64,000 nt of DNA from Candidatus Poribacteria bacterium (lineage in GTDB: Bacteria > Poribacteria > WGA-4E > WGA-3G), in assembly GCA_963664215.1 (NCBI GenBank), contig OY761014.1. One strand, given 5' to 3'. The position numbers were made by a program, and so were the translations under genes. The notes under the pieces were generated by a model. The model made no database searches, had not been told where the DNA came from, and saw nothing but the letters and a program-made list of their open reading frames with translations. This document shows positions 1 to 64,000 of this stretch, piece after piece. Within the stretch, counting starts at the first letter, position 1. Each line of letters begins with the position of its first letter.

Positions 1-4
1 ATTT

Positions 5-406
5 TTGAAGAATTTGGTTGGAATTATACTTGGGGATGCTGCGCCTTTAATTGTAAGGGCGGGGTTTATAATAACTTTGTTGGCAAGTATATTTTTTTCT
101 ACCGGTCTTGTGAACTTACCACTTCTGGTTCGATCTCTTATACCTGGAATCCTGCTTTTATGTATTTTTACTTTTGCCTTCTATGATCCTGCCCTTCGCG
201 GATTACTGACAAGATCAAAAATTAGAACAATTGCGAGGGTAATTTCTGGGATTTTAGCGGTTATCTTTTTAGTGGGTGGCACCTGGTTGGAGTTAAATCA
301 GAAACCTATGCACTGGGTAGGAATGTTGAGTAGTATGCCTCTTGGTTTTTTGCTATCTGATTTTATTCTTTGGATGCAACATAGAGATTCAACGAGGCAT
401 CTGTAA
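5..406 (+). CDS. Hypothetical membrane protein (~4 TM), may be 5'-truncated by the window
   Basis: 133-aa hydrophobic ORF directly upstream of the ABC ATPase; TTG start at the window edge. Confidence 0.6.
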   Translation: MKNLVGIILGDAAPLIVRAGFIITLLASIFFSTGLVNLPLLVRSLIPGILLLCIFTFAFYDPALRGLLTRSKIRTIARVISGILAVIFLVGGTWLELNQKPMHWVGMLSSMPLGFLLSDFILWMQHRDSTRHL

Positions 407-428
407 TTTGCTAATGGGTGTGTAACAA

Positions 429-1235
429 ATGGCTATAGCGATATCAAAGAAGCCTATTGTTCAGGTACATGCTCTTTCAAAAATCTATAGTGGTGTGGGT
501 ACACCTTCGACCGAAGCACTCAGGAACATCAATTTAGATGTCAGCAAGGGCGAAATCGTTTGTATCGTTGGCAAGAGTGGGTGTGGAAAGACGACCCTGC
601 TTAATATTATCGCTGGCATCCTCGAACCCACCTCTGGGAGTGTATCTGTCTTTGGAGAACCCCCTTCCAAAGCACATTCAAAGATTAGCTATATGCCACA
701 AGGGGCAAAGCTACTCCCGTATCGAAATGTTCTCCAGAACGCTGCCATTAGCCTTGAACTTCAAAATACGTTAACACCCGAAACGATACGGAAACTCACG
801 GAACTTTTGGATTTTCTCGGTTTAGCCGAATTTACAAATTACTATCCCAAAGAATTATCGGGCGGTATGCAGCAACGGGTCGTCCTCGCCAGGACATTAG
901 CCGTTGATGCATCGCTCCTCTTGTGTGATGAACCCTTTATCTCCTTAGATTTCAACACACGTTTAGAACTTGAGGACCTGTTATGGCAGACGGTTAAAAC
1001 CGAAAATAAGACCTGTGTGTTCATTACGCACGATATTGAATCGGCAGTCGCCTTGGGCGATCAAATTGTTGTCATGTCCCCACGCCCCGGCTCTATTTGG
1101 TGCAGCATCGATATGAACGCGGAAATTGCACAAACGTCCCCGGTCGTTCGCAGGCGATTGCCACTTTTCTCACAGTATTTTTCAGAAGTTTGGCAAGCCC
1201 TCCGCGAAAGTGAAGATTCCAATGATAAAACGTAA
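429..1235 (+). CDS. ABC transporter ATP-binding protein, NitT/TauT/SsuB-like
   Basis: Walker A GKSGCGKT, signature LSGGMQQR, Walker B LLLCDEPF, H-loop ITHD, 'VVMSPRPG' typical of this subfamily. Confidence 0.93.
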   Translation: MAIAISKKPIVQVHALSKIYSGVGTPSTEALRNINLDVSKGEIVCIVGKSGCGKTTLLNIIAGILEPTSGSVSVFGEPPSKAHSKISYMPQGAKLLPYRNVLQNAAISLELQNTLTPETIRKLTELLDFLGLAEFTNYYPKELSGGMQQRVVLARTLAVDASLLLCDEPFISLDFNTRLELEDLLWQTVKTENKTCVFITHDIESAVALGDQIVVMSPRPGSIWCSIDMNAEIAQTSPVVRRRLPLFSQYFSEVWQALRESEDSNDKT

Positions 1236-2019
1236 AATCAACCAGCTCCTCGGCTTTCTTCCGCTGCTTTTCTTCCTCACTGTGTGGCAACTCTTAGCAG
1301 ACCAATCTACCCGCACGCAATTTCTGTTCGGATCTCCGATTCTAGTGATTCGGAAACTTGCTGTCAATATCGCGAATGGAGAACTGTTGATTCATGCTGC
1401 TGTTACAGGCATTGAAGCACTCGGTGGATTCCTGATAGGGGTCATCGTCGGGAGTATGATCGGTTTTTCCCTTTTATACTTCCCAAAACTGGCCTCCATC
1501 TCTCGACCCTATGTCTTGGCACTCGGTTCTATTCCGATATTTGCTTTTGCGCCAATGATGATTGTGTGGTTTGGGGTAGGTATTCAGATGAAAATTGCGA
1601 TGGCGACATTTTCTACGATCTTGGTAGCACTCTCGCAAGCATACGATGGCGGGAAAAAAGTTGATCCTGAACTAAAGACATTGTTTGAGCTCAACAATAG
1701 TTCAAATAGACAGCTGTTCCAGAAACTCATTCTCCCTTCCTCTATTGATTGGGTGCTTGCTTCTCTTCGGTTAAACATTGGGTTAGCACTCTTGGGTGCG
1801 TTCATAGGAGAGTTTATTGCATCCGAACAGGGGCTCGGTTACATCATGCTAAAGGCAGGCGGTTTATACGATATTCCCTACGTGCTTGCAGCAGGGGTGT
1901 GTATTGTCGGATTGGCGTTTTTGTTCAATCTGTTTGTCAGTGTTATTGAACGCAATCGGTGGTGGTTTGTTGAATTAATCGCTGTACCGGGCATTCTCCG
2001 TGTGAGAAAATCAGAATAA
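1222..2019 (+). CDS. ABC transporter permease, NitT/TauT/SsuC-like
   Basis: Multiple TM helices; 'IPIFAFAPMMIVWFG' and 'GAFIGEFIASEQGLG' motifs; likely start is ATG 1222 overlapping the ATPase end, not 1126. Confidence 0.9.
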   Translation: MIKRKINQLLGFLPLLFFLTVWQLLADQSTRTQFLFGSPILVIRKLAVNIANGELLIHAAVTGIEALGGFLIGVIVGSMIGFSLLYFPKLASISRPYVLALGSIPIFAFAPMMIVWFGVGIQMKIAMATFSTILVALSQAYDGGKKVDPELKTLFELNNSSNRQLFQKLILPSSIDWVLASLRLNIGLALLGAFIGEFIASEQGLGYIMLKAGGLYDIPYVLAAGVCIVGLAFLFNLFVSVIERNRWWFVELIAVPGILRVRKSE

Positions 2020-2195
2020 CTCTTCAGCCAATACCTGCACCAAAAAAGGTTAAAAATATAGGGTGAATGTCCTAATTGTGATAAGATGTTATGGGAAACC
2101 GGCACAGAAGGCTGGCAGAGGACGCTGGAGAACAGGTGGTATGCAGAGAACGCTATCAACGTCTATTGAATCGAGTATTTTGAGGAGGAACCCGT

Positions 2196-3761
2196 ATGCG
2201 TAAACTCAAAATAGGTATTCTTGACCTTGTTGCCAACAGATCGAAGCGAACTTTATGGTCCCGGACAATGAACCCGAATTTTGCGAGTATTATGCCCCAA
2301 GTGATCGCGACGTGGTGCGAAGCAGCGGGACACACTGTCACATTTGGGTATTATTTAGGCGGTGAAGATATTGTAGAAGCCTTACCCGCGGACGACGACA
2401 TGGACCTTGTCATCATCAGTTCATACACACAAGCCGCCCAATTGGCGTATGCGTTGAGTAACTTTTACCGAGCCAAAGGCGCGATTACTGTGCTGGGGGG
2501 ACCGCATGCCCGGTGCTATCCCCAAGATGCAGCGCAGTATTTTGACTACGTTCTGGGGTTCACAGATAAAACCGTTATCCACGATCTTTTGCAAGACTGT
2601 TCACAGCATCGTCCAATCGGGGTTCACCTCTCAGCGGACAAACAACCCACAGTGTTTCCCGGTGTCCAGGAACGTTGGAAGTTCATTGACCTCGCACACC
2701 GTAAAGCCCCGTGGATTAAGTTGGTACCCATGCTCGGTAGCACTGGATGCCCATATACCTGTAGTTTCTGTATCGATTCAGTCGTTCCCTATCAACCGCT
2801 GGACTTTGATACGCTGAAATCAGATCTGCGGTTCTTGTTGGGTAAGTTTAAGCGTCCACTGGTTGGATGGCACGACCCGAACTTCGGTATCCGATTCGAT
2901 GCGTATCTGTCTGCGATTGAAGAAGCCGTGCCGCAAAACAGCATAGATTTTGTTGCTGAAAGCAGTCTATCGCTGCTCTCAGAACCCCACGTGCAGCGTC
3001 TGCAACGCAACGGCTTTGTGGCGTTGTTACCTGGAATTGAGTCGTGGTCAGACTTCGGGAACAAATCAAAGACAGGGAGAAACAGCGGCATCGATAAAGT
3101 CCGGAGGGTTTCTGAACAGGTGAATATGATCTTGAAATACGTGCCATACGTCCAAACCAATTTTGTCTTGGGCGTTGATGCCGACGAAGGCGTGGAACCC
3201 TTTGAGTTGACGAAACATTTCGTGGATATAACACCCGGTGCGTTTCCCGCTTATGCGTTGTTGACCGCTTATGGACAAGCCGCGCCTTTGAATCTTGAAT
3301 ATCAACGCTCGGATCGTGTGATGCCTGTTCCGTTTCACTTCTTAGGCAACACGCAGTCGATGAATGTTAAGCCGAAAAACTACGCTTGGGAGACCTTCTA
3401 CAAATCCATGATTGATTTGTTGGGACATTCAGTGTCGTGGAAGTCGATTTTCAAGCGTTACAATTCAACGAAATCGTTTCTCCCGCGGTGGCTGAACACG
3501 ATACGCGGTATCTCAGAGTTTAAAAGAGTGCGTTTGTATCAGGAAACTGTCCGTCAGTTCGATGAGAATCCGGGGTTCAAGGCTTTCTTTGAAGGTGAGA
3601 CGCGAGAAATTCCACAGTTCTTCGTGAATCGGATACGCGAGGATCTCGGTATCTTTTGGGAATGGCTCCCGGAGGGGGCACTCTATCATGATCCGAACGC
3701 CTATCTCAAGGAAACCCAGGAAACTTCGTTGACACAGTTAGAAAACGTCTCTCTCCAATAA
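2196..3761 (+). CDS. Cobalamin-binding radical SAM protein (class B methyltransferase-like)
   Basis: N-terminal B12-binding region (LGGPHA), CxxxCxxC motif GCPYTCSFC; substrate unknown. Confidence 0.88.
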   Translation: MRKLKIGILDLVANRSKRTLWSRTMNPNFASIMPQVIATWCEAAGHTVTFGYYLGGEDIVEALPADDDMDLVIISSYTQAAQLAYALSNFYRAKGAITVLGGPHARCYPQDAAQYFDYVLGFTDKTVIHDLLQDCSQHRPIGVHLSADKQPTVFPGVQERWKFIDLAHRKAPWIKLVPMLGSTGCPYTCSFCIDSVVPYQPLDFDTLKSDLRFLLGKFKRPLVGWHDPNFGIRFDAYLSAIEEAVPQNSIDFVAESSLSLLSEPHVQRLQRNGFVALLPGIESWSDFGNKSKTGRNSGIDKVRRVSEQVNMILKYVPYVQTNFVLGVDADEGVEPFELTKHFVDITPGAFPAYALLTAYGQAAPLNLEYQRSDRVMPVPFHFLGNTQSMNVKPKNYAWETFYKSMIDLLGHSVSWKSIFKRYNSTKSFLPRWLNTIRGISEFKRVRLYQETVRQFDENPGFKAFFEGETREIPQFFVNRIREDLGIFWEWLPEGALYHDPNAYLKETQETSLTQLENVSLQ

Positions 3762-3788
3762 ATCGCATCTACCGCGGAAGTGACGCTG

Positions 3789-3831
3789 CCGGTGCCCGGT
3801 GCGATCAGGGTGAAAGACCCTACCGGGCTGG
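3789..3831 (+). ncRNA. Candidate structured RNA: bulged hairpin capped by GGGUGAAAGACCC
   Basis: ccgg/ctgg, cccggt/accggg and agggt/accct stems nested around a GAAAG loop, in the 3' UTR before a terminator. Confidence 0.3.
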
Positions 3832-3853
3832 GGATCAAAAATCGATTTAAAGC

Positions 3854-3895
3854 AAAACAGGGGAGTTCCCGAAGGAGCTCCTCTGTTTTGTTTGT
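3854..3895 (+). terminator. Intrinsic terminator (possibly bidirectional)
   Basis: aaaacaggggagttcc-cgaa-ggagctcctctgtttt followed by a T-rich tail. Confidence 0.8.
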
Positions 3896-3982
3896 TTACA
3901 AAGGTGCCGGCACATTCCCTTGAATTGCTGCCTATTTATAGTTTGTATCAAATGACCCCATGAGTTACACTAAGAGTATGAG

Positions 3983-4003
3983 TACATCTAACAGGTAGAT
4001 GTA
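3983..4003. promoter_or_regulatory. Inverted repeat (operator or recombination-site-like)
   Basis: tacatcta-acagg-tagatgta, perfect 8-bp arms, ~35 bp upstream of the DUF1670-like gene. Confidence 0.4.
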
Positions 4004-4038
4004 TTTACATCACCGACACTCACTTCATGGAGGTCGAT

Positions 4039-4838
4039 ATGAATCGTAAGAAGGACACCGCTTATGGTGTCAAACGCATTGAGTCCAAGAATGCCAGATC
4101 GGCGATTATTCAGAAGATTTCAGAAGACTTTAATCTTATGCCTATAGTGGCGGAAGCCTACTATAAACAGATTTCTACCTACTTTGCCCAACATGCCGAT
4201 GTTCAACTCACTTCAGGGACCAATCTGTTACGAGGCAGTGGCTGCGGAGGAACCAGCAGGTAAACATATCGCTTTAGCGAAAAAAGTCTCCTGTCGTTTG
4301 AAACTCAATGACATCGAAAGCGATCTTGAAGTCTTGGTCCGATTATGGCCTAGCCGGTCTCAGACGCCATCGGATCCTACGATTGACCAAAGAGGCTTAT
4401 GACCAAGACGCTTTGCTGACTTATGAGGATTTAGCTGTTTTATTAACCAGCTCTCCTGCGACGATGAAACGCGACATTCAACACTTAAGGCGAGAAGGCT
4501 ATTTCGTGATGACGCGCGGGACGAAACTCGACATGGGCCCAGGGCTATCTCACAAGACGCAGATCCTCGAGTTGTATTTCAAGGCGTATACCTTCACCGA
4601 GATTGAGCAAAAGACGAACCACTCCGAACGCGCCGTCTACCGCTATTTGAGAGACTTCACACACGTCGCCACGCTTCATGCTCAAGACTTTCCGAAGGGT
4701 CAGATACGCCTGATTACCCACCTCTCTGACCGTTTGATTCGCGAATATCTCTCGCTGTATGAGGAATATCAACACACCGATCGCATGACCCAGCTCCTTC
4801 ATCCAGAACCTATGGATGAAAAAAAGGGGGATCTCTGA
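4039..4838 (+). pseudogene. DUF1670-like protein A, two +1 frameshifts (~4217, ~4337)
   Basis: Three overlapping frames join into MNRKKD...LTSG/ICYEAVAAEEPAGK...LEVL/SDYGLAGLRRHRILRLTKEAYDQDALLT...RGTKLDMGPGLSHK; SD ggagg; family assignment from motif recall. Confidence 0.7.
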
Positions 4839-5697
4839 TGAGCAAACCTTTGACGCGCACGCAACATAACGAGAAGAAAGTCAGGCGCATCAACGATAAG
4901 TCTCTACGACAGTTGTTGATCCATCGCTTTCTCAACGACTACGGATATGACAAAGGCGAAGTCACTGCCACTGCTATTGTGGATGACATCCTCAAGACCG
5001 TTGAGGCGTATTTCGTCATTACTCTCCCGTTGGAGAAACTCGCCAGGGGCGACCAACTTCCAGAGGAACGGCTCCTGCGGTATGGACAACTCGTCTGGAT
5101 GGCGGTCCCTCTTGATGAATACCCTCAAAAAGGCAAAGCCATCGTCAAAACCCGTATGAAACCTATCATTCTGACCTATGTTGCCGCAGAGGATGTCGAA
5201 TCGTTTCGCAACGGATTCACCTCCCGACAACTCAGAATTAATCGCTTAGTCCGCTGGTGTCATCAAGCGTATGACCAGGGTGCCTTATTGACGCAACTCG
5301 ACTTGGCAGTCTTGCTCAACGTCTGTGACAAGGTCGTCAGCGATTACGTCAATGAGTGGAACCAAGAACCACAGGCGAAATCTTACCCACCCGTGGCAAT
5401 ATTCATGACTTATCAGGAGCGATTACTCACAAGAAAGAGATCATCACACTCTATCTTCAAGGGTATCTCACCCCGACTATTGCTGCCAAGACCAGGCATT
5501 CCAAGGAGGCGGTCGATCGATACATTCGGGATTATGAGTCGGTGAAAGTCGTTCGTGCTGCGACTGCTGATGTTGACACAATCTCACAGATTACACGACT
5601 TTCTAAACGCGTTATCACTCAATACCTTGACCTAATTCCACAGCATCAACTCCAAACCCTTGATGCCAACTTAGCAAAACAGGAGGAGTTGAGTTGA
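4838..5697 (+). pseudogene. DUF1670-like protein B, one frameshift (~5362)
   Basis: RWCHQAYDQGALLTQLDLA.../RTTGEILPTRGNIHDLSGAITHKKEII...HSKEAVDRYI; paralogous to gene A; TGATG stop-start coupling. Confidence 0.7.
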
Positions 5698-5705
5698 AAA
5701 TAGGG

Positions 5706-5734
5706 TTGACACCCTCTGCCCGTATTGTTATACT
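5706..5734 (+). promoter_or_regulatory. Sigma70-type promoter pointing away from the DUF1670 pair
   Basis: TTGACA-17-TATACT. Confidence 0.65.
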
Positions 5735-5832
5735 TGAAGCAAATGTGCCTTAAAGCACATCCTTCCACTCATCAGCGATAACTGGGAAGCTAATGAACAT
5801 CAGCCTCCCAGCTATCCTATGGTCATATGATA

Positions 5833-8301
5833 CTATTTCACGATGACCATCTTGCGGAGTAACGACCCCGTGTCGGTCTCTAACTGGTAAAAATATACGC
5901 CACTGGCGACGGTTTCTCCGAGGGTATTTTTTCCATCCCAATAGGCGGCTCGGCTTTGACGGGTATAATACCCCGCAGGCTGCTGTCCAAGAGGCAGGAC
6001 CCGCACCAATACGCCTTTGGCATCGTAGATGTTAATCACAATATGTGCAGAGGTTGCTAAATGATACGGTATCCATGTCTCTGGATTGAAGGGATTCGGA
6101 TAATTCGGCAGCAGGACTGTTTCTACAGGCGTATTTCTACTGTGTGTCGTTAATACTGCTAACAACTTTTCCAATTCCTGAAGTCCTTTTTGGGAGACGG
6201 TATCTCTATTGTTCAGAGACTTGGCACGGTCAATCCAATATCGGAGGCTTTCGGCGGTGAGCCCCTCGGAGACGCGTGATCCTGATACAGGTGCGCCTGG
6301 AGCCGCTTCGAGGATGGCGATAACCCTTAGGACATCTTTACGGTTCACCACACCATCGGCGTCGACATCAGGGTTTGGATACACCCCCTTTTGGACGGAT
6401 TTGCCGAAACTTGAGGCAACATCGATGAGATCTTTGACATCAACGACTCCATCAAGATTAACATCTTCAGCGGCAATTTTGGGCAATGCGTTCATATTGT
6501 AGATGAGAATGGTGTGGTCCTCTCCGTGACTTACGAGTGTCTTACCGTTAGGAACAAACGCTAAGTAATGCATACCTTCGGAGGGGCCAAGAAGCGACCG
6601 CCGGAGTTTCCCTGTGCGGGCGTTCCACAAATGGATTCTCTGCCAATCGCCACTCGCCAAGGTCTGCCCATCTTTTGAATACGCCAAGGCTTGACCTCTG
6701 CCATCAATAATTTGCTGAAGTTGACCGGTCTGGGTGTTCTGTAACTGAATATTGTTCCAACCTCCAGTGGCTAAGACCTTCCCATCGGGTGAGAACGCCA
6801 CAGATCCGCGACTGGACAGTTCGGTAGAGATCGTCCGTAGGAGTTTCCCCGTGTTCGGGTTCCACAAACGCCCTTCACCGCCCCAAATCCCCGTTGCTAA
6901 CATTTTACTATCGGGTGAGAAGACCATTGACTCGATCCCTTGCTGATGTCCCGTGAGCGTCCGCAGGAGTTTTCCTGTGCGTGCATTCCATAAACGTATT
7001 TTACCGTCCCAACTCCCTCCGGCGACCAATTTACCGTTAGGTGAAAATGCGATGGAACCGACAGGCTCGCCTTGATAGCGAAGTGCTTTATTGACGTTTC
7101 CCGTCTGGGCATTCAAGAGCAGCACCTGCAGGCCGTCGTTCCAGGATCCAACCCCCAATGTATTGCCATTGGGAGAATACGCGATGGCAAAGATCCTATC
7201 GCCTTGAACCTGAAACGCTTGGGAAAATTTCCCGTTTGAAGTGTTCCATAAATAAATATCTTTTTCACTCGCGGTCGCGATGGTCTTGCCGTTAGGAGAC
7301 AGGGCGACCCTTTCGAATACAAAATGCCCTTCAATCGTCAATCGGTTCGATCCTGTCGCAAAATCCCACAAACGAATTGTGCCATCCGAACTCGCACTCA
7401 CTAAGGTGTTCCCATCAGATGAAAAGACCATGCGGTGGACACCATTTGTATGTCCAGAAAACGTCCGTTGGGTTTGACGGGTTCTGGCATTCAACAACCG
7501 GATTTCATGCGTTCCCACGGCGATCTGGTTGCCATCTGGGGAATATGCGAGCGACTCAGCCCACATATCAAGCGTTGTCTTTCCACCCTTCTTTGTGTTG
7601 TAGAAATGAATCGTGCCATCCCAACTCGCACTCACTAAGGTGTTCCCATCGGGTGACAACGCCATTGATTGAATAAGGTCATTATGTCCAGAAAGCGTCC
7701 GTATGAGTTTACCGGTGCGGGTATTCCACACGCGAATCCCTGTATCTCGACCGTCTCGTGCCGCACTCACTAAGGTCTTATTATCCGGTAAAAATGATAG
7801 ATGCGCAACATCGCTGGTATGCCCAGAAAGCGCTCTTTGCAGATCCCCCGTCCCAGCATTCAAGATATCAATGCCCCCCCAGCGTCCAACTGCCAGCAGT
7901 TGCCCGTTGGGAGAATACGCAATGGATTGGCTGCCTTGAGAGTCAAAGGTTGTTTTCTGTTTTTGGGTCTCTGGATTCCATAAAAGGATCTCCCTATCAC
8001 TCACACTTGTCAATGTTTTGCCATTGGGCGAATAGGCGACCGTACGGACCCAAGCTGTATGTCCGGTGAGAAGTGCGATCTCGGCACCTGTGTTCATATT
8101 ATAGAGCCAAATCCCAAGACCTGTCGCGATGGCGAGTTGGGTGCCATCCGGCGATACCGCAATATCATTCGCTCTCCCTTTACCGATACGCGCCTTGACC
8201 CCTTCGGGTAAGTGCCACTGCCGTGTGTCTTGGGCGAAACTGTCCTGTAGAAGTAGCATGCCAACAAACAATAAAGGAATTAAAAACAAACGTTTCTCCA
8301 T
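5833..8301 (-). CDS. Secreted WD40-repeat protein with dockerin/EF-hand-like domain and T9SS-type/FlgD-like C-terminal sorting domain
   Basis: Signal peptide MEKRLFLIPLLFVGMLLLQDSFAQ; many GH..V..[LV]AFSPDG..L.S.S.DGTIRLW repeats; DVNLDGVVDVKD; LPNYPNPFNPETWIPY tail; SD aagga supports start 8301. Confidence 0.92.
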   Translation of the reverse strand: MEKRLFLIPLLFVGMLLLQDSFAQDTRQWHLPEGVKARIGKGRANDIAVSPDGTQLAIATGLGIWLYNMNTGAEIALLTGHTAWVRTVAYSPNGKTLTSVSDREILLWNPETQKQKTTFDSQGSQSIAYSPNGQLLAVGRWGGIDILNAGTGDLQRALSGHTSDVAHLSFLPDNKTLVSAARDGRDTGIRVWNTRTGKLIRTLSGHNDLIQSMALSPDGNTLVSASWDGTIHFYNTKKGGKTTLDMWAESLAYSPDGNQIAVGTHEIRLLNARTRQTQRTFSGHTNGVHRMVFSSDGNTLVSASSDGTIRLWDFATGSNRLTIEGHFVFERVALSPNGKTIATASEKDIYLWNTSNGKFSQAFQVQGDRIFAIAYSPNGNTLGVGSWNDGLQVLLLNAQTGNVNKALRYQGEPVGSIAFSPNGKLVAGGSWDGKIRLWNARTGKLLRTLTGHQQGIESMVFSPDSKMLATGIWGGEGRLWNPNTGKLLRTISTELSSRGSVAFSPDGKVLATGGWNNIQLQNTQTGQLQQIIDGRGQALAYSKDGQTLASGDWQRIHLWNARTGKLRRSLLGPSEGMHYLAFVPNGKTLVSHGEDHTILIYNMNALPKIAAEDVNLDGVVDVKDLIDVASSFGKSVQKGVYPNPDVDADGVVNRKDVLRVIAILEAAPGAPVSGSRVSEGLTAESLRYWIDRAKSLNNRDTVSQKGLQELEKLLAVLTTHSRNTPVETVLLPNYPNPFNPETWIPYHLATSAHIVINIYDAKGVLVRVLPLGQQPAGYYTRQSRAAYWDGKNTLGETVASGVYFYQLETDTGSLLRKMVIVK

Positions 8302-8390
8302 AAGAATCATCCTTATTATAACTGAGTTACTATTGTTAAAACGATTGGCGACAGCACACATCAATAGACTCCCGATTCGCGATATTGAGG

Positions 8391-8444
8391 AATGCTATAC
8401 CAGGAAACAGAGAATAGTATAGCATTTTTGACATTTTTTGTAAA
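8391..8444 (-). promoter_or_regulatory. Sigma70 promoter overlapped by a 10-bp inverted repeat
   Basis: TTTACA-17-TATACT on the - strand; aatgctatac (8391-8400) and gtatagcatt (8417-8426) arms. Confidence 0.55.
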
Positions 8445-8617
8445 AAAAGAGCGGTGTTTCCTCCCCAACCTACAAGGATGGGGCTCCACACCGAAGATGG
8501 ATAGAGTTTTCAGTTTCCAGTTATCAGTTACAAGAAATGTGCATCAAACGACCCCCTCTTCACTGACGATTGACAACTGATAATCCGAGTTGAGACTCTA
8601 TCCGCCAAGTATTTTAA

Positions 8618-8659
8618 AAAACGAAAGCCGAGGCATCAGAGACCCCCCGGCTTCGTTTG
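8618..8659 (-). terminator. Terminator of the collapsed lamin-tail remnant
   Basis: aaacgaaagccg...cggcttcgttt hairpin at the same position relative to the stop as in the three full paralogues. Confidence 0.6.
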
Positions 8660-8711
8660 GTTAAGGTGAGTTGAAACAAATTTTATCCCCGCAATAACCT
8701 TTTTGTTCCTA

Positions 8712-8943
8712 CTACTCATTGGACGACTTCAATTTCCCCCACGTGGAGGTAAGTTTGCCTGCGGCACCGGAGGTGTCTCTTCGGGTTCTTGAGATGGTGT
8801 AAGATCCTCAATGGGATCAGTCCCGGGTGTGCCAGTTCGGACACCCGTTGCCCCCGCGGTTAAAGTTGGTGCTTGGCTGCATAGATGCCATCCAAGCACT
8901 TGCCATTTGACCGTAACGAGACTGCCAGTTTCTTTGACGACAT
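8712..8943 (-). pseudogene. Collapsed remnant of a lamin-tail surface-protein paralogue
   Basis: SD plus MSSKKLAVSL, fused to an internal piece (ASAWMASMQPSTNF..TGTPGTDPIED..) and to the C-terminal GAAGKLTSTWGKLKSSNE*; conserved 3' UTR. Confidence 0.8.
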
Positions 8944-9032
8944 TCGTTTACTCTCCTTGTTCTTAATGAAGTGGACAGCATAGGAGTGCCTACCCCTATA
9001 TATTAAAGTATATATTTAAAATGCAACGATAC

Positions 9033-9062
9033 TTGACTTTTGAGCGTAGAAATACGTATAAT
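9033..9062 (+). promoter_or_regulatory. Sigma70-type promoter
   Basis: TTGACT-18-TATAAT. Confidence 0.55.
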
Positions 9063-9068
9063 TATAAA

Positions 9069-9186
9069 GTAACCTCTTGGATCGAGGTTAAACCTAACCG
9101 GTCCTGAGGACGACGCTAACGTCTTCCATTTAATCAAACGAAAAGGGTAGCCAAGGGGGAATTAGGGAACTCCCCTGGCTACCCAC
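9069..9186 (+). ncRNA. Candidate ~115-nt small RNA with a 5' pseudoknot
   Basis: aacctc/gaggtt stem whose loop ggatc can pair with ggtcc (9100-9104); gaggacg/cgtcttc hairpin; final gggtagcca../..tggctaccc hairpin; no ATG-initiated ORF seen. Confidence 0.4.
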
Positions 9187-9354
9187 TAACCTTGGAATCG
9201 TTATCTGGGCTGTAATTTATATGATCATCATTAGGGACCATCACAAAAATCAGATTCCATCACAGTGCCTTTTATACGTTTTTGACGAATTTCGCATGTT
9301 TTGGGTGAATTATGCATTTTTATTGAAAAAAACTGCATTTTTTTGAAAATTAAT

Positions 9355-9383
9355 TTGACAAGAAACGTTATATAGTGTAGAAT
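9355..9383 (+). promoter_or_regulatory. Sigma70 promoter with extended -10 and AT-rich UP region
   Basis: TTGACA-17-TAGAAT preceded by TG and A/T tracts. Confidence 0.75.
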
Positions 9384-9440
9384 TAAGTGTGTAGAGGGTT
9401 GAAACGCGAGATTTTACCACACTTACGCGAGGAATTCACG

Positions 9441-9662
9441 ATGCGCCGCTCGAACACAAAAATGATTTTGACTGCATGTGAGATGTCTTTTGCCGGGAAA
9501 ACGGATAATGAGATAGCGACGCTTTTAGAAACGTCTGTCTCAAACGTTTCCCGCTGGCGGAAAAACTCACTGTGGATAGAGTTTGAACAGGAACTCATCT
9601 CCACACATAAAGAGTCATTGTTAGAAGCACATCGAACAACCCTTGAAGATAGCACATCGTAG
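9441..9662 (+). CDS. Small helix-turn-helix DNA-binding protein (copy 1)
   Basis: GKTDNEIATLLETSVSNVSRWRK HTH pattern; SD gagga. Confidence 0.75.
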   Translation: MRRSNTKMILTACEMSFAGKTDNEIATLLETSVSNVSRWRKNSLWIEFEQELISTHKESLLEAHRTTLEDSTS

Positions 9663-9868
9663 TCTGCGACACAGTTGCGACTTAACAGAATGTGCTAAAA
9701 AGGTTAGGTTCAAATGTTGAATGGATTTACAATCCCTGGATCCGTTCTTATTTTGTACATAAGCGGAGGCAAGACGTGAAAAAAGTTAGTTTTTCATTTT
9801 TGTGCTTCCGTGAGGTTTTAGGTTTAAGTTTGAAAATTTTATTCCATAAGAACAAGGAGAAAAAACGA

Positions 9869-12778
9869 ATGTTGTCAAAGAAAATGACAGTTTCGTTAAT
9901 GAGTTTAATCACAATATTTGCTCTTGCTTTCGTGGCTCCTACTGCGATGGCAGCCTCTGATGGGCCGACGGTGACAATCTCGAGCAAAGACCACCATGCT
10001 GACGATGGTAAGCAGGTGTCTGTAGGTGCCAATATTGAGGTAGTATTTGAGTTCAGTGATATAGTAGACTATAACATAGCCATTACTGATGCTAATAGTG
10101 CTACTGGTGCCTTTGAACCTCTTGTTGATGTCATGTGGGTATTCACCGACAAAGACGGTAAGGAACTAACAAGTCCTCCTAATCCTGTAACTCCTCCTGA
10201 TCCTGCTGCTGGTTGGTGGACACAAAACAACGGTAAGAAATATACGGCAAGTTTTGCAGCTGGTAATTTAGTGGCAACTAACAAAGTGGTTGTGTATGTA
10301 TCTGATAATATAGCTAACGCTGTCAGCGGTAAGACGTTCGGTAAAGGCAACCAGGCAGCGACTTACAGTTTTACTCTAATCGCCGCAGATGACGGAGACC
10401 CCTACCCAGTTAGGATGGTGAGGCTTGCCCCTGAATCTGATTTCACATCAGATAAAGTCTCTGGTGCCTTTGACGTTAAGGTTGTGCTGAGTGAAAAGCC
10501 GAAAGAGTTCACAGCAGCGAATATCGGAGTCAAAAATGGAAGTGTCGGTGCCGTTGTTGCTGGTGGGTCTATCGGGCGAGTTGACTATATCACGAATAAT
10601 GAAGATGGTGTTCTTGCTGCTTATGATAGTGATGACAATGATATAATGAACAACGACACTGGTGCGCTTAACACCGGTTTAAATTTAGGAGCAGCCAATG
10701 AAGATGCTGACACCAATACGGACGGAAATCAGCTCTACGATCCGGCACCTACTGGTAACGATGCTAAGTTCTATCTGTATAGAGTGACGATCACACCGGA
10801 TTTCAAGAAGGATAAAGTGATCGTATGGGTCAAAGATTTTGTAGACAGTGCGCTTGACCCCACAAGTAAGTATACGTTGGTCACTGTAAACAAGGTTCCC
10901 GATGATCTCGGGGATGGCAAAGCGAAGTTAGAGGTTAGCGTAGATTTAACTAACGTTGATAAGCCGACTGCGGCAGCTGGCGTGTCAGTAGGGATACCCA
11001 ATGATACGATCATCCCTGCGGGTGGGTACTTGGTCGTCGTCCGAGACGATGAAGACGGTACTGATGAGGCAGAGAAATCCAGCGAAAGCGAAGTCATCCA
11101 TCCGGGTGACAGAAAAAATGCGAATCTCGCTGGGAGCGGTCGGAGTGCGATAAAACAGGCATATAATGTCGTTCCGGTTGATTTGAAGTATAACTTAGAG
11201 GGGTTCCTCGTTCGCGGTGGCACGATAGACCTTATCGCTCCTGATGCGGGCGTGGTGATCTCTGAGATCATGTGGGCGACCGATGGCGGTGAGACGAATC
11301 GGCAGTGGATTGAGATCCATAACACCGGGAGCACACAGCTGAAGACCAAAGACTATAAGCTGATGCTCTATACTGCCAACGAGGCACTTCCCCTCATAAC
11401 GGATGCCACGAAGAAGATCGTAGACCGTGTGAGTACGCTCTATAAAGGCACCAACCACTGGTCGATTGCCGGTAAAGGGAAATCGGGTCAAACTGCCGGT
11501 GTCATTGAGAGAAGCATTGGCGATGGCGATGATGTGGATATAGATATAGAAGTCGTCCAGACCTCCGGACTCGTCTCTATGGAACGTGTGATGGCGGCAG
11601 GTGCGTATCTTGATGGCACGATGGATACTTCTTGGGCGGCCTCTATGCCCCCGAGTTCAAACTTCACGGATGCGGCAGGCGGACTCTTTGTCGGTTCTCC
11701 AGGGGCCTCCCCGATCAACCCGGTCGCAGACCCACCACCGAAAGAAGACCCGCCGGTCGTCGTACCTCCTGACGTTGCGACCGCTTCTGATATTATGATT
11801 ACTGAGATCATGGTGGACACCGGCAACGGTAGACTCCCCCAGTGGATTGAACTCACAAACGTCTCTGGCGCAGAAAAACGTCTTGATGGGTGGTCTGTTG
11901 AGATCAAGAACGCTGCGGATGCGGATGTCGTTGGAAATACCGTGAGCATCAACTTGAGCGGCACCCTCGGTGTCGGTGGTGGCACAGATGCCGGTGGCAC
12001 GATGGGTAAAGCCCTTCTCTTGGTCGCTTGGGGCGGTCGAAGCTCTACCAACCTCTCAGGAAGTGATCGGGTTATCAACGTCTCCAGCCAGTTGAAGCAA
12101 AAGGGACGCTATACCCTCCTGAGCCCGATGGGCTTCATTATTGAACTTCTCCCACCGCAAACCACGGGCATTGTCCAGTTTGGTGATGCGGCAGGAAACC
12201 TCGGTGCCGCTACGGCATGGGACCTCCCGATGGACGAGACAGGTCGGAGTTCACTCATTCGTAAGTTTGATGCGGGTGTAGCAGGAATGGGAACGGATGT
12301 TAGCGGATGGACGCTCGCCTCCAGCACATCCCTCCTCAAAGCTCCCGCAACTTGGTATGGCAGCGATGAAGACGCTGGCACTCCCGGTGTTGTCGGTGGT
12401 GGACCCCTACCCGTCGAACTTTCACAGTTCCGACCCGCACGCGATAAAGCCACCGGCGCAGTCGTGATTACTTGGGCAACGCAGTCCGAGCTGAATAACG
12501 CTGGATTCTTCATCAAGCGGGCACAGCAAAAAGACGGCGAGTTCAAGGTTGTAAATCCGACGATGATCCCCGGTGCTGGCACCACTTCGGAGAAGCAGTT
12601 CTACACCTACACGGATACAACTGCGCAACCTAATGTCGTATACTACTACCAAATTGAAGACGTGTCCCTTGATGGGAACCGTCAGACGCTGACCCGTGGC
12701 ATCCGCCTGAAAGGACATATCGGTGCCGCCGGCAAACTTACCTCCACGTGGGGTGAGTTGAAGTCGTCCAATGAGTAG
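9869..12778 (+). CDS. Secreted lamin-tail-domain surface protein, paralogue 1
   Basis: SD aaggag plus MLSKK signal peptide; VVISEIMW..QWIEIHN and IMITEIMV..QWIEL LTD motifs; GGPLPVELS; GKLTSTWGELK tail. Confidence 0.88.
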   Translation: MLSKKMTVSLMSLITIFALAFVAPTAMAASDGPTVTISSKDHHADDGKQVSVGANIEVVFEFSDIVDYNIAITDANSATGAFEPLVDVMWVFTDKDGKELTSPPNPVTPPDPAAGWWTQNNGKKYTASFAAGNLVATNKVVVYVSDNIANAVSGKTFGKGNQAATYSFTLIAADDGDPYPVRMVRLAPESDFTSDKVSGAFDVKVVLSEKPKEFTAANIGVKNGSVGAVVAGGSIGRVDYITNNEDGVLAAYDSDDNDIMNNDTGALNTGLNLGAANEDADTNTDGNQLYDPAPTGNDAKFYLYRVTITPDFKKDKVIVWVKDFVDSALDPTSKYTLVTVNKVPDDLGDGKAKLEVSVDLTNVDKPTAAAGVSVGIPNDTIIPAGGYLVVVRDDEDGTDEAEKSSESEVIHPGDRKNANLAGSGRSAIKQAYNVVPVDLKYNLEGFLVRGGTIDLIAPDAGVVISEIMWATDGGETNRQWIEIHNTGSTQLKTKDYKLMLYTANEALPLITDATKKIVDRVSTLYKGTNHWSIAGKGKSGQTAGVIERSIGDGDDVDIDIEVVQTSGLVSMERVMAAGAYLDGTMDTSWAASMPPSSNFTDAAGGLFVGSPGASPINPVADPPPKEDPPVVVPPDVATASDIMITEIMVDTGNGRLPQWIELTNVSGAEKRLDGWSVEIKNAADADVVGNTVSINLSGTLGVGGGTDAGGTMGKALLLVAWGGRSSTNLSGSDRVINVSSQLKQKGRYTLLSPMGFIIELLPPQTTGIVQFGDAAGNLGAATAWDLPMDETGRSSLIRKFDAGVAGMGTDVSGWTLASSTSLLKAPATWYGSDEDAGTPGVVGGGPLPVELSQFRPARDKATGAVVITWATQSELNNAGFFIKRAQQKDGEFKVVNPTMIPGAGTTSEKQFYTYTDTTAQPNVVYYYQIEDVSLDGNRQTLTRGIRLKGHIGAAGKLTSTWGELKSSNE

Positions 12779-12833
12779 TAGTCAACAAAGAGGTTATTTC
12801 AGGGATGAAATTTGTTTGAACTAACCTTAACCA

Positions 12834-12876
12834 CAAAATGGGGTAGTGCTTAGCGGCATTACCCCGTTTTGTTTTT
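12834..12876 (+). terminator. Intrinsic terminator
   Basis: caaaatggggtagtgc-ttagcg-gcattaccccgttttg plus T tract. Confidence 0.8.
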
Positions 12877-13100
12877 ACGCTAAGTTGTTAACCGGTCGTA
12901 TGCCTTTGCCGCACTCGCGTAACCATGTCCCGATCGACTTAGGGATCAAGCCCCATGTGCACACCCAATTCTTTATACATATTCCATCACAAAAATCAGA
13001 TTCCATCACAGTGCCTTTTATACGTTTTTGACGAATTTCGCATGTTTTGGGTGAATTATGCATTTTTATTGAAAAAAACTGCATTTTTTTGAAAATTAAT

Positions 13101-13129
13101 TTGACAAGAAACGTTATATAGTGTAGAAT
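13101..13129 (+). promoter_or_regulatory. Duplicate sigma70 promoter
   Basis: Identical to 9355-9383. Confidence 0.75.
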
Positions 13130-13186
13130 TAAGTGTGTAGAGGGTTGAAACGCGAGATTTTACCACACTTACGCGAGGAATTCACG

Positions 13187-13411
13187 ATGCGCCGCTCGAA
13201 CACAAAAATGATTTTGACTGCGTGCGAGATGTCTTTTGCCGGAAAAACGGATAATGAGATAGCGACGCTTTTAGAAACGTCTGTCTCAAATGTCTCCCGC
13301 TGGCGGAAAAACTCACTGTGGATAGAGTTTGAGCAAGAACTCATCTCGGCACATAAAGAGTCGCTCTTAGAGCCGCATCGATTGTCAACCCTTGAAGATA
13401 GCACATCGTAG
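13187..13411 (+). CDS. Small HTH protein (copy 2)
   Basis: Near-identical to 9441-9662. Confidence 0.75.
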   Translation: MRRSNTKMILTACEMSFAGKTDNEIATLLETSVSNVSRWRKNSLWIEFEQELISAHKESLLEPHRLSTLEDSTS

Positions 13412-13617
13412 TCTGCGACACAGTTGCGACTTAACAGAATGTGCTAAAAAGGTTAGGTTCAAATGCTGAATGGATTTACAATCCCTGGATCCGTTCTTAT
13501 TTTGTACGTAAGCGGAGGCAAGACGTGAAGAAGGTTAGTTTTTCATTTTTTTCCTTCCGTGAGGTTTTAGGTTTAAGTTTGAAAATTTTATTCCATAAGA
13601 ACAAGGAGAAAAAACGA

Positions 13618-16446
13618 ATGTTGTCAAAGAAAATGACAGTTTCGTTAATGAGTTTAATCACAATATTTGCTCTTGCTTTCGTGGCTCCTACTGCGATGGC
13701 AGCCTCTGATGGGCCGACGGTGACAATCTCGAGCAAAGATCACCATGCTGACGATGGTAAACAAGTGGCTGCGGGATCTGTTGTCATAACAGTTGAGTTC
13801 AGTGACCCAGTAAACTTTAATACTGATGCTACTGCTGCACCTGAGGACTTTAGACCGGCTGTTGATGTTATGACCATATATACCAACAACGATGGTGTGG
13901 AACAAGCTGCCTTTACTATCGCATGGGTACAAAAGAGTACTCAGAAATACGAAGGAACTGCAACACTTGTGGCTGATCGCAAGGTGATTGTGTATATAGA
14001 AGAAAATGCGGCTACGGCGATCAGCGGTAAGACGTTCGGTAAAGGCAACCAGGCAGTGAATTATAGTTTCAGTGTAATCGCAGCGGATAACGGAGAGCCC
14101 TATCCAGTCAGAATGAAGCGACTCCCCCCTGAATCTGGATTTATGGCGGATAAAGTCTCTGGTGCCTTTGATGTTAAGATCGTGCTGAGTGAAAAACCGA
14201 AAGAGTTCACAGCAGCGAATATCGGAGTCAAAAATGGAAGTGTTGGAGCCGTTGTTGCTGGTGGATCTATAGCGCGAATTGACTATATCAGGAACAACGT
14301 AGATGGTAGCCACACTCTTTATGATACTCCTGACAGCACTCCGGCAAATGACCTACCGGACCGGGGCGACACCTTCCCCACTAACTTTGATACTGATGCC
14401 GCGAATAGTGCTCTAAGTCCGGTCGCGACCGGTAACGATGCTAAGTTCTATCTGTATAGAGTGACGATCACGCCGGATTTCAAGAAGGATAAAGTGATTG
14501 TATGGGTCAAAGATTTTGTAGACAGTGCGCTTGACCCCACAAGTAAGTATACGTTGGTCACTGTAAACAAGGTTCCCGATGATCTCGGGGCTGACAAAGC
14601 GAAGTTAGAGGTTAGCGTAGATTTAACTAACGTTGATAAGCCGACTGCGGCAGCTGGCGTGTCTGTAGGAATACCCAATGATACGATCATCCCTGCGGGT
14701 GGGTACTTGGTCGTCGTCCGAGACGATGGAGACGGTGCCGACGAAGTAGAGAAATCCAGTGAAAGCGAAGTCATCCATCCGGGTGATAGAAAAAATGCGA
14801 ATCTTGCTGGGAGTGGTCGGAGTGCGATAAAACAGGCATATAATGTCGTTCCGGTTGATTTGAAGTATAACTTAGAGGGGTTCCTCATTCGCGGTGGCAC
14901 GATAGACCTTATCGCTCCCGATGCGGGTGTGGTGATCTCTGAGATTATGTGGGCGACCGATGGCGGTGAGACGAACCGGCAGTGGATCGAGATTCATAAC
15001 ACCGGGAGCACACAGCTGAAGACCAAAGACTATAAGCTGATGCTCTATACTGCCAACGAGGCACTTCCCCTCATAACGGATGCCACGAAGAAGATCGTAG
15101 ACCGTGTGAGTACGCTCTATAAAGGCACCAACCACTGGTCGATTGCCGGTAAAGGGAAATCGGGTCAAACTGCCGGTGTCATTGAGAGAAGCATTGGCGA
15201 TGGCGATGATGTGGATATAGATATAGAAGTCGTCCAGACCTCCGGACTCGTCTCTATGGAACGTGTGATGGCGGCAGGTGCGTATCTTGATGGCACGATG
15301 GATACCTCTTGGGCGGCCTCTATGCCCCCGAGTTCAAACTTCACGGATGCGGCAGGCGGACTCTTTGTCGGTTCTCCAGGGGCTTCCCCGATCAACCCGG
15401 TCGCAGACCCACCGCCGAAAGAAGACCCGCCGGTCGTCGTACCTCCTGACGTTGCGACCGCTTCTGATATTATGATTACTGAGATCATGGTGGACACCGG
15501 CAATGGTCGCCTCCCACAGTGGATTGAACTCGCAAACTACAGTGGTAAAGTCGTCCGTCTTGATGGGTGGTCTGTTGAGATTACGAACGCCGCAGACGAT
15601 ACCGATGTTGCGGGTAGAGTGAGCCTTGACCTCACCGGTCAGACGCTTGATGTCCGTGAAGGTGCTACCGGCACCCGCGGTGAAGCCCTCCTCTTAGTCG
15701 CTTGGGGCGGTCGGAGCTCCGGCAACCTGAGTGATCGGGTTCTCAACGTCTCCAGCCAATTGAAGAAAACAGGACGCTATACGCTCCTGAGTCCGATGGG
15801 CTTCTTGATCGAACTCCTGCCACCGCAAACCACGGGCATTGTCCAGTTTGGTGATGCGGCAGGAAACCTCGGTGCCGCTACGGCATGGGACCTCCCGATG
15901 TCCGAGAACGGACGGAGTTCACTGATTCGTAAGTTTGATGCTGGGGTCGCGGGGATGGGAGATGATATGAGCGGATGGGTACTCGCAGATGCGACCTCCC
16001 TTCTGAAGACTCCCGCAAGTTGGTATGGCAGTGATGAAGACGCTGGCACCCCCGGTGTTATCGGTGGTGGCCCCCTACCCGTCGAACTTTCACAGTTCCG
16101 TCCCGCACGCGATAAAGCCACCGGCGCAGTCGTGATTACTTGGGCAACGCAGTCTGAGCTGAACAACGCTGGATTCTTCATCAAGCGGGCACAGCAAAAA
16201 GACGGCGAGTTCAAAGTCATCAATGCTACTATGGTTCCAGGTGCTGGCACCACTTCGGAGAAGCAGTTCTATACCTACACGGATACAACTGCTCAACCTA
16301 ACGTCGTATACTACTACCAAATTGAAGACGTGTCCCTTGATGGGAATCGTCAGACGCTGACCCGTGGCATCCGCCTGAAAGGGCATATCGGAGCTGCTGG
16401 GAAACTTACCTCCACATGGGGTGAATTGAAGTCGTCCAATGAGTAG
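13618..16446 (+). CDS. Secreted lamin-tail-domain surface protein, paralogue 2
   Basis: Same architecture as paralogue 1 with swapped variable blocks. Confidence 0.88.
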   Translation: MLSKKMTVSLMSLITIFALAFVAPTAMAASDGPTVTISSKDHHADDGKQVAAGSVVITVEFSDPVNFNTDATAAPEDFRPAVDVMTIYTNNDGVEQAAFTIAWVQKSTQKYEGTATLVADRKVIVYIEENAATAISGKTFGKGNQAVNYSFSVIAADNGEPYPVRMKRLPPESGFMADKVSGAFDVKIVLSEKPKEFTAANIGVKNGSVGAVVAGGSIARIDYIRNNVDGSHTLYDTPDSTPANDLPDRGDTFPTNFDTDAANSALSPVATGNDAKFYLYRVTITPDFKKDKVIVWVKDFVDSALDPTSKYTLVTVNKVPDDLGADKAKLEVSVDLTNVDKPTAAAGVSVGIPNDTIIPAGGYLVVVRDDGDGADEVEKSSESEVIHPGDRKNANLAGSGRSAIKQAYNVVPVDLKYNLEGFLIRGGTIDLIAPDAGVVISEIMWATDGGETNRQWIEIHNTGSTQLKTKDYKLMLYTANEALPLITDATKKIVDRVSTLYKGTNHWSIAGKGKSGQTAGVIERSIGDGDDVDIDIEVVQTSGLVSMERVMAAGAYLDGTMDTSWAASMPPSSNFTDAAGGLFVGSPGASPINPVADPPPKEDPPVVVPPDVATASDIMITEIMVDTGNGRLPQWIELANYSGKVVRLDGWSVEITNAADDTDVAGRVSLDLTGQTLDVREGATGTRGEALLLVAWGGRSSGNLSDRVLNVSSQLKKTGRYTLLSPMGFLIELLPPQTTGIVQFGDAAGNLGAATAWDLPMSENGRSSLIRKFDAGVAGMGDDMSGWVLADATSLLKTPASWYGSDEDAGTPGVIGGGPLPVELSQFRPARDKATGAVVITWATQSELNNAGFFIKRAQQKDGEFKVINATMVPGAGTTSEKQFYTYTDTTAQPNVVYYYQIEDVSLDGNRQTLTRGIRLKGHIGAAGKLTSTWGELKSSNE

Positions 16447-16500
16447 TAGTCAACAAAGAGGTTATTTCAGGGATAAAATTTGTTTGAACTAACCTTAACT

Positions 16501-16542
16501 ACAAGACAGGGTAGTGCTTCGCGGCATTACCCTGTTTTGTTT
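16501..16542 (+). terminator. Intrinsic terminator
   Basis: acagggtagtgc-ttcgcg-gcattaccctgt plus T tract. Confidence 0.8.
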
Positions 16543-16837
16543 ACAGATCAGAAATATATTGTGTGTCTGTGTGAATGTTCGTATTAGGAAACGTTCCATG
16601 AGGATTGTCAAGATGCTTTCAATACTCACTGCCGCGCACCTTGCCTAACTTGAAGTTTCCCAAAGGCCTCCAGATATTGAGACTACTGAATGGATTTACA
16701 ATCCCTGGATCCGTTCTTATTTTGTACATAAGCGGAGGCAAGACGTGAAGAAGGTTAGCTTTTCATTTCTTCGCTTCCGTGAGGTTTTAGGTTTAAGTTT
16801 GAAAATTTTATTCCATAAGAACAAGGAGAAAAAACGA

Positions 16838-19657
16838 ATGTTGTCAAAGAAAATGACAGTTTCGTTAATGAGTTTAATCACAATTCTCGCGCTCGTTTTC
16901 GTGGCTCCTTCTACGATGGCAGCCTCTGATGGGCCGACGGTGACAATCTCAACCGCAGACCATCATGCTGACGATGGTAAACAGGTGGAAGCGGGAGATG
17001 TTGTCATAACAGTTGAGTTCAGTGACCCAGTAAACTATAATGGTGCAGATGCAAATACTACTGCTCCAGCTGCTGACTTTACACCGACTCAAGATGTTGC
17101 AATCGTATATACCGACAACGATGGCGTGCAACAAACAACACCCAGTATCACATGGGCCCAAAAGAGTACTCAGAAATACGAAGGAACTATAGGCCTTGCT
17201 ATTGATCGCAAGGTGATTGTGTATGTAGAGGAAAATGCGGCTACGGCGATCAGCGGTAAGACGTTCAGTAAGGGCAACCAGGCAGTGAATTATAGTTTCA
17301 GTGTAATCGACGTGGATTTCGGAGATCCCTACCCTGTCAGAATGAAGCGACTCCCCCCTGAATCTGGATTTATGGCGGATAAAGTCTCTGGTGCCTTTGA
17401 CGTTAAGGTTGTGCTGAGTGAAAAGCCGAAAGAGTTCACAGCAGCGAATATCGGAGTCAAAAATGGGAGTGTTGGCACCGTTGTTGCTGGTGGGTCCATA
17501 TCGCGCTGGCAGTATCTCAAGAACAATGAGGATGGTAGCTACGATCTTTATTTTGATGCTACGGACAATAATATACCTGCGCGTAACACTATTACCGCTA
17601 CTACTGCTCTTGGTGCCTTTGATCCGTCACCCACTGGTAGAGACGATAAGTTCTATCTGTATAGAGTGAGGATCACGCCGGATTTCAAGAAGGATAAAGT
17701 AATTGTATGGGTCAAAGATTTTGTAGACACTGCGCTTGATCCCTATAAGTATACGTTGGTCACTGTAAACAAGGTTCCCGATGATCTCGGGGCTGACAAA
17801 GCGAAGTTAGAGGTTAGCGTAGATTTAACTAACGTTGATAAGCCGACTGCGGACCCTGGCGTGTCAGTAGGGATACCCAATGATACGATCATCCCTGCGG
17901 GTGGGTACTTGGTCGTCGTCCGAGACGATGAAGACGGTACTGATGAGGCAGAGAAATCCAGCGAAAGCGAGGTCATCCATCCGGGTGATAGAAAAAATGC
18001 GAATCTTGCTGGGAGCGGTCGGAGTGCGATAAAACAGGCCTACAACGTCGTCCCCGTTGATTTGAAATATGACTTAGAGGGGTTCCTCATTCGCGGTGGC
18101 ACGATTGATCTCATCGCCCCAGATGCTGGTGTGATGATCAGTGAAATCATGTGGGCAACCGATGGCGGGAATAATAAGCGTCAGTGGATTGAGATTCATA
18201 ACACGGGGAGCACACAGCTGAAGACCAAAGACTATAAGCTGATGCTCTATACTGCCAACGAAGCATTCAAAGATATGAGCGTTGCTGCCAACAATATCCA
18301 AGACCGTGTGAGTACGCTCTATAAAGGCACCAACCACTGGTCGATTGCCGGTAAAGGGAAATCGGGTCAAACCGCGAGTATCATTGAGAGAAGCATTGGC
18401 GATGGCGATGATGTGGATATAGATATAGAAGTCGTCCAGACCTCCGGACTCGTCTCCATGGAACGTGTGATGGCGGCAGGTGCGTATCTTGATGGCACGA
18501 TGGATACCTCTTGGGCGGCCTCCATTCCCCCGAGTTCAAACTTCATGGACGCAGCAGGTGGACTCTTTGTCGGTTCTCCAGGGGCCTCCCCCATCAACGC
18601 AGTCGCAGATCCGGCTCCCGCACCTGAACCCACACCCGCACCGGTCATCCCCGTTGCGATGGCTTCTGATATTATGATTACTGAAATCATGGTAGACACC
18701 GGCAACGGTCGCCTCCCACAGTGGATTGAACTCACAAACGTCTCTGGCGCAGAAAAACGCCTTGATGGGTGGTCTGTTGAGATCGAAAACGCTGCGGATG
18801 CGAATGTGGTTGGGAATACTGTGAGCCTCAACTTGAGCGGCACCCTCGGTGTCGGTGGTGGCACAGGTGCTGGCGGCACGCTCGGTAAAACGCTTCTATT
18901 GGTCGCTTGGGGCGGTCGAAGTTCTGGCAACCTCACAGGAAGTGATCGGGTTATCAATGTCTCCAGCCAGTTGAAGCAAAAGGGACGCTATACCCTCCTG
19001 AGTCCGATGGGTTTCGTGATCGAACTGCTCCCACCTCAAACTACAGGTATTGTCCAGTTTGGCGACACGGTAGGCAACCTTGGTGCCGCTACGGCATGGG
19101 ACCTCCCGATGGACGAGACAGGTCGGAGTTCACTCATTCGTAAGTTTGATGCGGGTGTAGCAGGAATGGGAACGGATGTTAGCGGATGGACGCTCGCCTC
19201 CAGCACATCCCTCCTCAAAGCTCCCGCAACATGGTATGGCAGCGATGAAGATGCTGGCACCCCCGGTGTTGTCGGTGGTGGACCCCTGCCCGTCGAACTC
19301 TCACACTTCCGTCCCGCACGCGATAAAGCGACTGGACAAGTCGTGATTACTTGGGCAACGCAGTCCGAACTCAACAACGCTGGGTTCTTCATCAAGCGCG
19401 CACAGCAACGAAACGGTGAGTTCAAGGTTGTCAATCCCACGATGATCGCCGGTGCTGGCACAACAAGTGAAAAGCAGTTCTATACTTATACGGATACAAC
19501 TGCGCAACCTAACGTCGTATACTACTACCAAATTGAAGACGTGTCCCTTGATGGGAATCGTCAGACGCTCACCCGTGGCATCCGCCTCAAAGGGCATATC
19601 GGTGCCGCCGGAAAACTTACCTCCACGTGGGGTGAATTGAAGTCGTCCAATGAGTAG
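16838..19657 (+). CDS. Secreted lamin-tail-domain surface protein, paralogue 3
   Basis: Same architecture; SD aaggag before MLSKK. Confidence 0.88.
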   Translation: MLSKKMTVSLMSLITILALVFVAPSTMAASDGPTVTISTADHHADDGKQVEAGDVVITVEFSDPVNYNGADANTTAPAADFTPTQDVAIVYTDNDGVQQTTPSITWAQKSTQKYEGTIGLAIDRKVIVYVEENAATAISGKTFSKGNQAVNYSFSVIDVDFGDPYPVRMKRLPPESGFMADKVSGAFDVKVVLSEKPKEFTAANIGVKNGSVGTVVAGGSISRWQYLKNNEDGSYDLYFDATDNNIPARNTITATTALGAFDPSPTGRDDKFYLYRVRITPDFKKDKVIVWVKDFVDTALDPYKYTLVTVNKVPDDLGADKAKLEVSVDLTNVDKPTADPGVSVGIPNDTIIPAGGYLVVVRDDEDGTDEAEKSSESEVIHPGDRKNANLAGSGRSAIKQAYNVVPVDLKYDLEGFLIRGGTIDLIAPDAGVMISEIMWATDGGNNKRQWIEIHNTGSTQLKTKDYKLMLYTANEAFKDMSVAANNIQDRVSTLYKGTNHWSIAGKGKSGQTASIIERSIGDGDDVDIDIEVVQTSGLVSMERVMAAGAYLDGTMDTSWAASIPPSSNFMDAAGGLFVGSPGASPINAVADPAPAPEPTPAPVIPVAMASDIMITEIMVDTGNGRLPQWIELTNVSGAEKRLDGWSVEIENAADANVVGNTVSLNLSGTLGVGGGTGAGGTLGKTLLLVAWGGRSSGNLTGSDRVINVSSQLKQKGRYTLLSPMGFVIELLPPQTTGIVQFGDTVGNLGAATAWDLPMDETGRSSLIRKFDAGVAGMGTDVSGWTLASSTSLLKAPATWYGSDEDAGTPGVVGGGPLPVELSHFRPARDKATGQVVITWATQSELNNAGFFIKRAQQRNGEFKVVNPTMIAGAGTTSEKQFYTYTDTTAQPNVVYYYQIEDVSLDGNRQTLTRGIRLKGHIGAAGKLTSTWGELKSSNE

Positions 19658-19712
19658 TAGTGAACAAAGAGGTTATTTCAGGGATAAAATTTGTTTGAAC
19701 TAACCTTAACCA

Positions 19713-19760
19713 CAAAATGGGGTGGTGTCTTTCGATCGAGACATCACCCCGTTTTGTTTT
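19713..19760 (+). terminator. Intrinsic terminator
   Basis: caaaatggggtggtgtct...agacatcaccccgttttg plus T tract. Confidence 0.8.
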
Positions 19761-20009
19761 AATGATCTGGACTGTATGAGTACTAATTTTCAACCGCCGC
19801 CTGCTGATTGCTGGTTCATCCCCAGACCCAGTAAGGTCTTTTACCCAATCGCACCGGACTGCACCCACAAACTCATCTAATCTTTATCTAACCTCGCCCG
19901 AGTGTCTTAGGAAGGTTACGCTCCCGGGGGTGTTGGGTTTCTCTATGTTTTTCTCCGAGGATGGGTATCTGGAAAAGAATGCCGTCTCTTTGTATAGATA
20001 CCGTTTTGC

Positions 20010-20510
20010 TGTTCCCCGTTCAACCCAACCTACCGTCCTTAGAGCGGGTTCGTAGTCGTGCGATTTATCGCACGTTCCTTATCCACTATCTTTGAACCTT
20101 CCATGCTGCCAACTTTACTTGAAGATGAATACTGATAGTAGATTCTGAAAATAAGTTTACACTTGTAGGATATGAGACCGTTGGTTTCCTGTGCCTCCGT
20201 CAGACATACATTCACAAGCTCACATAACGATGTGTGTATAAGTAATTATGGGATCTACTATAATTATCGGTAATAGATGGGAGAACCATGAAGGGTAAGG
20301 GTTGGGAAACTTAGGGAAATACCCTATCAAAAACACCCCTACGCGAATGAGGTTGCTCGTAGGAGTGAGGTTCCCTCGCCCGTTTCATGCGATTTATCGC
20401 ACTTGGATTAGCATCGTCAATTAACGAAGCCGTGTTAACAAGAAAAAGGCACGGTTTTCACACCGCGCCCTTTCCCAATTTGGCAGATGCGGTTTGTAAC
20501 CGCACCGATG
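20010..20510. repeat. Cluster of REP-like palindromes
   Basis: GTAG-led hairpins such as gtagtcgtgcgatttatcgcacg, gtaggagtgaggttccctcgccc and gatgcggtttgtaaccgcacc; related copies near 24730, 24787, 45058, 51031 and 61673. Confidence 0.7.
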
Positions 20511-20542
20511 TTTGTAGCGCAAACTTTATAGGTTGCGTTCAA

Positions 20543-23500
20543 TTATTTCAAAATTACCATCTTGCGCAGTGACGACATGGTGTCCGTCTCTAACTGGTAG
20601 AAATAAATTCCACTCGCCACCTGTTCGCCAAGCGCATTCCGACCATCCCAATACGCCGCCCGTTCCCGATCGGTGTAGTAGCCAGCCGATTGCTGTCCCA
20701 ACTGCAACGTCCGGATGACAACACCCTGAGCGTTATAGATCGTGATACGCACATCCGTGTCCGTCGCTAACTCATACGGTATCCACGTTTCTGGGTTGAA
20801 CGGATTTGGATAGTTCGCCAAGAGCTGCGTTTTCTCTGGACGCGCCATGACGATGAGCTGCTGTAGATACACGAGCGTCCGCATCGCAGCGGGTGACCGG
20901 TCATTGGTTGCGATTAACAGATCAATCTGTTCCTGAAGTCGATCGACTTCAAGTGCGCTGAACTTCGTGCCGAGGAGTTTTGGCGCACCTGCTGCACCGT
21001 TGTCAAGATTCTTGTTGACATCTCTGACATCCTTGGCATCCACCGAACCATCACCGTTCACATCGTATTTCGCAGCCGTGAGTTCGGCTAAGACAGCGAG
21101 GAGGAGTGTATCGACATCCTTGCTATCCACGGCACCGTCGCCATTGACATCATACTTGTTGGCAGCGGTCGTCGAGGTAGAGGGCTTGGCGGGTGTGGCA
21201 TCGGTTGCCGTGTTTGCACCGCCGATCGCCAGTGCTGTGGGTGTCATGAGGCCGGTGACGACATCTTGGTATTTTCCGTTGCTGAGTCCGCGCTGGACCT
21301 TGCCCCAGCCGTTGGTCCAATAGAGTCTGCCATCTGCAGCATCTATCGCCAGTCCATGCACCGTCGCTGTCACGGTATACAGAACTCTGACCCCCGTGCC
21401 ATTGAGGTTCGCCGCCCGGATCCTGCCGCTTCTCGGACTCGGCGTCTCTGTCCAATAGACGTTCTTGGCATCGGCGACAATGCCACCGAGGGGAGCTGCC
21501 CCGATCTTCTGAATGTTTTTGCCACCCTGGAGACTCGCAAACATGACGTTCCCGCCTGCTTCTGTCCAATAGACGTTCCCACCAGAGACGGCAATGTGCA
21601 TCGGATCGGTCCGCGCCGTGATGAAGTTGGTTTCAAACCCCGTCCCATCTACGTTCATCCGCTGGATTTTGCCCCAGCCGTTGGTCAGGTAGAGTTTCTT
21701 ATTGGCGGTGTCAAGTGCCAATCCCATCGGCGCACTCGTCAGCGTCTTTACGACTGTGGCGTTTGACCCATCAAGGTTCGCACTATGGATCGCACCCGTG
21801 CGCTCCGTCTGCTGCTCTATATAGTAAAGTTTCCCGCCAGCTGTATCCACGACGACATCCTTCGCACTCGCAGCGATCTGCGTCGCGTCGCCTGTCGCCT
21901 GACGATATAAGGCACCCCCTGTGATCCAATACATCACGGGACGGTTCGCCGCGGCGACTTTTAGAGTCACATCTGCTGGATCAGGAGTTGTTGTGGTAGG
22001 AGTTGTTGTGGTAGGAGTCGTCGTTGTGGGCGTCGTCGTGGTGGCGGATTCACCGACATCCAGGATGAACGTGACACCCGCTGTAACCTTCGCGGCTTTT
22101 GCCTCAACGATGACATCGCCCTCCGTTGTGGGAGTGAAGTTCACCGTTGCATAGCCATTTCGATCTGTATCCAGTCGGATCGCACGTCCGGAGCCACGAG
22201 CCCCCGCAAACGTGCCGCGTCCCGGATTGAGAACACGGAACGTCACGCCTACACCTGAAACACCCCTGTCGTTCGCATCGAGAACCCTCGCACGGAGCCG
22301 TGTCGCTTCTGCCAACGTGCCGCTGACTTGGCGCGAACCGTCAATCACAATGCTATCTGCGACTCCCGCAGGTCCCGTTGTTGTGGGTGTCGTTGTGGGT
22401 GTCGTTGTGGGTGTCGTTTGCTGGGTCACGGTGAATGTGTAGGAACCATCGTTATATCCCGGGGCCCGGAGCGTCACCAGGTAGGAACCTATCGTGGTCG
22501 GGAGTGTGACGACTGCCGTCCCAGTGCCAGTGCCACTCGTGGTGGTGACAGTTCGAGACACGGCACCGCTGAGAGACACTGTCACAGGGGTGGTGACGAG
22601 ATTACCGCTTGAATCTCGCACCGTCACCTGAATGGTTTGCCCACCGTTTGCAGCGCGGGCACCGACTTCCGTCAGTGAAAGCGAGCCGGGTAGCGTTACG
22701 GTAATGTCCTCTGAATCCTGGCTGTAGCCTATGACACTCGTTGTTGCCGTGAGCGTATACGTGTCTGCCCGTTGCGGTAGCGTGAGAGTGCTTGTCAGAG
22801 GGGTCGGACCACTTGAAGTTGAAAGTGTTGCCCCATCGCTAACGCTCAGCCGAACAAAGATGCCTTCCACGAGATTCCCACCATTCAGTGATGTCACCCG
22901 AACGGTGCGCGTACTCCCTTCGCCCGAAGCGGAAACATTCAGGGTTCCCGTTGTGGGTGTTGGCGTGGGTGTTGGCGTGGGTGTTGGCGTGGGTGTTGGC
23001 GTTGTGACGCGATCACTTCCCGTATATTCAAAAAGGAGTGTCTTTCCGTGCGTCCTGGGATCCTGACCCGCAATCACAGCAATCACTTCGTTGTTGGTTT
23101 TATTCGTCTTAAGATACACATTAGCATCTTTATGTATCGTCAGGTCTGGAACAGGAGTCATGTCCTCCCTATTAGCTGTTCCCACATACAACATGCCGCT
23201 CCCCACAGCAACCTGATAGCGAATCCTCGCATTTTCATCAAGAGTGGCTAGATTGAAGTAATTATCAACACGTTCGACTGACTGCGTGGTGTCTATCTCT
23301 TTCAGATTACCGGTACCAGCATCAGCAAAAGTTAAAACGTGTGTTACAGGAGTGTCTGCTCCTACATAAAGCGTGAAATTAATAGAAGCATCTACTGGGA
23401 CTTGGCCAACCGGATAATCATCATCAATCGTGGCATCTGTAATCGTAATCACATACGTTCCTGCTGTAAGAGGTTCCGTAACCAAAGTAACCGAATTCAT

Positions 23501-24250
23501 CAGTTTTCCAAAGTAAGCGGTTTCGGACATTGTTCCTGTCGCAGCATTATTTAATACAGGGTGATTATCCCTTGTATCTTTAAGCGTAATGACAACGTCC
23601 GTAGCGTCGGCAGCAGGCCCGTTTTTAGAGGTTATGGTTATTTGCTCCTCGTTAAAATCGAACCGATCAGCTTTTGCTATAGCATTCTGCGGAAAAGCCT
23701 TCAACCGCGTGTACTTGTAGGGGTCATTTTCATTTGTATCAGTGGTTGAAGTATCATCCCGAGTACCCGTCCCCGTCCGGGCGTACACAGCCACTCCGCT
23801 ACTTGTAAAAACATAGCCGCTGGTATCAACAAGCGTGAGACTCGATGCAGTTTCAGCCTGATTCGCTTGGTCGGTGTACTGAGGTTGTGCCCCGTTTTTC
23901 AATGTGACCCGGGTACCATCGGAGGGCACATACCCAGGAGTACTATGGATGTTTCGATATGTCCTACCATTCGCTAAGTCCGTAACTTGATATCCAGAAC
24001 TATCAATTCTTATCTGATCAGCCGTTGTATTATGGTCACTCACTCGCTTGTTCTGTGCGTTGTATGCTATAGCCGGTGACTTCAATCCAACAGAAAATTC
24101 TATCTCGAACGTTGAGTTCGCTACCTTTGACTGAACTTGATCAGATACTCGCGTAAGTGTTAGGGCATCCGCAATTCCCCGCACTCCAAATGCCATCACA
24201 AACGCTATCAGCAATCCGAAGACGATTTTTCGCGTGGTTAAGGTGTTCAT
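20543..24250 (-). CDS. Large secreted protein: Ig-like domains, Pro/Thr linkers, YWTD/DUF5050-like propeller, dockerin-like domain, T9SS-type tail
   Basis: Signal peptide; (PT)n and PTTT linkers; YWTE/YWTN repeats; YDVNGDGAVD x2; LLANYPNPFNPETWIPY tail. Confidence 0.9.
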   Translation of the reverse strand: MNTLTTRKIVFGLLIAFVMAFGVRGIADALTLTRVSDQVQSKVANSTFEIEFSVGLKSPAIAYNAQNKRVSDHNTTADQIRIDSSGYQVTDLANGRTYRNIHSTPGYVPSDGTRVTLKNGAQPQYTDQANQAETASSLTLVDTSGYVFTSSGVAVYARTGTGTRDDTSTTDTNENDPYKYTRLKAFPQNAIAKADRFDFNEEQITITSKNGPAADATDVVITLKDTRDNHPVLNNAATGTMSETAYFGKLMNSVTLVTEPLTAGTYVITITDATIDDDYPVGQVPVDASINFTLYVGADTPVTHVLTFADAGTGNLKEIDTTQSVERVDNYFNLATLDENARIRYQVAVGSGMLYVGTANREDMTPVPDLTIHKDANVYLKTNKTNNEVIAVIAGQDPRTHGKTLLFEYTGSDRVTTPTPTPTPTPTPTPTPTTGTLNVSASGEGSTRTVRVTSLNGGNLVEGIFVRLSVSDGATLSTSSGPTPLTSTLTLPQRADTYTLTATTSVIGYSQDSEDITVTLPGSLSLTEVGARAANGGQTIQVTVRDSSGNLVTTPVTVSLSGAVSRTVTTTSGTGTGTAVVTLPTTIGSYLVTLRAPGYNDGSYTFTVTQQTTPTTTPTTTPTTTGPAGVADSIVIDGSRQVSGTLAEATRLRARVLDANDRGVSGVGVTFRVLNPGRGTFAGARGSGRAIRLDTDRNGYATVNFTPTTEGDVIVEAKAAKVTAGVTFILDVGESATTTTPTTTTPTTTTPTTTTPDPADVTLKVAAANRPVMYWITGGALYRQATGDATQIAASAKDVVVDTAGGKLYYIEQQTERTGAIHSANLDGSNATVVKTLTSAPMGLALDTANKKLYLTNGWGKIQRMNVDGTGFETNFITARTDPMHIAVSGGNVYWTEAGGNVMFASLQGGKNIQKIGAAPLGGIVADAKNVYWTETPSPRSGRIRAANLNGTGVRVLYTVTATVHGLAIDAADGRLYWTNGWGKVQRGLSNGKYQDVVTGLMTPTALAIGGANTATDATPAKPSTSTTAANKYDVNGDGAVDSKDVDTLLLAVLAELTAAKYDVNGDGSVDAKDVRDVNKNLDNGAAGAPKLLGTKFSALEVDRLQEQIDLLIATNDRSPAAMRTLVYLQQLIVMARPEKTQLLANYPNPFNPETWIPYELATDTDVRITIYNAQGVVIRTLQLGQQSAGYYTDRERAAYWDGRNALGEQVASGIYFYQLETDTMSSLRKMVILK

Positions 24251-24508
24251 GAAAAAATATACCTCTCTAATGCGTTATCAGTTATCAGTTGTCGGTTATC
24301 CGTTTGATAGTTTTCCGTTAAGGGATGTTGGGGTAACACGCTACCGCGCTTTGGCATTCGCCAAACGAGGGTAGATTGTTACAAACTCGCCTCTTAATTG
24401 ACAACCGAAAGGATTTTCATAGGAAATCCCGGTGAATGCCACACGGCATTCATACCGTTGATGCACCGATAACCAATAACCATGTTAAAAAAGATGTGTC
24501 TACCTTGA

Positions 24509-24604
24509 CCTTGTTTTTAACCGCCTGCTAGGGTGGGCAGGGGGCAGTTCCTGTGTTTTTGGAGAAAGGTGTTACACAGGACCTAGCAGTGCCCCCCAAC
24601 AAGG
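24509..24604 (-). ncRNA. Pseudoknotted 5' leader RNA of the 1235-aa gene
   Basis: Outer stem ccttgtt/aacaagg; P1 ggggggca/tgccccct; P2 ctgctagg/cctagcag crossing P1; internal hairpin tcctgtgt/acacagga. Confidence 0.6.
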
Positions 24605-24613
24605 TATTTTAAT

Positions 24614-24642
24614 AGGATACAACATTTCCCACAAAAAGTCAA
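24614..24642 (-). promoter_or_regulatory. Sigma70 promoter of the leader and 1235-aa gene
   Basis: TTGACT-17-TATCCT with extended TG; predicted start just before the outer stem. Confidence 0.6.
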
Positions 24643-24913
24643 TACTTTTTATATTATAACGTATTAACGCATATATCTCAGAAATGGGTACATTAAAACG
24701 GCACGTGCCGTTAAACTTCCTTTTTCTTCTGTAGGAGGGAACTCCGATTCCCGACTCTTCAAGTCACTTTAGGGGTTTTCTTGGTTCGTAGTCGTGCGAT
24801 TTATCGAACGTTCCCCAATCCTGCCTCCCTTAAAGGTCAATCAGGGTCCATCACAGTTCAGACAACAAAAAAGGCACGGTTCCTACACCGCGCCTCTTAC
24901 TGACAACTGAAAA

Positions 24914-25615
24914 CTATTCTGAGTATGGTTTCACATGCAGTGAGCCCCAGTTCCAATTCCCATCAATGAGTTCAATCCGGGCGTGTTCATCGCTCGTCAG
25001 TGCCGACGCGAGATCATGCCACGCACCCCCAAGCGGAAACGCAACATCGCATTCCACCACACCCGGCGCAATCTGAATAGGGTTTGAAAGTCGGAGTTGT
25101 TTATGAAGTTTCAAAAGCGACCACGTATAGTCAATCGAGGCATCCCACCGCGCACGTTCCCGTTCTATCTCTTTCAACGGGCGACCTCTTCGCTGTTCTG
25201 CTGTATCACACGACAAAGGGACAGAAACATCTCGCAACCGCACCTGACACCGAACAATCGTCTCGATGCCACCGCCAGTCACGTCAGGCCATTTCCCGCC
25301 CGGATGGACACGCACGTTCAAACGGTAATCGCGTGCGGTATCTATGTCATGTTGATATTCGATCTCGGCATAGAACGACGCATCGTCCGATAGAGATGCC
25401 TCCTGTGGTGGGGTGTTTTTGCTTGGGGTTTTTGCTTGGGTCTTTTCTGCGGATTTCCCCAGGTCTCCCAACCCGTTCCCTGATGCCTCTCTCGGCGGTG
25501 GATCCCCAGGCGAGGACGCAAGACTGAACCTTTCGATACTCACCGCTGCCCCGAACCCCAAAAACACGATCCCGAAAATAAAAAGAAATATCCGCAAACT
25601 TAATGGTTTCCGCAC
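24914..25615 (-). CDS. Membrane-anchored protein, possibly divergent thermonuclease (SNase)-like
   Basis: SD ggagga plus GTG; N-terminal TM; VRLRDVSVP...HDLASALTSDEHA loosely matches the SNase pattern. Confidence 0.45.
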   Translation of the reverse strand: MRKPLSLRIFLFIFGIVFLGFGAAVSIERFSLASSPGDPPPREASGNGLGDLGKSAEKTQAKTPSKNTPPQEASLSDDASFYAEIEYQHDIDTARDYRLNVRVHPGGKWPDVTGGGIETIVRCQVRLRDVSVPLSCDTAEQRRGRPLKEIERERARWDASIDYTWSLLKLHKQLRLSNPIQIAPGVVECDVAFPLGGAWHDLASALTSDEHARIELIDGNWNWGSLHVKPYSE

Positions 25616-25740
25616 TGTTCGTCCTCCTCTATACGAGAAATCCTCTTCGTAGCACAAACTTTCCAGTTTGTGTTCTCTTCTAACCAAAATCGTAGCCTGC
25701 AACAACGGCGCAGGGTTTTTGCTTGGGTGTTTCCTCTAGA

Positions 25741-25803
25741 TCTACGGAATGACACATCAAATCCCAAACCCGCCTGACCGAACCGCAAGGTAAAATTAAA
25801 AGT
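25741..25803 (+). repeat. ~65-bp dispersed element (copy 1 of 3)
   Basis: tacggaa..tccc..ccgcct..cgaaccgcaagg.aaaattaaaa; also at 61773-61833 and 63137-63197. Confidence 0.7.
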
Positions 25804-26569
25804 CGTAGTCGAGGGTCCAAAGATTTGCAATTTCCCTCTCAAGGACTCCTCCAAACGTCTGGAAACCGACATCTAACGTGCCAGTGAGTTCCAAGTGCGT
25901 GCCGAGTTCCCAAGACGAGCTCAACGTCGCGATCAACTGATGCACCGCGTCCTCGGCACCCGATAGCTCCGGCATCCCTTGTAACCGCACATGCGCAAAA
26001 GACAGATCAAACTCAGCCTCGATGAGCGCGTTCACAGAATTTCCAGCCGCGATGCTAAGCCCTGTCGGCGCAGGATGTATACCGCTCAGCCCTAAACCCG
26101 CTAACATAGATACATCATATCCGTTATCTTCAAGCGTTTTTAAGGCATTCGGCGGACCGAACACCCCTCCGTTCCTGCCGAAAATACCGAAAGAGACCTG
26201 CGCATCCCCGAACGTCCGACCGAACTTCGCACCGATGTCCGTGGCACGTCCCAAATCGGAGACGCTGTATCCTTTGACGTTCATTTTCGTGAAGATCCCC
26301 GCATCGAAACCCGCGACCGGCACAGAGACTTCCAAATGAGACTTACCGAGAATCTGATCGCCCCCTTGCACTGTCGCATCCAAATCACACTTCGCGGCAC
26401 CCATCTCAAACGGGATGTCCGCAGACGCACCCCATGAGACATCCGGTCCGATCTGGTTCACTGAGAGCCCGATACTCCGATCCGCATCCGCATTCACACT
26501 CAAAAACATCACCAGCGCGAGAAGCAACGCGCCCCACAAACCATTCTTGCGACTGTTCTGAAAAAACAT
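25796..26569 (-). CDS. Exported protein, putative outer-membrane beta-barrel (moron-like)
   Basis: Signal peptide ending VNADA; alternating hydrophobic strands; C-terminal ..LWTLDYDF ending in Phe. Confidence 0.5.
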   Translation of the reverse strand: MFFQNSRKNGLWGALLLALVMFLSVNADADRSIGLSVNQIGPDVSWGASADIPFEMGAAKCDLDATVQGGDQILGKSHLEVSVPVAGFDAGIFTKMNVKGYSVSDLGRATDIGAKFGRTFGDAQVSFGIFGRNGGVFGPPNALKTLEDNGYDVSMLAGLGLSGIHPAPTGLSIAAGNSVNALIEAEFDLSFAHVRLQGMPELSGAEDAVHQLIATLSSSWELGTHLELTGTLDVGFQTFGGVLEREIANLWTLDYDF

Positions 26570-26716
26570 GTGTGTCTCTCCTTCTACTGATTTTTACTGT
26601 AAAAATTATTCCCTGAACTCTGATGACACAGTCAGGGGTACTGGTCCACAATTAGCCTTCTACCTCTATAGGATACCGAGATTTAGAGGCTAAACGGAAG
26701 CGGATTCAACACCCTA

Positions 26717-26763
26717 ATATGCTGATTTACAATACATTCGCAATACATTTCGCTAAAAAGTGG
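26717..26763 (+). repeat. ~50-bp conserved site (copy 1 of 3)
   Basis: ATATGCTGATTTACAATA-N6-CAATA-..-AAAAAGTGG; also at 58200 (+) and 62253-62304 (-). Confidence 0.8.
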
Positions 26764-27010
26764 GTATCTGGTAAAATCTCAAGGAGATGAAGAAGAAGTT
26801 GACCTCAACGACGCTGAGGATATCCACGAAGTGAGTGCCCGCAGTGGGCATTTTACCGCATAGGTGTATCACCACAAACGTCCGCATTCGACGTTAGGAA
26901 ACCATTTGACCCTTGTGGAATTTGAGCAACAAAAACGGTGGTACTTCACTGGATGCATATTATATTTACGTAATAGCGATTTGAATAACTGATAATTCGC
27001 GCGTTTTGTC

Positions 27011-27039
27011 TTGCTAAAAAGCAGGGAAAATGATATAAT
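27011..27039 (+). promoter_or_regulatory. Sigma70 promoter of GIY-YIG cassette 1
   Basis: TTGCTA-17-TATAAT. Confidence 0.75.
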
Positions 27040-27041
27040 AT

Positions 27042-27192
27042 AGGAAGGTAGTGGGAAGGGGGCGTAACCCCTTCCCGATGCCAGAAACAATCAACCAAGT
27101 CACTACACCGGAATCTTGCTTTGGCATTTTCATTTTAACACACTTCCTTTTGAAATGTCAAGCGAGGTCCCTAAACCTACAGGAGCTTGACA
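27042..27192 (+). ncRNA. Conserved pseudoknotted leader of GIY-YIG cassette 1
   Basis: aggaag/cttcct outer stem; gtagtg/cactac; gggaagggg-gcgtaa-ccccttccc; atgcca/tggcat crossing pair; tgtcaagc/gcttgaca hairpin abutting the SD; homologous to 42663-42814. Confidence 0.6.
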
Positions 27193-27194
27193 GT

Positions 27195-27974
27195 ATGGGT
27201 TCTATCTACAAAATCACCAATACAGTGAACGGGAAGTCTTACATCGGTCAAACGATTCACGATGCTGAGAAGACGAGAATACGCCAACATCTCACTAGCA
27301 ATAGCAAAGGCAGCCGACGTATCAAGGACGACATTGAGAAATACGGACAAGACGCTTTCACCTACGAGATACTTCATGATGGCATTCTTCCTGAATTTCT
27401 GAATATGCTTGAGAAGGAAGAGATTGCGAGATTCAACACAGTCTCACCACACGGCTATAATCAGACGAGTGGTGGTGAAGGCGGTTCACTCTCCGAGGAA
27501 ACCCGTCGTAAAATATCTGAGGCTCATAAAGGTAAAAAGTTTTCAGAAGAACACCGTCAGAACATCTCGGAAGCTGCCAAAGGTAGACCTGCTCCTAATA
27601 AGGGTATACCTCACTCTGAAGAAGCCAAACGCAAAATGTCGGAAGTCAAGAAGGGTAGACCTGCTCTCAATAAAGGGGTACCCCATACAAAAGAAGCCAA
27701 ACGTAAAATATCGGAAGCTGCCAAAGGTAGACCTGCTCCTAATAAGGGTATACCTCACTCCAGAGAAACTAAAGAAAAAATCAGTCTTGCGAATAAAGGC
27801 AATCCTGCCCATAATAAAAGCCCTTACTATGAGGACGCACGTCAATTCTTTTCTCTGCTGCCACCTGACATGGATATGACTGAAAAAAGACGTTTACTTT
27901 TAGAAAAATTTTCGGATGTTGTCTATTGGAGTACAATCTACCGTTGGGTTAAAAAGTGGAGTCAGCACGACTAA
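27195..27974 (+). CDS. Free-standing GIY-YIG endonuclease with NUMOD3-like repeats and a C-terminal HTH-like domain
   Basis: SIYKITNTVNGKSYIGQT; GYNQTSGGEG; HSEEAKRKMSE repeats; TIYRWVKKW; SD aggag. Confidence 0.9.
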   Translation: MGSIYKITNTVNGKSYIGQTIHDAEKTRIRQHLTSNSKGSRRIKDDIEKYGQDAFTYEILHDGILPEFLNMLEKEEIARFNTVSPHGYNQTSGGEGGSLSEETRRKISEAHKGKKFSEEHRQNISEAAKGRPAPNKGIPHSEEAKRKMSEVKKGRPALNKGVPHTKEAKRKISEAAKGRPAPNKGIPHSRETKEKISLANKGNPAHNKSPYYEDARQFFSLLPPDMDMTEKRRLLLEKFSDVVYWSTIYRWVKKWSQHD

Positions 27975-27983
27975 AATCATTTC

Positions 27984-29474
27984 CTACTGCTCCGCCACCC
28001 GGAAAGACAAAATTTCTCCTCCCGTCTTATCATCGGTGCGGTACCTCACCGGCACCCGCTCGCCCACAAACGTCGCTGGAAAAATCCGCCAGGGGAATCG
28101 CGATGGCTCCATTGCGTGGACGTGGTTACGGTTCTCCGCACGCCAATACAAAAACTCTTCGGGCGTTTCCAAAAGCGTTTTCCCAGGCACCACCTTCACC
28201 GCATAGTCGATCTCCCATTTATCGCGCGCCGCACCCAGAGGAGCCCCGTAGCCGAGACTGCCCCCCGGTGCTGAAGAAATCTCTCCTTCACGATCTACAA
28301 AGTCGGGGTTGATCTCCGTAAAATCACCGTTCGCATCTATGGAAATCCCAAACTCCAAAAGTAGTATCTCATAGACTTCGACCCCAGCACCTTCAAACTG
28401 CATCCGCACCGATGTCGCCGTGAAATGCGCGTCCAGCAACAATAAATGGTGTTGGAACCCCGCAACCGTCGTAGAGACCGCTGTCCCTTCCCAGTTCGTT
28501 ACCGTCGCCGGCAGGTCCACATCCGTCCACCCGCGACCCGAACCCCCCGTCGGGGTCCCCGAATGCCGAGTCACGCCCTTACACTTCACAAAGACAGCGT
28601 CCACCCGCGTCGGTTGACCGTTCATAGCGATGTTGATGTCATAATCCCTTTTCGTTGAGAACGTCCGGTAATCGTTATCCGCAACTGCACGCAGAATGTT
28701 AGACGCGTTCCCATGCTCGGTCACACGCGCCCCATCCTCGAAATAATTCACGCATTCCTTGAAGAACAGCGCATTGTGAAGGGATGCAATCGGTGTATAC
28801 ACCGTCAGACTGCTGCGCACACTTATACCGAGTGCCGTCCGGGCTCTAACCCCAAAGGTGTATTGCGTGCCACGGTTGAGATCCCGGAAGCTATAGCGCC
28901 GATCGGTTTTACCGGTGTTGACCCAATTGGCAGCGTTTAGGGATGTGCCTTCCGTGATATTGACTTCATAAGCAATAACATCAGGGACAGAATCCCATGT
29001 CATGAAGCCAGCCCTACCACTACTGAAACTCACTTCTAAATCCTGTTCATAGTCGAACCGAACCCGAACCCACCCACCTGTGATATTTGTGGCGATCCCA
29101 ACGCCTATCCAAAAGTAACGTCCCACATCTGCATCCACAACCTCCCCAGAATGCCACATCGCGGTATAGTTATTATTTGACCAATGGGGTCCATCTGACC
29201 ATGGGATCACCGTCCCGTCGCTGTTATTATCCGGAGGCGACCCATCTTTATAGTGAAGCACGCCAGCAGCCCCAGCCGACTGTTGGATATTCGCATCAAT
29301 ACGCAGGTCTCCCAACCCGCGCCCCTGCGTAACTTTCAGCGCAGCACCACCGAAATCAAGCGCGACTAACTCCAAACCGGGAGTCGCGGCGTGCGATTCT
29401 TGTAGGTGATAGGCTTCTGTGGACGCAAGGTTCGCATTCACCGATACGTTCCCAGAATCAAATTGCGTAGCCAT
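27984..29474 (-). CDS. Phage tail-associated protein with an FN3-like domain
   Basis: TWDSVPDVIAYEV...YSFRDLNRGTQYTFGVRA; last gene of the tail module. Confidence 0.65.
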   Translation of the reverse strand: MATQFDSGNVSVNANLASTEAYHLQESHAATPGLELVALDFGGAALKVTQGRGLGDLRIDANIQQSAGAAGVLHYKDGSPPDNNSDGTVIPWSDGPHWSNNNYTAMWHSGEVVDADVGRYFWIGVGIATNITGGWVRVRFDYEQDLEVSFSSGRAGFMTWDSVPDVIAYEVNITEGTSLNAANWVNTGKTDRRYSFRDLNRGTQYTFGVRARTALGISVRSSLTVYTPIASLHNALFFKECVNYFEDGARVTEHGNASNILRAVADNDYRTFSTKRDYDINIAMNGQPTRVDAVFVKCKGVTRHSGTPTGGSGRGWTDVDLPATVTNWEGTAVSTTVAGFQHHLLLLDAHFTATSVRMQFEGAGVEVYEILLLEFGISIDANGDFTEINPDFVDREGEISSAPGGSLGYGAPLGAARDKWEIDYAVKVVPGKTLLETPEEFLYWRAENRNHVHAMEPSRFPWRIFPATFVGERVPVRYRTDDKTGGEILSFRVAEQ

Positions 29475-29497
29475 AATAACATTTTTCCGTTTTCAAT

Positions 29498-29522
29498 GTG
29501 GGAAGGGTTTCCAACCCTGATC
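29498..29522 (+). repeat. GTGG-hairpin REP-like element (intergenic)
   Basis: gtgggaagggtttccaaccctgatc. Confidence 0.75.
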
Positions 29523-29549
29523 CCCCTACTTTCAAGACTTCAAAACTCT

Positions 29550-32500
29550 CTAATACCCCTGCCACCGAACAACACCACTACGACCCCCAACACCCAACAC
29601 GCCCCCCGCACCATCCGTAACATACACAGGTGCTTGAATCGCGGGTAACACCTCAATCGCCTGGGTAAGCGTGATCACCTGTCCATCCGCATCCGTCGCG
29701 GTATAGGTGTAATCCGTCTCCGCCATCACTGCAATCGGTGTGCCGCTGAGCGTCCGGGTCCTTGGATCAAACTTGAGTCCCTGGTCTCCAAGCGACGCTG
29801 AAAAGGTATAGGTAAATGCGTTTCCAATCGGACTTACCCCCGCCGGTAGCACGACAGGGGTCATCTCTACATACTGCACCAGCGTCAATTTTGGAAGTGT
29901 AGAAACCTCAAAAGTGGGTGCTACATCGTAATACAATGCATCTCCAAACCAGAGCGTCGTATTCCCACCAGCATCTACGAGGAACACCTGATCCCCACCG
30001 TCTGTTATAAGATATTCACGATTTGGGTCTGCCATTAGAACGACTTCCGGTGTAACCACAGGTGTCACCTGCCGCCCCCGGATCGTCGTGAATTCGCTAC
30101 CCGTCCGCACCGACATCACCTGCATCGCGATGAGATACCCTTCAACTTCCGGGGCATCCGCGAGATACTTAAAACAGACAATCTCGCCTAAGTTCACGGC
30201 ATAGAACGCACGCACCCTGACATTGATGAGGTACGCTAAATCCTTGAAACGCTCCAGATACTGCTTAGAAATAAACTCTACCCACGGCAACTCGTGTTCT
30301 GTTGTGCTTAACGCCAACTGCAACGGATTCGACCCGAATTGCGACTGACTCGCTGCGTCTAACACCCGACTCCGAACAGGGGATCCCTCTTCAATCGAGT
30401 TATAGAGATGATCGGAATCCAAGGAGACGGTTACCTCCAAATACGGTTCGGACGACCGCATTGTGTTTCGTGCCTCGATTGGACGGTGAACAAACGTAAT
30501 AAGTGCATCCTTCGGATGCTCTTCAATCGACGTTGCTAATTCACCGCGGGAAATACCTGTAAAGTGCGTTGCTGTCCGACCCCTATACCGCACCAATTCC
30601 GAACCGATGAGCAGATACCCCGTCGCCGGGAACGCATGATTCGCAAACGCATACGCGATTTCTGTGTCAGCGACCCCTACGGTTTCCGCTGCCACGAACG
30701 CACCGCGGGCCCGACGGTTCTGTAAACTTAAGATGTTCTTGTCAATGGAGACCGTCGCACCGACGGTCGTCGCCAGCGATGTCAAGACCTCCGAGATAGA
30801 ACCCTCTGTCGGGAGCACCGGCACTTTGTAACGGTATTTCCTCCCAAACGAGAACCATTGCCAATTCTCAGGTCGAGACGCATCGCTTTCGGGCTGCCCT
30901 ATCGATGCCGGGTCCCCATATCCCATCACGAAATGTAAATCGTTGTCGAAACTTAAGCCCCGCATCGGGAGCTGTCCGCCGTAGGCACGATCGTTATCAA
31001 AATAGACGTTCCCAAGCGTTTCGATCTCGCCTGTCGCATGAATCCGTTTCAAAAAGCCTTTCGCCTCGGACGCATCAAACACAATATCGCGATTGCGCGC
31101 TTCAAATAGATAAGACACCGCGGGCGACTCTACGAAATAGACCTCCCCATCGTGTTTCGTTAGCATACACGGTCCGTATTGCACGAAATCATACTTCGCT
31201 AATGCCCGGAACTCCTCCGTCACCTGGTTATACCGATACAGTATCACACCCGCATCCGTGCTGATGTCCCGACCATTACGGCTCACCGGCACGATTAAGT
31301 AGATGTTATCACCGTCTACAAGCACTTCATGCACCCCAAGCCACGCGCCCTCCTCAGCGTCGTCAAACTCCCTGAGATGATATAGGTCTTGAGTCCGCTC
31401 GAAAATAAGTGTAGGCGCTGCGGGCGGTGGTTCCGGTTGGAAGGCAGCATTACCATCAAAGGTTTCTGTAAGTGTGATATACTCAAAATCCCCTGACCCA
31501 TTGAATTTGACTTCAAGGTACTGTGCCTGACCCCATAGATGCTCGTAATGCCAGACTTCAATAAAGAAATCATCTCCTGCATCAATATCCGCTGACGCTA
31601 AACTCAATACGGTGGAAGTATCACCGTTTGAATTATAACTTGTTATCGCGTATTCGGCATACCGCGTTGGGGATGCAGGGAAATTTCCATCGCTGTCCGG
31701 TTTAACAACCGCCCATTTCCCTCCATCGTCAAAGGCACCAAATAGCTTATACTGGATACTTGTCAGATCCACTGTTGCACGGAGCCTCACGTGATACCGA
31801 CACCAATAATAATCATTTTCCGGGAGAACCCCTGAAAGATTTGATGAGATAACAGAGATTGTATCCTGAGGGGAGGCAGCCGCTATCGTTTCAAGTTGGG
31901 CATAGGTTCGGACACCTGACCTGTCTGCACCCGTTACATGCCAAACTTCTAATTCTCCAATACGCGTCGGGGGCAGTATCGGTAATCGTTTCTCAATCCT
32001 CAATGTGCTGGTCGTATCAGTCCCTTCTACCGACGCAAAGAAGACATCCTCTGACTCCATCATATCAAAGGCGAAATTCAAGTGGTTCTGATACGCATCT
32101 TTATTGCGGGTAAAGAGTGCTGAGACACTGCCATCCGATTCTCGACACGCCACACCGAATTTTGTGCCTTTCGCATACCGATAGACAAAACTTCCTTCAT
32201 TTGAGGTAAATCTGAACCCATCGCGCACGCCACGCGTGATCCCGCGCCAGATGTAATCCAAACCGCTTACACCCACCCAGTAATGCAACCCCATTTGTGG
32301 ACGAAACGCTGTCTCTTTTTCAATAAGAGGTTTATAGTGATGCACGCTCTGCTGGTAAAAGACGATCTGCGTGTTCTCGGATACACTCGCGTCATATCCG
32401 AGAGCCACCGATTGGGGGACCTTCGGGACAGGGTTCACGCTTCGGTCGAAGTCTGTCGCATCCGTCACTATTACCCCAAAGGTGTCAAAATCCCAACTTG

Positions 32501-35279
32501 CTAAACTCAAAACTGTAAGTGCCGGATCGAATTCATATAGAACCTGGTGCGTCTCGTTTTTTACGTCATAGCACACCAACGCATCCGATATATAATTTAC
32601 AGGGTTCGAGAGTAGATAGTAAATTACACCGTTCTCGTCGTCTACGATCCAATCCACTGGATACCGCAGCAATCTACCCCGTTCTACTGGGAAGGCGAGG
32701 TTCCCGTTTGAACGGATATGCGCTGCGAGAAAGTGCGAGGGGTTTCCAACTGTGGGAGGGGTTTGTAACCCCGAATCCCTCTCTTCTATGCGGGCATCCA
32801 CTGTCAATAAGACGGGTTCCTGTTTGACGAGTTTCTCTACGGCTGCCTGCGGCGAGAGATACCGATGCGGGGTTTGCGTTTTCACCAATACGGGGATCGG
32901 CGTTCTGTCCTCTGATACCGATAGATACCCGCCCTGGGTTCGCACCTCCGCCTCGGTCATAAATGCCGTGTCGTCTTCCGTCACGCCTTCGGGCGCGTTC
33001 TGAATCGCTTTCAGGGTCAAGGTCCGTGTGTGAACGTCTACAGCCGACCCTTTCGGGATCATCTCACCAAACGTGCCTTCCACCGTATAGCGTCCCTCCG
33101 CAACGGGAACCTCCTGCACCTCTTCATCGGCAGCGGGGAGCTCCAGTAGCTTCGGCACACCCGCCACTGTCTCGGAGACCTGTAGGTTCTTCAAAACATA
33201 ACTCGAATCTATGCACTGTAAACCGACCCTGCCTACGCCTAACCGGTCATCCACTTCGAAGATAACGCCTTTAAAAATCTCTTTCGACTGGGCGCTCTCA
33301 TCGGGTAACCGGAGGTTCACAAATACTTGCACCTCGTTGAGATACCCGCTCTCGTTGAGCGAATGCGTCTTCCAAAACGAGTCCGGGTTCGTTTCATTGA
33401 AATACCCACCGTTCTCGGAATCGCTACGCAGTGTCACCACGCACCGTCCACGCGTGAACTGGTTCAGCCGCACCCAGTCCAAGTTGTTGCTTATCTCTGG
33501 GAGATTCTCGCCATCGAGGTGTGCCGTTACGTCTATGCCCTCGATAAACACTTCATACCCCTGAACGTCCGTTATGGATACCAATTCCGGTTCCGATAGC
33601 ACGGTTACCCCAAATGCTGTGTCCGCAAAGAACCCCTGTCGTGTTCCCGCCCGCAACGCTACTTGATGGGTTGTGGGAGGGGTTTCTGTGGGAAGGGTTT
33701 CCAACCCTGATTCATCTGTGGGAGAGGTTTTCAACCTCGAATTCCTTATCTCAAGCCCTTCAGGCACCGTCGACCCATACACCCATTCCACGAAATCCGC
33801 GCCCTCAACATACTCCAAAAGGTTCACTTCTTGCACCAAACCGAGCGTCATTGTAGATATTTCTTTCCAGACAGGGACCTCTACCCCCGTGACGCTCACA
33901 TAAAAACCACAAGCGTTGAGAGCAGTTCCACCAATGGTATTGATGCCTCGCAACTGGATATACGCAGAACTCTCAACGGCTGCGTCCTCCGAAATTACCA
34001 AATACCGGTTCCCTTCTATTGATAGCCAGTCTGGCATCTCAAAGCCAACATCAAAGACGACATCGGTGGCATTGTGCATGAACTTGAACAGGTCTAACCG
34101 TTCTCCTGGGACAACCGCCTGCGGATAGATTGCACCGATAGGCTGCGGCAACGTCCATACCGAGACATCAAGGAAATGTAACTGACCACGTGCGTCATAC
34201 CGAAATAGGAATCCTTGAAAGTAAAATAGAGAGAGTGTAGCGTAGGTGATGAATTGGCGTGGCATCGGTATTCGTCGACTCGGTACTAATTCATACGCAT
34301 CGTTGTAGACATAGATGTAATGATCGCCTGTTGACCGAGGCTCAATATAGATGTTGTTCTGGCCACTTGCAAGATACCACGCGACATTCTCAGGTAACGC
34401 GTCATAGTCTCCGTCTGAAAGCGACACAGCGTCATAAGATTTACCGGATAGATCGTCGTCTTTAAGAATTCCAGCATGTATATCTTCTATGGGGATGACT
34501 TGAATTCCTCGTTCGTCTTCTGTTTTAGTAATGAGTAGCCTTCCGTCTTCGGTGAGTGTCCATGCTTGTTGTGAAGCGGTTATTGTTTGAAGTGTATCCT
34601 CCGCAGATTCCCATTGTTTTACGTGATCCTGTTCAGTTATGAGTTCTTCGTCCCTTCGCACAAGATATGTTTCAACATCGAGTCGTAATGCGATTTCGTC
34701 TTCGGTGAGTGTGTAAGTTGCATCGGTGTCTTGATTTCCTGTCCAGTCGTAGACGTGGATATTTCGACTATCTCGTAAATAGATATGTTCGCTATCAATA
34801 GATACAATTTGGTCATAGGGTTGATTGTTGGGGGTATCAGGGTCAGTATCTGTACTAAATAGAAGCCCCCAATCCGATTTTGGAAAATCATCGCTATAGC
34901 GCACCGTCACCACTGTTTCAGGGTTACCCTCCGCGACAGTATTCTCAGGCACCGTGAGTGTCACCTGCCCCGCACCACCAGACCCTGGAAACCGTAAGGT
35001 TGCCGCGTAGGCGCATCCTTTTCCGGTTAGCGCACTAACAAATGATACCTCCTCTGAGATGTCAGTGCCGGTGTCGTCCTCAGCGGTTAAGATTACATTT
35101 GCCAGAGAGAAGTCTGTTACGTTTGCTTCAAACGCGAACAGCACCGTGACATCATTTTTCTCTACCGGGTCTGGTGGATCCGCTTCCAGATCCACCTCCG
35201 TCAGATACAATGTGGGAGCGGTTTGTAACCGCGATTCCATAGGTCTTGGAATGGTAAGGATTTGTAGTTCCATATTCAT
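29550..35279 (-). CDS. Large tail-tip/host-recognition protein (1909 aa) with Ig-like domains
   Basis: Downstream of the tape measure; N-terminal Ig-like region (VTLTVPENTV); C-terminal putative-Ig (GLKFDPRTRTLSGTP..YTYTATDADG). Confidence 0.7.
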   Translation of the reverse strand: MNMELQILTIPRPMESRLQTAPTLYLTEVDLEADPPDPVEKNDVTVLFAFEANVTDFSLANVILTAEDDTGTDISEEVSFVSALTGKGCAYAATLRFPGSGGAGQVTLTVPENTVAEGNPETVVTVRYSDDFPKSDWGLLFSTDTDPDTPNNQPYDQIVSIDSEHIYLRDSRNIHVYDWTGNQDTDATYTLTEDEIALRLDVETYLVRRDEELITEQDHVKQWESAEDTLQTITASQQAWTLTEDGRLLITKTEDERGIQVIPIEDIHAGILKDDDLSGKSYDAVSLSDGDYDALPENVAWYLASGQNNIYIEPRSTGDHYIYVYNDAYELVPSRRIPMPRQFITYATLSLFYFQGFLFRYDARGQLHFLDVSVWTLPQPIGAIYPQAVVPGERLDLFKFMHNATDVVFDVGFEMPDWLSIEGNRYLVISEDAAVESSAYIQLRGINTIGGTALNACGFYVSVTGVEVPVWKEISTMTLGLVQEVNLLEYVEGADFVEWVYGSTVPEGLEIRNSRLKTSPTDESGLETLPTETPPTTHQVALRAGTRQGFFADTAFGVTVLSEPELVSITDVQGYEVFIEGIDVTAHLDGENLPEISNNLDWVRLNQFTRGRCVVTLRSDSENGGYFNETNPDSFWKTHSLNESGYLNEVQVFVNLRLPDESAQSKEIFKGVIFEVDDRLGVGRVGLQCIDSSYVLKNLQVSETVAGVPKLLELPAADEEVQEVPVAEGRYTVEGTFGEMIPKGSAVDVHTRTLTLKAIQNAPEGVTEDDTAFMTEAEVRTQGGYLSVSEDRTPIPVLVKTQTPHRYLSPQAAVEKLVKQEPVLLTVDARIEERDSGLQTPPTVGNPSHFLAAHIRSNGNLAFPVERGRLLRYPVDWIVDDENGVIYYLLSNPVNYISDALVCYDVKNETHQVLYEFDPALTVLSLASWDFDTFGVIVTDATDFDRSVNPVPKVPQSVALGYDASVSENTQIVFYQQSVHHYKPLIEKETAFRPQMGLHYWVGVSGLDYIWRGITRGVRDGFRFTSNEGSFVYRYAKGTKFGVACRESDGSVSALFTRNKDAYQNHLNFAFDMMESEDVFFASVEGTDTTSTLRIEKRLPILPPTRIGELEVWHVTGADRSGVRTYAQLETIAAASPQDTISVISSNLSGVLPENDYYWCRYHVRLRATVDLTSIQYKLFGAFDDGGKWAVVKPDSDGNFPASPTRYAEYAITSYNSNGDTSTVLSLASADIDAGDDFFIEVWHYEHLWGQAQYLEVKFNGSGDFEYITLTETFDGNAAFQPEPPPAAPTLIFERTQDLYHLREFDDAEEGAWLGVHEVLVDGDNIYLIVPVSRNGRDISTDAGVILYRYNQVTEEFRALAKYDFVQYGPCMLTKHDGEVYFVESPAVSYLFEARNRDIVFDASEAKGFLKRIHATGEIETLGNVYFDNDRAYGGQLPMRGLSFDNDLHFVMGYGDPASIGQPESDASRPENWQWFSFGRKYRYKVPVLPTEGSISEVLTSLATTVGATVSIDKNILSLQNRRARGAFVAAETVGVADTEIAYAFANHAFPATGYLLIGSELVRYRGRTATHFTGISRGELATSIEEHPKDALITFVHRPIEARNTMRSSEPYLEVTVSLDSDHLYNSIEEGSPVRSRVLDAASQSQFGSNPLQLALSTTEHELPWVEFISKQYLERFKDLAYLINVRVRAFYAVNLGEIVCFKYLADAPEVEGYLIAMQVMSVRTGSEFTTIRGRQVTPVVTPEVVLMADPNREYLITDGGDQVFLVDAGGNTTLWFGDALYYDVAPTFEVSTLPKLTLVQYVEMTPVVLPAGVSPIGNAFTYTFSASLGDQGLKFDPRTRTLSGTPIAVMAETDYTYTATDADGQVITLTQAIEVLPAIQAPVYVTDGAGGVLGVGGRSGVVRWQGY
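32733..32778 (+). repeat. REP-like pair in frame within the tail-tip gene
   Basis: gtgcgaggggtttccaactgtgggaggggtttgtaaccccgaatcc, read on the - strand as DSGLQTPPTVGNPSH. Confidence 0.8.
33673..33745 (+). repeat. REP-like triplet in frame within the tail-tip gene
   Basis: Encodes NSRLKTSPTDESGLETLPTETPPT on the - strand. Confidence 0.85.
35212..35238 (+). repeat. REP-like element in frame at the tail-tip gene N-terminus
   Basis: gtgggagcggtttgtaaccgcgattcc (compensatory gcgg/ccgc stem), read as ESRLQTAPT. Confidence 0.75.
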
Positions 35280-35282
35280 GCA

Positions 35283-36044
35283 CTACGGTGTTTTTAAATT
35301 AAGTGTCAATCTATGTCCTTCAATTTTAAATATATCGGTCTTGAAACCTGATTCAGCCCATCCAAAAAAACTTGTATTAGACGCTTTCCAAACGGTAGGG
35401 ACTTTGCTTGTGCCTGCAAATTTAATGACCTCCCCGCCTGATTGTTGTGTCGCGAACCATCGGTCTTTAAATACGATAATGCTTTCATCATGGGCATAAC
35501 CGTCGGGGTTTCTGGGGGAATATGGATCGCGACCCTTATAGATTTCAAATGCAAAATACCCATCATTGAAATTGTGGCGGGTTATGCCTTGCTTTATATC
35601 CAGCTGAATAGGGTTGGTTATACTTGAGATGGGAATATCGTCATTACTTGTTACTTCATATAGCGTTACAGTTTCAAGTTGCAATTGCAGCGGGTTCACG
35701 GCTTGCAGTGCCTTATGTAGAATCGACATACCGAATTTTCGGATACGTCCGGATGCCGTTTCATTATGGACGGCTGCCAGGATAGCGTTTGAAAACTCGG
35801 TGCTTGCCAAGACAGACACGTCTTTGAGAGGGGTCGCACTCACATCAGAGCCGATTTTTAGCCAATTGGTGCCATAATACCGATATTCGCTCCCAACCGC
35901 AATCGCTGTCTCTGTTGTTGTGCCGTCTACTTTTTTGAGAGTGCTTGGAATCCCTGTGGTAATCGCCGCGGAAAACCGAATAATATCACCCGCCGCCGGC
36001 GATGCAGGAATCGCTGAGATTGCGCTAATCAAATGAACTGCCAT
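35283..36044 (-). CDS. Hypothetical virion-associated protein
   Basis: 253-aa ORF between the tape measure and tail-tip genes; visibly AT-richer. Confidence 0.6.
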   Translation of the reverse strand: MAVHLISAISAIPASPAAGDIIRFSAAITTGIPSTLKKVDGTTTETAIAVGSEYRYYGTNWLKIGSDVSATPLKDVSVLASTEFSNAILAAVHNETASGRIRKFGMSILHKALQAVNPLQLQLETVTLYEVTSNDDIPISSITNPIQLDIKQGITRHNFNDGYFAFEIYKGRDPYSPRNPDGYAHDESIIVFKDRWFATQQSGGEVIKFAGTSKVPTVWKASNTSFFGWAESGFKTDIFKIEGHRLTLNLKTP

Positions 36045-36080
36045 GATATTTCCCTTCCTTATTCGTGTGCTAAACTTTCT

Positions 36081-39000
36081 TCAGATATTCACCCGTCCAT
36101 TGAGTTGCTCCGTCCGAGACTGTTGCTCCAACAGAATATTATCGTTCAACGTTACAGGCACTGTAACCTCAATCGTTTGCGGGGGCGCAGCAGCAGGCGC
36201 ACGACTCGGTAAAGCAAGTCCCCCTGACACATGCACCGTGTTCCCCGACACACTGATCGTATCCGCAGTCAACACCGACGGGGACACGGGCTCCGCAAAC
36301 ATAGCTATCGCGTCTTCGATTTTCGCTGTCAATTCTAACGGGTCTACCGCTAAGCCCCCATTCAAAGTGGACAGCCCTTCCACCGTCGCCCGCAAATCCG
36401 CAGCAGGCTCCCCAAGCGCATCTACAATATCACTGAATGTCTCCGAGACCGTCTCAATACGCCCCAAGGGTCCAACAATATCCGGTAACGTCCCAACGGC
36501 TGCGTTTGCCGCCGTCGTCGCATCTCTTGCCGCAATCGCTGCATCGTTTGCCGCCGTCGCTGCGTCTTTTGAGGCAACCGCCGCATCCGAAGATACCATT
36601 ACCGCATCCGATTCAGGTTGCAAAAGCGGCGCGAGTGCCTCGCTCAGTGCCGTTGCCGTCGCCTGTGCTTGTGTTTCGATGTCCGCACGCTCGGTCTCCG
36701 TCCGTGCCTCCACATCCGCAACCGATCGCTGGTTCTGGAGATACTCATCCAGCCCGCGCCGTCCAAACACCCGTTCAATAAAGTTCTCATCCGTCAACCC
36801 ACCGCTTTCCAACTCCTGCCGATAGAAGTCGTACCCTGGACTTCCCGGTGTCAGGATCCCGAACTCCGTTTGGAAGTCCTGTACATCCCGATCCCGCTGA
36901 CGGTTTAGATCAAAAAGTTCCCGCTGATACGTGTCGTCCTCCGTAAGACGAGATCGCTGATCCGCTGTGAGATCCCCGAACTCCTCATCGAACAACCGCC
37001 GTGCCGTCTCTGTTTGTAAATCTTGGAGGTCGCGCTGATACTCCCGCTGGATGTCCTCTGCCGTCTGATTCCGATCCCGTTGTAAATCGTCAAGGTCTTC
37101 ATGGAACTGTTCTTCCAACGCAAGAAGACGGTCCTTGTGAGCTTCGTTCAATTTCTCAATCGCGTCTAAACGGTCTGCCTCGTTCTCTATCTGCGCGTCG
37201 CGCACCTCTTCAATCTCATCTTGCCGACGTGCCTCACGTGCGATCGCATCCTCGCGGAGTCGTTCTATCTCGGCTTGTGCACTTTCTTCGTCTCGGAGTC
37301 GATCCCGCGTAAACTGGTTCTGGGCAGTCGTCGCTCTACGCAACGCCTGCTCACGCCGCAACTGGTTGTCTTGGCGTAAGTTTTTTAGTGCTGTCTCGGA
37401 TAACGCTAATTCATCGATACGTTTCAGCTCATTGTCATAAAAAGCATTGATCGCACGGATCAGTGAACGCCTCGCCTCTTCAAAGCCCCGTTCCGTCGTC
37501 GCACCTGTCAGATTGAAACGCGCCCGTGCAACCGCATTTTCCAATAGGTTCGATTCAGGTGTGTCTTCAAGACGCGTGCGTGGCGGTGCGACCTCTTCTG
37601 TAGGGGTATCTGCTGTGGGAGGGGTTTCTAACCCCGATTCCCTTGTGGGAGAGGTTTCTAACCCCGACTCCCTGATTGCTAATGCCGTGCCTTGTAGAAA
37701 CCCCGAAGCCTCCGTAAATGCGTTCTCTAACGCAAAGCCTACGTCCTCAAGATTGGAAACCAACCGTAGATTCGCATCAAAAAGCCGATCTGTGAACTCG
37801 TTGGTGTACCGCGTCCGCGCATTCGCTAACGCATCTTCCGTGAAGATACCCACACCCGCTTCTATAAACGCTAACTGCTGATCTCGATACGCGCTTTCCG
37901 CTTCACCGAGTCGTGTATACGCCGCCGTGATGTCCGCCGGTGCGCTGTCTTCGCCTAATAGACGGATGGCATTTTCTGCGGATGTAATGTCGCCTTGCAA
38001 CGTCCGAAGGTGGTCCCGCTGCTGTGCCGTGAATCGGAAAACCTCTGCTGGGGGTTCCGGTTCGACCTCTTCTGCTGTGGGAGGGGTATCTGCTGTGGGA
38101 GGGGTTTCTAACCCCGATTCCCCTGTGGGAGAGGTTTCTAACCCCAACTCCCTGATTGCTAACGCTGTGCCTTGTAGAAATCCTGAAGCCTCTGTAAATG
38201 CGTTCTCTAACGCAAAGCCGACATCCTCGAGATTGGAGACCAACCGCAGGTTCGCATCAAAAAGCCGATCCGTGAACTCGTCGGTATACCGTGTCCGCGC
38301 ATTCGCTAACGCATCCTCCGTAAAAAGTCCCACGCCCGCTTCTATAAACGCTAACTGCTGATCCCGATACGCCGTTTCTGCCGCACCGAGGCGTGTATAC
38401 GCTGCCGTGATTGCGGCTGGGGTGCTGTCTTCGCCTAATAGACGGATAGCGTTTTCTGCCGACGTAATGTCGCCTTGCAGCGTCCGAAGCAGGTCCCGCT
38501 GTGGTCCCGTGAATCGGAAAACCTCTGTCGGGGGTTCCGGTTCGAGAACTTGTGGTGTTTCCGTTGGCGCGTCGTCCCCAATCGGCTGCACGACCGCCTG
38601 CTCAGGTGCTTGAATGTCAACAATCTCTTCAGGAATCCGTTGCACTTGGAGTGCCGCCCCTGAAAGGATACCCGACATATTCCGGATCGCCGTTACTAAC
38701 TGGAATCCAACGGCTTCCAGAGCATCTAAGAGCTCGCCGTTCGCCGCTTCAATCTCGTTACCGAACCGCTGACCTGCAAGCGTCAACGCACGCTGTCTCG
38801 CGTCTTCCGTGATGTGCGTCGCGTCCGTGATGAAAGCAACGATTTGCGTCTGGACTGCTTCTTGCGCATTCGCTAAATCCGTGTATGCTCTGGTAATCTC
38901 TTGGGGTGTGCTGGTGGCATCGAGGTCATCCACAACGCCCTGTGCGATCGCAACAGTTTCCTCAAGCGGTGCTAACACCCGCCGCTGCTCCGGTGAAAGC

Positions 39001-42000
39001 CTGAAAATGTTTTCGAGTGCCTCGGTCGCCGCCGCTACGGTCTCTTCAACCACCGCCCCGACATCCGAAACGACATCCGAAACGCCTGTCCCTTGGGCTG
39101 CTGCGACTTCAGCCTCATACGCCGCCTCACCATACTGCGCACGGGCGACATCTTCTATCGCCTGTCTGTCCGTGCCAGTGGCTTCGGCAATCTGACGCGC
39201 AGTCAACTCACCTCTTTGCCCCTCGCTTTGCAGCTGACGGATAGTGTTTAATTGCTCGTTGCGTGCGTCGTTGAGCTCCTGGATGACATCAAATTGTTGG
39301 GTACCGAACAACGCATTGAAGATGTTCATCGCTTCCTGCTGCGCATCAAAAAATTGGTTCGTTGCATGCAGTGCCCTGTTCCTGAAATGGTCGACATTCT
39401 CACCTGTGGCAAGCGCATCTTCATAATCCGATACCGCGGCGTTCATCCCTTGCTGCAATTGCGTGGCGATCGGGTCAAAGATGTTCCGAAGATGTGTTTC
39501 GATGACATCTATATCCGTAATGCCGATCAGCTGCTCCAAAAGCGACTGGATAATCTGCCCATCGAAGTTCGTCGTGCCACCAGCCGTCTCTTGCGCCGAC
39601 CGAACCCCACGCGCAAAATGCCTGACGACCGCAAGACGCGCCTGCTCATCTTCAAAAGCGTCCCGGTTGCGCGCTTCAAAGTCTCTTCGCGCCTGCCTCG
39701 CTTCTTCGCCTTGCCTGAAAATATTATAGGGGAGTAGCACGGCTTGGGAAATGTCGCCTTGCGCAAACTTGACGAGACTCTCTACATTCTCCGCAACGTC
39801 CGATAACGCACTCCCGGAATCAAACGCAACATCCGCAAACGCCGTCGCAAGTTTACCTAACGCACCAATCGCATCTCCGATCGGGTCCTCTAAATCTCGA
39901 AACTTGTCACCCGCATCCGCCGTGCCGTCGGCAACTTCAGCCACGACCGTATCCAAACTCTCAAAAGCACGCTCGGTGAGTTCCGCGCCCTGTTTCGATG
40001 CATCCAGCGCAGTCGTCAAGTCCTCAACAGCAGGGGTTGTCTCTCTGTCAACGACATCCGTAAAGTCGATATGACTTCTTTTTGAGGTATCCAAGGCATC
40101 ACTGTAATCGTAAAGCCGTGCCTCCGCTTCCCGAAAATCCGCAGTCCCTGTCTTGACAGTCTCGCTGACTTGGTTTAAAGGGCCAAGCGCTGCGTCCGCA
40201 GCAACCGATGTCGCTTCTAACTCAGCAACATACGCCGCAAGCGGATCGTCTAACCCATCAAAGAACCCGGCAGTGTGCAACGCTTCTAACTCGGCTTGAT
40301 GATCGACCACCGAAACCGTCGCAAGGTCCACCGCTGTCGTGTATTCACCGACTTCACCCGCCGCAACTCGCCAGAAATCATCGAACCCTTCTAATTCTTG
40401 GTTGAGATTCTCAAATTCCCGGATATGCCGCTGCGCCGCCGAAATCACACCCAAATATTCTGTGAACGCAACCGCGGCGGTCTTGACGGCTGTTCCCTGT
40501 TCTTCTGTTGCGGCTGTCGTCGCATCCGTCCCATCCTTCAGTGTGCCTAACCGGGATGTCGCCTTGTCGATCTCCGTGTTGAGTTCAGACTGGCGATCTT
40601 TCGCGGCACCCAATTGACGCTCATATTGCTCGATCGCAGGGTTCGTCTCACCAACTGCCGTGTCTTTCGCATTCTGGAGCAACCCTTCATACCGTTCGAC
40701 CTCCGCATTCGCGCTCCGAAGCTCTGTCTGTAAGTCCGAAAGCCGCGCCTGCTGCTCCTGTGCCAACGTCGCATTCTCACCTAACGCCGCCGATGCACCC
40801 CCGAACGCCATCTCCAGTTTCTCGATCTCTGCCGTCAATTCCGGGACACGCGCACGTGCCGTTTCAAGCAGCCGCGCAAACTGTTCCGTTGACTGATTCG
40901 AGATGCCGGCTTCCGATGCTTTCCGTAGCTCTTCCTCATACCGCGCTATATTCGCAGTCGTCTGCTCCAGTTCAGTCTGTAATGCCTTGAGTCTCGCACG
41001 CCCCACATCTCCTGCAGTCGCATGTTCTTCAAGTGCCGCCGTCGCCGATGCCACGGATTGCGCCAACCGATCCGTCGACTCGGACGCTTGGGCACCCTCG
41101 TCGCGCCAGAACATTATGAACTCTACAGCATCTGCCACCCCGCCGATGAAAGCCGTCAGGTGATCCGAAAGTTGTGCTATGCCTGCCCCAAGCGCGCCGA
41201 TAGCATACGCAGTTCCCTGTATAATAGGATTCAAGAGATTCACCAGCGCACCGGCAAGTTCTAAGACCTCGCCTAACAACCCGCCAAGTGAATCCGCTAA
41301 CGCACCGATAGGGGGTCCCACTATCCGAATCAGCGCACCCCCGAGCTCCTGCAATGCCTCGAACAGCGACTGCGCACCCGCAATAATCTCCTGTATCGGT
41401 TCCGGCAACGTCGAAACATCTTTCGTGCCAACACGAACCACATCCAGGAATTCCGATAACACACGTGCAGCATCCGTAATGGTCGGGAGGAACAGGTCCC
41501 CAATTGCCGCTTTGGTCAGAAGTATCGAGTTCTGGAGTGTGTCTATTACAACGATATAACTGTCCGCGGGCGGAGCATCAAAACGTCTTGATAACTCATC
41601 AAACGTCGGAATCAACAGGTCCCGGATGCTCCCCCCAACTCTCCGATACGCCGCATGCAATCCCTCAAGGTTCGCTTCTACACCGTGAACATCGCCAAGT
41701 GCCTCCAAGAAGCCAGGAATTTGTTGCACGATGGTGCGAAAGTCGCGGAAGTCAACTTTCCCCAGCTGCACTGCCTGGATCAACTGCTCCATCGCTAACG
41801 AAGCCGTCGACGCATTGCCACCCAAGGACACAATCGTCTGACCGACCGTCAACAGAATCTTGTCTGTGTCCTCCGCACCTAACCCCGCGGCACGGAGTCT
41901 ATTGGAGTAACGCGTCAACGCTTCAAAGTTCAACCCCGGCAAGTTCGCAATCTCAATCAGAGACTCAAGCCGTTTCTCTGCTGCTTCCGAACTCCCTTCA

Positions 42001-42419
42001 ATCTGGGTGATCGCCCGTGTGTATTGCTCTAACCGACCCGCCGCTTGAATGCTCTCAATCCCGAAACGACCGATCTGATGGCCAACCGCCGCAACGCCTA
42101 ACGCCCCCAGCACGCTTCCCGCGCCACTCAGCGAACGCGTAAATACGCCAACCCCCCGGTTAGCGAACCCGATCGCCCCCGTGAGTTCCGTTGCCCCCCT
42201 GCCCGTGCGCCGAAACCGATTCCCAAGCCCCTCGACCTCACGCGCAGTTTCACGCGCCTCGTCACCCAGCCTATCAACACCCGTCGCCGCATTATTCGCA
42301 GCACCCTGCGTCTGCCCCAATTGCTGACGCAGCTCACGCACCTCACCCTGGAGTTGCTCGATCTCGGTGCGGGCTTTCTTTGAGTCGGCTCTGAAGCGGA
42401 TTTGTACATCAGCAGGCAT
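36081..42419 (-). CDS. Tail tape measure protein (2112 aa)
   Basis: N-terminal coiled coil; tape-measure motif (LPGLNFEAL..LAMEQLIQAVQLGKV); Ala/Glu-rich helical body; position after the chaperones. Confidence 0.92.
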   Translation of the reverse strand: MPADVQIRFRADSKKARTEIEQLQGEVRELRQQLGQTQGAANNAATGVDRLGDEARETAREVEGLGNRFRRTGRGATELTGAIGFANRGVGVFTRSLSGAGSVLGALGVAAVGHQIGRFGIESIQAAGRLEQYTRAITQIEGSSEAAEKRLESLIEIANLPGLNFEALTRYSNRLRAAGLGAEDTDKILLTVGQTIVSLGGNASTASLAMEQLIQAVQLGKVDFRDFRTIVQQIPGFLEALGDVHGVEANLEGLHAAYRRVGGSIRDLLIPTFDELSRRFDAPPADSYIVVIDTLQNSILLTKAAIGDLFLPTITDAARVLSEFLDVVRVGTKDVSTLPEPIQEIIAGAQSLFEALQELGGALIRIVGPPIGALADSLGGLLGEVLELAGALVNLLNPIIQGTAYAIGALGAGIAQLSDHLTAFIGGVADAVEFIMFWRDEGAQASESTDRLAQSVASATAALEEHATAGDVGRARLKALQTELEQTTANIARYEEELRKASEAGISNQSTEQFARLLETARARVPELTAEIEKLEMAFGGASAALGENATLAQEQQARLSDLQTELRSANAEVERYEGLLQNAKDTAVGETNPAIEQYERQLGAAKDRQSELNTEIDKATSRLGTLKDGTDATTAATEEQGTAVKTAAVAFTEYLGVISAAQRHIREFENLNQELEGFDDFWRVAAGEVGEYTTAVDLATVSVVDHQAELEALHTAGFFDGLDDPLAAYVAELEATSVAADAALGPLNQVSETVKTGTADFREAEARLYDYSDALDTSKRSHIDFTDVVDRETTPAVEDLTTALDASKQGAELTERAFESLDTVVAEVADGTADAGDKFRDLEDPIGDAIGALGKLATAFADVAFDSGSALSDVAENVESLVKFAQGDISQAVLLPYNIFRQGEEARQARRDFEARNRDAFEDEQARLAVVRHFARGVRSAQETAGGTTNFDGQIIQSLLEQLIGITDIDVIETHLRNIFDPIATQLQQGMNAAVSDYEDALATGENVDHFRNRALHATNQFFDAQQEAMNIFNALFGTQQFDVIQELNDARNEQLNTIRQLQSEGQRGELTARQIAEATGTDRQAIEDVARAQYGEAAYEAEVAAAQGTGVSDVVSDVGAVVEETVAAATEALENIFRLSPEQRRVLAPLEETVAIAQGVVDDLDATSTPQEITRAYTDLANAQEAVQTQIVAFITDATHITEDARQRALTLAGQRFGNEIEAANGELLDALEAVGFQLVTAIRNMSGILSGAALQVQRIPEEIVDIQAPEQAVVQPIGDDAPTETPQVLEPEPPTEVFRFTGPQRDLLRTLQGDITSAENAIRLLGEDSTPAAITAAYTRLGAAETAYRDQQLAFIEAGVGLFTEDALANARTRYTDEFTDRLFDANLRLVSNLEDVGFALENAFTEASGFLQGTALAIRELGLETSPTGESGLETPPTADTPPTAEEVEPEPPAEVFRFTAQQRDHLRTLQGDITSAENAIRLLGEDSAPADITAAYTRLGEAESAYRDQQLAFIEAGVGIFTEDALANARTRYTNEFTDRLFDANLRLVSNLEDVGFALENAFTEASGFLQGTALAIRESGLETSPTRESGLETPPTADTPTEEVAPPRTRLEDTPESNLLENAVARARFNLTGATTERGFEEARRSLIRAINAFYDNELKRIDELALSETALKNLRQDNQLRREQALRRATTAQNQFTRDRLRDEESAQAEIERLREDAIAREARRQDEIEEVRDAQIENEADRLDAIEKLNEAHKDRLLALEEQFHEDLDDLQRDRNQTAEDIQREYQRDLQDLQTETARRLFDEEFGDLTADQRSRLTEDDTYQRELFDLNRQRDRDVQDFQTEFGILTPGSPGYDFYRQELESGGLTDENFIERVFGRRGLDEYLQNQRSVADVEARTETERADIETQAQATATALSEALAPLLQPESDAVMVSSDAAVASKDAATAANDAAIAARDATTAANAAVGTLPDIVGPLGRIETVSETFSDIVDALGEPAADLRATVEGLSTLNGGLAVDPLELTAKIEDAIAMFAEPVSPSVLTADTISVSGNTVHVSGGLALPSRAPAAAPPQTIEVTVPVTLNDNILLEQQSRTEQLNGRVNI
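37600..38560 (-). repeat. Two near-identical ~480-bp (160-aa) internal repeats in the tape measure, each with a REP cluster
   Basis: EPEPP.EVFRFT..QRD.LRTLQGDITSAENAIRLLGED.. x2; REP clusters at 37600-37672 and 38077-38152; a more diverged third unit at ~38600-39010. Confidence 0.9.
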
Positions 42420-42630
42420 AGTAAATCCTTGTAGCGTAGACGGTTCATCTGCCCCTGATAAGGGGGATTACTTGAGCATCAAACTTTCCAGTTTGTGGCA
42501 CTTTTCACAGTCAATCAGAGAATATCCGAAGGCGGATACATGCTTACAGAAACGTCGTTTTATCTCTTGAAAGACAAGACACTGCGGCTCCTAAACGGGC
42601 AATTTGTGTCAATTGCGAATTGATTTTTTC

Positions 42631-42659
42631 TTGCTAAAAAGTGGGGAAAGTGCTATAAT
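42631..42659 (+). promoter_or_regulatory. Sigma70 promoter of GIY-YIG cassette 2
   Basis: TTGCTA-17-TATAAT. Confidence 0.75.
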
Positions 42660-42662
42660 AAT

Positions 42663-42814
42663 AGGAAGGTAGTGGGAAGGGGGCGTAACCCCTCCCCGAT
42701 GCCAGAAACAATTAACCTAAGTCGCTAAACTCGGATCTTGCTAAAGGCATTTCTATTTTAACAAACCTTCCAAAGAAATGTCAAGCGAGGTCCCCAAACC
42801 ATAGGAACTTGACA
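42663..42814 (+). ncRNA. Conserved pseudoknotted leader of GIY-YIG cassette 2
   Basis: Homologue of 27042-27192; tagtg/cgcta (G-U substitution keeps pairing), atgcc/ggcat, ggaagg/ccttcc, tgtcaag/cttgaca. Confidence 0.6.
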
Positions 42815-43945
42815 ATGGGCTGCATCTATAAAATCACCAATACGGTGAACGGTAAAAGTTACATCGGACAAACAATTCACGATGCCGTGAAAACTCGGAT
42901 ACGTCAGCATCTTAATGGGTATCCGCATGGAAGCAAACTTGTCAAAAAAGCCATTGCGAAATACGGTAAAGACGCTTTCACATATGAGATACTTCATGAT
43001 GGTATTATTCCTGAATTCCTTGAAACCCTTGAAATTGAAGCGATTGAGAAGTTCAATACGCTCGCTCCATACGGATACAACCTTCAGATGGGAGGCTCTC
43101 ACAGCTCACCCTCAGCGGAAACACGTCGAAAAATCTCTGAGGGAAATAAAGGTAAAACGCGCTCGGAGGAAACAAAACAAAAAATGTCTGAAGCCGGTAA
43201 AGGCAGAAAACATTCAAAGGAAACCAGACGGAAACTTTCTAAAGCACATAAAGGTAAAAAGCTTTCCAAAGAACACCGACGGAAAATCTCGGAAGTACAA
43301 AAAGGTAAATATGTCTCAGCGGAAACGAGGCGAAAAATGTCCGAGAACAGCGCATCGAAACGCCCTGAAGTTCGGCAGAAAATTTCTGAAGCTAACAAAC
43401 GTAGAGTCTATAAACCTCACTCAGAAGAAGCCAAACGCAAAATGTCTGAATCACGCAAAGGTAGAAAATTTTCAGAAGAACACCGAAGGAAACTCTCAGA
43501 AGCACTTACAGGTAAAACTGTCTCAGAGAAAACTCGGCAGAAACTTTCTGAAGCCAACAAAGGTAAAACGATTTCAGACGAAACCCGACGGAAACTCTCG
43601 AAAGCCGGTAAACGTAGAAAGCTTTCAGAAGAACACCGCCGAAAAATATCTGAAGCACATAAAGGCAAAAAGCATTCAGACGAAACGAGGCGGAAAATAT
43701 CTGAAGCCGGTAAAGGCAAAAAGGCGTGGAACAAAGGCAAAAGGCACTCAGACGAAACGAGGCGGAAAATATCTGAATCACGCAAAGACGAAAGGTATTT
43801 ACCATCACGCAACTTGTTCTTTTCCCTTCCTGACACACTTTCACTAAAAGAAAAACGTAAAATCTTATTGAAAAAGTTTTCAGATGTTGTAAAACCAGGT
43901 ACACTTTACCGTTGGATACGCCAATGGAACTCTGAAGAAAATTAA
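42815..43945 (+). CDS. Free-standing GIY-YIG endonuclease with many NUMOD3-like repeats
   Basis: CIYKITNTVNGKSYIGQT; more than 10 S.E(T/H)RRK(I/L/M)SE repeats; C-terminal TLYRWIRQW. Confidence 0.92.
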   Translation: MGCIYKITNTVNGKSYIGQTIHDAVKTRIRQHLNGYPHGSKLVKKAIAKYGKDAFTYEILHDGIIPEFLETLEIEAIEKFNTLAPYGYNLQMGGSHSSPSAETRRKISEGNKGKTRSEETKQKMSEAGKGRKHSKETRRKLSKAHKGKKLSKEHRRKISEVQKGKYVSAETRRKMSENSASKRPEVRQKISEANKRRVYKPHSEEAKRKMSESRKGRKFSEEHRRKLSEALTGKTVSEKTRQKLSEANKGKTISDETRRKLSKAGKRRKLSEEHRRKISEAHKGKKHSDETRRKISEAGKGKKAWNKGKRHSDETRRKISESRKDERYLPSRNLFFSLPDTLSLKEKRKILLKKFSDVVKPGTLYRWIRQWNSEEN

Positions 43946-44173
43946 CTACTTCTTCCGATTTTTGTTCGTTTCCCTCACATACGCGTTGAAAAATAGGGTG
44001 TTGTATGAAAGCTTGTAATTGATGTCACGCCCCGGGCACATCTCGTTCGCCGGAGTCGTCCCCAACTCCTTGAACATTGCGAACTGGTTCGCCATCCGAA
44101 TTCTCGCTTGTGGATTTGTCTCCAGAAGATCGTAGAAATCGCCGAAGAGATGCCACCCCCGCGGCGGGCACAT
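43946..44173 (-). CDS. Tail assembly chaperone second ORF (gpT-like), probably reached by frameshift
   Basis: Overlaps the 3' end of 44025-45026 in the +1 frame; lies between chaperone and tape measure. Confidence 0.6.
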   Translation of the reverse strand: MCPPRGWHLFGDFYDLLETNPQARIRMANQFAMFKELGTTPANEMCPGRDINYKLSYNTLFFNAYVRETNKNRKK

Positions 44174-45026
44174 TCACAACGCGGTGACTCTCAAAGAGGG
44201 TCCTCATAAACCGTTCACTCAGCAATCCCACCGGATACGGCGCATCCGACCCGTGGGAGGGGTTTTCAACCCCGATCTCCTCGTATGACAGTTGCGGGTC
44301 AACAATCATCGCCGGCACTAATACCCGACGACGTGCGGTATTTCTCGCCATCTCTGCCGATAACTCTTCACTCGACATCTCTAAATACTTCTTCTGCTTT
44401 CCGATCGGGTAAAATTCAAACGTCTCTCCGCCCGTGATCGCAAATGCATCCGCGGGCACACCGCGACGGACGGTCACTTGATAGATCGCATCGGTTTCGA
44501 GTTGATTCACGACAGAAAACGCCTCCGCAAACGAATCCAGCATCACGCGAGACCTCGTTTCAATCGGAACCCCTTCACCCCGCCCTCTATACGAAAACTG
44601 CGGATCTACCAGCATGCCAGAGAGCAGCAACCTTGAGAGTTCTATATTCCGTTCCTCTTTCACGACCGGATCCTTTTCCCGATCCGCGTATTCCGTCATT
44701 AATTTTAACTGCTGAATTTCGAGTTCCAAGGGAATCCCATCACGAACCGACACTTGGAAGAAGGCTTGATTAAAAAACATTTCCACTGTCTTGACAGGCT
44801 TCCCAAGTGTCTCCAACACCTCCCGTGTGATCTTCGGTGCGTCCGAGGACTCTACGACTCTCGCCGACATATCACGAAAATTCACTTCCACGAGTGCCGT
44901 CTCTCGCTCGTCGTGGTCAAAAATATCGGGCGTAAAGGTGGGCAAATCCGATGCATCCACCACCTGCGCAGCCCTTCGCGATGAGATTCGAGCATCTAAT
45001 TGTTCCTGGATACTTTTCTTTGGCAT
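44025..45026 (-). CDS. Tail assembly chaperone (gpG-like)
   Basis: Position between tail tube and tape measure; internal two-fold repeat (MLVDPQFSY / MIVDPQLSY). Confidence 0.65.
   Translation of the reverse strand: MPKKSIQEQLDARISSRRAAQVVDASDLPTFTPDIFDHDERETALVEVNFRDMSARVVESSDAPKITREVLETLGKPVKTVEMFFNQAFFQVSVRDGIPLELEIQQLKLMTEYADREKDPVVKEERNIELSRLLLSGMLVDPQFSYRGRGEGVPIETRSRVMLDSFAEAFSVVNQLETDAIYQVTVRRGVPADAFAITGGETFEFYPIGKQKKYLEMSSEELSAEMARNTARRRVLVPAMIVDPQLSYEEIGVENPSHGSDAPYPVGLLSERFMRTLFESHRVVNVPAAGVASLRRFLRSSGDKSTSENSDGEPVRNVQGVGDDSGERDVPGA
44253..44280 (+). repeat. REP-like element in frame within the chaperone gene
   Basis: gtgggaggggttttcaaccccgatctcc, read as EIGVENPSH (different frame from the ESGLETPPT copies). 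Confidence 0.8.
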
Positions 45027-45094
45027 AAATGTTTCCTATTTAGAGTTGTCAGTCGTCGTAGGGGCGAGGTCGCCTCGCCCTTACAGAGGTCTGT

Positions 45095-46897
45095 TCAGAC
45101 TTGCACCCACTGGTCATTCCCGATAATCGTCACAATGAGCTCCCCTTCAACCTCCCCCTCAGGCGGAACCGCTTTCAACTCGATAGTTATAGGGATCGTC
45201 CCAGGACCGGTAGCCGCCACGCGCACAGGACTCGTGATTTCACAGTTCGGCATGGTGTATATGATCGCAAGTTGTTTTCCATTTCCGAGCCATTGGTAGG
45301 TTACGATGCGCACCGAAACACTCTCGTTGTTCCTAAATTTCTCGTCCCAGCGGACAAAAATATCCTCTTCGCTCGTCCCCGATTCATACTTCGTCTGGAC
45401 ACTGGACGTTACATTCCGGCGTGCCGTGGGTTCCGTATCCCTACGGAAACGCCCCGGTAGCTTGCCCTGAGAAAAATCGTAATTATGAACCACCGACACA
45501 GGAGCCGCGTCACAGATCACTGCTTCGCCATCTATTTCCAAGTATCGACCATACCCAGAGAAAAAGCGTCTGCCCACAAACGCGAACTCTTCATTCTCTT
45601 TGGGAACATTGGGGAACGAATATTGCACAGCCGTCGGGGTAAACTGCTCTTCATCGCCACCTTCGATCGTCCGGCGTTTGTCCACACGGTTAGAGAGTAT
45701 ATCAATCGTCGCGCCGATACTTTCACCGACCTCGATCTCCGCACCGATGGGGACCCCTTTCGTGACCAACCACGGCTCACCCCCAACTTCAGGCTCCAGT
45801 GTCCAGCCGAGGAACTCGTCATTGACCGTTTTCAGTGTTGTTTCATATCCACCCGGCTCCGCTATCATCTCTACTTTGTGGTCTCCTGTCAACCCCGAGG
45901 TATCAACAACAGTCCCGTTTGCATCCTTGACGATAACCTTATGGATTTTGTGGAAATACTTACTTGTCGAGGCATCCGAATCTAAGTCGATCTCCTCTCT
46001 CAAGGGAAGCGTGTCATTTGAAGCGAGTCCAACACGTCGCACCCCTCTGATCAGAAGTGTATGGTCGGTGAGAGCACCCGTGTATTTCACGCGAATCTGA
46101 CTCGGACGATCCGGTTCAGGATTCCGCACGATATTCCCAGCAATCGCGGTCGTGATGGAGAATTTCCCTGCATTCCAGCCCGTCGACCGAACCCGTGCCA
46201 CCGTGGCACCCGCAGGGAGTTCTGTTGTCTGTGCAGCGGTTTTCACTGAATCCTCGAAACTCAACGACAACGTCCCTGTCTCTCCCGCTGCGTCTGTGTA
46301 GGTGATCACAATCGTGCCGGGCGTAGCAGCGTTTGTGAGTGCCGCATCGCTATCCGGTGCCACCGTCAATGTGAGCGCATCGCGATACGCACTGAGATCC
46401 TCCGCAATCGTCTTGTTGCCAGCCCCCGATAGGTTCTGATCGTTGACGACTGTTACCGGCACATCGGTTACGCCTGAAAAATAGGTATCCGCATCGATGT
46501 CATCTAAATCTGTGTCCGCCGCGACAAGCGTTTTGGTGGGGAGCGCAACGCTCACAGGGGTCGGATCCGCCAGCACGCCTTGAATAATATCCAAGAACCC
46601 TTCTTCTGAGGGGATCTCTATCTCTACGTTTCCTGAACCCCAGAGGTAGCCATCCTCTCCGAAGACATCCGCACGCCCCGCACGCAGCGAATCGCTCGAT
46701 TGCTTCTCTGAATCCTCGTCGTGATTCCACGCCGTGACGACATACCGTCGATACTTGCCTGGATTCTTGCTTCCCGGCGGGGATTTGACGAGTTTTGTCC
46801 GATCGGTAACAGGGCTACCTGTGGTTTCTGTCTCTCGTGCTATAACAAAAGAAGTTTTCTCGGCTTGCCTTCTCTCTGCCATTGCTTTTTCCTCCAT
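45095..46897 (-). CDS. Major tail (tube) protein with a large central insertion
   Basis: 600 aa; tube-like N- and C-terminal parts (IIYTMPNCEITSP..ITIELKA); position after the terminator gene. Confidence 0.7.
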   Translation of the reverse strand: MEEKAMAERRQAEKTSFVIARETETTGSPVTDRTKLVKSPPGSKNPGKYRRYVVTAWNHDEDSEKQSSDSLRAGRADVFGEDGYLWGSGNVEIEIPSEEGFLDIIQGVLADPTPVSVALPTKTLVAADTDLDDIDADTYFSGVTDVPVTVVNDQNLSGAGNKTIAEDLSAYRDALTLTVAPDSDAALTNAATPGTIVITYTDAAGETGTLSLSFEDSVKTAAQTTELPAGATVARVRSTGWNAGKFSITTAIAGNIVRNPEPDRPSQIRVKYTGALTDHTLLIRGVRRVGLASNDTLPLREEIDLDSDASTSKYFHKIHKVIVKDANGTVVDTSGLTGDHKVEMIAEPGGYETTLKTVNDEFLGWTLEPEVGGEPWLVTKGVPIGAEIEVGESIGATIDILSNRVDKRRTIEGGDEEQFTPTAVQYSFPNVPKENEEFAFVGRRFFSGYGRYLEIDGEAVICDAAPVSVVHNYDFSQGKLPGRFRRDTEPTARRNVTSSVQTKYESGTSEEDIFVRWDEKFRNNESVSVRIVTYQWLGNGKQLAIIYTMPNCEITSPVRVAATGPGTIPITIELKAVPPEGEVEGELIVTIIGNDQWVQV

Positions 46898-46935
46898 TTA
46901 TCCGTTATTGTAAGGGGCGGGTCCCAAACCCTAAA

Positions 46936-47496
46936 CTACACGCTTGTGTTGGATGGGTATATATGCGTTACGAGAATTCTGAAACGTACAATTTCAAACG
47001 GGGTTCCCTCGATGGCACTGATTCTGCCCGCGCTCGTGTGGACTTCTTGAATTCTCGTTCGATAGACACCCTCGACATCTAAATCCGGTGTTCCGTTGAT
47101 GAGCCGTTCGACCGTATAAATCGCATCAGAGACCTGATCTGTCAGGGGTTTAGGGAATTCGGTAGACTCTTTTAAAACCACATCGCAAGCGATCGGAAGA
47201 TATTCTTCTGTTTCACCCAACGCTGCAAACTCCGTATTCGCACCGCCATCGCGTTTGCGGAGCACCTCGTCAAAATTCAGAAGCAGCGCGGGAATCGCCC
47301 CCTGCTGATCCAAACTCGTCCAATGCATATACCGTTTTTGAACTGTCTTGACCCGAATCGGAAACTTCCGTTCGGCATCAGGCGTGTCCATCTCGTCGTA
47401 AGGACATTCTGAATCTTCGCGAAGTGGCTCGAAAAGTTCATAAAGTGCGTCAACGATCCGCGCCCGGCGGTGTTTTTCATCCATGACCGTCTCCAT
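46936..47496 (-). CDS. Tail terminator/completion protein
   Basis: Size and position; typical beta-rich C-terminus (IVRFRILVTHIY). Confidence 0.55.
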   Translation of the reverse strand: METVMDEKHRRARIVDALYELFEPLREDSECPYDEMDTPDAERKFPIRVKTVQKRYMHWTSLDQQGAIPALLLNFDEVLRKRDGGANTEFAALGETEEYLPIACDVVLKESTEFPKPLTDQVSDAIYTVERLINGTPDLDVEGVYRTRIQEVHTSAGRISAIEGTPFEIVRFRILVTHIYPSNTSV

Positions 47497-47830
47497 TCTT
47501 TGTGTCGTTATTCCCTTCAGGATACAGGGCTGCCCCCATCGTGATAATGACGGTAATCAAGCTCCCCAACACCAGCGAAACCGTTGCCACATCTATATGC
47601 TCCTGAAACCATCGCGCCAGCAGCCACACCGTCGCAAAGCAGAGCAACATGAAAATCGTTGTGTCCCTGTCCTTCGCCGATGAGAAAAACTTTACCGCCT
47701 GCGGTGAATGGGCATCGGAGACTTCCCTTGCTTTCGGCGTGCTTTTCCGACCCAGCGATCTGCCGAGCAGTATAGAGAAAAGCACGATCCCCAGAATAAC
47801 CCCGATTTGAACAATACTGATATTAATCAT
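47477..47830 (-). CDS. Small multi-TM membrane protein, holin candidate
   Basis: Three hydrophobic segments in 117 aa with charged linkers. Confidence 0.45.
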   Translation of the reverse strand: MINISIVQIGVILGIVLFSILLGRSLGRKSTPKAREVSDAHSPQAVKFFSSAKDRDTTIFMLLCFATVWLLARWFQEHIDVATVSLVLGSLITVIITMGAALYPEGNNDTKNGDGHG

Positions 47831-47865
47831 GAATCCTCCCTATTTTCCGCAAGCACTGGGTATTC

Positions 47866-48207
47866 TTACAAAAACTTGCTCAATAGATATGCGACGATCA
47901 CCGCCGCAACCGTCGCGACGCTCTGAGAGACTGCGATTCGGTTCTTAATTGCCGATTCAAACTGGTTTTTCCATTCCTCCAGGGTTGCGAGGCGTTCCAT
48001 GTGGTTATCCAGTTCTTTGGAATGCGTGTCGAGACGATGGGTGTCGACTTTGATGCTTTGGTCAAGTTTCTCTGACAAGCTTTCATGCTGCGCGTCGTTA
48101 TGCTCCCGCATCGCACGGATGTCGCCCTGCACCTCTACGATCTTCATTTCGAGTTGGTGTATGCTCTCAAGCGTCTTGTCTACTAATTGGTGTTCCATTT
48201 CGTTCAT
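47866..48207 (-). CDS. Coiled-coil protein with C-terminal TM (XhlA/holin-associated-like)
   Basis: Heptad-rich body, RLATLE motif, hydrophobic C-terminus; SD aaggag. Confidence 0.5.
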   Translation of the reverse strand: MNEMEHQLVDKTLESIHQLEMKIVEVQGDIRAMREHNDAQHESLSEKLDQSIKVDTHRLDTHSKELDNHMERLATLEEWKNQFESAIKNRIAVSQSVATVAAVIVAYLLSKFL

Positions 48208-48719
48208 GTGAGGCTCCTTTCTAAGATAGCGATCTCCTCGCGTTGCCATTTCTCACCGAGTTGCGATACCCGTTCCTCAAACCGTTCACCCGCCGCGATG
48301 AGTTCGTAAACAGGGCGCGCCGATAGGTTCGTTTCATCATTCCCTTCCTCATGCAACGCAGGGTAATTCGCACCGAACCGCGACTGGAAATATCCGCCAC
48401 TCACTCCCAGTACCAATTCCTGCGCACTGTATTCCGCAATAGAGCCAGGACGATTCGGATGTGTCGCCGCATCCCGATAGGTGCCTTCACGCTCCAAAAT
48501 CCCTTTCCCCGGATGCGTGACCCCTTTCCGTGCCGCATACAACGGATCCAGTCCCGCCCATCGACCGTAACCTTCACTGTCAAAAATATCGTCGATCTCG
48601 TCCCAAACAAACGGCGCGAGAAAATCTGTCCAGAACCGCGTCGCATCTTGCAACCGCGTCTCGACCCTCTCAACGAAAGCCTCTGTTCTCAGGAGTGCGT
48701 CAAAATGAATGTGAATCAT
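48204..48719 (-). CDS. Neck/virion morphogenesis protein (HK97 gp10/Mu gpG-like)
   Basis: WAGLDPLYAARK..ILEREGTYRD, YPALHEEG, LSARPV motifs. Confidence 0.65.
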   Translation of the reverse strand: MIHIHFDALLRTEAFVERVETRLQDATRFWTDFLAPFVWDEIDDIFDSEGYGRWAGLDPLYAARKGVTHPGKGILEREGTYRDAATHPNRPGSIAEYSAQELVLGVSGGYFQSRFGANYPALHEEGNDETNLSARPVYELIAAGERFEERVSQLGEKWQREEIAILERSLT

Positions 48720-48769
48720 GTTCAGCGTCCTTATTGGTGTATTGCCAGTACAGCATTGCTATTGACCTT

Positions 48770-49111
48770 CTACAAGACTCCCTGGGATCTGAGATACAAT
48801 CTTTGGACAGGGCTGCCTTTCACCTGCAAAACGTCCGCCACACGGAACTCACTCAAATCCTTACGCACCAGAACATCGCCTTTTGCAATATTCGGATTCG
48901 GTTTGGATAGCAACGCGATTGCCTCTGTTTGTTGCACTGCCACATTCGACCGGAGCTGCGTCGCCTCTCGTTGCGGAATCCCGGAGGTGAGCGGTTGGAT
49001 CATGCAGGTCACATTTTCGGCAACCGTCGTCTCATCCGTGGCATCATACGCAGATTTCCTTATGATTGTCACGGTTTCTCTATGTTGTGGCGGAATCCGA
49101 AATCTTGCCAT
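48770..49111 (-). CDS. Head closure/stopper protein
   Basis: 113 aa; TVTI..NVTCMIQP..IAKGDVLV..FRVADV pattern; position. Confidence 0.6.
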   Translation of the reverse strand: MARFRIPPQHRETVTIIRKSAYDATDETTVAENVTCMIQPLTSGIPQREATQLRSNVAVQQTEAIALLSKPNPNIAKGDVLVRKDLSEFRVADVLQVKGSPVQRLYLRSQGVL

Positions 49112-49133
49112 AATTGACGCTACATCCCAGGCG

Positions 49134-49574
49134 TTAGCCGACCACCGCAAACGGAACGCGCCGCTTCGTTTGCGAACCCACAGGAGTCCTCGATGCCTGA
49201 ACCTCCGTGACGACATCCGCAACCTTCTCGGTGACCTTCGCCTGATGAAACGCACGCTTGTCTTTCCAGTTAATCTCTTGGACCCGCGTGACAATTTCAA
49301 TCTGGTCTGACTGAAGGATCTGTGCCGCAACGACGCACAACTCAGATGCACACTGATGCATCATGGCCAACCGAGCCACCTCTAATGCCTCGCCTGTCAA
49401 TGTGTCGGCATCAATGTTCTCCGCTCGTAAGCGTTTACGGACCTCGCGTTCAGCGTCCGGCGCGAAGGGCTGCTGCGATAGATAGGCATCGGAGATATGA
49501 TCCGCAGTGACATCCGGCGCAATCAGCCCACGCACCGCATCGTAATGTGTTGAAGTCAGTATCGTTGCCGGCAT
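49134..49574 (-). CDS. Head-tail adaptor protein
   Basis: Helical ~146 aa immediately after the capsid gene; SD atggag. Confidence 0.6.
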   Translation of the reverse strand: MPATILTSTHYDAVRGLIAPDVTADHISDAYLSQQPFAPDAEREVRKRLRAENIDADTLTGEALEVARLAMMHQCASELCVVAAQILQSDQIEIVTRVQEINWKDKRAFHQAKVTEKVADVVTEVQASRTPVGSQTKRRVPFAVVG

Positions 49575-49652
49575 AAAGAACTCCATCAGTGGAAGAACGG
49601 AATGGAAGGATGGAGGGATGGACACCCAATCCTCCAGTCTTCCAACCTTTCA

Positions 49653-51014
49653 CTATTCCAATACTTTCAGTGCCTTGGCTCCTGTTTCGCCCAACACCAC
49701 GACGTAGATCGCTTTCTTCGGCTGATACGAAATCCAGCCCCAGATCTCGGAGCAGACGATGTATTCGACCTGCTTGAGCATATCCCGCGTCGTCTCGATG
49801 ATGTCTGTGTTCATTTGGGAAACGTACTCGACCGCTTTCCGCTTGTCATATACAACAAACGCATTGTGCTTCGTCGAACTGCCCCCGGTGCCTGCCTGAA
49901 TCCGATCCTGAAGGTAGTCGTGCCACCCGACCCGAACCCCCTGCGCCAACTGGTTCATTACGGAGAAGCTCCCACCATACCCGCTCATGACGGCGTTGGG
50001 ACGCTCATTCATGTTCACCAGCATCACATTCGTGCCAGCAACTTTTGCCAATTGGAGATCCGTGATATCCGGGTCATACCCGATCGCAGATGTCAACATA
50101 TAGGAACGTTTGAACTTCTTCTGGATCGAGAGCCACGCTTTCGGGGTCATCGTATCGGTTGCCTCGGAATCCAGTTCCTGCAGCCGAATCAGCGTGCCAC
50201 CGAGGTCGTCGCCACCTGCACCATGCAACATCGTCTCAAGCCCTTCATCCACTTTCGCCATGATCCGCTGGACAGCGATCTCCTCGACGTGTTCCATCGC
50301 TTTGTCAATGAACTCGACTTCCCGAAGGTGTTCATACGTGAATGGAATCGCTAACATCCGCTTTTTCGGCTGGATGGGACGCTCAGAGGTGTCGAAGGTC
50401 GCCATCGGGGGATCCGCTCCAGGGGTCCGCTGCTCCTCACGGAAGGCATCTTCATCATACTCAAGGATCGTCGCACGGTAGTCTTTCTTGCTCGTCTCTG
50501 CCATGCGCGTCGTCAATTCCTCAAGCGCGATGTCCACTTCCACGTCTTCGTCCCAGTGCGCCATCGCATCGTGGTAAGGGGTGAGCGTTGAGCCAGGCGG
50601 CGTATCATGCACATCTTGGAAAGTGCCAGCACGTTCCCAACGCGCACGTCTTTCGGCTTTGCGTGCCGCCGCTTCGATCTGCGGGCGATACACCGTACTC
50701 CGATACGCGTTCAAACACATCTCTTTGAGGGCTAACTCTTTCGCAGGATCGCCAATCACGTCTTCACAGCGAGTCGGCCAGACACCCGCAGCAGGGTTGC
50801 AGACGGTGGTCATCTCCAAATCGTCAAGCACGACCTCAAACGCTGAAAGCCGTTCGTCATCGGCACCCAACTCGCCGTCTTTCTCCGGGTCATATTGGGA
50901 ATCAATGTACGCAGAAAACGGCATGCCCGCATCCGCGGCTTGCTCGACAAGCCCAGCGCGCTGCGATGGATTCCCATACCTTTCTACGATTTCTCGTGTC
51001 GTCATTAAAGACAT
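49653..51014 (-). CDS. Major capsid protein (HK97 fold, inferred)
   Basis: 453 aa after decoration/protease genes; RMLAIPFTYEHLRE, VYDKRKAVEYV..DIIETTRDMLKQVEYIV. Confidence 0.8.
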   Translation of the reverse strand: MSLMTTREIVERYGNPSQRAGLVEQAADAGMPFSAYIDSQYDPEKDGELGADDERLSAFEVVLDDLEMTTVCNPAAGVWPTRCEDVIGDPAKELALKEMCLNAYRSTVYRPQIEAAARKAERRARWERAGTFQDVHDTPPGSTLTPYHDAMAHWDEDVEVDIALEELTTRMAETSKKDYRATILEYDEDAFREEQRTPGADPPMATFDTSERPIQPKKRMLAIPFTYEHLREVEFIDKAMEHVEEIAVQRIMAKVDEGLETMLHGAGGDDLGGTLIRLQELDSEATDTMTPKAWLSIQKKFKRSYMLTSAIGYDPDITDLQLAKVAGTNVMLVNMNERPNAVMSGYGGSFSVMNQLAQGVRVGWHDYLQDRIQAGTGGSSTKHNAFVVYDKRKAVEYVSQMNTDIIETTRDMLKQVEYIVCSEIWGWISYQPKKAIYVVVLGETGAKALKVLE

Positions 51015-51091
51015 TCTCTTTTCTCCTTTCGTAGGGGCAAGATCGACTCGCCCATTATTGTCCGAAAATCAAGGGTCATCGGTCCGTTGAC

Positions 51092-51592
51092 CTACCCCGG
51101 CATTGTGATCAGCGCATGTGTGGTGTCAAACTCCAGCACCGAGCCTTTGCCCTTCAAAGCCGCAACTACGGCGTTAAGCTGCGTCCGAGCGGCGTTGTAA
51201 GCTGTCAACTTCTCCGCATCGGTATCTATGTCCGTCGCAGAAAGTTCCGCAAGGTCGGCAGGCAACGCTACCGCTTTCACATACCCTTTCGCATTACTCG
51301 GTCCGAGTCCAGCCACAAGTTTATCGCCACGCTTGACGGTCACACCGCTCGCAAGCGGGACACGCAACCCACCGAATAGGTACGCACCGGTGATCTGTGT
51401 GTCGTCAACAGCGATGATCACGCCGTCAAACGCTTCGCCATCCGCGGGTAATTCGGCTCTGCCCTCGTCATTGATTTTATAGACCTTGCCGACTGCCGTG
51501 CTACGGTGTTTGGCGGTTATGTCGTATGTGATCGTCTTCTTATCATGCCGGATACTCGTCGTCACCACATGCGGGTGTTCCTTTAAAGCCAT
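51092..51592 (-). CDS. Capsid decoration/stabilising protein (putative)
   Basis: 166 aa between protease/scaffold and capsid genes. Confidence 0.55.
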   Translation of the reverse strand: MALKEHPHVVTTSIRHDKKTITYDITAKHRSTAVGKVYKINDEGRAELPADGEAFDGVIIAVDDTQITGAYLFGGLRVPLASGVTVKRGDKLVAGLGPSNAKGYVKAVALPADLAELSATDIDTDAEKLTAYNAARTQLNAVVAALKGKGSVLEFDTTHALITMPG

Positions 51593-51635
51593 CGTTTTCT
51601 ATACCTCCTGTAATTGGTTGTCGGTTAAAGAGAGT

Positions 51636-51713
51636 GTGGGAGGGGTTTGCAACCAAGAAAGTGGGAAGGGTTTTGAACGAGAAAGTGCGAGGGGTTTTCA
51701 ACCCCGAATTCCC
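51636..51713 (+). repeat. Intergenic cluster of three GTGG-hairpin REP-like units
   Basis: gtgggaggggtttgcaacc..gtgggaagggttttgaac..gtgcgaggggttttcaaccccgaattcc. Confidence 0.8.
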
Positions 51714-51726
51714 TATCCCCTCTTCC

Positions 51727-53090
51727 CTATCGCCATCTCCGCTTCCGTTGACGCGGGGTCCGTTTCGTTCGCTCTGGGGGTGGTTCATGGTCGTCGGTTG
51801 ATCTTCTGCCCGCCGGTAACGCCGCATCGCCTTTTTTCTTGTTCTGCGCGATATGCTCTTCGAGTTTCTCCAAGGGCATGTCGCCGTAGTACTCGCGGTG
51901 ATACTCCTCATCGAAGTCGTCACCATACGCACGGTTACCCTGCTTGATCGCCTCTTCAACACGCGACTCCCGATACGCCTCGCCGTCCTCGGCAGCTTTC
52001 GTCAGATCGGCGATCTCGTCTTTCTGTTCCTCAACCTTCTCGCGGAGATCCGTCACTTCCGTTTTCACCTTCTCTATTACGGCATCGGGGTCATCGGTAG
52101 ACCGCACGTCCTTGAGATCCAAATCCTCCCGCAACGTCGTGACGATCTGCTGACGCGCCGTGTCCACATCCTGTGAGGCGTTCGTGAGATCAGCGATCTC
52201 GTCTTTCTGGGTTGAAACAGTGGTGCGAAGGGTCGATACCTCAGTCTCCAATGCCTTCACAACTTCATCGGGTTCGTCCGTCGAACGGATACCCGGAACC
52301 TTTAGCGCATCACGCAATTTCTCAATCCACTCATTATCTGTCACTGTAAATTCCTCCATAAAACTTCGCATCCGAGCCGCGACTTCGCTCTCAGGTATGT
52401 CGGTAGGCATTGGGTTACCTAACCCGTAAGCGGTTGGGTCACCCCACCCGTACATGAGAAACCGCTGCTTCTCGATGGAAGTGTGTCGGTTAGAGCCAAA
52501 CTCAACGAGGGAGACCTCTTTCAGCCTCGCATCGAAGATCGTGTAAGTAGCCTTTTCCATTTTGCCATCTTTGTTTTCGTACTGTTTACCCATCTTGTGA
52601 GTGCATTGCCCCTCACGTTCGGGTTCCCAATCCCAATAGGAGTACCGCCGTATCGGAGATTACACAAATTACAGATCTCACGCGCATCGTAGAATCCGAT
52701 AGAGACCTGGTTGATTAATTCGTGTTCAATTGCCCTGATCAATTTCTCAGAAGTTCGGAACTCACGACTGCCCCCATCATATTCCATGTTCTTGAGAATG
52801 AAGAAATCGATCAGCAACTCGTTTTTGTCAGTGAGAATCGCATTCGCTGAACGTCCATAGCCGAAAGATCGCCACGCGTGATGGTCCTTCAACGACACGC
52901 CGGGCTTCGCTTTCGCGTCCTTCTCAAAGTTTTTGAGAGTGGTCTTGGGATCCATCATAGAATTATGCCGATCCAACTTGTCATTACTTGCGGTGATGCG
53001 CACCCAGTATTTGTCATCATCTTCTTCGGGGAGATCCGAATGCATCGCGCGAGTACCAATGCTAACAGGGAAAAGTCTTATATCTTCCAT
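51727..53090 (-). pseudogene. Prohead protease-scaffold fusion split by a 1-nt deletion near 52645 (mutation or assembly error)
   Basis: ASNDKLDRH, DHH, VSIGF, ICNLC in frame A continue as PIRRYSYW..QCTHKMG..LKEVSLVEFGSN plus coiled-coil repeats in frame B; SD gagga at ~53097. Confidence 0.75.
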
Positions 53091-53143
53091 ACTTATCCTC
53101 CTTTCAATCGTTGATCTAAACCTCTTCACGCTCTCTTTTTTTC

Positions 53144-53172
53144 TTGACGTTTCATGTCAAAAATGCTATAAT
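53144..53172 (+). promoter_or_regulatory. Sigma70 promoter of GIY-YIG cassette 3
   Basis: TTGACG-17-TATAAT with extended TG. Confidence 0.8.
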
Positions 53173-53178
53173 ATTGAT

Positions 53179-53254
53179 GTATTGCTGGTAGAGAATGCTA
53201 TCCTCGTCGCAAGGCGGGGTCTCTACCACCACCGAATAGCATCGGGAGCAATAC
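53179..53254 (+). ncRNA. Pseudoknotted leader of GIY-YIG cassette 3
   Basis: gtattgct/agcaatac outer; ggtagaga/tctctacc P1; atgctat/atagcat P2 crossing P1; cctcgtc-GCAA-ggcgggg hairpin. Confidence 0.65.
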
Positions 53255-53288
53255 ACTTTTAGCAATACAACCCCCGAAGGAGTTTCTT

Positions 53289-54272
53289 ATGGAAAATCCT
53301 GGTATCTATATTCTCACGTCCCCAAGCGACAAACAGTATGTTGGTAAAGATAGTAATTTGCCCAAACGTGCTACACAACATTTGCGCGGAAAAGAACCTA
53401 CGTGTCCTCGTATCCATAATGCTATCAAAAAATATGGTGCTAACACCTTTTCTCTTCAAATCATCCAATACCCCGGCATTTCGCAAGAGGCTTTGAATGC
53501 GGTGGAACGCTGGTGGATTCGCCGACTTCAAACACTGTCTCCATCGGGCTATAATCTGACCGAGGGAGGTGAGGGTGTTATCCCCTCCGAAGAAACACGT
53601 CAAAAAATAAGTAAAAAAGCCTCTAAACGCGTTGAAGAAGGCACACATAATCTTCTGGGGACGAACAACCCAAGTCACAAACGCATCGCGGACGGAACAC
53701 ACCCTTTTCTTGACAGTGAAATTCAGAGGCGTGCTCAAATAAAACGAGATGCGGTTAACAAAAAACGACTTGAAGAGGGTACACATAACTTCCTTGATAG
53801 TGATTTTCAGCGTCACAACAACCAAAAACGAATCAAGGATGGCACCCATAATTTGCTCGGAAAGGAGAATCCAAGCCATAAACGCGTAGCGGATGGCACA
53901 CATAACTTTCTTGGGGATAGCAATCCAATGAAACAACGTTCTAAAAATGGCACACACCATTTTCTTGGTAGTGATTTTCAGCGTCGCCGCGTCAAGGATG
54001 GTACGCATAACTTCCTCGGGAGTAGCCAAAATCGTAAACGACTTGAGGATGGCACACATCACTTCCTGGGCGAGAACAACCCAATGAGAAGGCTTGCCAA
54101 AGAAGGCAGACATCCGAGTACCCTCAAACGCCAAAAAGCCGAATGGTGCTATATCATTGCGTTGTCTCGGTTTTGGTATGAAATTCATGATTATACCCTT
54201 AAGCGTCGTGCCGAGTTCCTCTCGAAAGATATTCCCGATACGTCAAATGCCGAACAGGAATACCTCTTTTAG
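53289..54272 (+). CDS. Free-standing GIY-YIG endonuclease with GTHxFL repeats
   Basis: GIYILT..KQYVGK..R; GYNLTEGGEG; eight GTH(N/H/P)(F/L)L(G/D) units. Confidence 0.85.
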   Translation: MENPGIYILTSPSDKQYVGKDSNLPKRATQHLRGKEPTCPRIHNAIKKYGANTFSLQIIQYPGISQEALNAVERWWIRRLQTLSPSGYNLTEGGEGVIPSEETRQKISKKASKRVEEGTHNLLGTNNPSHKRIADGTHPFLDSEIQRRAQIKRDAVNKKRLEEGTHNFLDSDFQRHNNQKRIKDGTHNLLGKENPSHKRVADGTHNFLGDSNPMKQRSKNGTHHFLGSDFQRRRVKDGTHNFLGSSQNRKRLEDGTHHFLGENNPMRRLAKEGRHPSTLKRQKAEWCYIIALSRFWYEIHDYTLKRRAEFLSKDIPDTSNAEQEYLF

Positions 54273-54278
54273 GCATCG

Positions 54279-55691
54279 TTAATTGACGATGCCCTCTCTG
54301 ACTTGCATCCAATCTAAACTCCCATACGTCCGCAGCCCTGCGGAATGCCTGTCTTTTTCCGATTTGAACTTCTCAAGCGCGTCCTGATAGTCCTTGTCTT
54401 CAATGCCCTCCATACCCTGCAGCTCCTTGAGTTTTTTGAGGTTGTCAATCTTCGTCCCCTCCGCTTCCGCCATGGCTTTCACGTCCTGCGGATCCGGTGT
54501 GTTCTCGAAATAGAACTGGACCTTCCCTTGCCGTCCTTCCGCCCGTAAGACGTACCCAAGGAGCGTCGACATGACACCCGCAACCGTCGACTGGATACTC
54601 GATATGTTGATTCGGTAGTCACGTCTCTGTTCAACGGCATGGGACTCCGCGACCGATTCATTACTGTGCTGTTTTATGGGGGTGCTGCCCGTAGCTCTAC
54701 CCACCCGACGGTCATATAGTCTCATCAGCCCATCGACCAATCCGAAGAAACTTGTCTGCATCTGACCGCCCTTCGGCATTTCGACTTCCACGATGTCTAA
54801 ATACGCATACCCCTCGTTCGGCTTTAAAGTTGAGTACCGCTGGTTGATACCCGCAAGGAAGTCTTGGATAAATTCGTCTTCCTTATCAACATCACCGATG
54901 ACATCCGCCGGCATGAAGTCTCGCAACTTCTCCGAATCCACCTTAAACCCTGCCCGCGCCCAGCCTTGCGATTCCAAGACTCTCCGAAAATCGTGCATCA
55001 CCCCTAACATCCGAATCACATCTAACGGTGCCGATTCCAACATAGACCTGCCGAAGGGTTCATTCGGGCCCGCATTGAACGGCACATACATCACCGTCGG
55101 ATCGTCCTGTAGCGATACCCATTTCCCTTGCTGCCATTGACCGAGCTCCCAGTCGTTGCCGTGACGATTGAAACGCGCAACATAAGGATCCATCACCGCA
55201 ATGTCCATCGCCATGTCCGCCGCTTCGTTGAGTTCCAGCTCCCAAAAAATAGCGCCGCCTTTGTAGATGCCGGCAAACACTCTGTCAATCAACACGTCCG
55301 GATCATGATGTTTCGCCGCAAGCCTGTCAAAGAAACCATCGATAACCGGGGTTGCACCTTTCGGCTTCACTTGGTAACCCCAAGATTCGTTCGCGTTCCG
55401 CAGGAAATCCTCATACGCTTTTTTGACCTCCGGGCTGATACTCGTGACGAGTTTCATGAACTGATCCACCGGCAGATGTAGCAGTTCCTCTTCTGTCCAG
55501 TTTTTCAGTTGCCACACACTTCGCGACCGTTCCGGCGGGGCAACATGATACATCGTGTGCTGCCGATGCGGATCCTGCATCGAGACGCGACCGCCACTCA
55601 ATGCCCGTGTGTTACGGTGCTTCGCAATTGCTTTTGGATTCCTGCCGAAAATCCGTTTGCTGTAGTGTTGGAGTGTCCTTTGTAGATTCAT
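54279..55691 (-). CDS. Portal protein
   Basis: 470 aa after the terminase; NEPFGRSMLESA motif. Confidence 0.75.
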   Translation of the reverse strand: MNLQRTLQHYSKRIFGRNPKAIAKHRNTRALSGGRVSMQDPHRQHTMYHVAPPERSRSVWQLKNWTEEELLHLPVDQFMKLVTSISPEVKKAYEDFLRNANESWGYQVKPKGATPVIDGFFDRLAAKHHDPDVLIDRVFAGIYKGGAIFWELELNEAADMAMDIAVMDPYVARFNRHGNDWELGQWQQGKWVSLQDDPTVMYVPFNAGPNEPFGRSMLESAPLDVIRMLGVMHDFRRVLESQGWARAGFKVDSEKLRDFMPADVIGDVDKEDEFIQDFLAGINQRYSTLKPNEGYAYLDIVEVEMPKGGQMQTSFFGLVDGLMRLYDRRVGRATGSTPIKQHSNESVAESHAVEQRRDYRINISSIQSTVAGVMSTLLGYVLRAEGRQGKVQFYFENTPDPQDVKAMAEAEGTKIDNLKKLKELQGMEGIEDKDYQDALEKFKSEKDRHSAGLRTYGSLDWMQVREGIVN

Positions 55692-55882
55692 AAAACAGTT
55701 TCAAAATGTGGTAAGGAAGCTTTATCACGTAAAAAACGGGTTTCGGTGAGCATTTCAGCTGAGTCGTTTATCCTAACAACCACATTTTTTCTGTCAGGTG
55801 AAACCCTTAATATCACGGCTTTCAAACTTGATCCGTCAGGTAATACCACAAAGACTTTTTGACCTTTCTTGTATTTCCGCAT
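55688..55882 (-). CDS. Small SH3/KOW-like hypothetical protein
   Basis: KKGQKVFVV..KAVILRV pattern; coupled to both neighbours. Confidence 0.5.
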   Translation of the reverse strand: MRKYKKGQKVFVVLPDGSSLKAVILRVSPDRKNVVVRINDSAEMLTETRFLRDKASLPHFETVL

Positions 55883-55883
55883 A

Positions 55884-57317
55884 CTATCGCATTTTCACCG
55901 ATCCGTGGATGACGCGTCCGCTACCGACACCGCGTCGTTTTCCGAGACTCTGCACCAGATAACTCGTGCCGTCCACCCCGTGATTGTCACCGACGACATC
56001 CTCATCGTCTCTGCGCGTGCCTTTCAATTTCTCGGCATAACTCAAACTCAAAAATTCGTCTGTGACCTCAACCGGACGGTAATCTTCCTTCAGGTCTTCA
56101 TCTGGCGGATGCACCAGCCGATCCCGTAAGAAAAAGATCGCCGGTTGACCTGTGGCGTCCTTCTTCAGCCGTTCCTTGACAGCGTCGATCTGCGCAACCC
56201 TGTCTTTTTTCGGTTCGTTCACCCGGAATTTAGCACGCTTGAGCTGCTCTACACCGTCCTGATCCTCACTGTCTACCGCGGCATACCGTATCCGATCGTC
56301 TCTATCACAGTTATCTGTTATCAGCTGGATCAAGTCCGGTTTCGTTAACCGCGTTTTGTAGATTTCCTTATAGGCATAGAGCCTATCGTCTGGAGAGTGC
56401 GCCCACCAGATAACGCTCGCAGGATTACGGAACCCCCAGTCAACACTCAAATAGCGAGGCCAATTCGGCATGATGGTTACGTCAACGATGTGCGTCTCCG
56501 GCTCAAAATCGTCAAAAACTAACCCTTCACCCGATGCCCAGAGTCCGAGGAAACCCCGCTTAAACCTTAACCCATCCAGATTCTTGAGTTTCTCTACACG
56601 CCGTAAGCCGCTATCCGAAAACAGATCCATGATTTGATCGAGCAACTTCGGATCCGGGTTGTTCTCAAACGCAATCTTGAAAGCCCTCAGTCGATCTGAA
56701 CCCTGTTGTATGATCTCAGGGTTGTCCAAGAACGACATCCGGAAATACTTAAGTTTGTCGTCTTTCGTTTGATCGCGTATCCAGTGATTCGGAACGTTCG
56801 GATTGCAATCCCCGACAAGCATCGCAATCGGCATCGTCCCAGCCCGTTCAGAGACACGCGCCGTCAGTTCGTCCCACGCATCAAAAGGCACGAGTTCGGC
56901 TTGGTTGACAAACCCTGCATCAAAGAAATCGGATAACAGGTTCTGCGGCTTGTCCAACCCGTTCATGTAGATCCGAGTACCGTTGTCGTACTCGAAAAAC
57001 TCCGGACGCTCACCCCCAAACCGTGTCACGTCTCTGCCTTCAGGGTTATCATCGCGACTCGGCGGTTTGTAACCGAGATATTTCTCATACGTCGGGATGA
57101 TGTTCCGATACACTCGGTTCAGAGACCTATGAATGAAGGTCATCCGAGCCCCAGGCCAATCCAGCGCCAACTTATCTATATAGGCACACAGACTATACGT
57201 TTTACCAGCATCATAAGTGCCGCCCGCAATTTTCACACTTGCCTGCGAACCCCACAGATCCGCCATCGAACCATATACAGCAAAAGCACCCTCACGGAAC
57301 TGGTAAACGTTACGCAT
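55884..57317 (-). CDS. terL: Terminase large subunit (PBSX/SPP1-like)
   Basis: Walker A GGTYDAGKT; VGDCNP coupling motif; nuclease SVDWGFRNP and DNHGVDG. Confidence 0.92.
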   Translation of the reverse strand: MRNVYQFREGAFAVYGSMADLWGSQASVKIAGGTYDAGKTYSLCAYIDKLALDWPGARMTFIHRSLNRVYRNIIPTYEKYLGYKPPSRDDNPEGRDVTRFGGERPEFFEYDNGTRIYMNGLDKPQNLLSDFFDAGFVNQAELVPFDAWDELTARVSERAGTMPIAMLVGDCNPNVPNHWIRDQTKDDKLKYFRMSFLDNPEIIQQGSDRLRAFKIAFENNPDPKLLDQIMDLFSDSGLRRVEKLKNLDGLRFKRGFLGLWASGEGLVFDDFEPETHIVDVTIMPNWPRYLSVDWGFRNPASVIWWAHSPDDRLYAYKEIYKTRLTKPDLIQLITDNCDRDDRIRYAAVDSEDQDGVEQLKRAKFRVNEPKKDRVAQIDAVKERLKKDATGQPAIFFLRDRLVHPPDEDLKEDYRPVEVTDEFLSLSYAEKLKGTRRDDEDVVGDNHGVDGTSYLVQSLGKRRGVGSGRVIHGSVKMR

Positions 57318-57325
57318 ATTTTCAG

Positions 57326-57949
57326 TTACACCGTGATTTCCTCTTGTACCGGTTTCGGCATCTTCGCGAGAATCTCTCGCATGCTCTCGTCATATTCCCG
57401 AATAACCTTCAACTGCTTTTCAGGTGGCGCATTTTCAAGGTCATGCTGCTCTCGTTCCACCGTTTTCTGCTTGGCATCTTCCACCGCTTGCCGCGTGTTT
57501 GTGTCATACCCCCGATGCACCAGATACCACCGTTTCATCAACTGATCTATCGTCGCCGCTACCCAGCGTAGACTTTTTATCAAGTCTATCTTCTCTTCGA
57601 TCGTCGTCTTCGTAGCCAATTCTGATGTAAGTGTGGCCACAATATCGTCCAATAGCAGGTCATAGACATTTAACATCTTGTTAATTGTTTCTATGTTGTC
57701 AGACGCTTCACGCGAATTTTCCGCCCCCGCCGGCGCATCTTGCACCGCTGCTGGAGCCTCCGGTAAGGTATATTTCCCTGTCCCCTCACGCTTAATTTCG
57801 CCACGGTTCGTGAGTACTGAAAGGCGTTTCTTTATAGAGGATACCGAGCCTCCCACGGCTTTATAAATTTCATGATTCCGTTTCATACCGCCTACAAGGC
57901 ACTTCTTAATCGCCGCGTCAAGAGGAGAAGTTTGAGGAGACTTAGACAT
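57326..57949 (-). CDS. Putative terminase small subunit
   Basis: N-terminal wHTH plus helical C-terminus, directly upstream of terL. Confidence 0.6.
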   Translation of the reverse strand: MSKSPQTSPLDAAIKKCLVGGMKRNHEIYKAVGGSVSSIKKRLSVLTNRGEIKREGTGKYTLPEAPAAVQDAPAGAENSREASDNIETINKMLNVYDLLLDDIVATLTSELATKTTIEEKIDLIKSLRWVAATIDQLMKRWYLVHRGYDTNTRQAVEDAKQKTVEREQHDLENAPPEKQLKVIREYDESMREILAKMPKPVQEEITV

Positions 57950-57952
57950 GGT

Positions 57953-58142
57953 TTCAGACCCACTTAGATGGTTTTAGAACCACTTTAGAGATTCTTGAGA
58001 TACGCTTCAGAACCTAATTCAGACCCGCTGGGGATACTTTCCAGCTCTAATTCAGACCCGCTGGGGACGTGTTCTTTTTATTTCGTTAATAATCCGTAAA
58101 GAGGGAGTACCTCTTAAAATCATGGAACATCATGGAACATCA
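57953..58142. repeat. Direct repeats upstream of the terminase (packaging-site candidate)
   Basis: taattcagacccgctggg at 58015 and 58047; partial ttcagaccc at 57953; atcatggaac x2 at 58119-58142. Confidence 0.6.
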
Positions 58143-58199
58143 CAGTCAAAAATAGTATACTCTGCCGAACCCAACCCCTGAAACCACATTCAACATCCT

Positions 58200-58250
58200 G
58201 ATATGCTGATTTACAATACATAAACAATAAAATATGAAAAAAGTGGTCAG
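58200..58250 (+). repeat. ~50-bp conserved site (copy 2 of 3)
   Basis: gatatgctgatttacaatacataaacaataaaatatgaaaaaagtggtcag. Confidence 0.8.
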
Positions 58251-58401
58251 AGGAAGGGAAATCGGTCGATTGTTACCCAAAATCTCTTGTAACTGATAAC
58301 TGAAAACCATTAAACACTTGAAAATCTATCTTGCTTATGATAAAATAATAGATTATAAAAAGACTAATTATCTTCATCTGCCCACGGAGAACACACACTG
58401 A

Positions 58402-58680
58402 ATGCCTAAACTTGAGCGAACTACATTTACACTCACCCAACACCAAATCGAATGGATCGATGAACAGAGTAAGAAAACCGGACTCCTCAAATCTGAAATC
58501 ATGCGACGCGCAGTCGACCAGTATGAAGAACAGGAAGAAGCGAAAGAGGAACGCCAGTTTTTTACACCCGAACAGCGGCGCGAGATCAAAGAAATCGCAC
58601 GGGCGAAAGGTGTTTCAGAACTCTCTGTTATCCGTCGGGCAATCGATAGAGAACTCAACCGATTCTTTCGGAGATACTAA
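58402..58680 (+). CDS. Tandem ribbon-helix-helix (CopG-like) regulator
   Basis: RTTFTLT..EWIDEQSKKTGLLKSEIMRRAV and EIKEIARAKGVSELSVIRRAI. Confidence 0.75.
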   Translation: MPKLERTTFTLTQHQIEWIDEQSKKTGLLKSEIMRRAVDQYEEQEEAKEERQFFTPEQRREIKEIARAKGVSELSVIRRAIDRELNRFFRRY

Positions 58681-58748
58681 TTTTCATCACCCAGGCGCGA
58701 AGTCCCAAACGACGTTTGGGGCGACTCTAAAGTAACGGAGGTATCAAA

Positions 58749-59054
58749 GTGGTTAAAAATAGAATGGGGATCCCTGAAGAATATGAGCCAGTACTACCGG
58801 GGAAAGTCAAAGAATGGATTGCGAAAAAGGCAGCACAGGCAAAAGCGGAGGGACAGCGTGTTTTTTATCAGTGTGTGGATATGCCGAATTTCTGGTCTGC
58901 CGATGGACATAAAAGTTATAAGCAGGAGGGCGTTTCCGCCGTCGATGCCGTGTTATCCAATCCAGAAAACGAAGGGGCATTGATGATACCCTTTCAACAG
59001 GAAACCACCTTTACCGTCCAAGACGGCACCATGCTACCAAACCGAGGCAACTGA
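58749..59054 (+). CDS. Hypothetical phage protein
   Basis: SD ggagg plus GTG; 101 aa. Confidence 0.6.
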   Translation: MVKNRMGIPEEYEPVLPGKVKEWIAKKAAQAKAEGQRVFYQCVDMPNFWSADGHKSYKQEGVSAVDAVLSNPENEGALMIPFQQETTFTVQDGTMLPNRGN

Positions 59055-59278
59055 TGGACAAGATCATAATCGATAAGCATACGTATGCCTGTGCTCTCTC
59101 TGAACTCGCATTCACGGTGGGGACCCTCAAAGGCATCAACGGCGCACTACAGGCGTTGGGAGCGGAAATCGACCTTGATAAACTAAACCGGCTTATCGGG
59201 GACACACATCAACGCTCAGAAAAAGCACTCGAATTACTGCTTCAACTGATTTTAACAGCAGAGGTGGAAAAGAAATGA
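59054..59278 (+). CDS. Hypothetical helical protein
   Basis: Translationally coupled (TGATG). Confidence 0.6.
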   Translation: MDKIIIDKHTYACALSELAFTVGTLKGINGALQALGAEIDLDKLNRLIGDTHQRSEKALELLLQLILTAEVEKK

Positions 59279-60267
59279 ACGACCTAAGAACCCAGTTACC
59301 ACAGTGTCCGCTTGAATACCAAGTCCCGCACATTCCCGCTTCACACACCGCACTCGTGATTGAGATCAACGCTGCCGACATCGAGTGGCAGGAGAAGATG
59401 CTCCCCTGGACGCTCGCGGGGCTTATCAACAATACCGACATCGTGATGAAAGGCGTGCATCTCTACATCGCTTGCGAGGACGGGACCCAAGAACGCATCA
59501 GAACCGCACTCAAGAAAATCGATCTGCCGCCCGGCACCCTCATCACGAAAAACCCGGAAAGCAACCAACCGCTTATCCTCTTCGGAAATTACGGACACAG
59601 GTACGATTCCGTCTGTATCCTTGACGTTAACTACTGGGCGTTCCGTGGTATCGGTAAACGCCAAGACGCCTCCGACATTAAACTCCCCTTTGGACACGTC
59701 CTACGCCATACCTGGGGCTGGGCTGTCGCAGATGTCAGTCTCCACCACGAAAACGATATGGATGTTAAAGACACTTGGGTTCGGATGTCTGAACAAGAAA
59801 GTGGGAGGGGTTTTCAACCCCGAAATCCCCTACGCCAAAAACTCGCCAAGCATCTCATCGGCGCAGCAGAACGAGCGAAATGGCTCCACGCTGCGAACTG
59901 TGCTGTCCATGGAGAGGACTACGAAAAGAAAGATCAGAACGTCGCCGCCTACTTCTTCAATGAAACCGAAGCGAACTGGCATTTCGACACGTCCCTCCTG
60001 CACTACAGTGCCGCTGAAGTGAATACGCCTTACTTCGCCGAATGGGCACCCGAATGGAAGCACCTTGGCACCGAGGCACTCATCGCGCTCTGGCTGCTGA
60101 AGACAAAACAACACGCCTATAACCTTCAAGACTCGCTCATGATAGAGTCCAACTACACCCGAGCCCAATATCCCCGGTTGTGTAATATGGAATTCGCGGA
60201 TGCCAAGCAATTCAGTTTTGCCGCAAAGGAACTCCTGGGCGCACAACTGAACATTGCGATGAATTGA
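59275..60267 (+). CDS. Hypothetical protein, weak GT-A glycosyltransferase-like pattern; contains an in-frame REP
   Basis: LPWTLAGL..HLYIACED..YDSVCILDVN; REP at 59801-59828 read as SGRGFQPRNP. Confidence 0.55.
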   Translation: MNDLRTQLPQCPLEYQVPHIPASHTALVIEINAADIEWQEKMLPWTLAGLINNTDIVMKGVHLYIACEDGTQERIRTALKKIDLPPGTLITKNPESNQPLILFGNYGHRYDSVCILDVNYWAFRGIGKRQDASDIKLPFGHVLRHTWGWAVADVSLHHENDMDVKDTWVRMSEQESGRGFQPRNPLRQKLAKHLIGAAERAKWLHAANCAVHGEDYEKKDQNVAAYFFNETEANWHFDTSLLHYSAAEVNTPYFAEWAPEWKHLGTEALIALWLLKTKQHAYNLQDSLMIESNYTRAQYPRLCNMEFADAKQFSFAAKELLGAQLNIAMN

Positions 60268-60511
60268 ACGGTAGTGTAAACTTCCAGCTTGCATCTTTAT
60301 GACAGACTTAACACCCCAGCAACTCCTACACGTCCGATTACACGACGCTTGCCGATATGCGAAATTGCTCAGACAGAATGCCGGACATCCCGAAGGGGTC
60401 ATCTACGTAATTCAGGGCATTTGGGGCGATGAAGTCGCTAACATCGTTGAAAGCACGCAGGACACAGGATACGAGTTGCCAAAACACATCTTTGAAGGGA
60501 AACCAAACAAC

Positions 60512-60940
60512 ATGTCAAATCACCAAACGCAATCCTCCGACACGCCCAGCAACGCGGTAACGCCTATCGGGGAAAATCCTGAGAGTGAGACACCCGATGC
60601 ATTGGCGCAAAAAGTGGAACGCCTCGAACGCAGAACATCGACCCTTGAGATACTACTCAATGATGTCATGATACACATAGATAACCCCTCTAAAAGTGAG
60701 AATCAATTTGCATCGAAACAAAAACCAAAACCGAAGCAGAAGATGAACGCTCCAGATATTAAAGAGAGGATCTTAGCGTATCTCAGCACAGAAACGACAC
60801 CGAAGGGCACGCGTGTGATTGCACAAGCGACTCGATCAAAGTTTCAAGAGACAAAAATTGCGCTTCGCCAACTTCGGGATTCCCAAAAAATTGTCTACAT
60901 CGAAAATGAAGGATACCAACGAAAGGACCGGACAGGATAA
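60512..60940 (+). CDS. Coiled-coil plus C-terminal winged-helix protein
   Basis: KERILAYLSTE..GTRVIAQAT..LRQLRDSQKIVY; SD gaaggga; upstream start at 60299 also possible. Confidence 0.55.
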   Translation: MSNHQTQSSDTPSNAVTPIGENPESETPDALAQKVERLERRTSTLEILLNDVMIHIDNPSKSENQFASKQKPKPKQKMNAPDIKERILAYLSTETTPKGTRVIAQATRSKFQETKIALRQLRDSQKIVYIENEGYQRKDRTG

Positions 60941-60944
60941 AAAG

Positions 60945-61262
60945 ATGCCGAAAGTCTACAACAAACGTCGCCCTCGTGAAATACCGGAAGATGCCGTTTA
61001 CGTCGGCAGACCCTCCAAATGGGGCAACCCCTATAAGGAAACCTCCAAAACCAAAACACGAGAACAAGCCATTCAGGAGTTCCAAACCTATGCCGAGCTC
61101 AAGGATTTTTATGAGAAAGATTGGTTGGAACCGCTCAGAGGTAAGAATCTCGTGTGTTGGTGTTCACCGTTACCGTGCCACGCCGATGTCCTCCTGCGAA
61201 TGGCAAACGAGGATATAGAAACCAAACGCGCACGACACGCAGAAATCGGATGGCCCACATGA
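60945..61262 (+). CDS. DUF4326-family protein
   Basis: VYVGRPSKWGNPY...LRGKNLVCWCSPLPCHADVL. Confidence 0.85.
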   Translation: MPKVYNKRRPREIPEDAVYVGRPSKWGNPYKETSKTKTREQAIQEFQTYAELKDFYEKDWLEPLRGKNLVCWCSPLPCHADVLLRMANEDIETKRARHAEIGWPT

Positions 61263-61675
61263 ACAGCATCCAACTCCGCAACGAAAACAAATTCCGAACC
61301 CCCATCTACGGACGCAATTTCCAAGGCACGACCACCTGCGTCGGCGCACTTTACCCAGAAGGCAACGTTCAAGTCTATTGGACCTGGAAATGGTTCGATT
61401 TTCAGAAGGATGGGGTGTTCAGACAGGGATCCCGACACTGCGGCTTCCAATTCCAAAACGTAGGACACCTCATCGGGATGTGGGATACCCGTGAGATTAT
61501 CACTGGACTGCCCTACGACTTTTCGCATCTCATCACGACACACTTCGCTGAGTTTTACAAAAAGCACATGACAACCTTCGTCCTCTCCGAGAAAGACCGC
61601 GAGGCACTCGGTATCTCCGAAGAAGAATACATCCGCGCCAACAAAACCGTTTGGGGCGAAAACTGGTGTTCGTAG
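61259..61675 (+). CDS. Hypothetical phage protein
   Basis: ATGA coupling to the DUF4326 gene; 138 aa. Confidence 0.6.
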   Translation: MNSIQLRNENKFRTPIYGRNFQGTTTCVGALYPEGNVQVYWTWKWFDFQKDGVFRQGSRHCGFQFQNVGHLIGMWDTREIITGLPYDFSHLITTHFAEFYKKHMTTFVLSEKDREALGISEEEYIRANKTVWGENWCS

Positions 61676-61834
61676 TGGTGCGATTCATCGCACATTCCCT
61701 AAGCGCGTAGCTCGTAATGAAATTATGCCTTTAATGGCATAATTTGTCTTAGCTTTACATTTGGAGAGCGGATATACGGAATGGAACGAGAAAGTCCTAA
61801 CCCTCCTAAACGAACCGCAAGGAAAATTAAAAGT

Positions 61835-62206
61835 ATGAAACACTATAAAGCGGACATCTCCGTCCGACGTGTCGGCATCACGACCGCCCCGAAAATACCG
61901 CCTGACCATCCAAACGTCCGATTCTCAACCTGCCTGCACCGCGAAGGCTTTCCAGCAAGCGACATCACCGAAGCACGCCAGCACGCCATCCATCTCGTCG
62001 AAAACCCAAGCACCCCCGAATTCCAAGAGTGCCTCGACTTCTACTTCGTGCCCTTCAAAACCCTAAAGTGGCACGACTGGACAGATCCCATCGAACCCGA
62101 AGGCGAAACGCAGATCCATTCCTGCAGCAGCCATCCCTTCCTCGTCGGGGTTTTCAAATGGATCGTCACACTCCTCGTTTACGAGGTAGAAGTTTCTAAT
62201 AACTGA
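61835..62206 (+). CDS. Hypothetical phage protein
   Basis: ATG directly after the 65-bp dispersed element. Confidence 0.55.
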   Translation: MKHYKADISVRRVGITTAPKIPPDHPNVRFSTCLHREGFPASDITEARQHAIHLVENPSTPEFQECLDFYFVPFKTLKWHDWTDPIEPEGETQIHSCSSHPFLVGVFKWIVTLLVYEVEVSNN

Positions 62207-62252
62207 CATGCCCTCCCCCGCTGGCGAGGTTTCCTAACCTCGCCTCTGATGA

Positions 62253-62304
62253 CTGACCACTTTTTTCCAAATGTTATTGCTATTTTATTGTAAATCAGCA
62301 TATC
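62253..62304 (-). repeat. ~50-bp conserved site (copy 3 of 3, inverted)
   Basis: Reverse complement gatatgctgatttacaataaaatagcaataacatttggaaaaaagtggtcag. Confidence 0.8.
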
Positions 62305-62472
62305 ACATCTCCGAATCCCCTGCTGTCCAGTCCGAAATCCCCTATATACTTAAGACATTAGAAAGTGTTAGAGCATCCGTAAAGTTGGGCAGTTGCACAC
62401 CTGCACACGTGCACACTTTCGTTAGCACAAATCCGGCATTGAGAGGACATAGATTCTGAATTAGAGAATAAA

Positions 62473-62622
62473 ATGGAATTTTTCAACGACGTATGGCAGC
62501 TCAAAAAAGCGGAACTCGCATTTATGGCAGAACACTGGAGTCTCTATCTCGTCCTCGGGATCGGTCTTATCTGCTTGTGTGTTTACGTCCATTTCTCCAA
62601 GGATGACGACAATGAATTATAG
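62473..62622 (+). CDS. 49-aa single-TM peptide (not in the ORF track)
   Basis: MEFFNDVWQLKKAELAFMAEHWSLYLVLGIGLICLCVYVHFSKDDDNEL*. Confidence 0.45.
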   Translation: MEFFNDVWQLKKAELAFMAEHWSLYLVLGIGLICLCVYVHFSKDDDNEL

Positions 62623-62793
62623 GTATAGACGCGCACAGCAACGCAATTGGGAGATTGAGATTCATCAGTGGTTCCGGCTTTTCATGGAATTTCTCTATAA
62701 GCTACAGGATGAAAGATCATGAAACTCACCGTTCATATAAAGAAAATATACATATCTAGCCGATATGTATAAAAATTCGTAAAAAGTATACAT

Positions 62794-63006
62794 ATGAAAG
62801 TCACGGTTCACGATATTCGGATTAATTGTCCCAAGCACGGCACAGTCCCCTACACCGCAACCTCCGATCCTATCGGTGAGGTGGTAACCACGTACTGCCC
62901 GCGGTGTGAGGATGAAGCTCGGAAGCAACACCAGCATCAAAATTCACCGTATCCACTCCAAGGGACATCACCGTCTGTGCTTGATTTCTGCACCCGCGGC
63001 GACTGA
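62794..63006 (+). CDS. Small zinc-ribbon protein
   Basis: CPKHG...YCPRC. Confidence 0.5.
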   Translation: MKVTVHDIRINCPKHGTVPYTATSDPIGEVVTTYCPRCEDEARKQHQHQNSPYPLQGTSPSVLDFCTRGD

Positions 63007-63197
63007 GGATAACACACATCGACCGTCGGTCGATCCCCAAGCGCGGTTTCCTAACCTCACCGATGTAGCGTGTATAAGTAATTCTGAGATCCACTTTAAC
63101 CCAGGCGCGAAGTCCCAAACAACGTTTGGGACGGCTCTACGGAAATGAACATCATATCCCAGAACCGCCTCAACGAACCGCAAGGAAAAATAAAAAG

Positions 63198-63818
63198 ATG
63201 AAGAAAGTGAGAATATCTTGTGATGTGACGCTGAAATTGCGTCAACACCTCGACGCACAAGCCAAGGAAAACGGTATCTCCAGAGCGAAATTCATTGAGA
63301 CCGCCGTCCAAGACAAAATTGAAGGCTTCAACGTCCACAAAGAGAACAAGCGACTCACCGAAGCCCACGTCCAGGCAGAGCGGGACATCTTAGCCGAAGA
63401 ACAGCGCGCCGCCAGACTCAAAGACGAGCGCGACCGCTTGGCATCCGAGAAAGAGCAGCTCACCGTCAAACACACCGACCGCATCAAAGAGATCGCCTCC
63501 GCCCTCGGTGTCCCCGACACGATCGGGCACATCAAGCAACGCATTGCGGAACTCAACGAGAAATGCGAGCAGCTGGAACGCGAGAAAACCGAACTCACCG
63601 AACAGCGTGATGAATTCGAGAGACTCCTACACGCCGAAACAGATGCATATAATAAATGCTATGCGCGCGCGGAATCGCTGAAAAATGAACGCAACCGCTT
63701 CAAAGCACAGGCTGAAGAAGTGAAATCCAAATTTAATACCTGTAGCGAGAAACTCACGCTTCTTCTGACGCGCAACTGGTGGGATCGTCTCTGGAATAAA
63801 CTGCCGTGGGTGGAATAG
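63198..63818 (+). CDS. RHH plus long coiled-coil protein with amphipathic WWxRLW tail
   Basis: VRISCDVT..HLDAQAKENGISRAKFIETAV; heptads; RNWWDRLWNK. Confidence 0.7.
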   Translation: MKKVRISCDVTLKLRQHLDAQAKENGISRAKFIETAVQDKIEGFNVHKENKRLTEAHVQAERDILAEEQRAARLKDERDRLASEKEQLTVKHTDRIKEIASALGVPDTIGHIKQRIAELNEKCEQLEREKTELTEQRDEFERLLHAETDAYNKCYARAESLKNERNRFKAQAEEVKSKFNTCSEKLTLLLTRNWWDRLWNKLPWVE

Positions 63819-64000
63819 CAACGATGCTCCATTTCCGATACACCTATACTCGCCACAATCGCGAGGGCGAAGTTATCGCGGACGACACCGGTACCCTCAA
63901 GGGGTACACGACGAAATCCGTCAAACTCACCCTCGTGAAAAGATTTCGACTCCAGGGCACCGGTGGTAACTGGACACGCCTCCCCAACGGCACGCACAAA

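What the first reader, a model, noticed from the sequence alone, without database searches (positions are those of the whole stretch)
53144..53290. Third GIY-YIG cassette uses a different-sequence pseudoknot with HDV-like topology
Four near-perfect helices fit in 76 nt starting at the predicted start site, with a GNRA-capped hairpin. The strand order P1-P2-hairpin-P1'-linker-P2' equals that of HDV-like ribozymes, and the linker ends in CGAA before P2'. However, the canonical 3-bp P3/L3 and the P1.1 GG are missing. A second agcaatac (53261-53268) offers an alternative outer-stem partner nearer the SD. An unrelated nuclease subtype carrying the same kind of leader strengthens the case for a functional nuclease-RNA association.
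Basis: partly seen in the sequence, partly recalled or inferred. Interest (0 to 1): 0.8.

Follow-up and report, generated by a model that had tools for sequence, protein, structure and literature searches.

The report
Pseudoknotted leader RNA of selfish genes
The untranslated leader of this phage homing-endonuclease gene is a real, conserved pseudoknotted RNA that also sits in front of TnpB and other mobile-element genes in Poribacteria; it fails the tests for an HDV-like ribozyme and most likely acts as a two-state switch that limits expression of these selfish genes.

Summary
A near-consensus sigma-70 promoter (53144-53172) is followed by 76 nt (53179-53254) that form four helices: S1, S2, hairpin H and a pseudoknot PK. 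A second copy of the S1 3' strand lies at 53261-68.

In 24 distinct homologues, 98% of pair cells are paired and 19 of 29 pairs show compensatory changes. A second subtype swaps the four central S2 pairs. The strand order matches the nested pseudoknot of HDV, but HDV membership fails:
- There is no 3-bp P3/L3 and no P1.1.
- The base of the P1 equivalent is an invariant G-C, not G·U.
- The would-be leader strand is paired in S1.
- Rfam gives no hit at E<=10.

The RNA is a new family, found only in Candidatus Poribacteria and their phages. It always starts at the predicted transcription start. It precedes GIY-YIG endonucleases, TnpB nucleases, a gene carried by an IS1595 element, and small membrane proteins.

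The single 5' strand of S1 covaries equally well with both tandem 3' copies, so there are two mutually exclusive helices. In TnpB loci copy 2 holds the start codon; in subtype B it covers the Shine-Dalgarno region.

Best reading: a bistable leader that gates translation or stability. A ribozyme, a true riboswitch or a static stabiliser remain possible.

The parts
53144..53172 (+). Sigma-70-type promoter: -35 TTGACG, 17-nt spacer, TG-extended -10 TATAAT. The predicted start is about G53179.
   Evidence: 11 of 12 consensus matches, with TG before the -10. Every homologous leader has an equivalent TTGACA/TATAAT-like promoter at the same distance.
53179..53186 (+). S1 5' strand, GUAUUGCU. It begins at the predicted 5' end of the RNA and is the single partner for both 3' copies.
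   Evidence: There is only one occurrence per locus. It covaries with both copy 1 and copy 2.
53187..53193 (+). S2 5' strand, GGUAGAG.
   Evidence: 100% paired, and nearly invariant within subtype A. The central 4 bp are swapped in subtype B, GGCGAGG/CCUCGCC.
53194..53194 (+). L1: a single invariant A between S2 and the pseudoknot strand.
   Evidence: Invariant in subtypes A and B.
53195..53201 (+). Pseudoknot 5' strand, AUGCUAU.
   Evidence: 99.4% paired, with 5 of 7 pairs changed on both sides (for example AUGUCAG/CUGACAU and AUACGAC/GUCGUAU).
53202..53219 (+). Hairpin H: a 7-bp stem with two G·U pairs and a GCAA loop.
   Evidence: all 7 pairs covary and 100% are paired. The loop sequence is not conserved.
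53220..53227 (+). U53220 plus the S2 3' strand, CUCUACC.
53228..53235 (+). Linker L3, ACCACCGA. Its 5' part is variable and it ends in the invariant ACCGA.
   Evidence: ACCGA is invariant in subtypes A and B.
53236..53242 (+). Pseudoknot 3' strand, AUAGCAU.
53243..53246 (+). Junction CGGG. CGG is invariant in both subtypes and could pair with the CCG of L3.
   Evidence: The CCG/CGG pairing never varies, so it is untested.
53247..53254 (+). S1 3' strand, copy 1 (AGCAAUAC).
   Evidence: 6 of 8 pairs have double changes.
53255..53260 (+). Spacer ACUUUU between the two copies. In TnpB-type relatives this spacer carries the Shine-Dalgarno sequence.
53261..53268 (+). Copy 2 of the S1 3' strand (AGCAAUAC), the alternative partner of the 5' end.
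   Evidence: 97.4% paired, with 6 of 8 pairs changed on both sides. RNAalifold independently chooses this pairing. In the window leader, the partition function gives 62% copy 2 and 38% copy 1.
53277..53291 (+). Shine-Dalgarno AAGGAG (53277-82) and the ATG start codon (53289-91) of the endonuclease gene.
53289..54272 (+). GIY-YIG homing endonuclease, 327 aa, with C-terminal DGTHNFL-type repeats. It is antisense to the phage head module.
   Evidence: Pfam GIY-YIG 2.3e-6. PHROG homing endonuclease 3e-19. More than 1000 homologues, and every one that carries a source name is from Ca. Poribacteria.

Best explanation
SHOWN. 53179-53268 encodes a member of a previously undescribed, Poribacteria-restricted family of structured 5' leader RNAs.
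- It is transcribed from its own strong promoter, and the very 5' end is paired.
- The core is an H-type pseudoknot: S2 and PK, with hairpin H inserted at their junction. It has an invariant single A, an invariant ACCGA in the linker and an invariant CGG, and it is closed by helix S1.
- The 5' strand of S1 has two tandem, mutually exclusive 3' partners (copy 1 and copy 2). Both are maintained by covariation.
- The promoter-leader module heads GIY-YIG homing endonuclease cassettes in phages, IS605-family TnpB genes, an IS1595 passenger gene and small membrane-protein genes.

INFERRED. The leader is a cis-acting two-state gate that keeps expression of these strongly transcribed, potentially toxic selfish genes low or conditional.
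- With S1 on copy 1, the compact pseudoknot domain is closed and the sequence downstream is single-stranded, so it can be translated. That sequence includes the SD in the spacer and the start codon in copy 2 in TnpB loci. In the window it is a 22-nt A/U-rich standby stretch before the SD.
- With S1 shifted to copy 2, the start codon (TnpB loci) or the SD region (subtype B) is paired. In the window only 8 nt remain free upstream of the SD.
- In either register the 5' end stays paired, which should also protect the mRNA from 5'-end-dependent decay.
- What sets the balance is not known. Candidates are folding kinetics on the nascent RNA, Mg2+, a ligand, or a protein that recognises the invariant core.
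For: - Structure: one search gives 98% pairing, 19 of 29 pairs with compensatory changes, and 0 of 500 shuffles as good. The G·U pairs are tolerated on the + strand only.
- Subtype B keeps the architecture with a different S2 sequence.
- Alternative helix: copy 2 pairs in 97.4% of cells with 6 of 8 pairs covarying. Copy 1 pairs in 93.2% with 6 of 8 covarying. RNAalifold picks copy 2 by itself. Of 31 distinct leaders, 26 have two anchored complementary sites of at least 6 bp. There is only one 5' strand per locus.
- Link to translation, read from the sequences. In all 10 TnpB-type leaders the start codon of the TnpB frame lies in copy 2 (9 AUG, 1 CUG). In four of them an in-frame AUG in copy 1 is an alternative start. 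In 8 of the 10 a GGAG/AGGA/GAGG-type SD fills the spacer. In L015 and L028 the same SD-plus-start module opens a 3-4-codon mini-ORF. In subtype B, copy 2 lies 4-8 nt before the AUG, over the SD position.
- Predicted bistability of the window leader: 62% copy 2, 38% copy 1.
- Near-consensus promoters, with S1 starting at the predicted +1, in all members.
- Precedent: T4 homing endonuclease genes are held in check by RNA structures that sequester the ribosome binding site (PMC2988022).
Against: - There is no experimental data. Only assembled contigs of RNA runs were available, so there is no 5'-end, cleavage or structure-probing evidence.
- In the window's own leader, copy 2 ends 8 nt before the SD and contains no start codon. 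The occlusion argument therefore rests on relatives.
- In several small-protein loci the main start is 45-100 nt downstream.
- Thermodynamic modelling of TnpB and subtype-B leaders favours copy 1 almost completely, because S1 is extended there.
- The roughly 20 invariant unpaired or sequence-fixed nucleotides are more than a simple two-helix toggle needs. They point to an unknown partner or to catalysis.
- The identity of copy 1 and copy 2 could in principle be renewed by local duplication rather than by selection on pairing.
Confidence: 0.5

Rival explanations
1. Self-cleaving ribozyme, either a divergent HDV-like fold or a new class. The pseudoknotted core cleaves the leader, for example at the S1/S2 junction or near CGGG. 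This would give the mRNA a 5'-OH end or release the 5' domain, and copy 2 would re-capture the 5' strand afterwards.
For: - The strand order is that of the HDV nested pseudoknot, with a 7-bp P1 equivalent, a 7-bp P2 equivalent and invariant Cs in the linker before PK'.
- It is a compact core of about 70 nt with roughly 20 invariant positions.
- It is exclusively associated with mobile elements and phages, as many bacterial small ribozymes are.
Against: - No P3/L3 and no P1.1 partner.
- G-C instead of G·U at the base of S2.
- The nucleotide 5' of S2 is stacked in helix S1, which is unfavourable for in-line attack.
- No hit to any Rfam ribozyme model at E<=10.
- The motif is always in a fixed position at the transcription start and in the sense orientation upstream of an ORF, like a cis-regulator.
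- A cleavage product a few nucleotides long would serve little purpose.
Confidence: 0.12
2. Genuine riboswitch. The pseudoknot core is an aptamer for a small molecule or ion. Ligand binding locks S1 on copy 1 and switches translation on, or the reverse.
For: - The invariant junction nucleotides and a sequence-fixed S2, suggestive of base triples with ACCGA, are typical of H-type pseudoknot aptamers.
- An expression-platform-like alternative helix covers the start codon or SD.
Against: - The regulated genes have no metabolic theme.
- The family is confined to one candidate phylum, which is unusual for metabolite riboswitches.
- No ligand can be proposed from gene context.
- Copy 1 is as available as copy 2 in the absence of a ligand.
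Confidence: 0.15
3. Static 5' stabiliser or insulator. The domain simply hides the 5' triphosphate end and gives the portable cassette context-independent mRNA stability and translation. Copy 2 is a redundant back-up partner.
For: - S1 starts at the predicted +1 in all members.
- The 5' end is paired in either register.
- The module travels with very different genes and elements.
Against: - A plain hairpin would suffice. The pseudoknot, the invariant ACCGA/CGG/A and the fixed S2 sequence would be unexplained.
- The systematic placement of the SD in the spacer and the start codon in copy 2 suggests regulation rather than mere protection.
Confidence: 0.18
4. DNA-level element: an operator for a DNA-binding protein, or a single-stranded DNA recognition structure at a transposon end.
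For: - It lies within about 45-110 bp of the left boundary of the TnpB and IS1595 repeat units.
- The 8-mer occurs three times, once inverted and twice direct.
Against: - Covariation of a pseudoknot and of H with many G·U pairs and no A·C pairs is strand-specific and typical of RNA.
- It is positioned exactly downstream of a promoter.
- It is present in elements with unrelated mobility mechanisms (homing endonuclease cassette, IS605, IS1595).
Confidence: 0.04

Closest known systems
HDV-like self-cleaving ribozymes (HDV, CPEB3, drz families)
   Same: - Order of strands: P1(S2)-P2(PK)-hairpin-P1'-linker-P2'.
- A 7-bp P1 equivalent.
- A C-containing linker immediately before P2'.
- Short joiners that fit two side-by-side coaxial stacks.
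- A location at the 5' end of a mobile-element transcript, as in R2 or L1Tc elements (from my own knowledge).
   Different: - The hairpin is a regular 6-7-bp covarying stem with a variable tetraloop, not a 3-bp P3 with a 7-8-nt L3.
- No P1.1.
- G-C rather than G·U at the base of P1.
- No P4.
- An extra outer helix S1 pairs the would-be leader.
- No covariance-model hit.
- Cleavage is untested.
RBS-sequestering RNA hairpins of T4-type homing endonuclease genes (I-TevI/II/III, segB, mobE)
   Same: - Post-transcriptional limitation of a phage-borne GIY-YIG or HNH endonuclease by leader structure (PMC2988022).
- T4 segD, like this cassette, sits antisense within the head gene module (same paper).
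   Different: - Those are simple hairpins that act only on read-through transcripts and are bypassed by an internal late promoter.
- Here the structure is a conserved pseudoknot domain on the cassette's own transcript, with two alternative registers, and it is shared with transposon genes.
Fold-back or 5'-UTR structures of transposase mRNAs (IS10, IS200), and 5'-end alternative pairings of hok-type toxin mRNAs and the MS2 maturation gene
   Same: - The 5' segment of the mRNA pairs with the translation initiation region to keep a toxic or selfish gene nearly silent.
- There are alternative partners for the 5' end, and kinetic windows for translation (from my own knowledge of these systems).
   Different: - There is no sequence or structural homology.
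- None of them has a conserved pseudoknot core or tandem identical 3' partners.
H-type pseudoknot riboswitch aptamers with translational expression platforms (for example SAM-II and preQ1-II/III)
   Same: - A compact pseudoknot with a conserved linker lying along a sequence-fixed helix.
- A closing helix whose formation competes with an alternative pairing at the RBS.
   Different: - No match to any Rfam riboswitch.
- No metabolic gene association.
- The competitor is a duplicate of the P1 3' strand rather than an anti-SD.
Pistol ribozyme
   Same: - A hairpin whose loop forms a 6-7-bp pseudoknot with a downstream segment.
- A linker of about 8 nt.
- A short G/C joiner followed by another helix. 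If S1 is taken as an opened P3, the layout resembles a circular permutation (my reasoning from recalled structure, not a test).
   Different: - No P2.
- The conserved pistol nucleotides (the AAA linker and the G-U cleavage site) are absent.
- No Rfam hit.

Membership tests
HDV-like ribozymes | Nested double pseudoknot with the strand order P1-P2-P3-P1'-(P4)-P2'. | tested here: met
   The order S2-PK-H-S2'-L3-PK' is supported by covariation. P4 is absent, which minimal variants allow.
HDV-like ribozymes | A 3-bp P3 capped by a 7-8-nt L3 that supplies active-site nucleotides. | tested here: not met
   H is a 6-7-bp stem in which all 7 pairs covary, with a 4-nt loop of variable sequence (GCAA, GCUU, ACUU, GCAC, UCCU).
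HDV-like ribozymes | A 2-bp P1.1 between L3 and the two G residues that follow P1'. | tested here: not met
   The nucleotides after S2' are variable (ACC, GCA, AAA, UCA, AGA; subtype B has G or C), and there are no free L3 nucleotides.
HDV-like ribozymes | G·U wobble at the base of P1 next to the cleavage site, with an unpaired upstream leader. | tested here: not met
   G53187-C53227 is an invariant G-C in 24 of 24 sequences. The upstream 8 nt are paired in S1.
HDV-like ribozymes | A conserved catalytic C in J4/2 before P2'. | tested here: inconclusive
   The invariant ACCGA provides conserved Cs at the right place. Conservation alone does not show a catalytic role.
HDV-like ribozymes | A match to the family covariance models (Rfam HDV, CPEB3, drz and HDV-F-prausnitzii models). 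| tested here: not met
   No Rfam match at the gathering threshold or at E<=10 for the window leader. Only chance hits to unrelated families appear for two relatives.
HDV-like ribozymes | Site-specific self-cleavage that yields 2',3'-cyclic phosphate and 5'-OH ends. | not testable with these tools
   Only assembled contigs of RNA runs were available; there were no raw reads.
Riboswitch (cis-regulatory aptamer plus expression platform) | A conserved structured domain in the 5' UTR, in sense orientation upstream of the regulated ORF. | tested here: met
   All 31 distinct leaders lie between a promoter and an ORF on the same strand.
Riboswitch (cis-regulatory aptamer plus expression platform) | Mutually exclusive alternative pairing that involves the translation initiation region. 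| tested here: met
   Both S1/copy 1 and S1/copy 2 covary. Copy 2 contains the start codon (TnpB loci) or overlaps the SD position (subtype B). In the window's own leader it does not reach the SD.
Riboswitch (cis-regulatory aptamer plus expression platform) | A specific small-molecule ligand, and a gene set related to that ligand. | tested here: not met
   The downstream genes are homing endonucleases, TnpB, an IS passenger gene and small membrane proteins. They share no metabolic theme. Ligand binding itself cannot be tested here.
Pistol ribozyme | A match to the Rfam pistol model and its conserved core nucleotides. | tested here: not met
   No Rfam hit. P2 and the conserved A-rich linker and G-U site are absent on inspection. 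A permuted form would escape the model.
T4-type homing endonuclease RBS-sequestering hairpin | A stable hairpin that directly pairs the SD, formed only on read-through transcripts, with a promoter inside the 5' arm. | tested here: not met
   In the window the SD (53277-82) is outside all conserved helices. The promoter lies upstream of the whole structure.

The most novel reading that the evidence does not exclude
The invariant pseudoknot core is an aptamer or a catalytic centre of a class not yet described. In this reading, a portable 'promoter plus sensor' module lets unrelated selfish genes couple their expression to one common cellular or infection signal. Those genes include GIY-YIG homing endonucleases, RNA-guided TnpB nucleases and IS passenger genes of Poribacteria and their phages. 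The tandem S1 partners would be its read-out.
Probability: 0.22. Interest if true: 0.85.

Novelty: new variant of a known kind. Interest (0 to 1): 0.62.

Why it matters
Control of homing endonuclease and transposase genes by leader RNA structure is known, but only as idiosyncratic hairpins. Here one elaborate, covariation-proven pseudoknot domain with its own strong promoter is shared by several kinds of element. These are phage homing-endonuclease cassettes, IS605-type TnpB genes (relatives of Cas12) and an IS1595 element, all in an uncultivated sponge-symbiont phylum.

The family gives:
- a new structured RNA family for Rfam-type catalogues;
- a rare natural case in which two mutually exclusive helices are both documented by covariation;
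- a candidate portable expression-control module for toxic nucleases;
- a short, well-defined RNA (about 90 nt) that can be tested directly for switching, ligand binding or self-cleavage.

It also corrects the tempting but unsupported label of 'HDV-like ribozyme'.

Tried and rejected
- **Rfam 15.** I scanned the whole window at gathering thresholds, the 601-nt region at E<=10, and two relatives (a subtype-B and a TnpB-type leader). Nothing but chance hits appeared.
- **HDV-like membership.** Rejected feature by feature; see the membership test.
- **Pistol, twister and hammerhead resemblance.** Considered from recalled consensus features. The core nucleotides are absent. A paper on permuted ribozymes (PMC10085705) offered no matching form.
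- **Relation to the leaders of cassettes 1 and 2 (about 27040-27185 and 42663-42815).** The covariance model R1 gives no hit there, and their characteristic word is absent from all fetched loci. They are a different RNA.
- **JGI metagenome pattern scan.** Of 39 matches, 37 were chance and only L049 and L066 were real.
- **Two IMG/VR scans for subtype B.** These returned only GC-rich chance matches.
- **Transcript evidence.** RNA runs exist only as assembled contigs. They show that family members are present in a coral/sponge metatranscriptome, but they carry no 5'-end information.
- **MAFFT alignment of subtypes A and B.** It mis-registered S2, so I compared the subtypes by explicit parsing instead.
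- **Literature searches.** I searched for Poribacteria riboswitch or ncRNA, GIY-YIG RNA motifs, TnpB with ribozyme, and new ribozyme classes. No description of this motif was found.
- **INPHARED phage collection.** No DNA similarity.
- **tRNA or tmRNA.** None found.
Full report
**Context.** The window is part of an uncultivated tailed phage or prophage. It has no DNA similarity to 50,697 deposited phage genomes. The finding lies in the head module, which is on the minus strand:
- large terminase, 55884-57317;
- portal, 54279-55691;
- an unassigned gene, 52521-53093;
- major head protein, 49653-51014.

Three plus-strand GIY-YIG endonuclease genes interrupt the minus-strand structural genes: about 27186-27974, 42815-43945 and 53289-54272. 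The third is the subject here. Its product has more than 1000 homologues, and every one that carries a source name is from Candidatus Poribacteria, which are sponge symbionts.

**The observation.**
- TTGACG-17 nt-TATAAT at 53144-53172 is the best sigma-70-like site in the surrounding 7 kb: 11 of 12 matches, with a TG extension.
- About seven nucleotides later, 76 nt begin that form four helices:
  - S1: 53179-86 with 53247-54;
  - S2: 53187-93 with 53221-27;
  - hairpin H: 53202-19;
  - pseudoknot PK: 53195-201 with 53236-42.
- They are joined by A53194, U53220, ACCACCGA (53228-35) and CGGG (53243-46).
- A second AGCAAUAC lies at 53261-68. The SD is at 53277-82 and the ATG at 53289.
- Even without the pseudoknot, the region folds far better than shuffles do (z = -4.5, 0 of 200).

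**Is it real?** I used protein-guided and pattern-guided retrieval.
- The leader turned up upstream of homologous endonuclease genes in IMG/VR contigs.
- It also occurs in 26 stretches of GTDB genomes, all of them Candidatus Poribacteria, with up to six copies in one contig.
- The JGI metagenome scan added only two true members among chance hits.
- On 24 distinct sequences, 98.0% of pair cells are standard pairs and 19 of 29 pairs change on both sides. No shuffle of 500 reaches these values, and slid controls give 32-48% pairing.
- PK covaries at 5 of 7 pairs, H at 7 of 7 and S1 at 6 of 8.
- S2 is nearly invariant in this set. However, a second subtype upstream of more distant endonuclease homologues (L078-81, L084, L085) keeps the same architecture with S2 = GGCGAGG/CCUCGCC and an 8-bp PK. 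S2 is therefore also confirmed by covariation.
- Frequent G·U pairs and no A·C pairs show that the plus-strand transcript is what folds.
- Invariant across both subtypes are the outer G-C pairs of S2, the single A after S2, ACCGA in the linker, and CGG after PK.

**Is it an HDV-like ribozyme?** The strand order is indeed that of the HDV nested pseudoknot. The very short joiners (A, U, CGGG) are hard to reconcile with a single coaxial S1-S2-PK stack. They fit two side-by-side stacks, S1+S2 and PK+H, as in HDV; this is my geometric inference. The defining features, however, fail.
- H is an ordinary covarying 6-7-bp hairpin with a variable tetraloop. There is therefore no 3-bp P3, no L3 and nothing to form P1.1.
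- The nucleotides after S2' vary instead of being GG.
- The base pair at the putative cleavage site is an invariant G-C, not G·U.
- The eight nucleotides upstream of it are paired in S1.
- No Rfam model, ribozyme or otherwise, matches at E<=10 in the window or in two relatives.

Self-cleavage by an unknown mechanism cannot be excluded computationally. Only assembled contigs of RNA runs were available, with no read ends.

**What it is associated with.** The covariance model built from the family hits the window once (112.9 bits; the next best has E about 1). It does not hit the leaders of cassettes 1 and 2, which are a different RNA. The downstream genes of the family are not only GIY-YIG endonucleases:
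- ten leaders precede IS605-family TnpB genes of at least two types (the two scanned have Pfam OrfB_IS605 plus Cas12f1-like TNB);
- two precede a 114-aa protein with a sub-threshold GIY-YIG match;
- others precede small membrane or secreted proteins.

The six identical copies in one Poribacteria genome are a 1,977-bp IS1595-family insertion sequence, 99.9% identical between copies. It carries the promoter, the leader and a 78-aa membrane-protein ORF at one end, opposite to its DDE transposase. For TnpB elements, similarity between copies begins 43-110 nt upstream of S2, so the promoter-leader module is part of the mobile unit. The common theme is mobile or selfish, potentially toxic genes with a strong private promoter.

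**The new feature: two partners for one 5' strand.** In every S1 sequence class (GUAUUGCU, GCAUAGUU, GCAUUGCU, ACGUUGUU, CGUCACUU, ACAUCGUU and others), the 3' complement occurs twice. The two starts are 14-18 nt apart in subtype A and abut in subtype B. The 5' strand occurs once.
- Copy 1 is paired in 93.2% of cells, with 6 of 8 pairs covarying.
- Copy 2 is paired in 97.4%, with 6 of 8 covarying.
- RNAalifold, given no guidance, pairs the 5' strand with copy 2.
- For the window's leader, the partition function without the pseudoknot puts 62% on copy 2 and 38% on copy 1.

Two mutually exclusive helices that are both preserved by compensatory change are the classical signature of a conformational switch.

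The link to translation comes from reading the sequences.
- In all ten TnpB-type leaders the start codon of the TnpB frame lies inside copy 2. In four of them an in-frame AUG in copy 1 is an alternative start. In eight of the ten a GGAG-, AGGA- or GAGG-type SD fills the spacer.
- In L015 and L028 the same arrangement opens a 3-4-codon mini-ORF ahead of the main gene.
- In subtype B, copy 2 lies 4-8 nt before the AUG, over the SD position.
- In the window's own subtype-A endonuclease leader the module has degenerated. The spacer is ACUUUU, copy 2 has no start codon, and the SD lies 8 nt further on.
- Yet S1, the spacer and copy 2 are identical in all endonuclease-type members, while PK and H have changed repeatedly. 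This points to strong constraint.

**Mechanism proposed.**

Shown:
- a promoter-proximal, pseudoknotted leader whose 5' end is always paired;
- two alternative registers of the closing helix.

Inferred:
- The register on copy 1 closes the compact core and leaves the initiation region, or here a 22-nt A/U-rich standby stretch, single-stranded.
- The register on copy 2 pairs the start codon or SD, or here shortens the free stretch to 8 nt.
- The balance limits translation of a strongly transcribed selfish gene, and in either state the paired 5' end should slow 5'-end-dependent decay.

Unknown: what shifts the balance. Candidates are co-transcriptional kinetics, Mg2+, or a ligand or protein bound by the invariant A/ACCGA/CGG core.

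The nearest functional precedents are the RBS-sequestering hairpins of T4 endonuclease genes; T4 segD is likewise antisense in the head module (PMC2988022). Others are the fold-back structures of IS10 and IS200 transposase mRNAs and hok-type toxin mRNAs (from my own knowledge).

**Rivals.**
- A self-cleaving ribozyme of new or HDV-derived type (0.12).
- A true riboswitch (0.15).
- A static stabiliser or insulator (0.18).
- A DNA-level element (0.04).

**Weak points of my reading.**
- There is no experimental support.
- The occlusion argument is indirect for the window's own leader.
- Modelling favours copy 1 strongly in TnpB and subtype-B leaders, where S1 is extended.
- The number of invariant nucleotides suggests a partner or a chemistry that I cannot name.

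**Verdict.** The HDV-like ribozyme interpretation is supported only at the level of topology. The element is a new, narrowly distributed structured leader RNA family of mobile-element genes, with a covariation-supported two-state closing helix.

Noticed in passing
window 26990-27190 and 42630-42815: The other two GIY-YIG cassettes share an almost identical promoter and leader (cttgctaaaaag...gatataat, then GGAAGGUAGUGGGAAGGGGGCGUAACCCC...GAUGCCAGAAACAAU). In this leader the 5' end GGAAGG pairs with CCUUCC about 85 nt downstream. It is not a member of the RNA family studied here (no R1 hit). A leader with similar words (..AAAACAAUGAAUCAAC..) precedes the GIY-YIG homologue P0111 at L204 5830-6000.
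   Followed up: partly
window 53108/54216 (RNA-run contig X25 no. 17): A related phage sequence (about 85-90% identical) joins 53108 directly to 54216, skipping 1107 nt. It therefore lacks the promoter, the leader and most of the endonuclease ORF, but keeps the last 57 nt of the ORF. This is either an empty homing site or a deletion remnant. It delimits the mobile cassette to about 53109-54215.
   Followed up: partly
L015 2064-4039 (and L018, L031, L032, L034, L036): A 1,977-bp IS1595-family insertion sequence is present in six 99.9%-identical copies in one Poribacteria genome. It carries the same promoter and leader driving a 78-aa hydrophobic ORF, opposite to the DDE transposase. The ORF is a possible toxin-like or accessory passenger gene.
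   Followed up: partly
L015, L028, L024, L066, L013 leaders (sequences): Copy 2 of the outer-stem strand contains AUG or GUG in most S1 classes. In these loci it opens mini-ORFs of 1-5 codons upstream of the main gene. In L028 the mini-ORF stops just before the main SD. In L078 and L085 a GUG frame ends in a UGA that overlaps the main AUG. Translational coupling is possible.
   Followed up: no
window 53600-54130: The C-terminal half of the endonuclease consists of tandem modules of about 18-20 aa built around (D/E/N)GTH(N/H/P)(F/L)L, related to NUMOD3-type DNA-binding repeats. Homologues range from 186 to 366 aa, and DNA-run contigs show internal skips and back-joins in this repeat region. The repeat number evolves fast.
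   Followed up: no
window 54272-54293: A perfect 8-bp hairpin (GGCAUCGU...ACGAUGCC) overlaps the stop codon of the endonuclease gene and the stop codon of the convergent portal gene. It has no U-tract on either strand. It may be a bidirectional processing or termination element.
   Followed up: no
window 52521-53129 (minus strand): The mechanical ORF starts at GTG 53129. However, a strong SD (AAGGAGG) followed by ATG at 53091-53093 (MEDIRLF...) is the likely true start. That start region (cctcctttcaatcgttga...) is conserved upstream of the cassette in all related phages. The gene has no Pfam or PHROG match.
   Followed up: partly
window 48351-49310 (plus strand): A fourth plus-strand ORF (319 aa) lies inside the minus-strand structural module. 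It has no Pfam or PHROG hit, and I saw no promoter- or leader-like sequence upstream. It is unclear whether it is a real gene.
   Followed up: no
RNA/DNA run contigs, loose ends at 53202/53235: Sponge and coral data sets contain a further variant of the motif, GGUAGAG-A-GUUUCAC...GUGAAAC-CGGG-AACUAUGC. Here the otherwise invariant terminal A-U pair of the pseudoknot has become G-C. This supports a full 7-bp PK rather than the alternative CCGA/UCGG mini-hairpin for that position.
   Followed up: no
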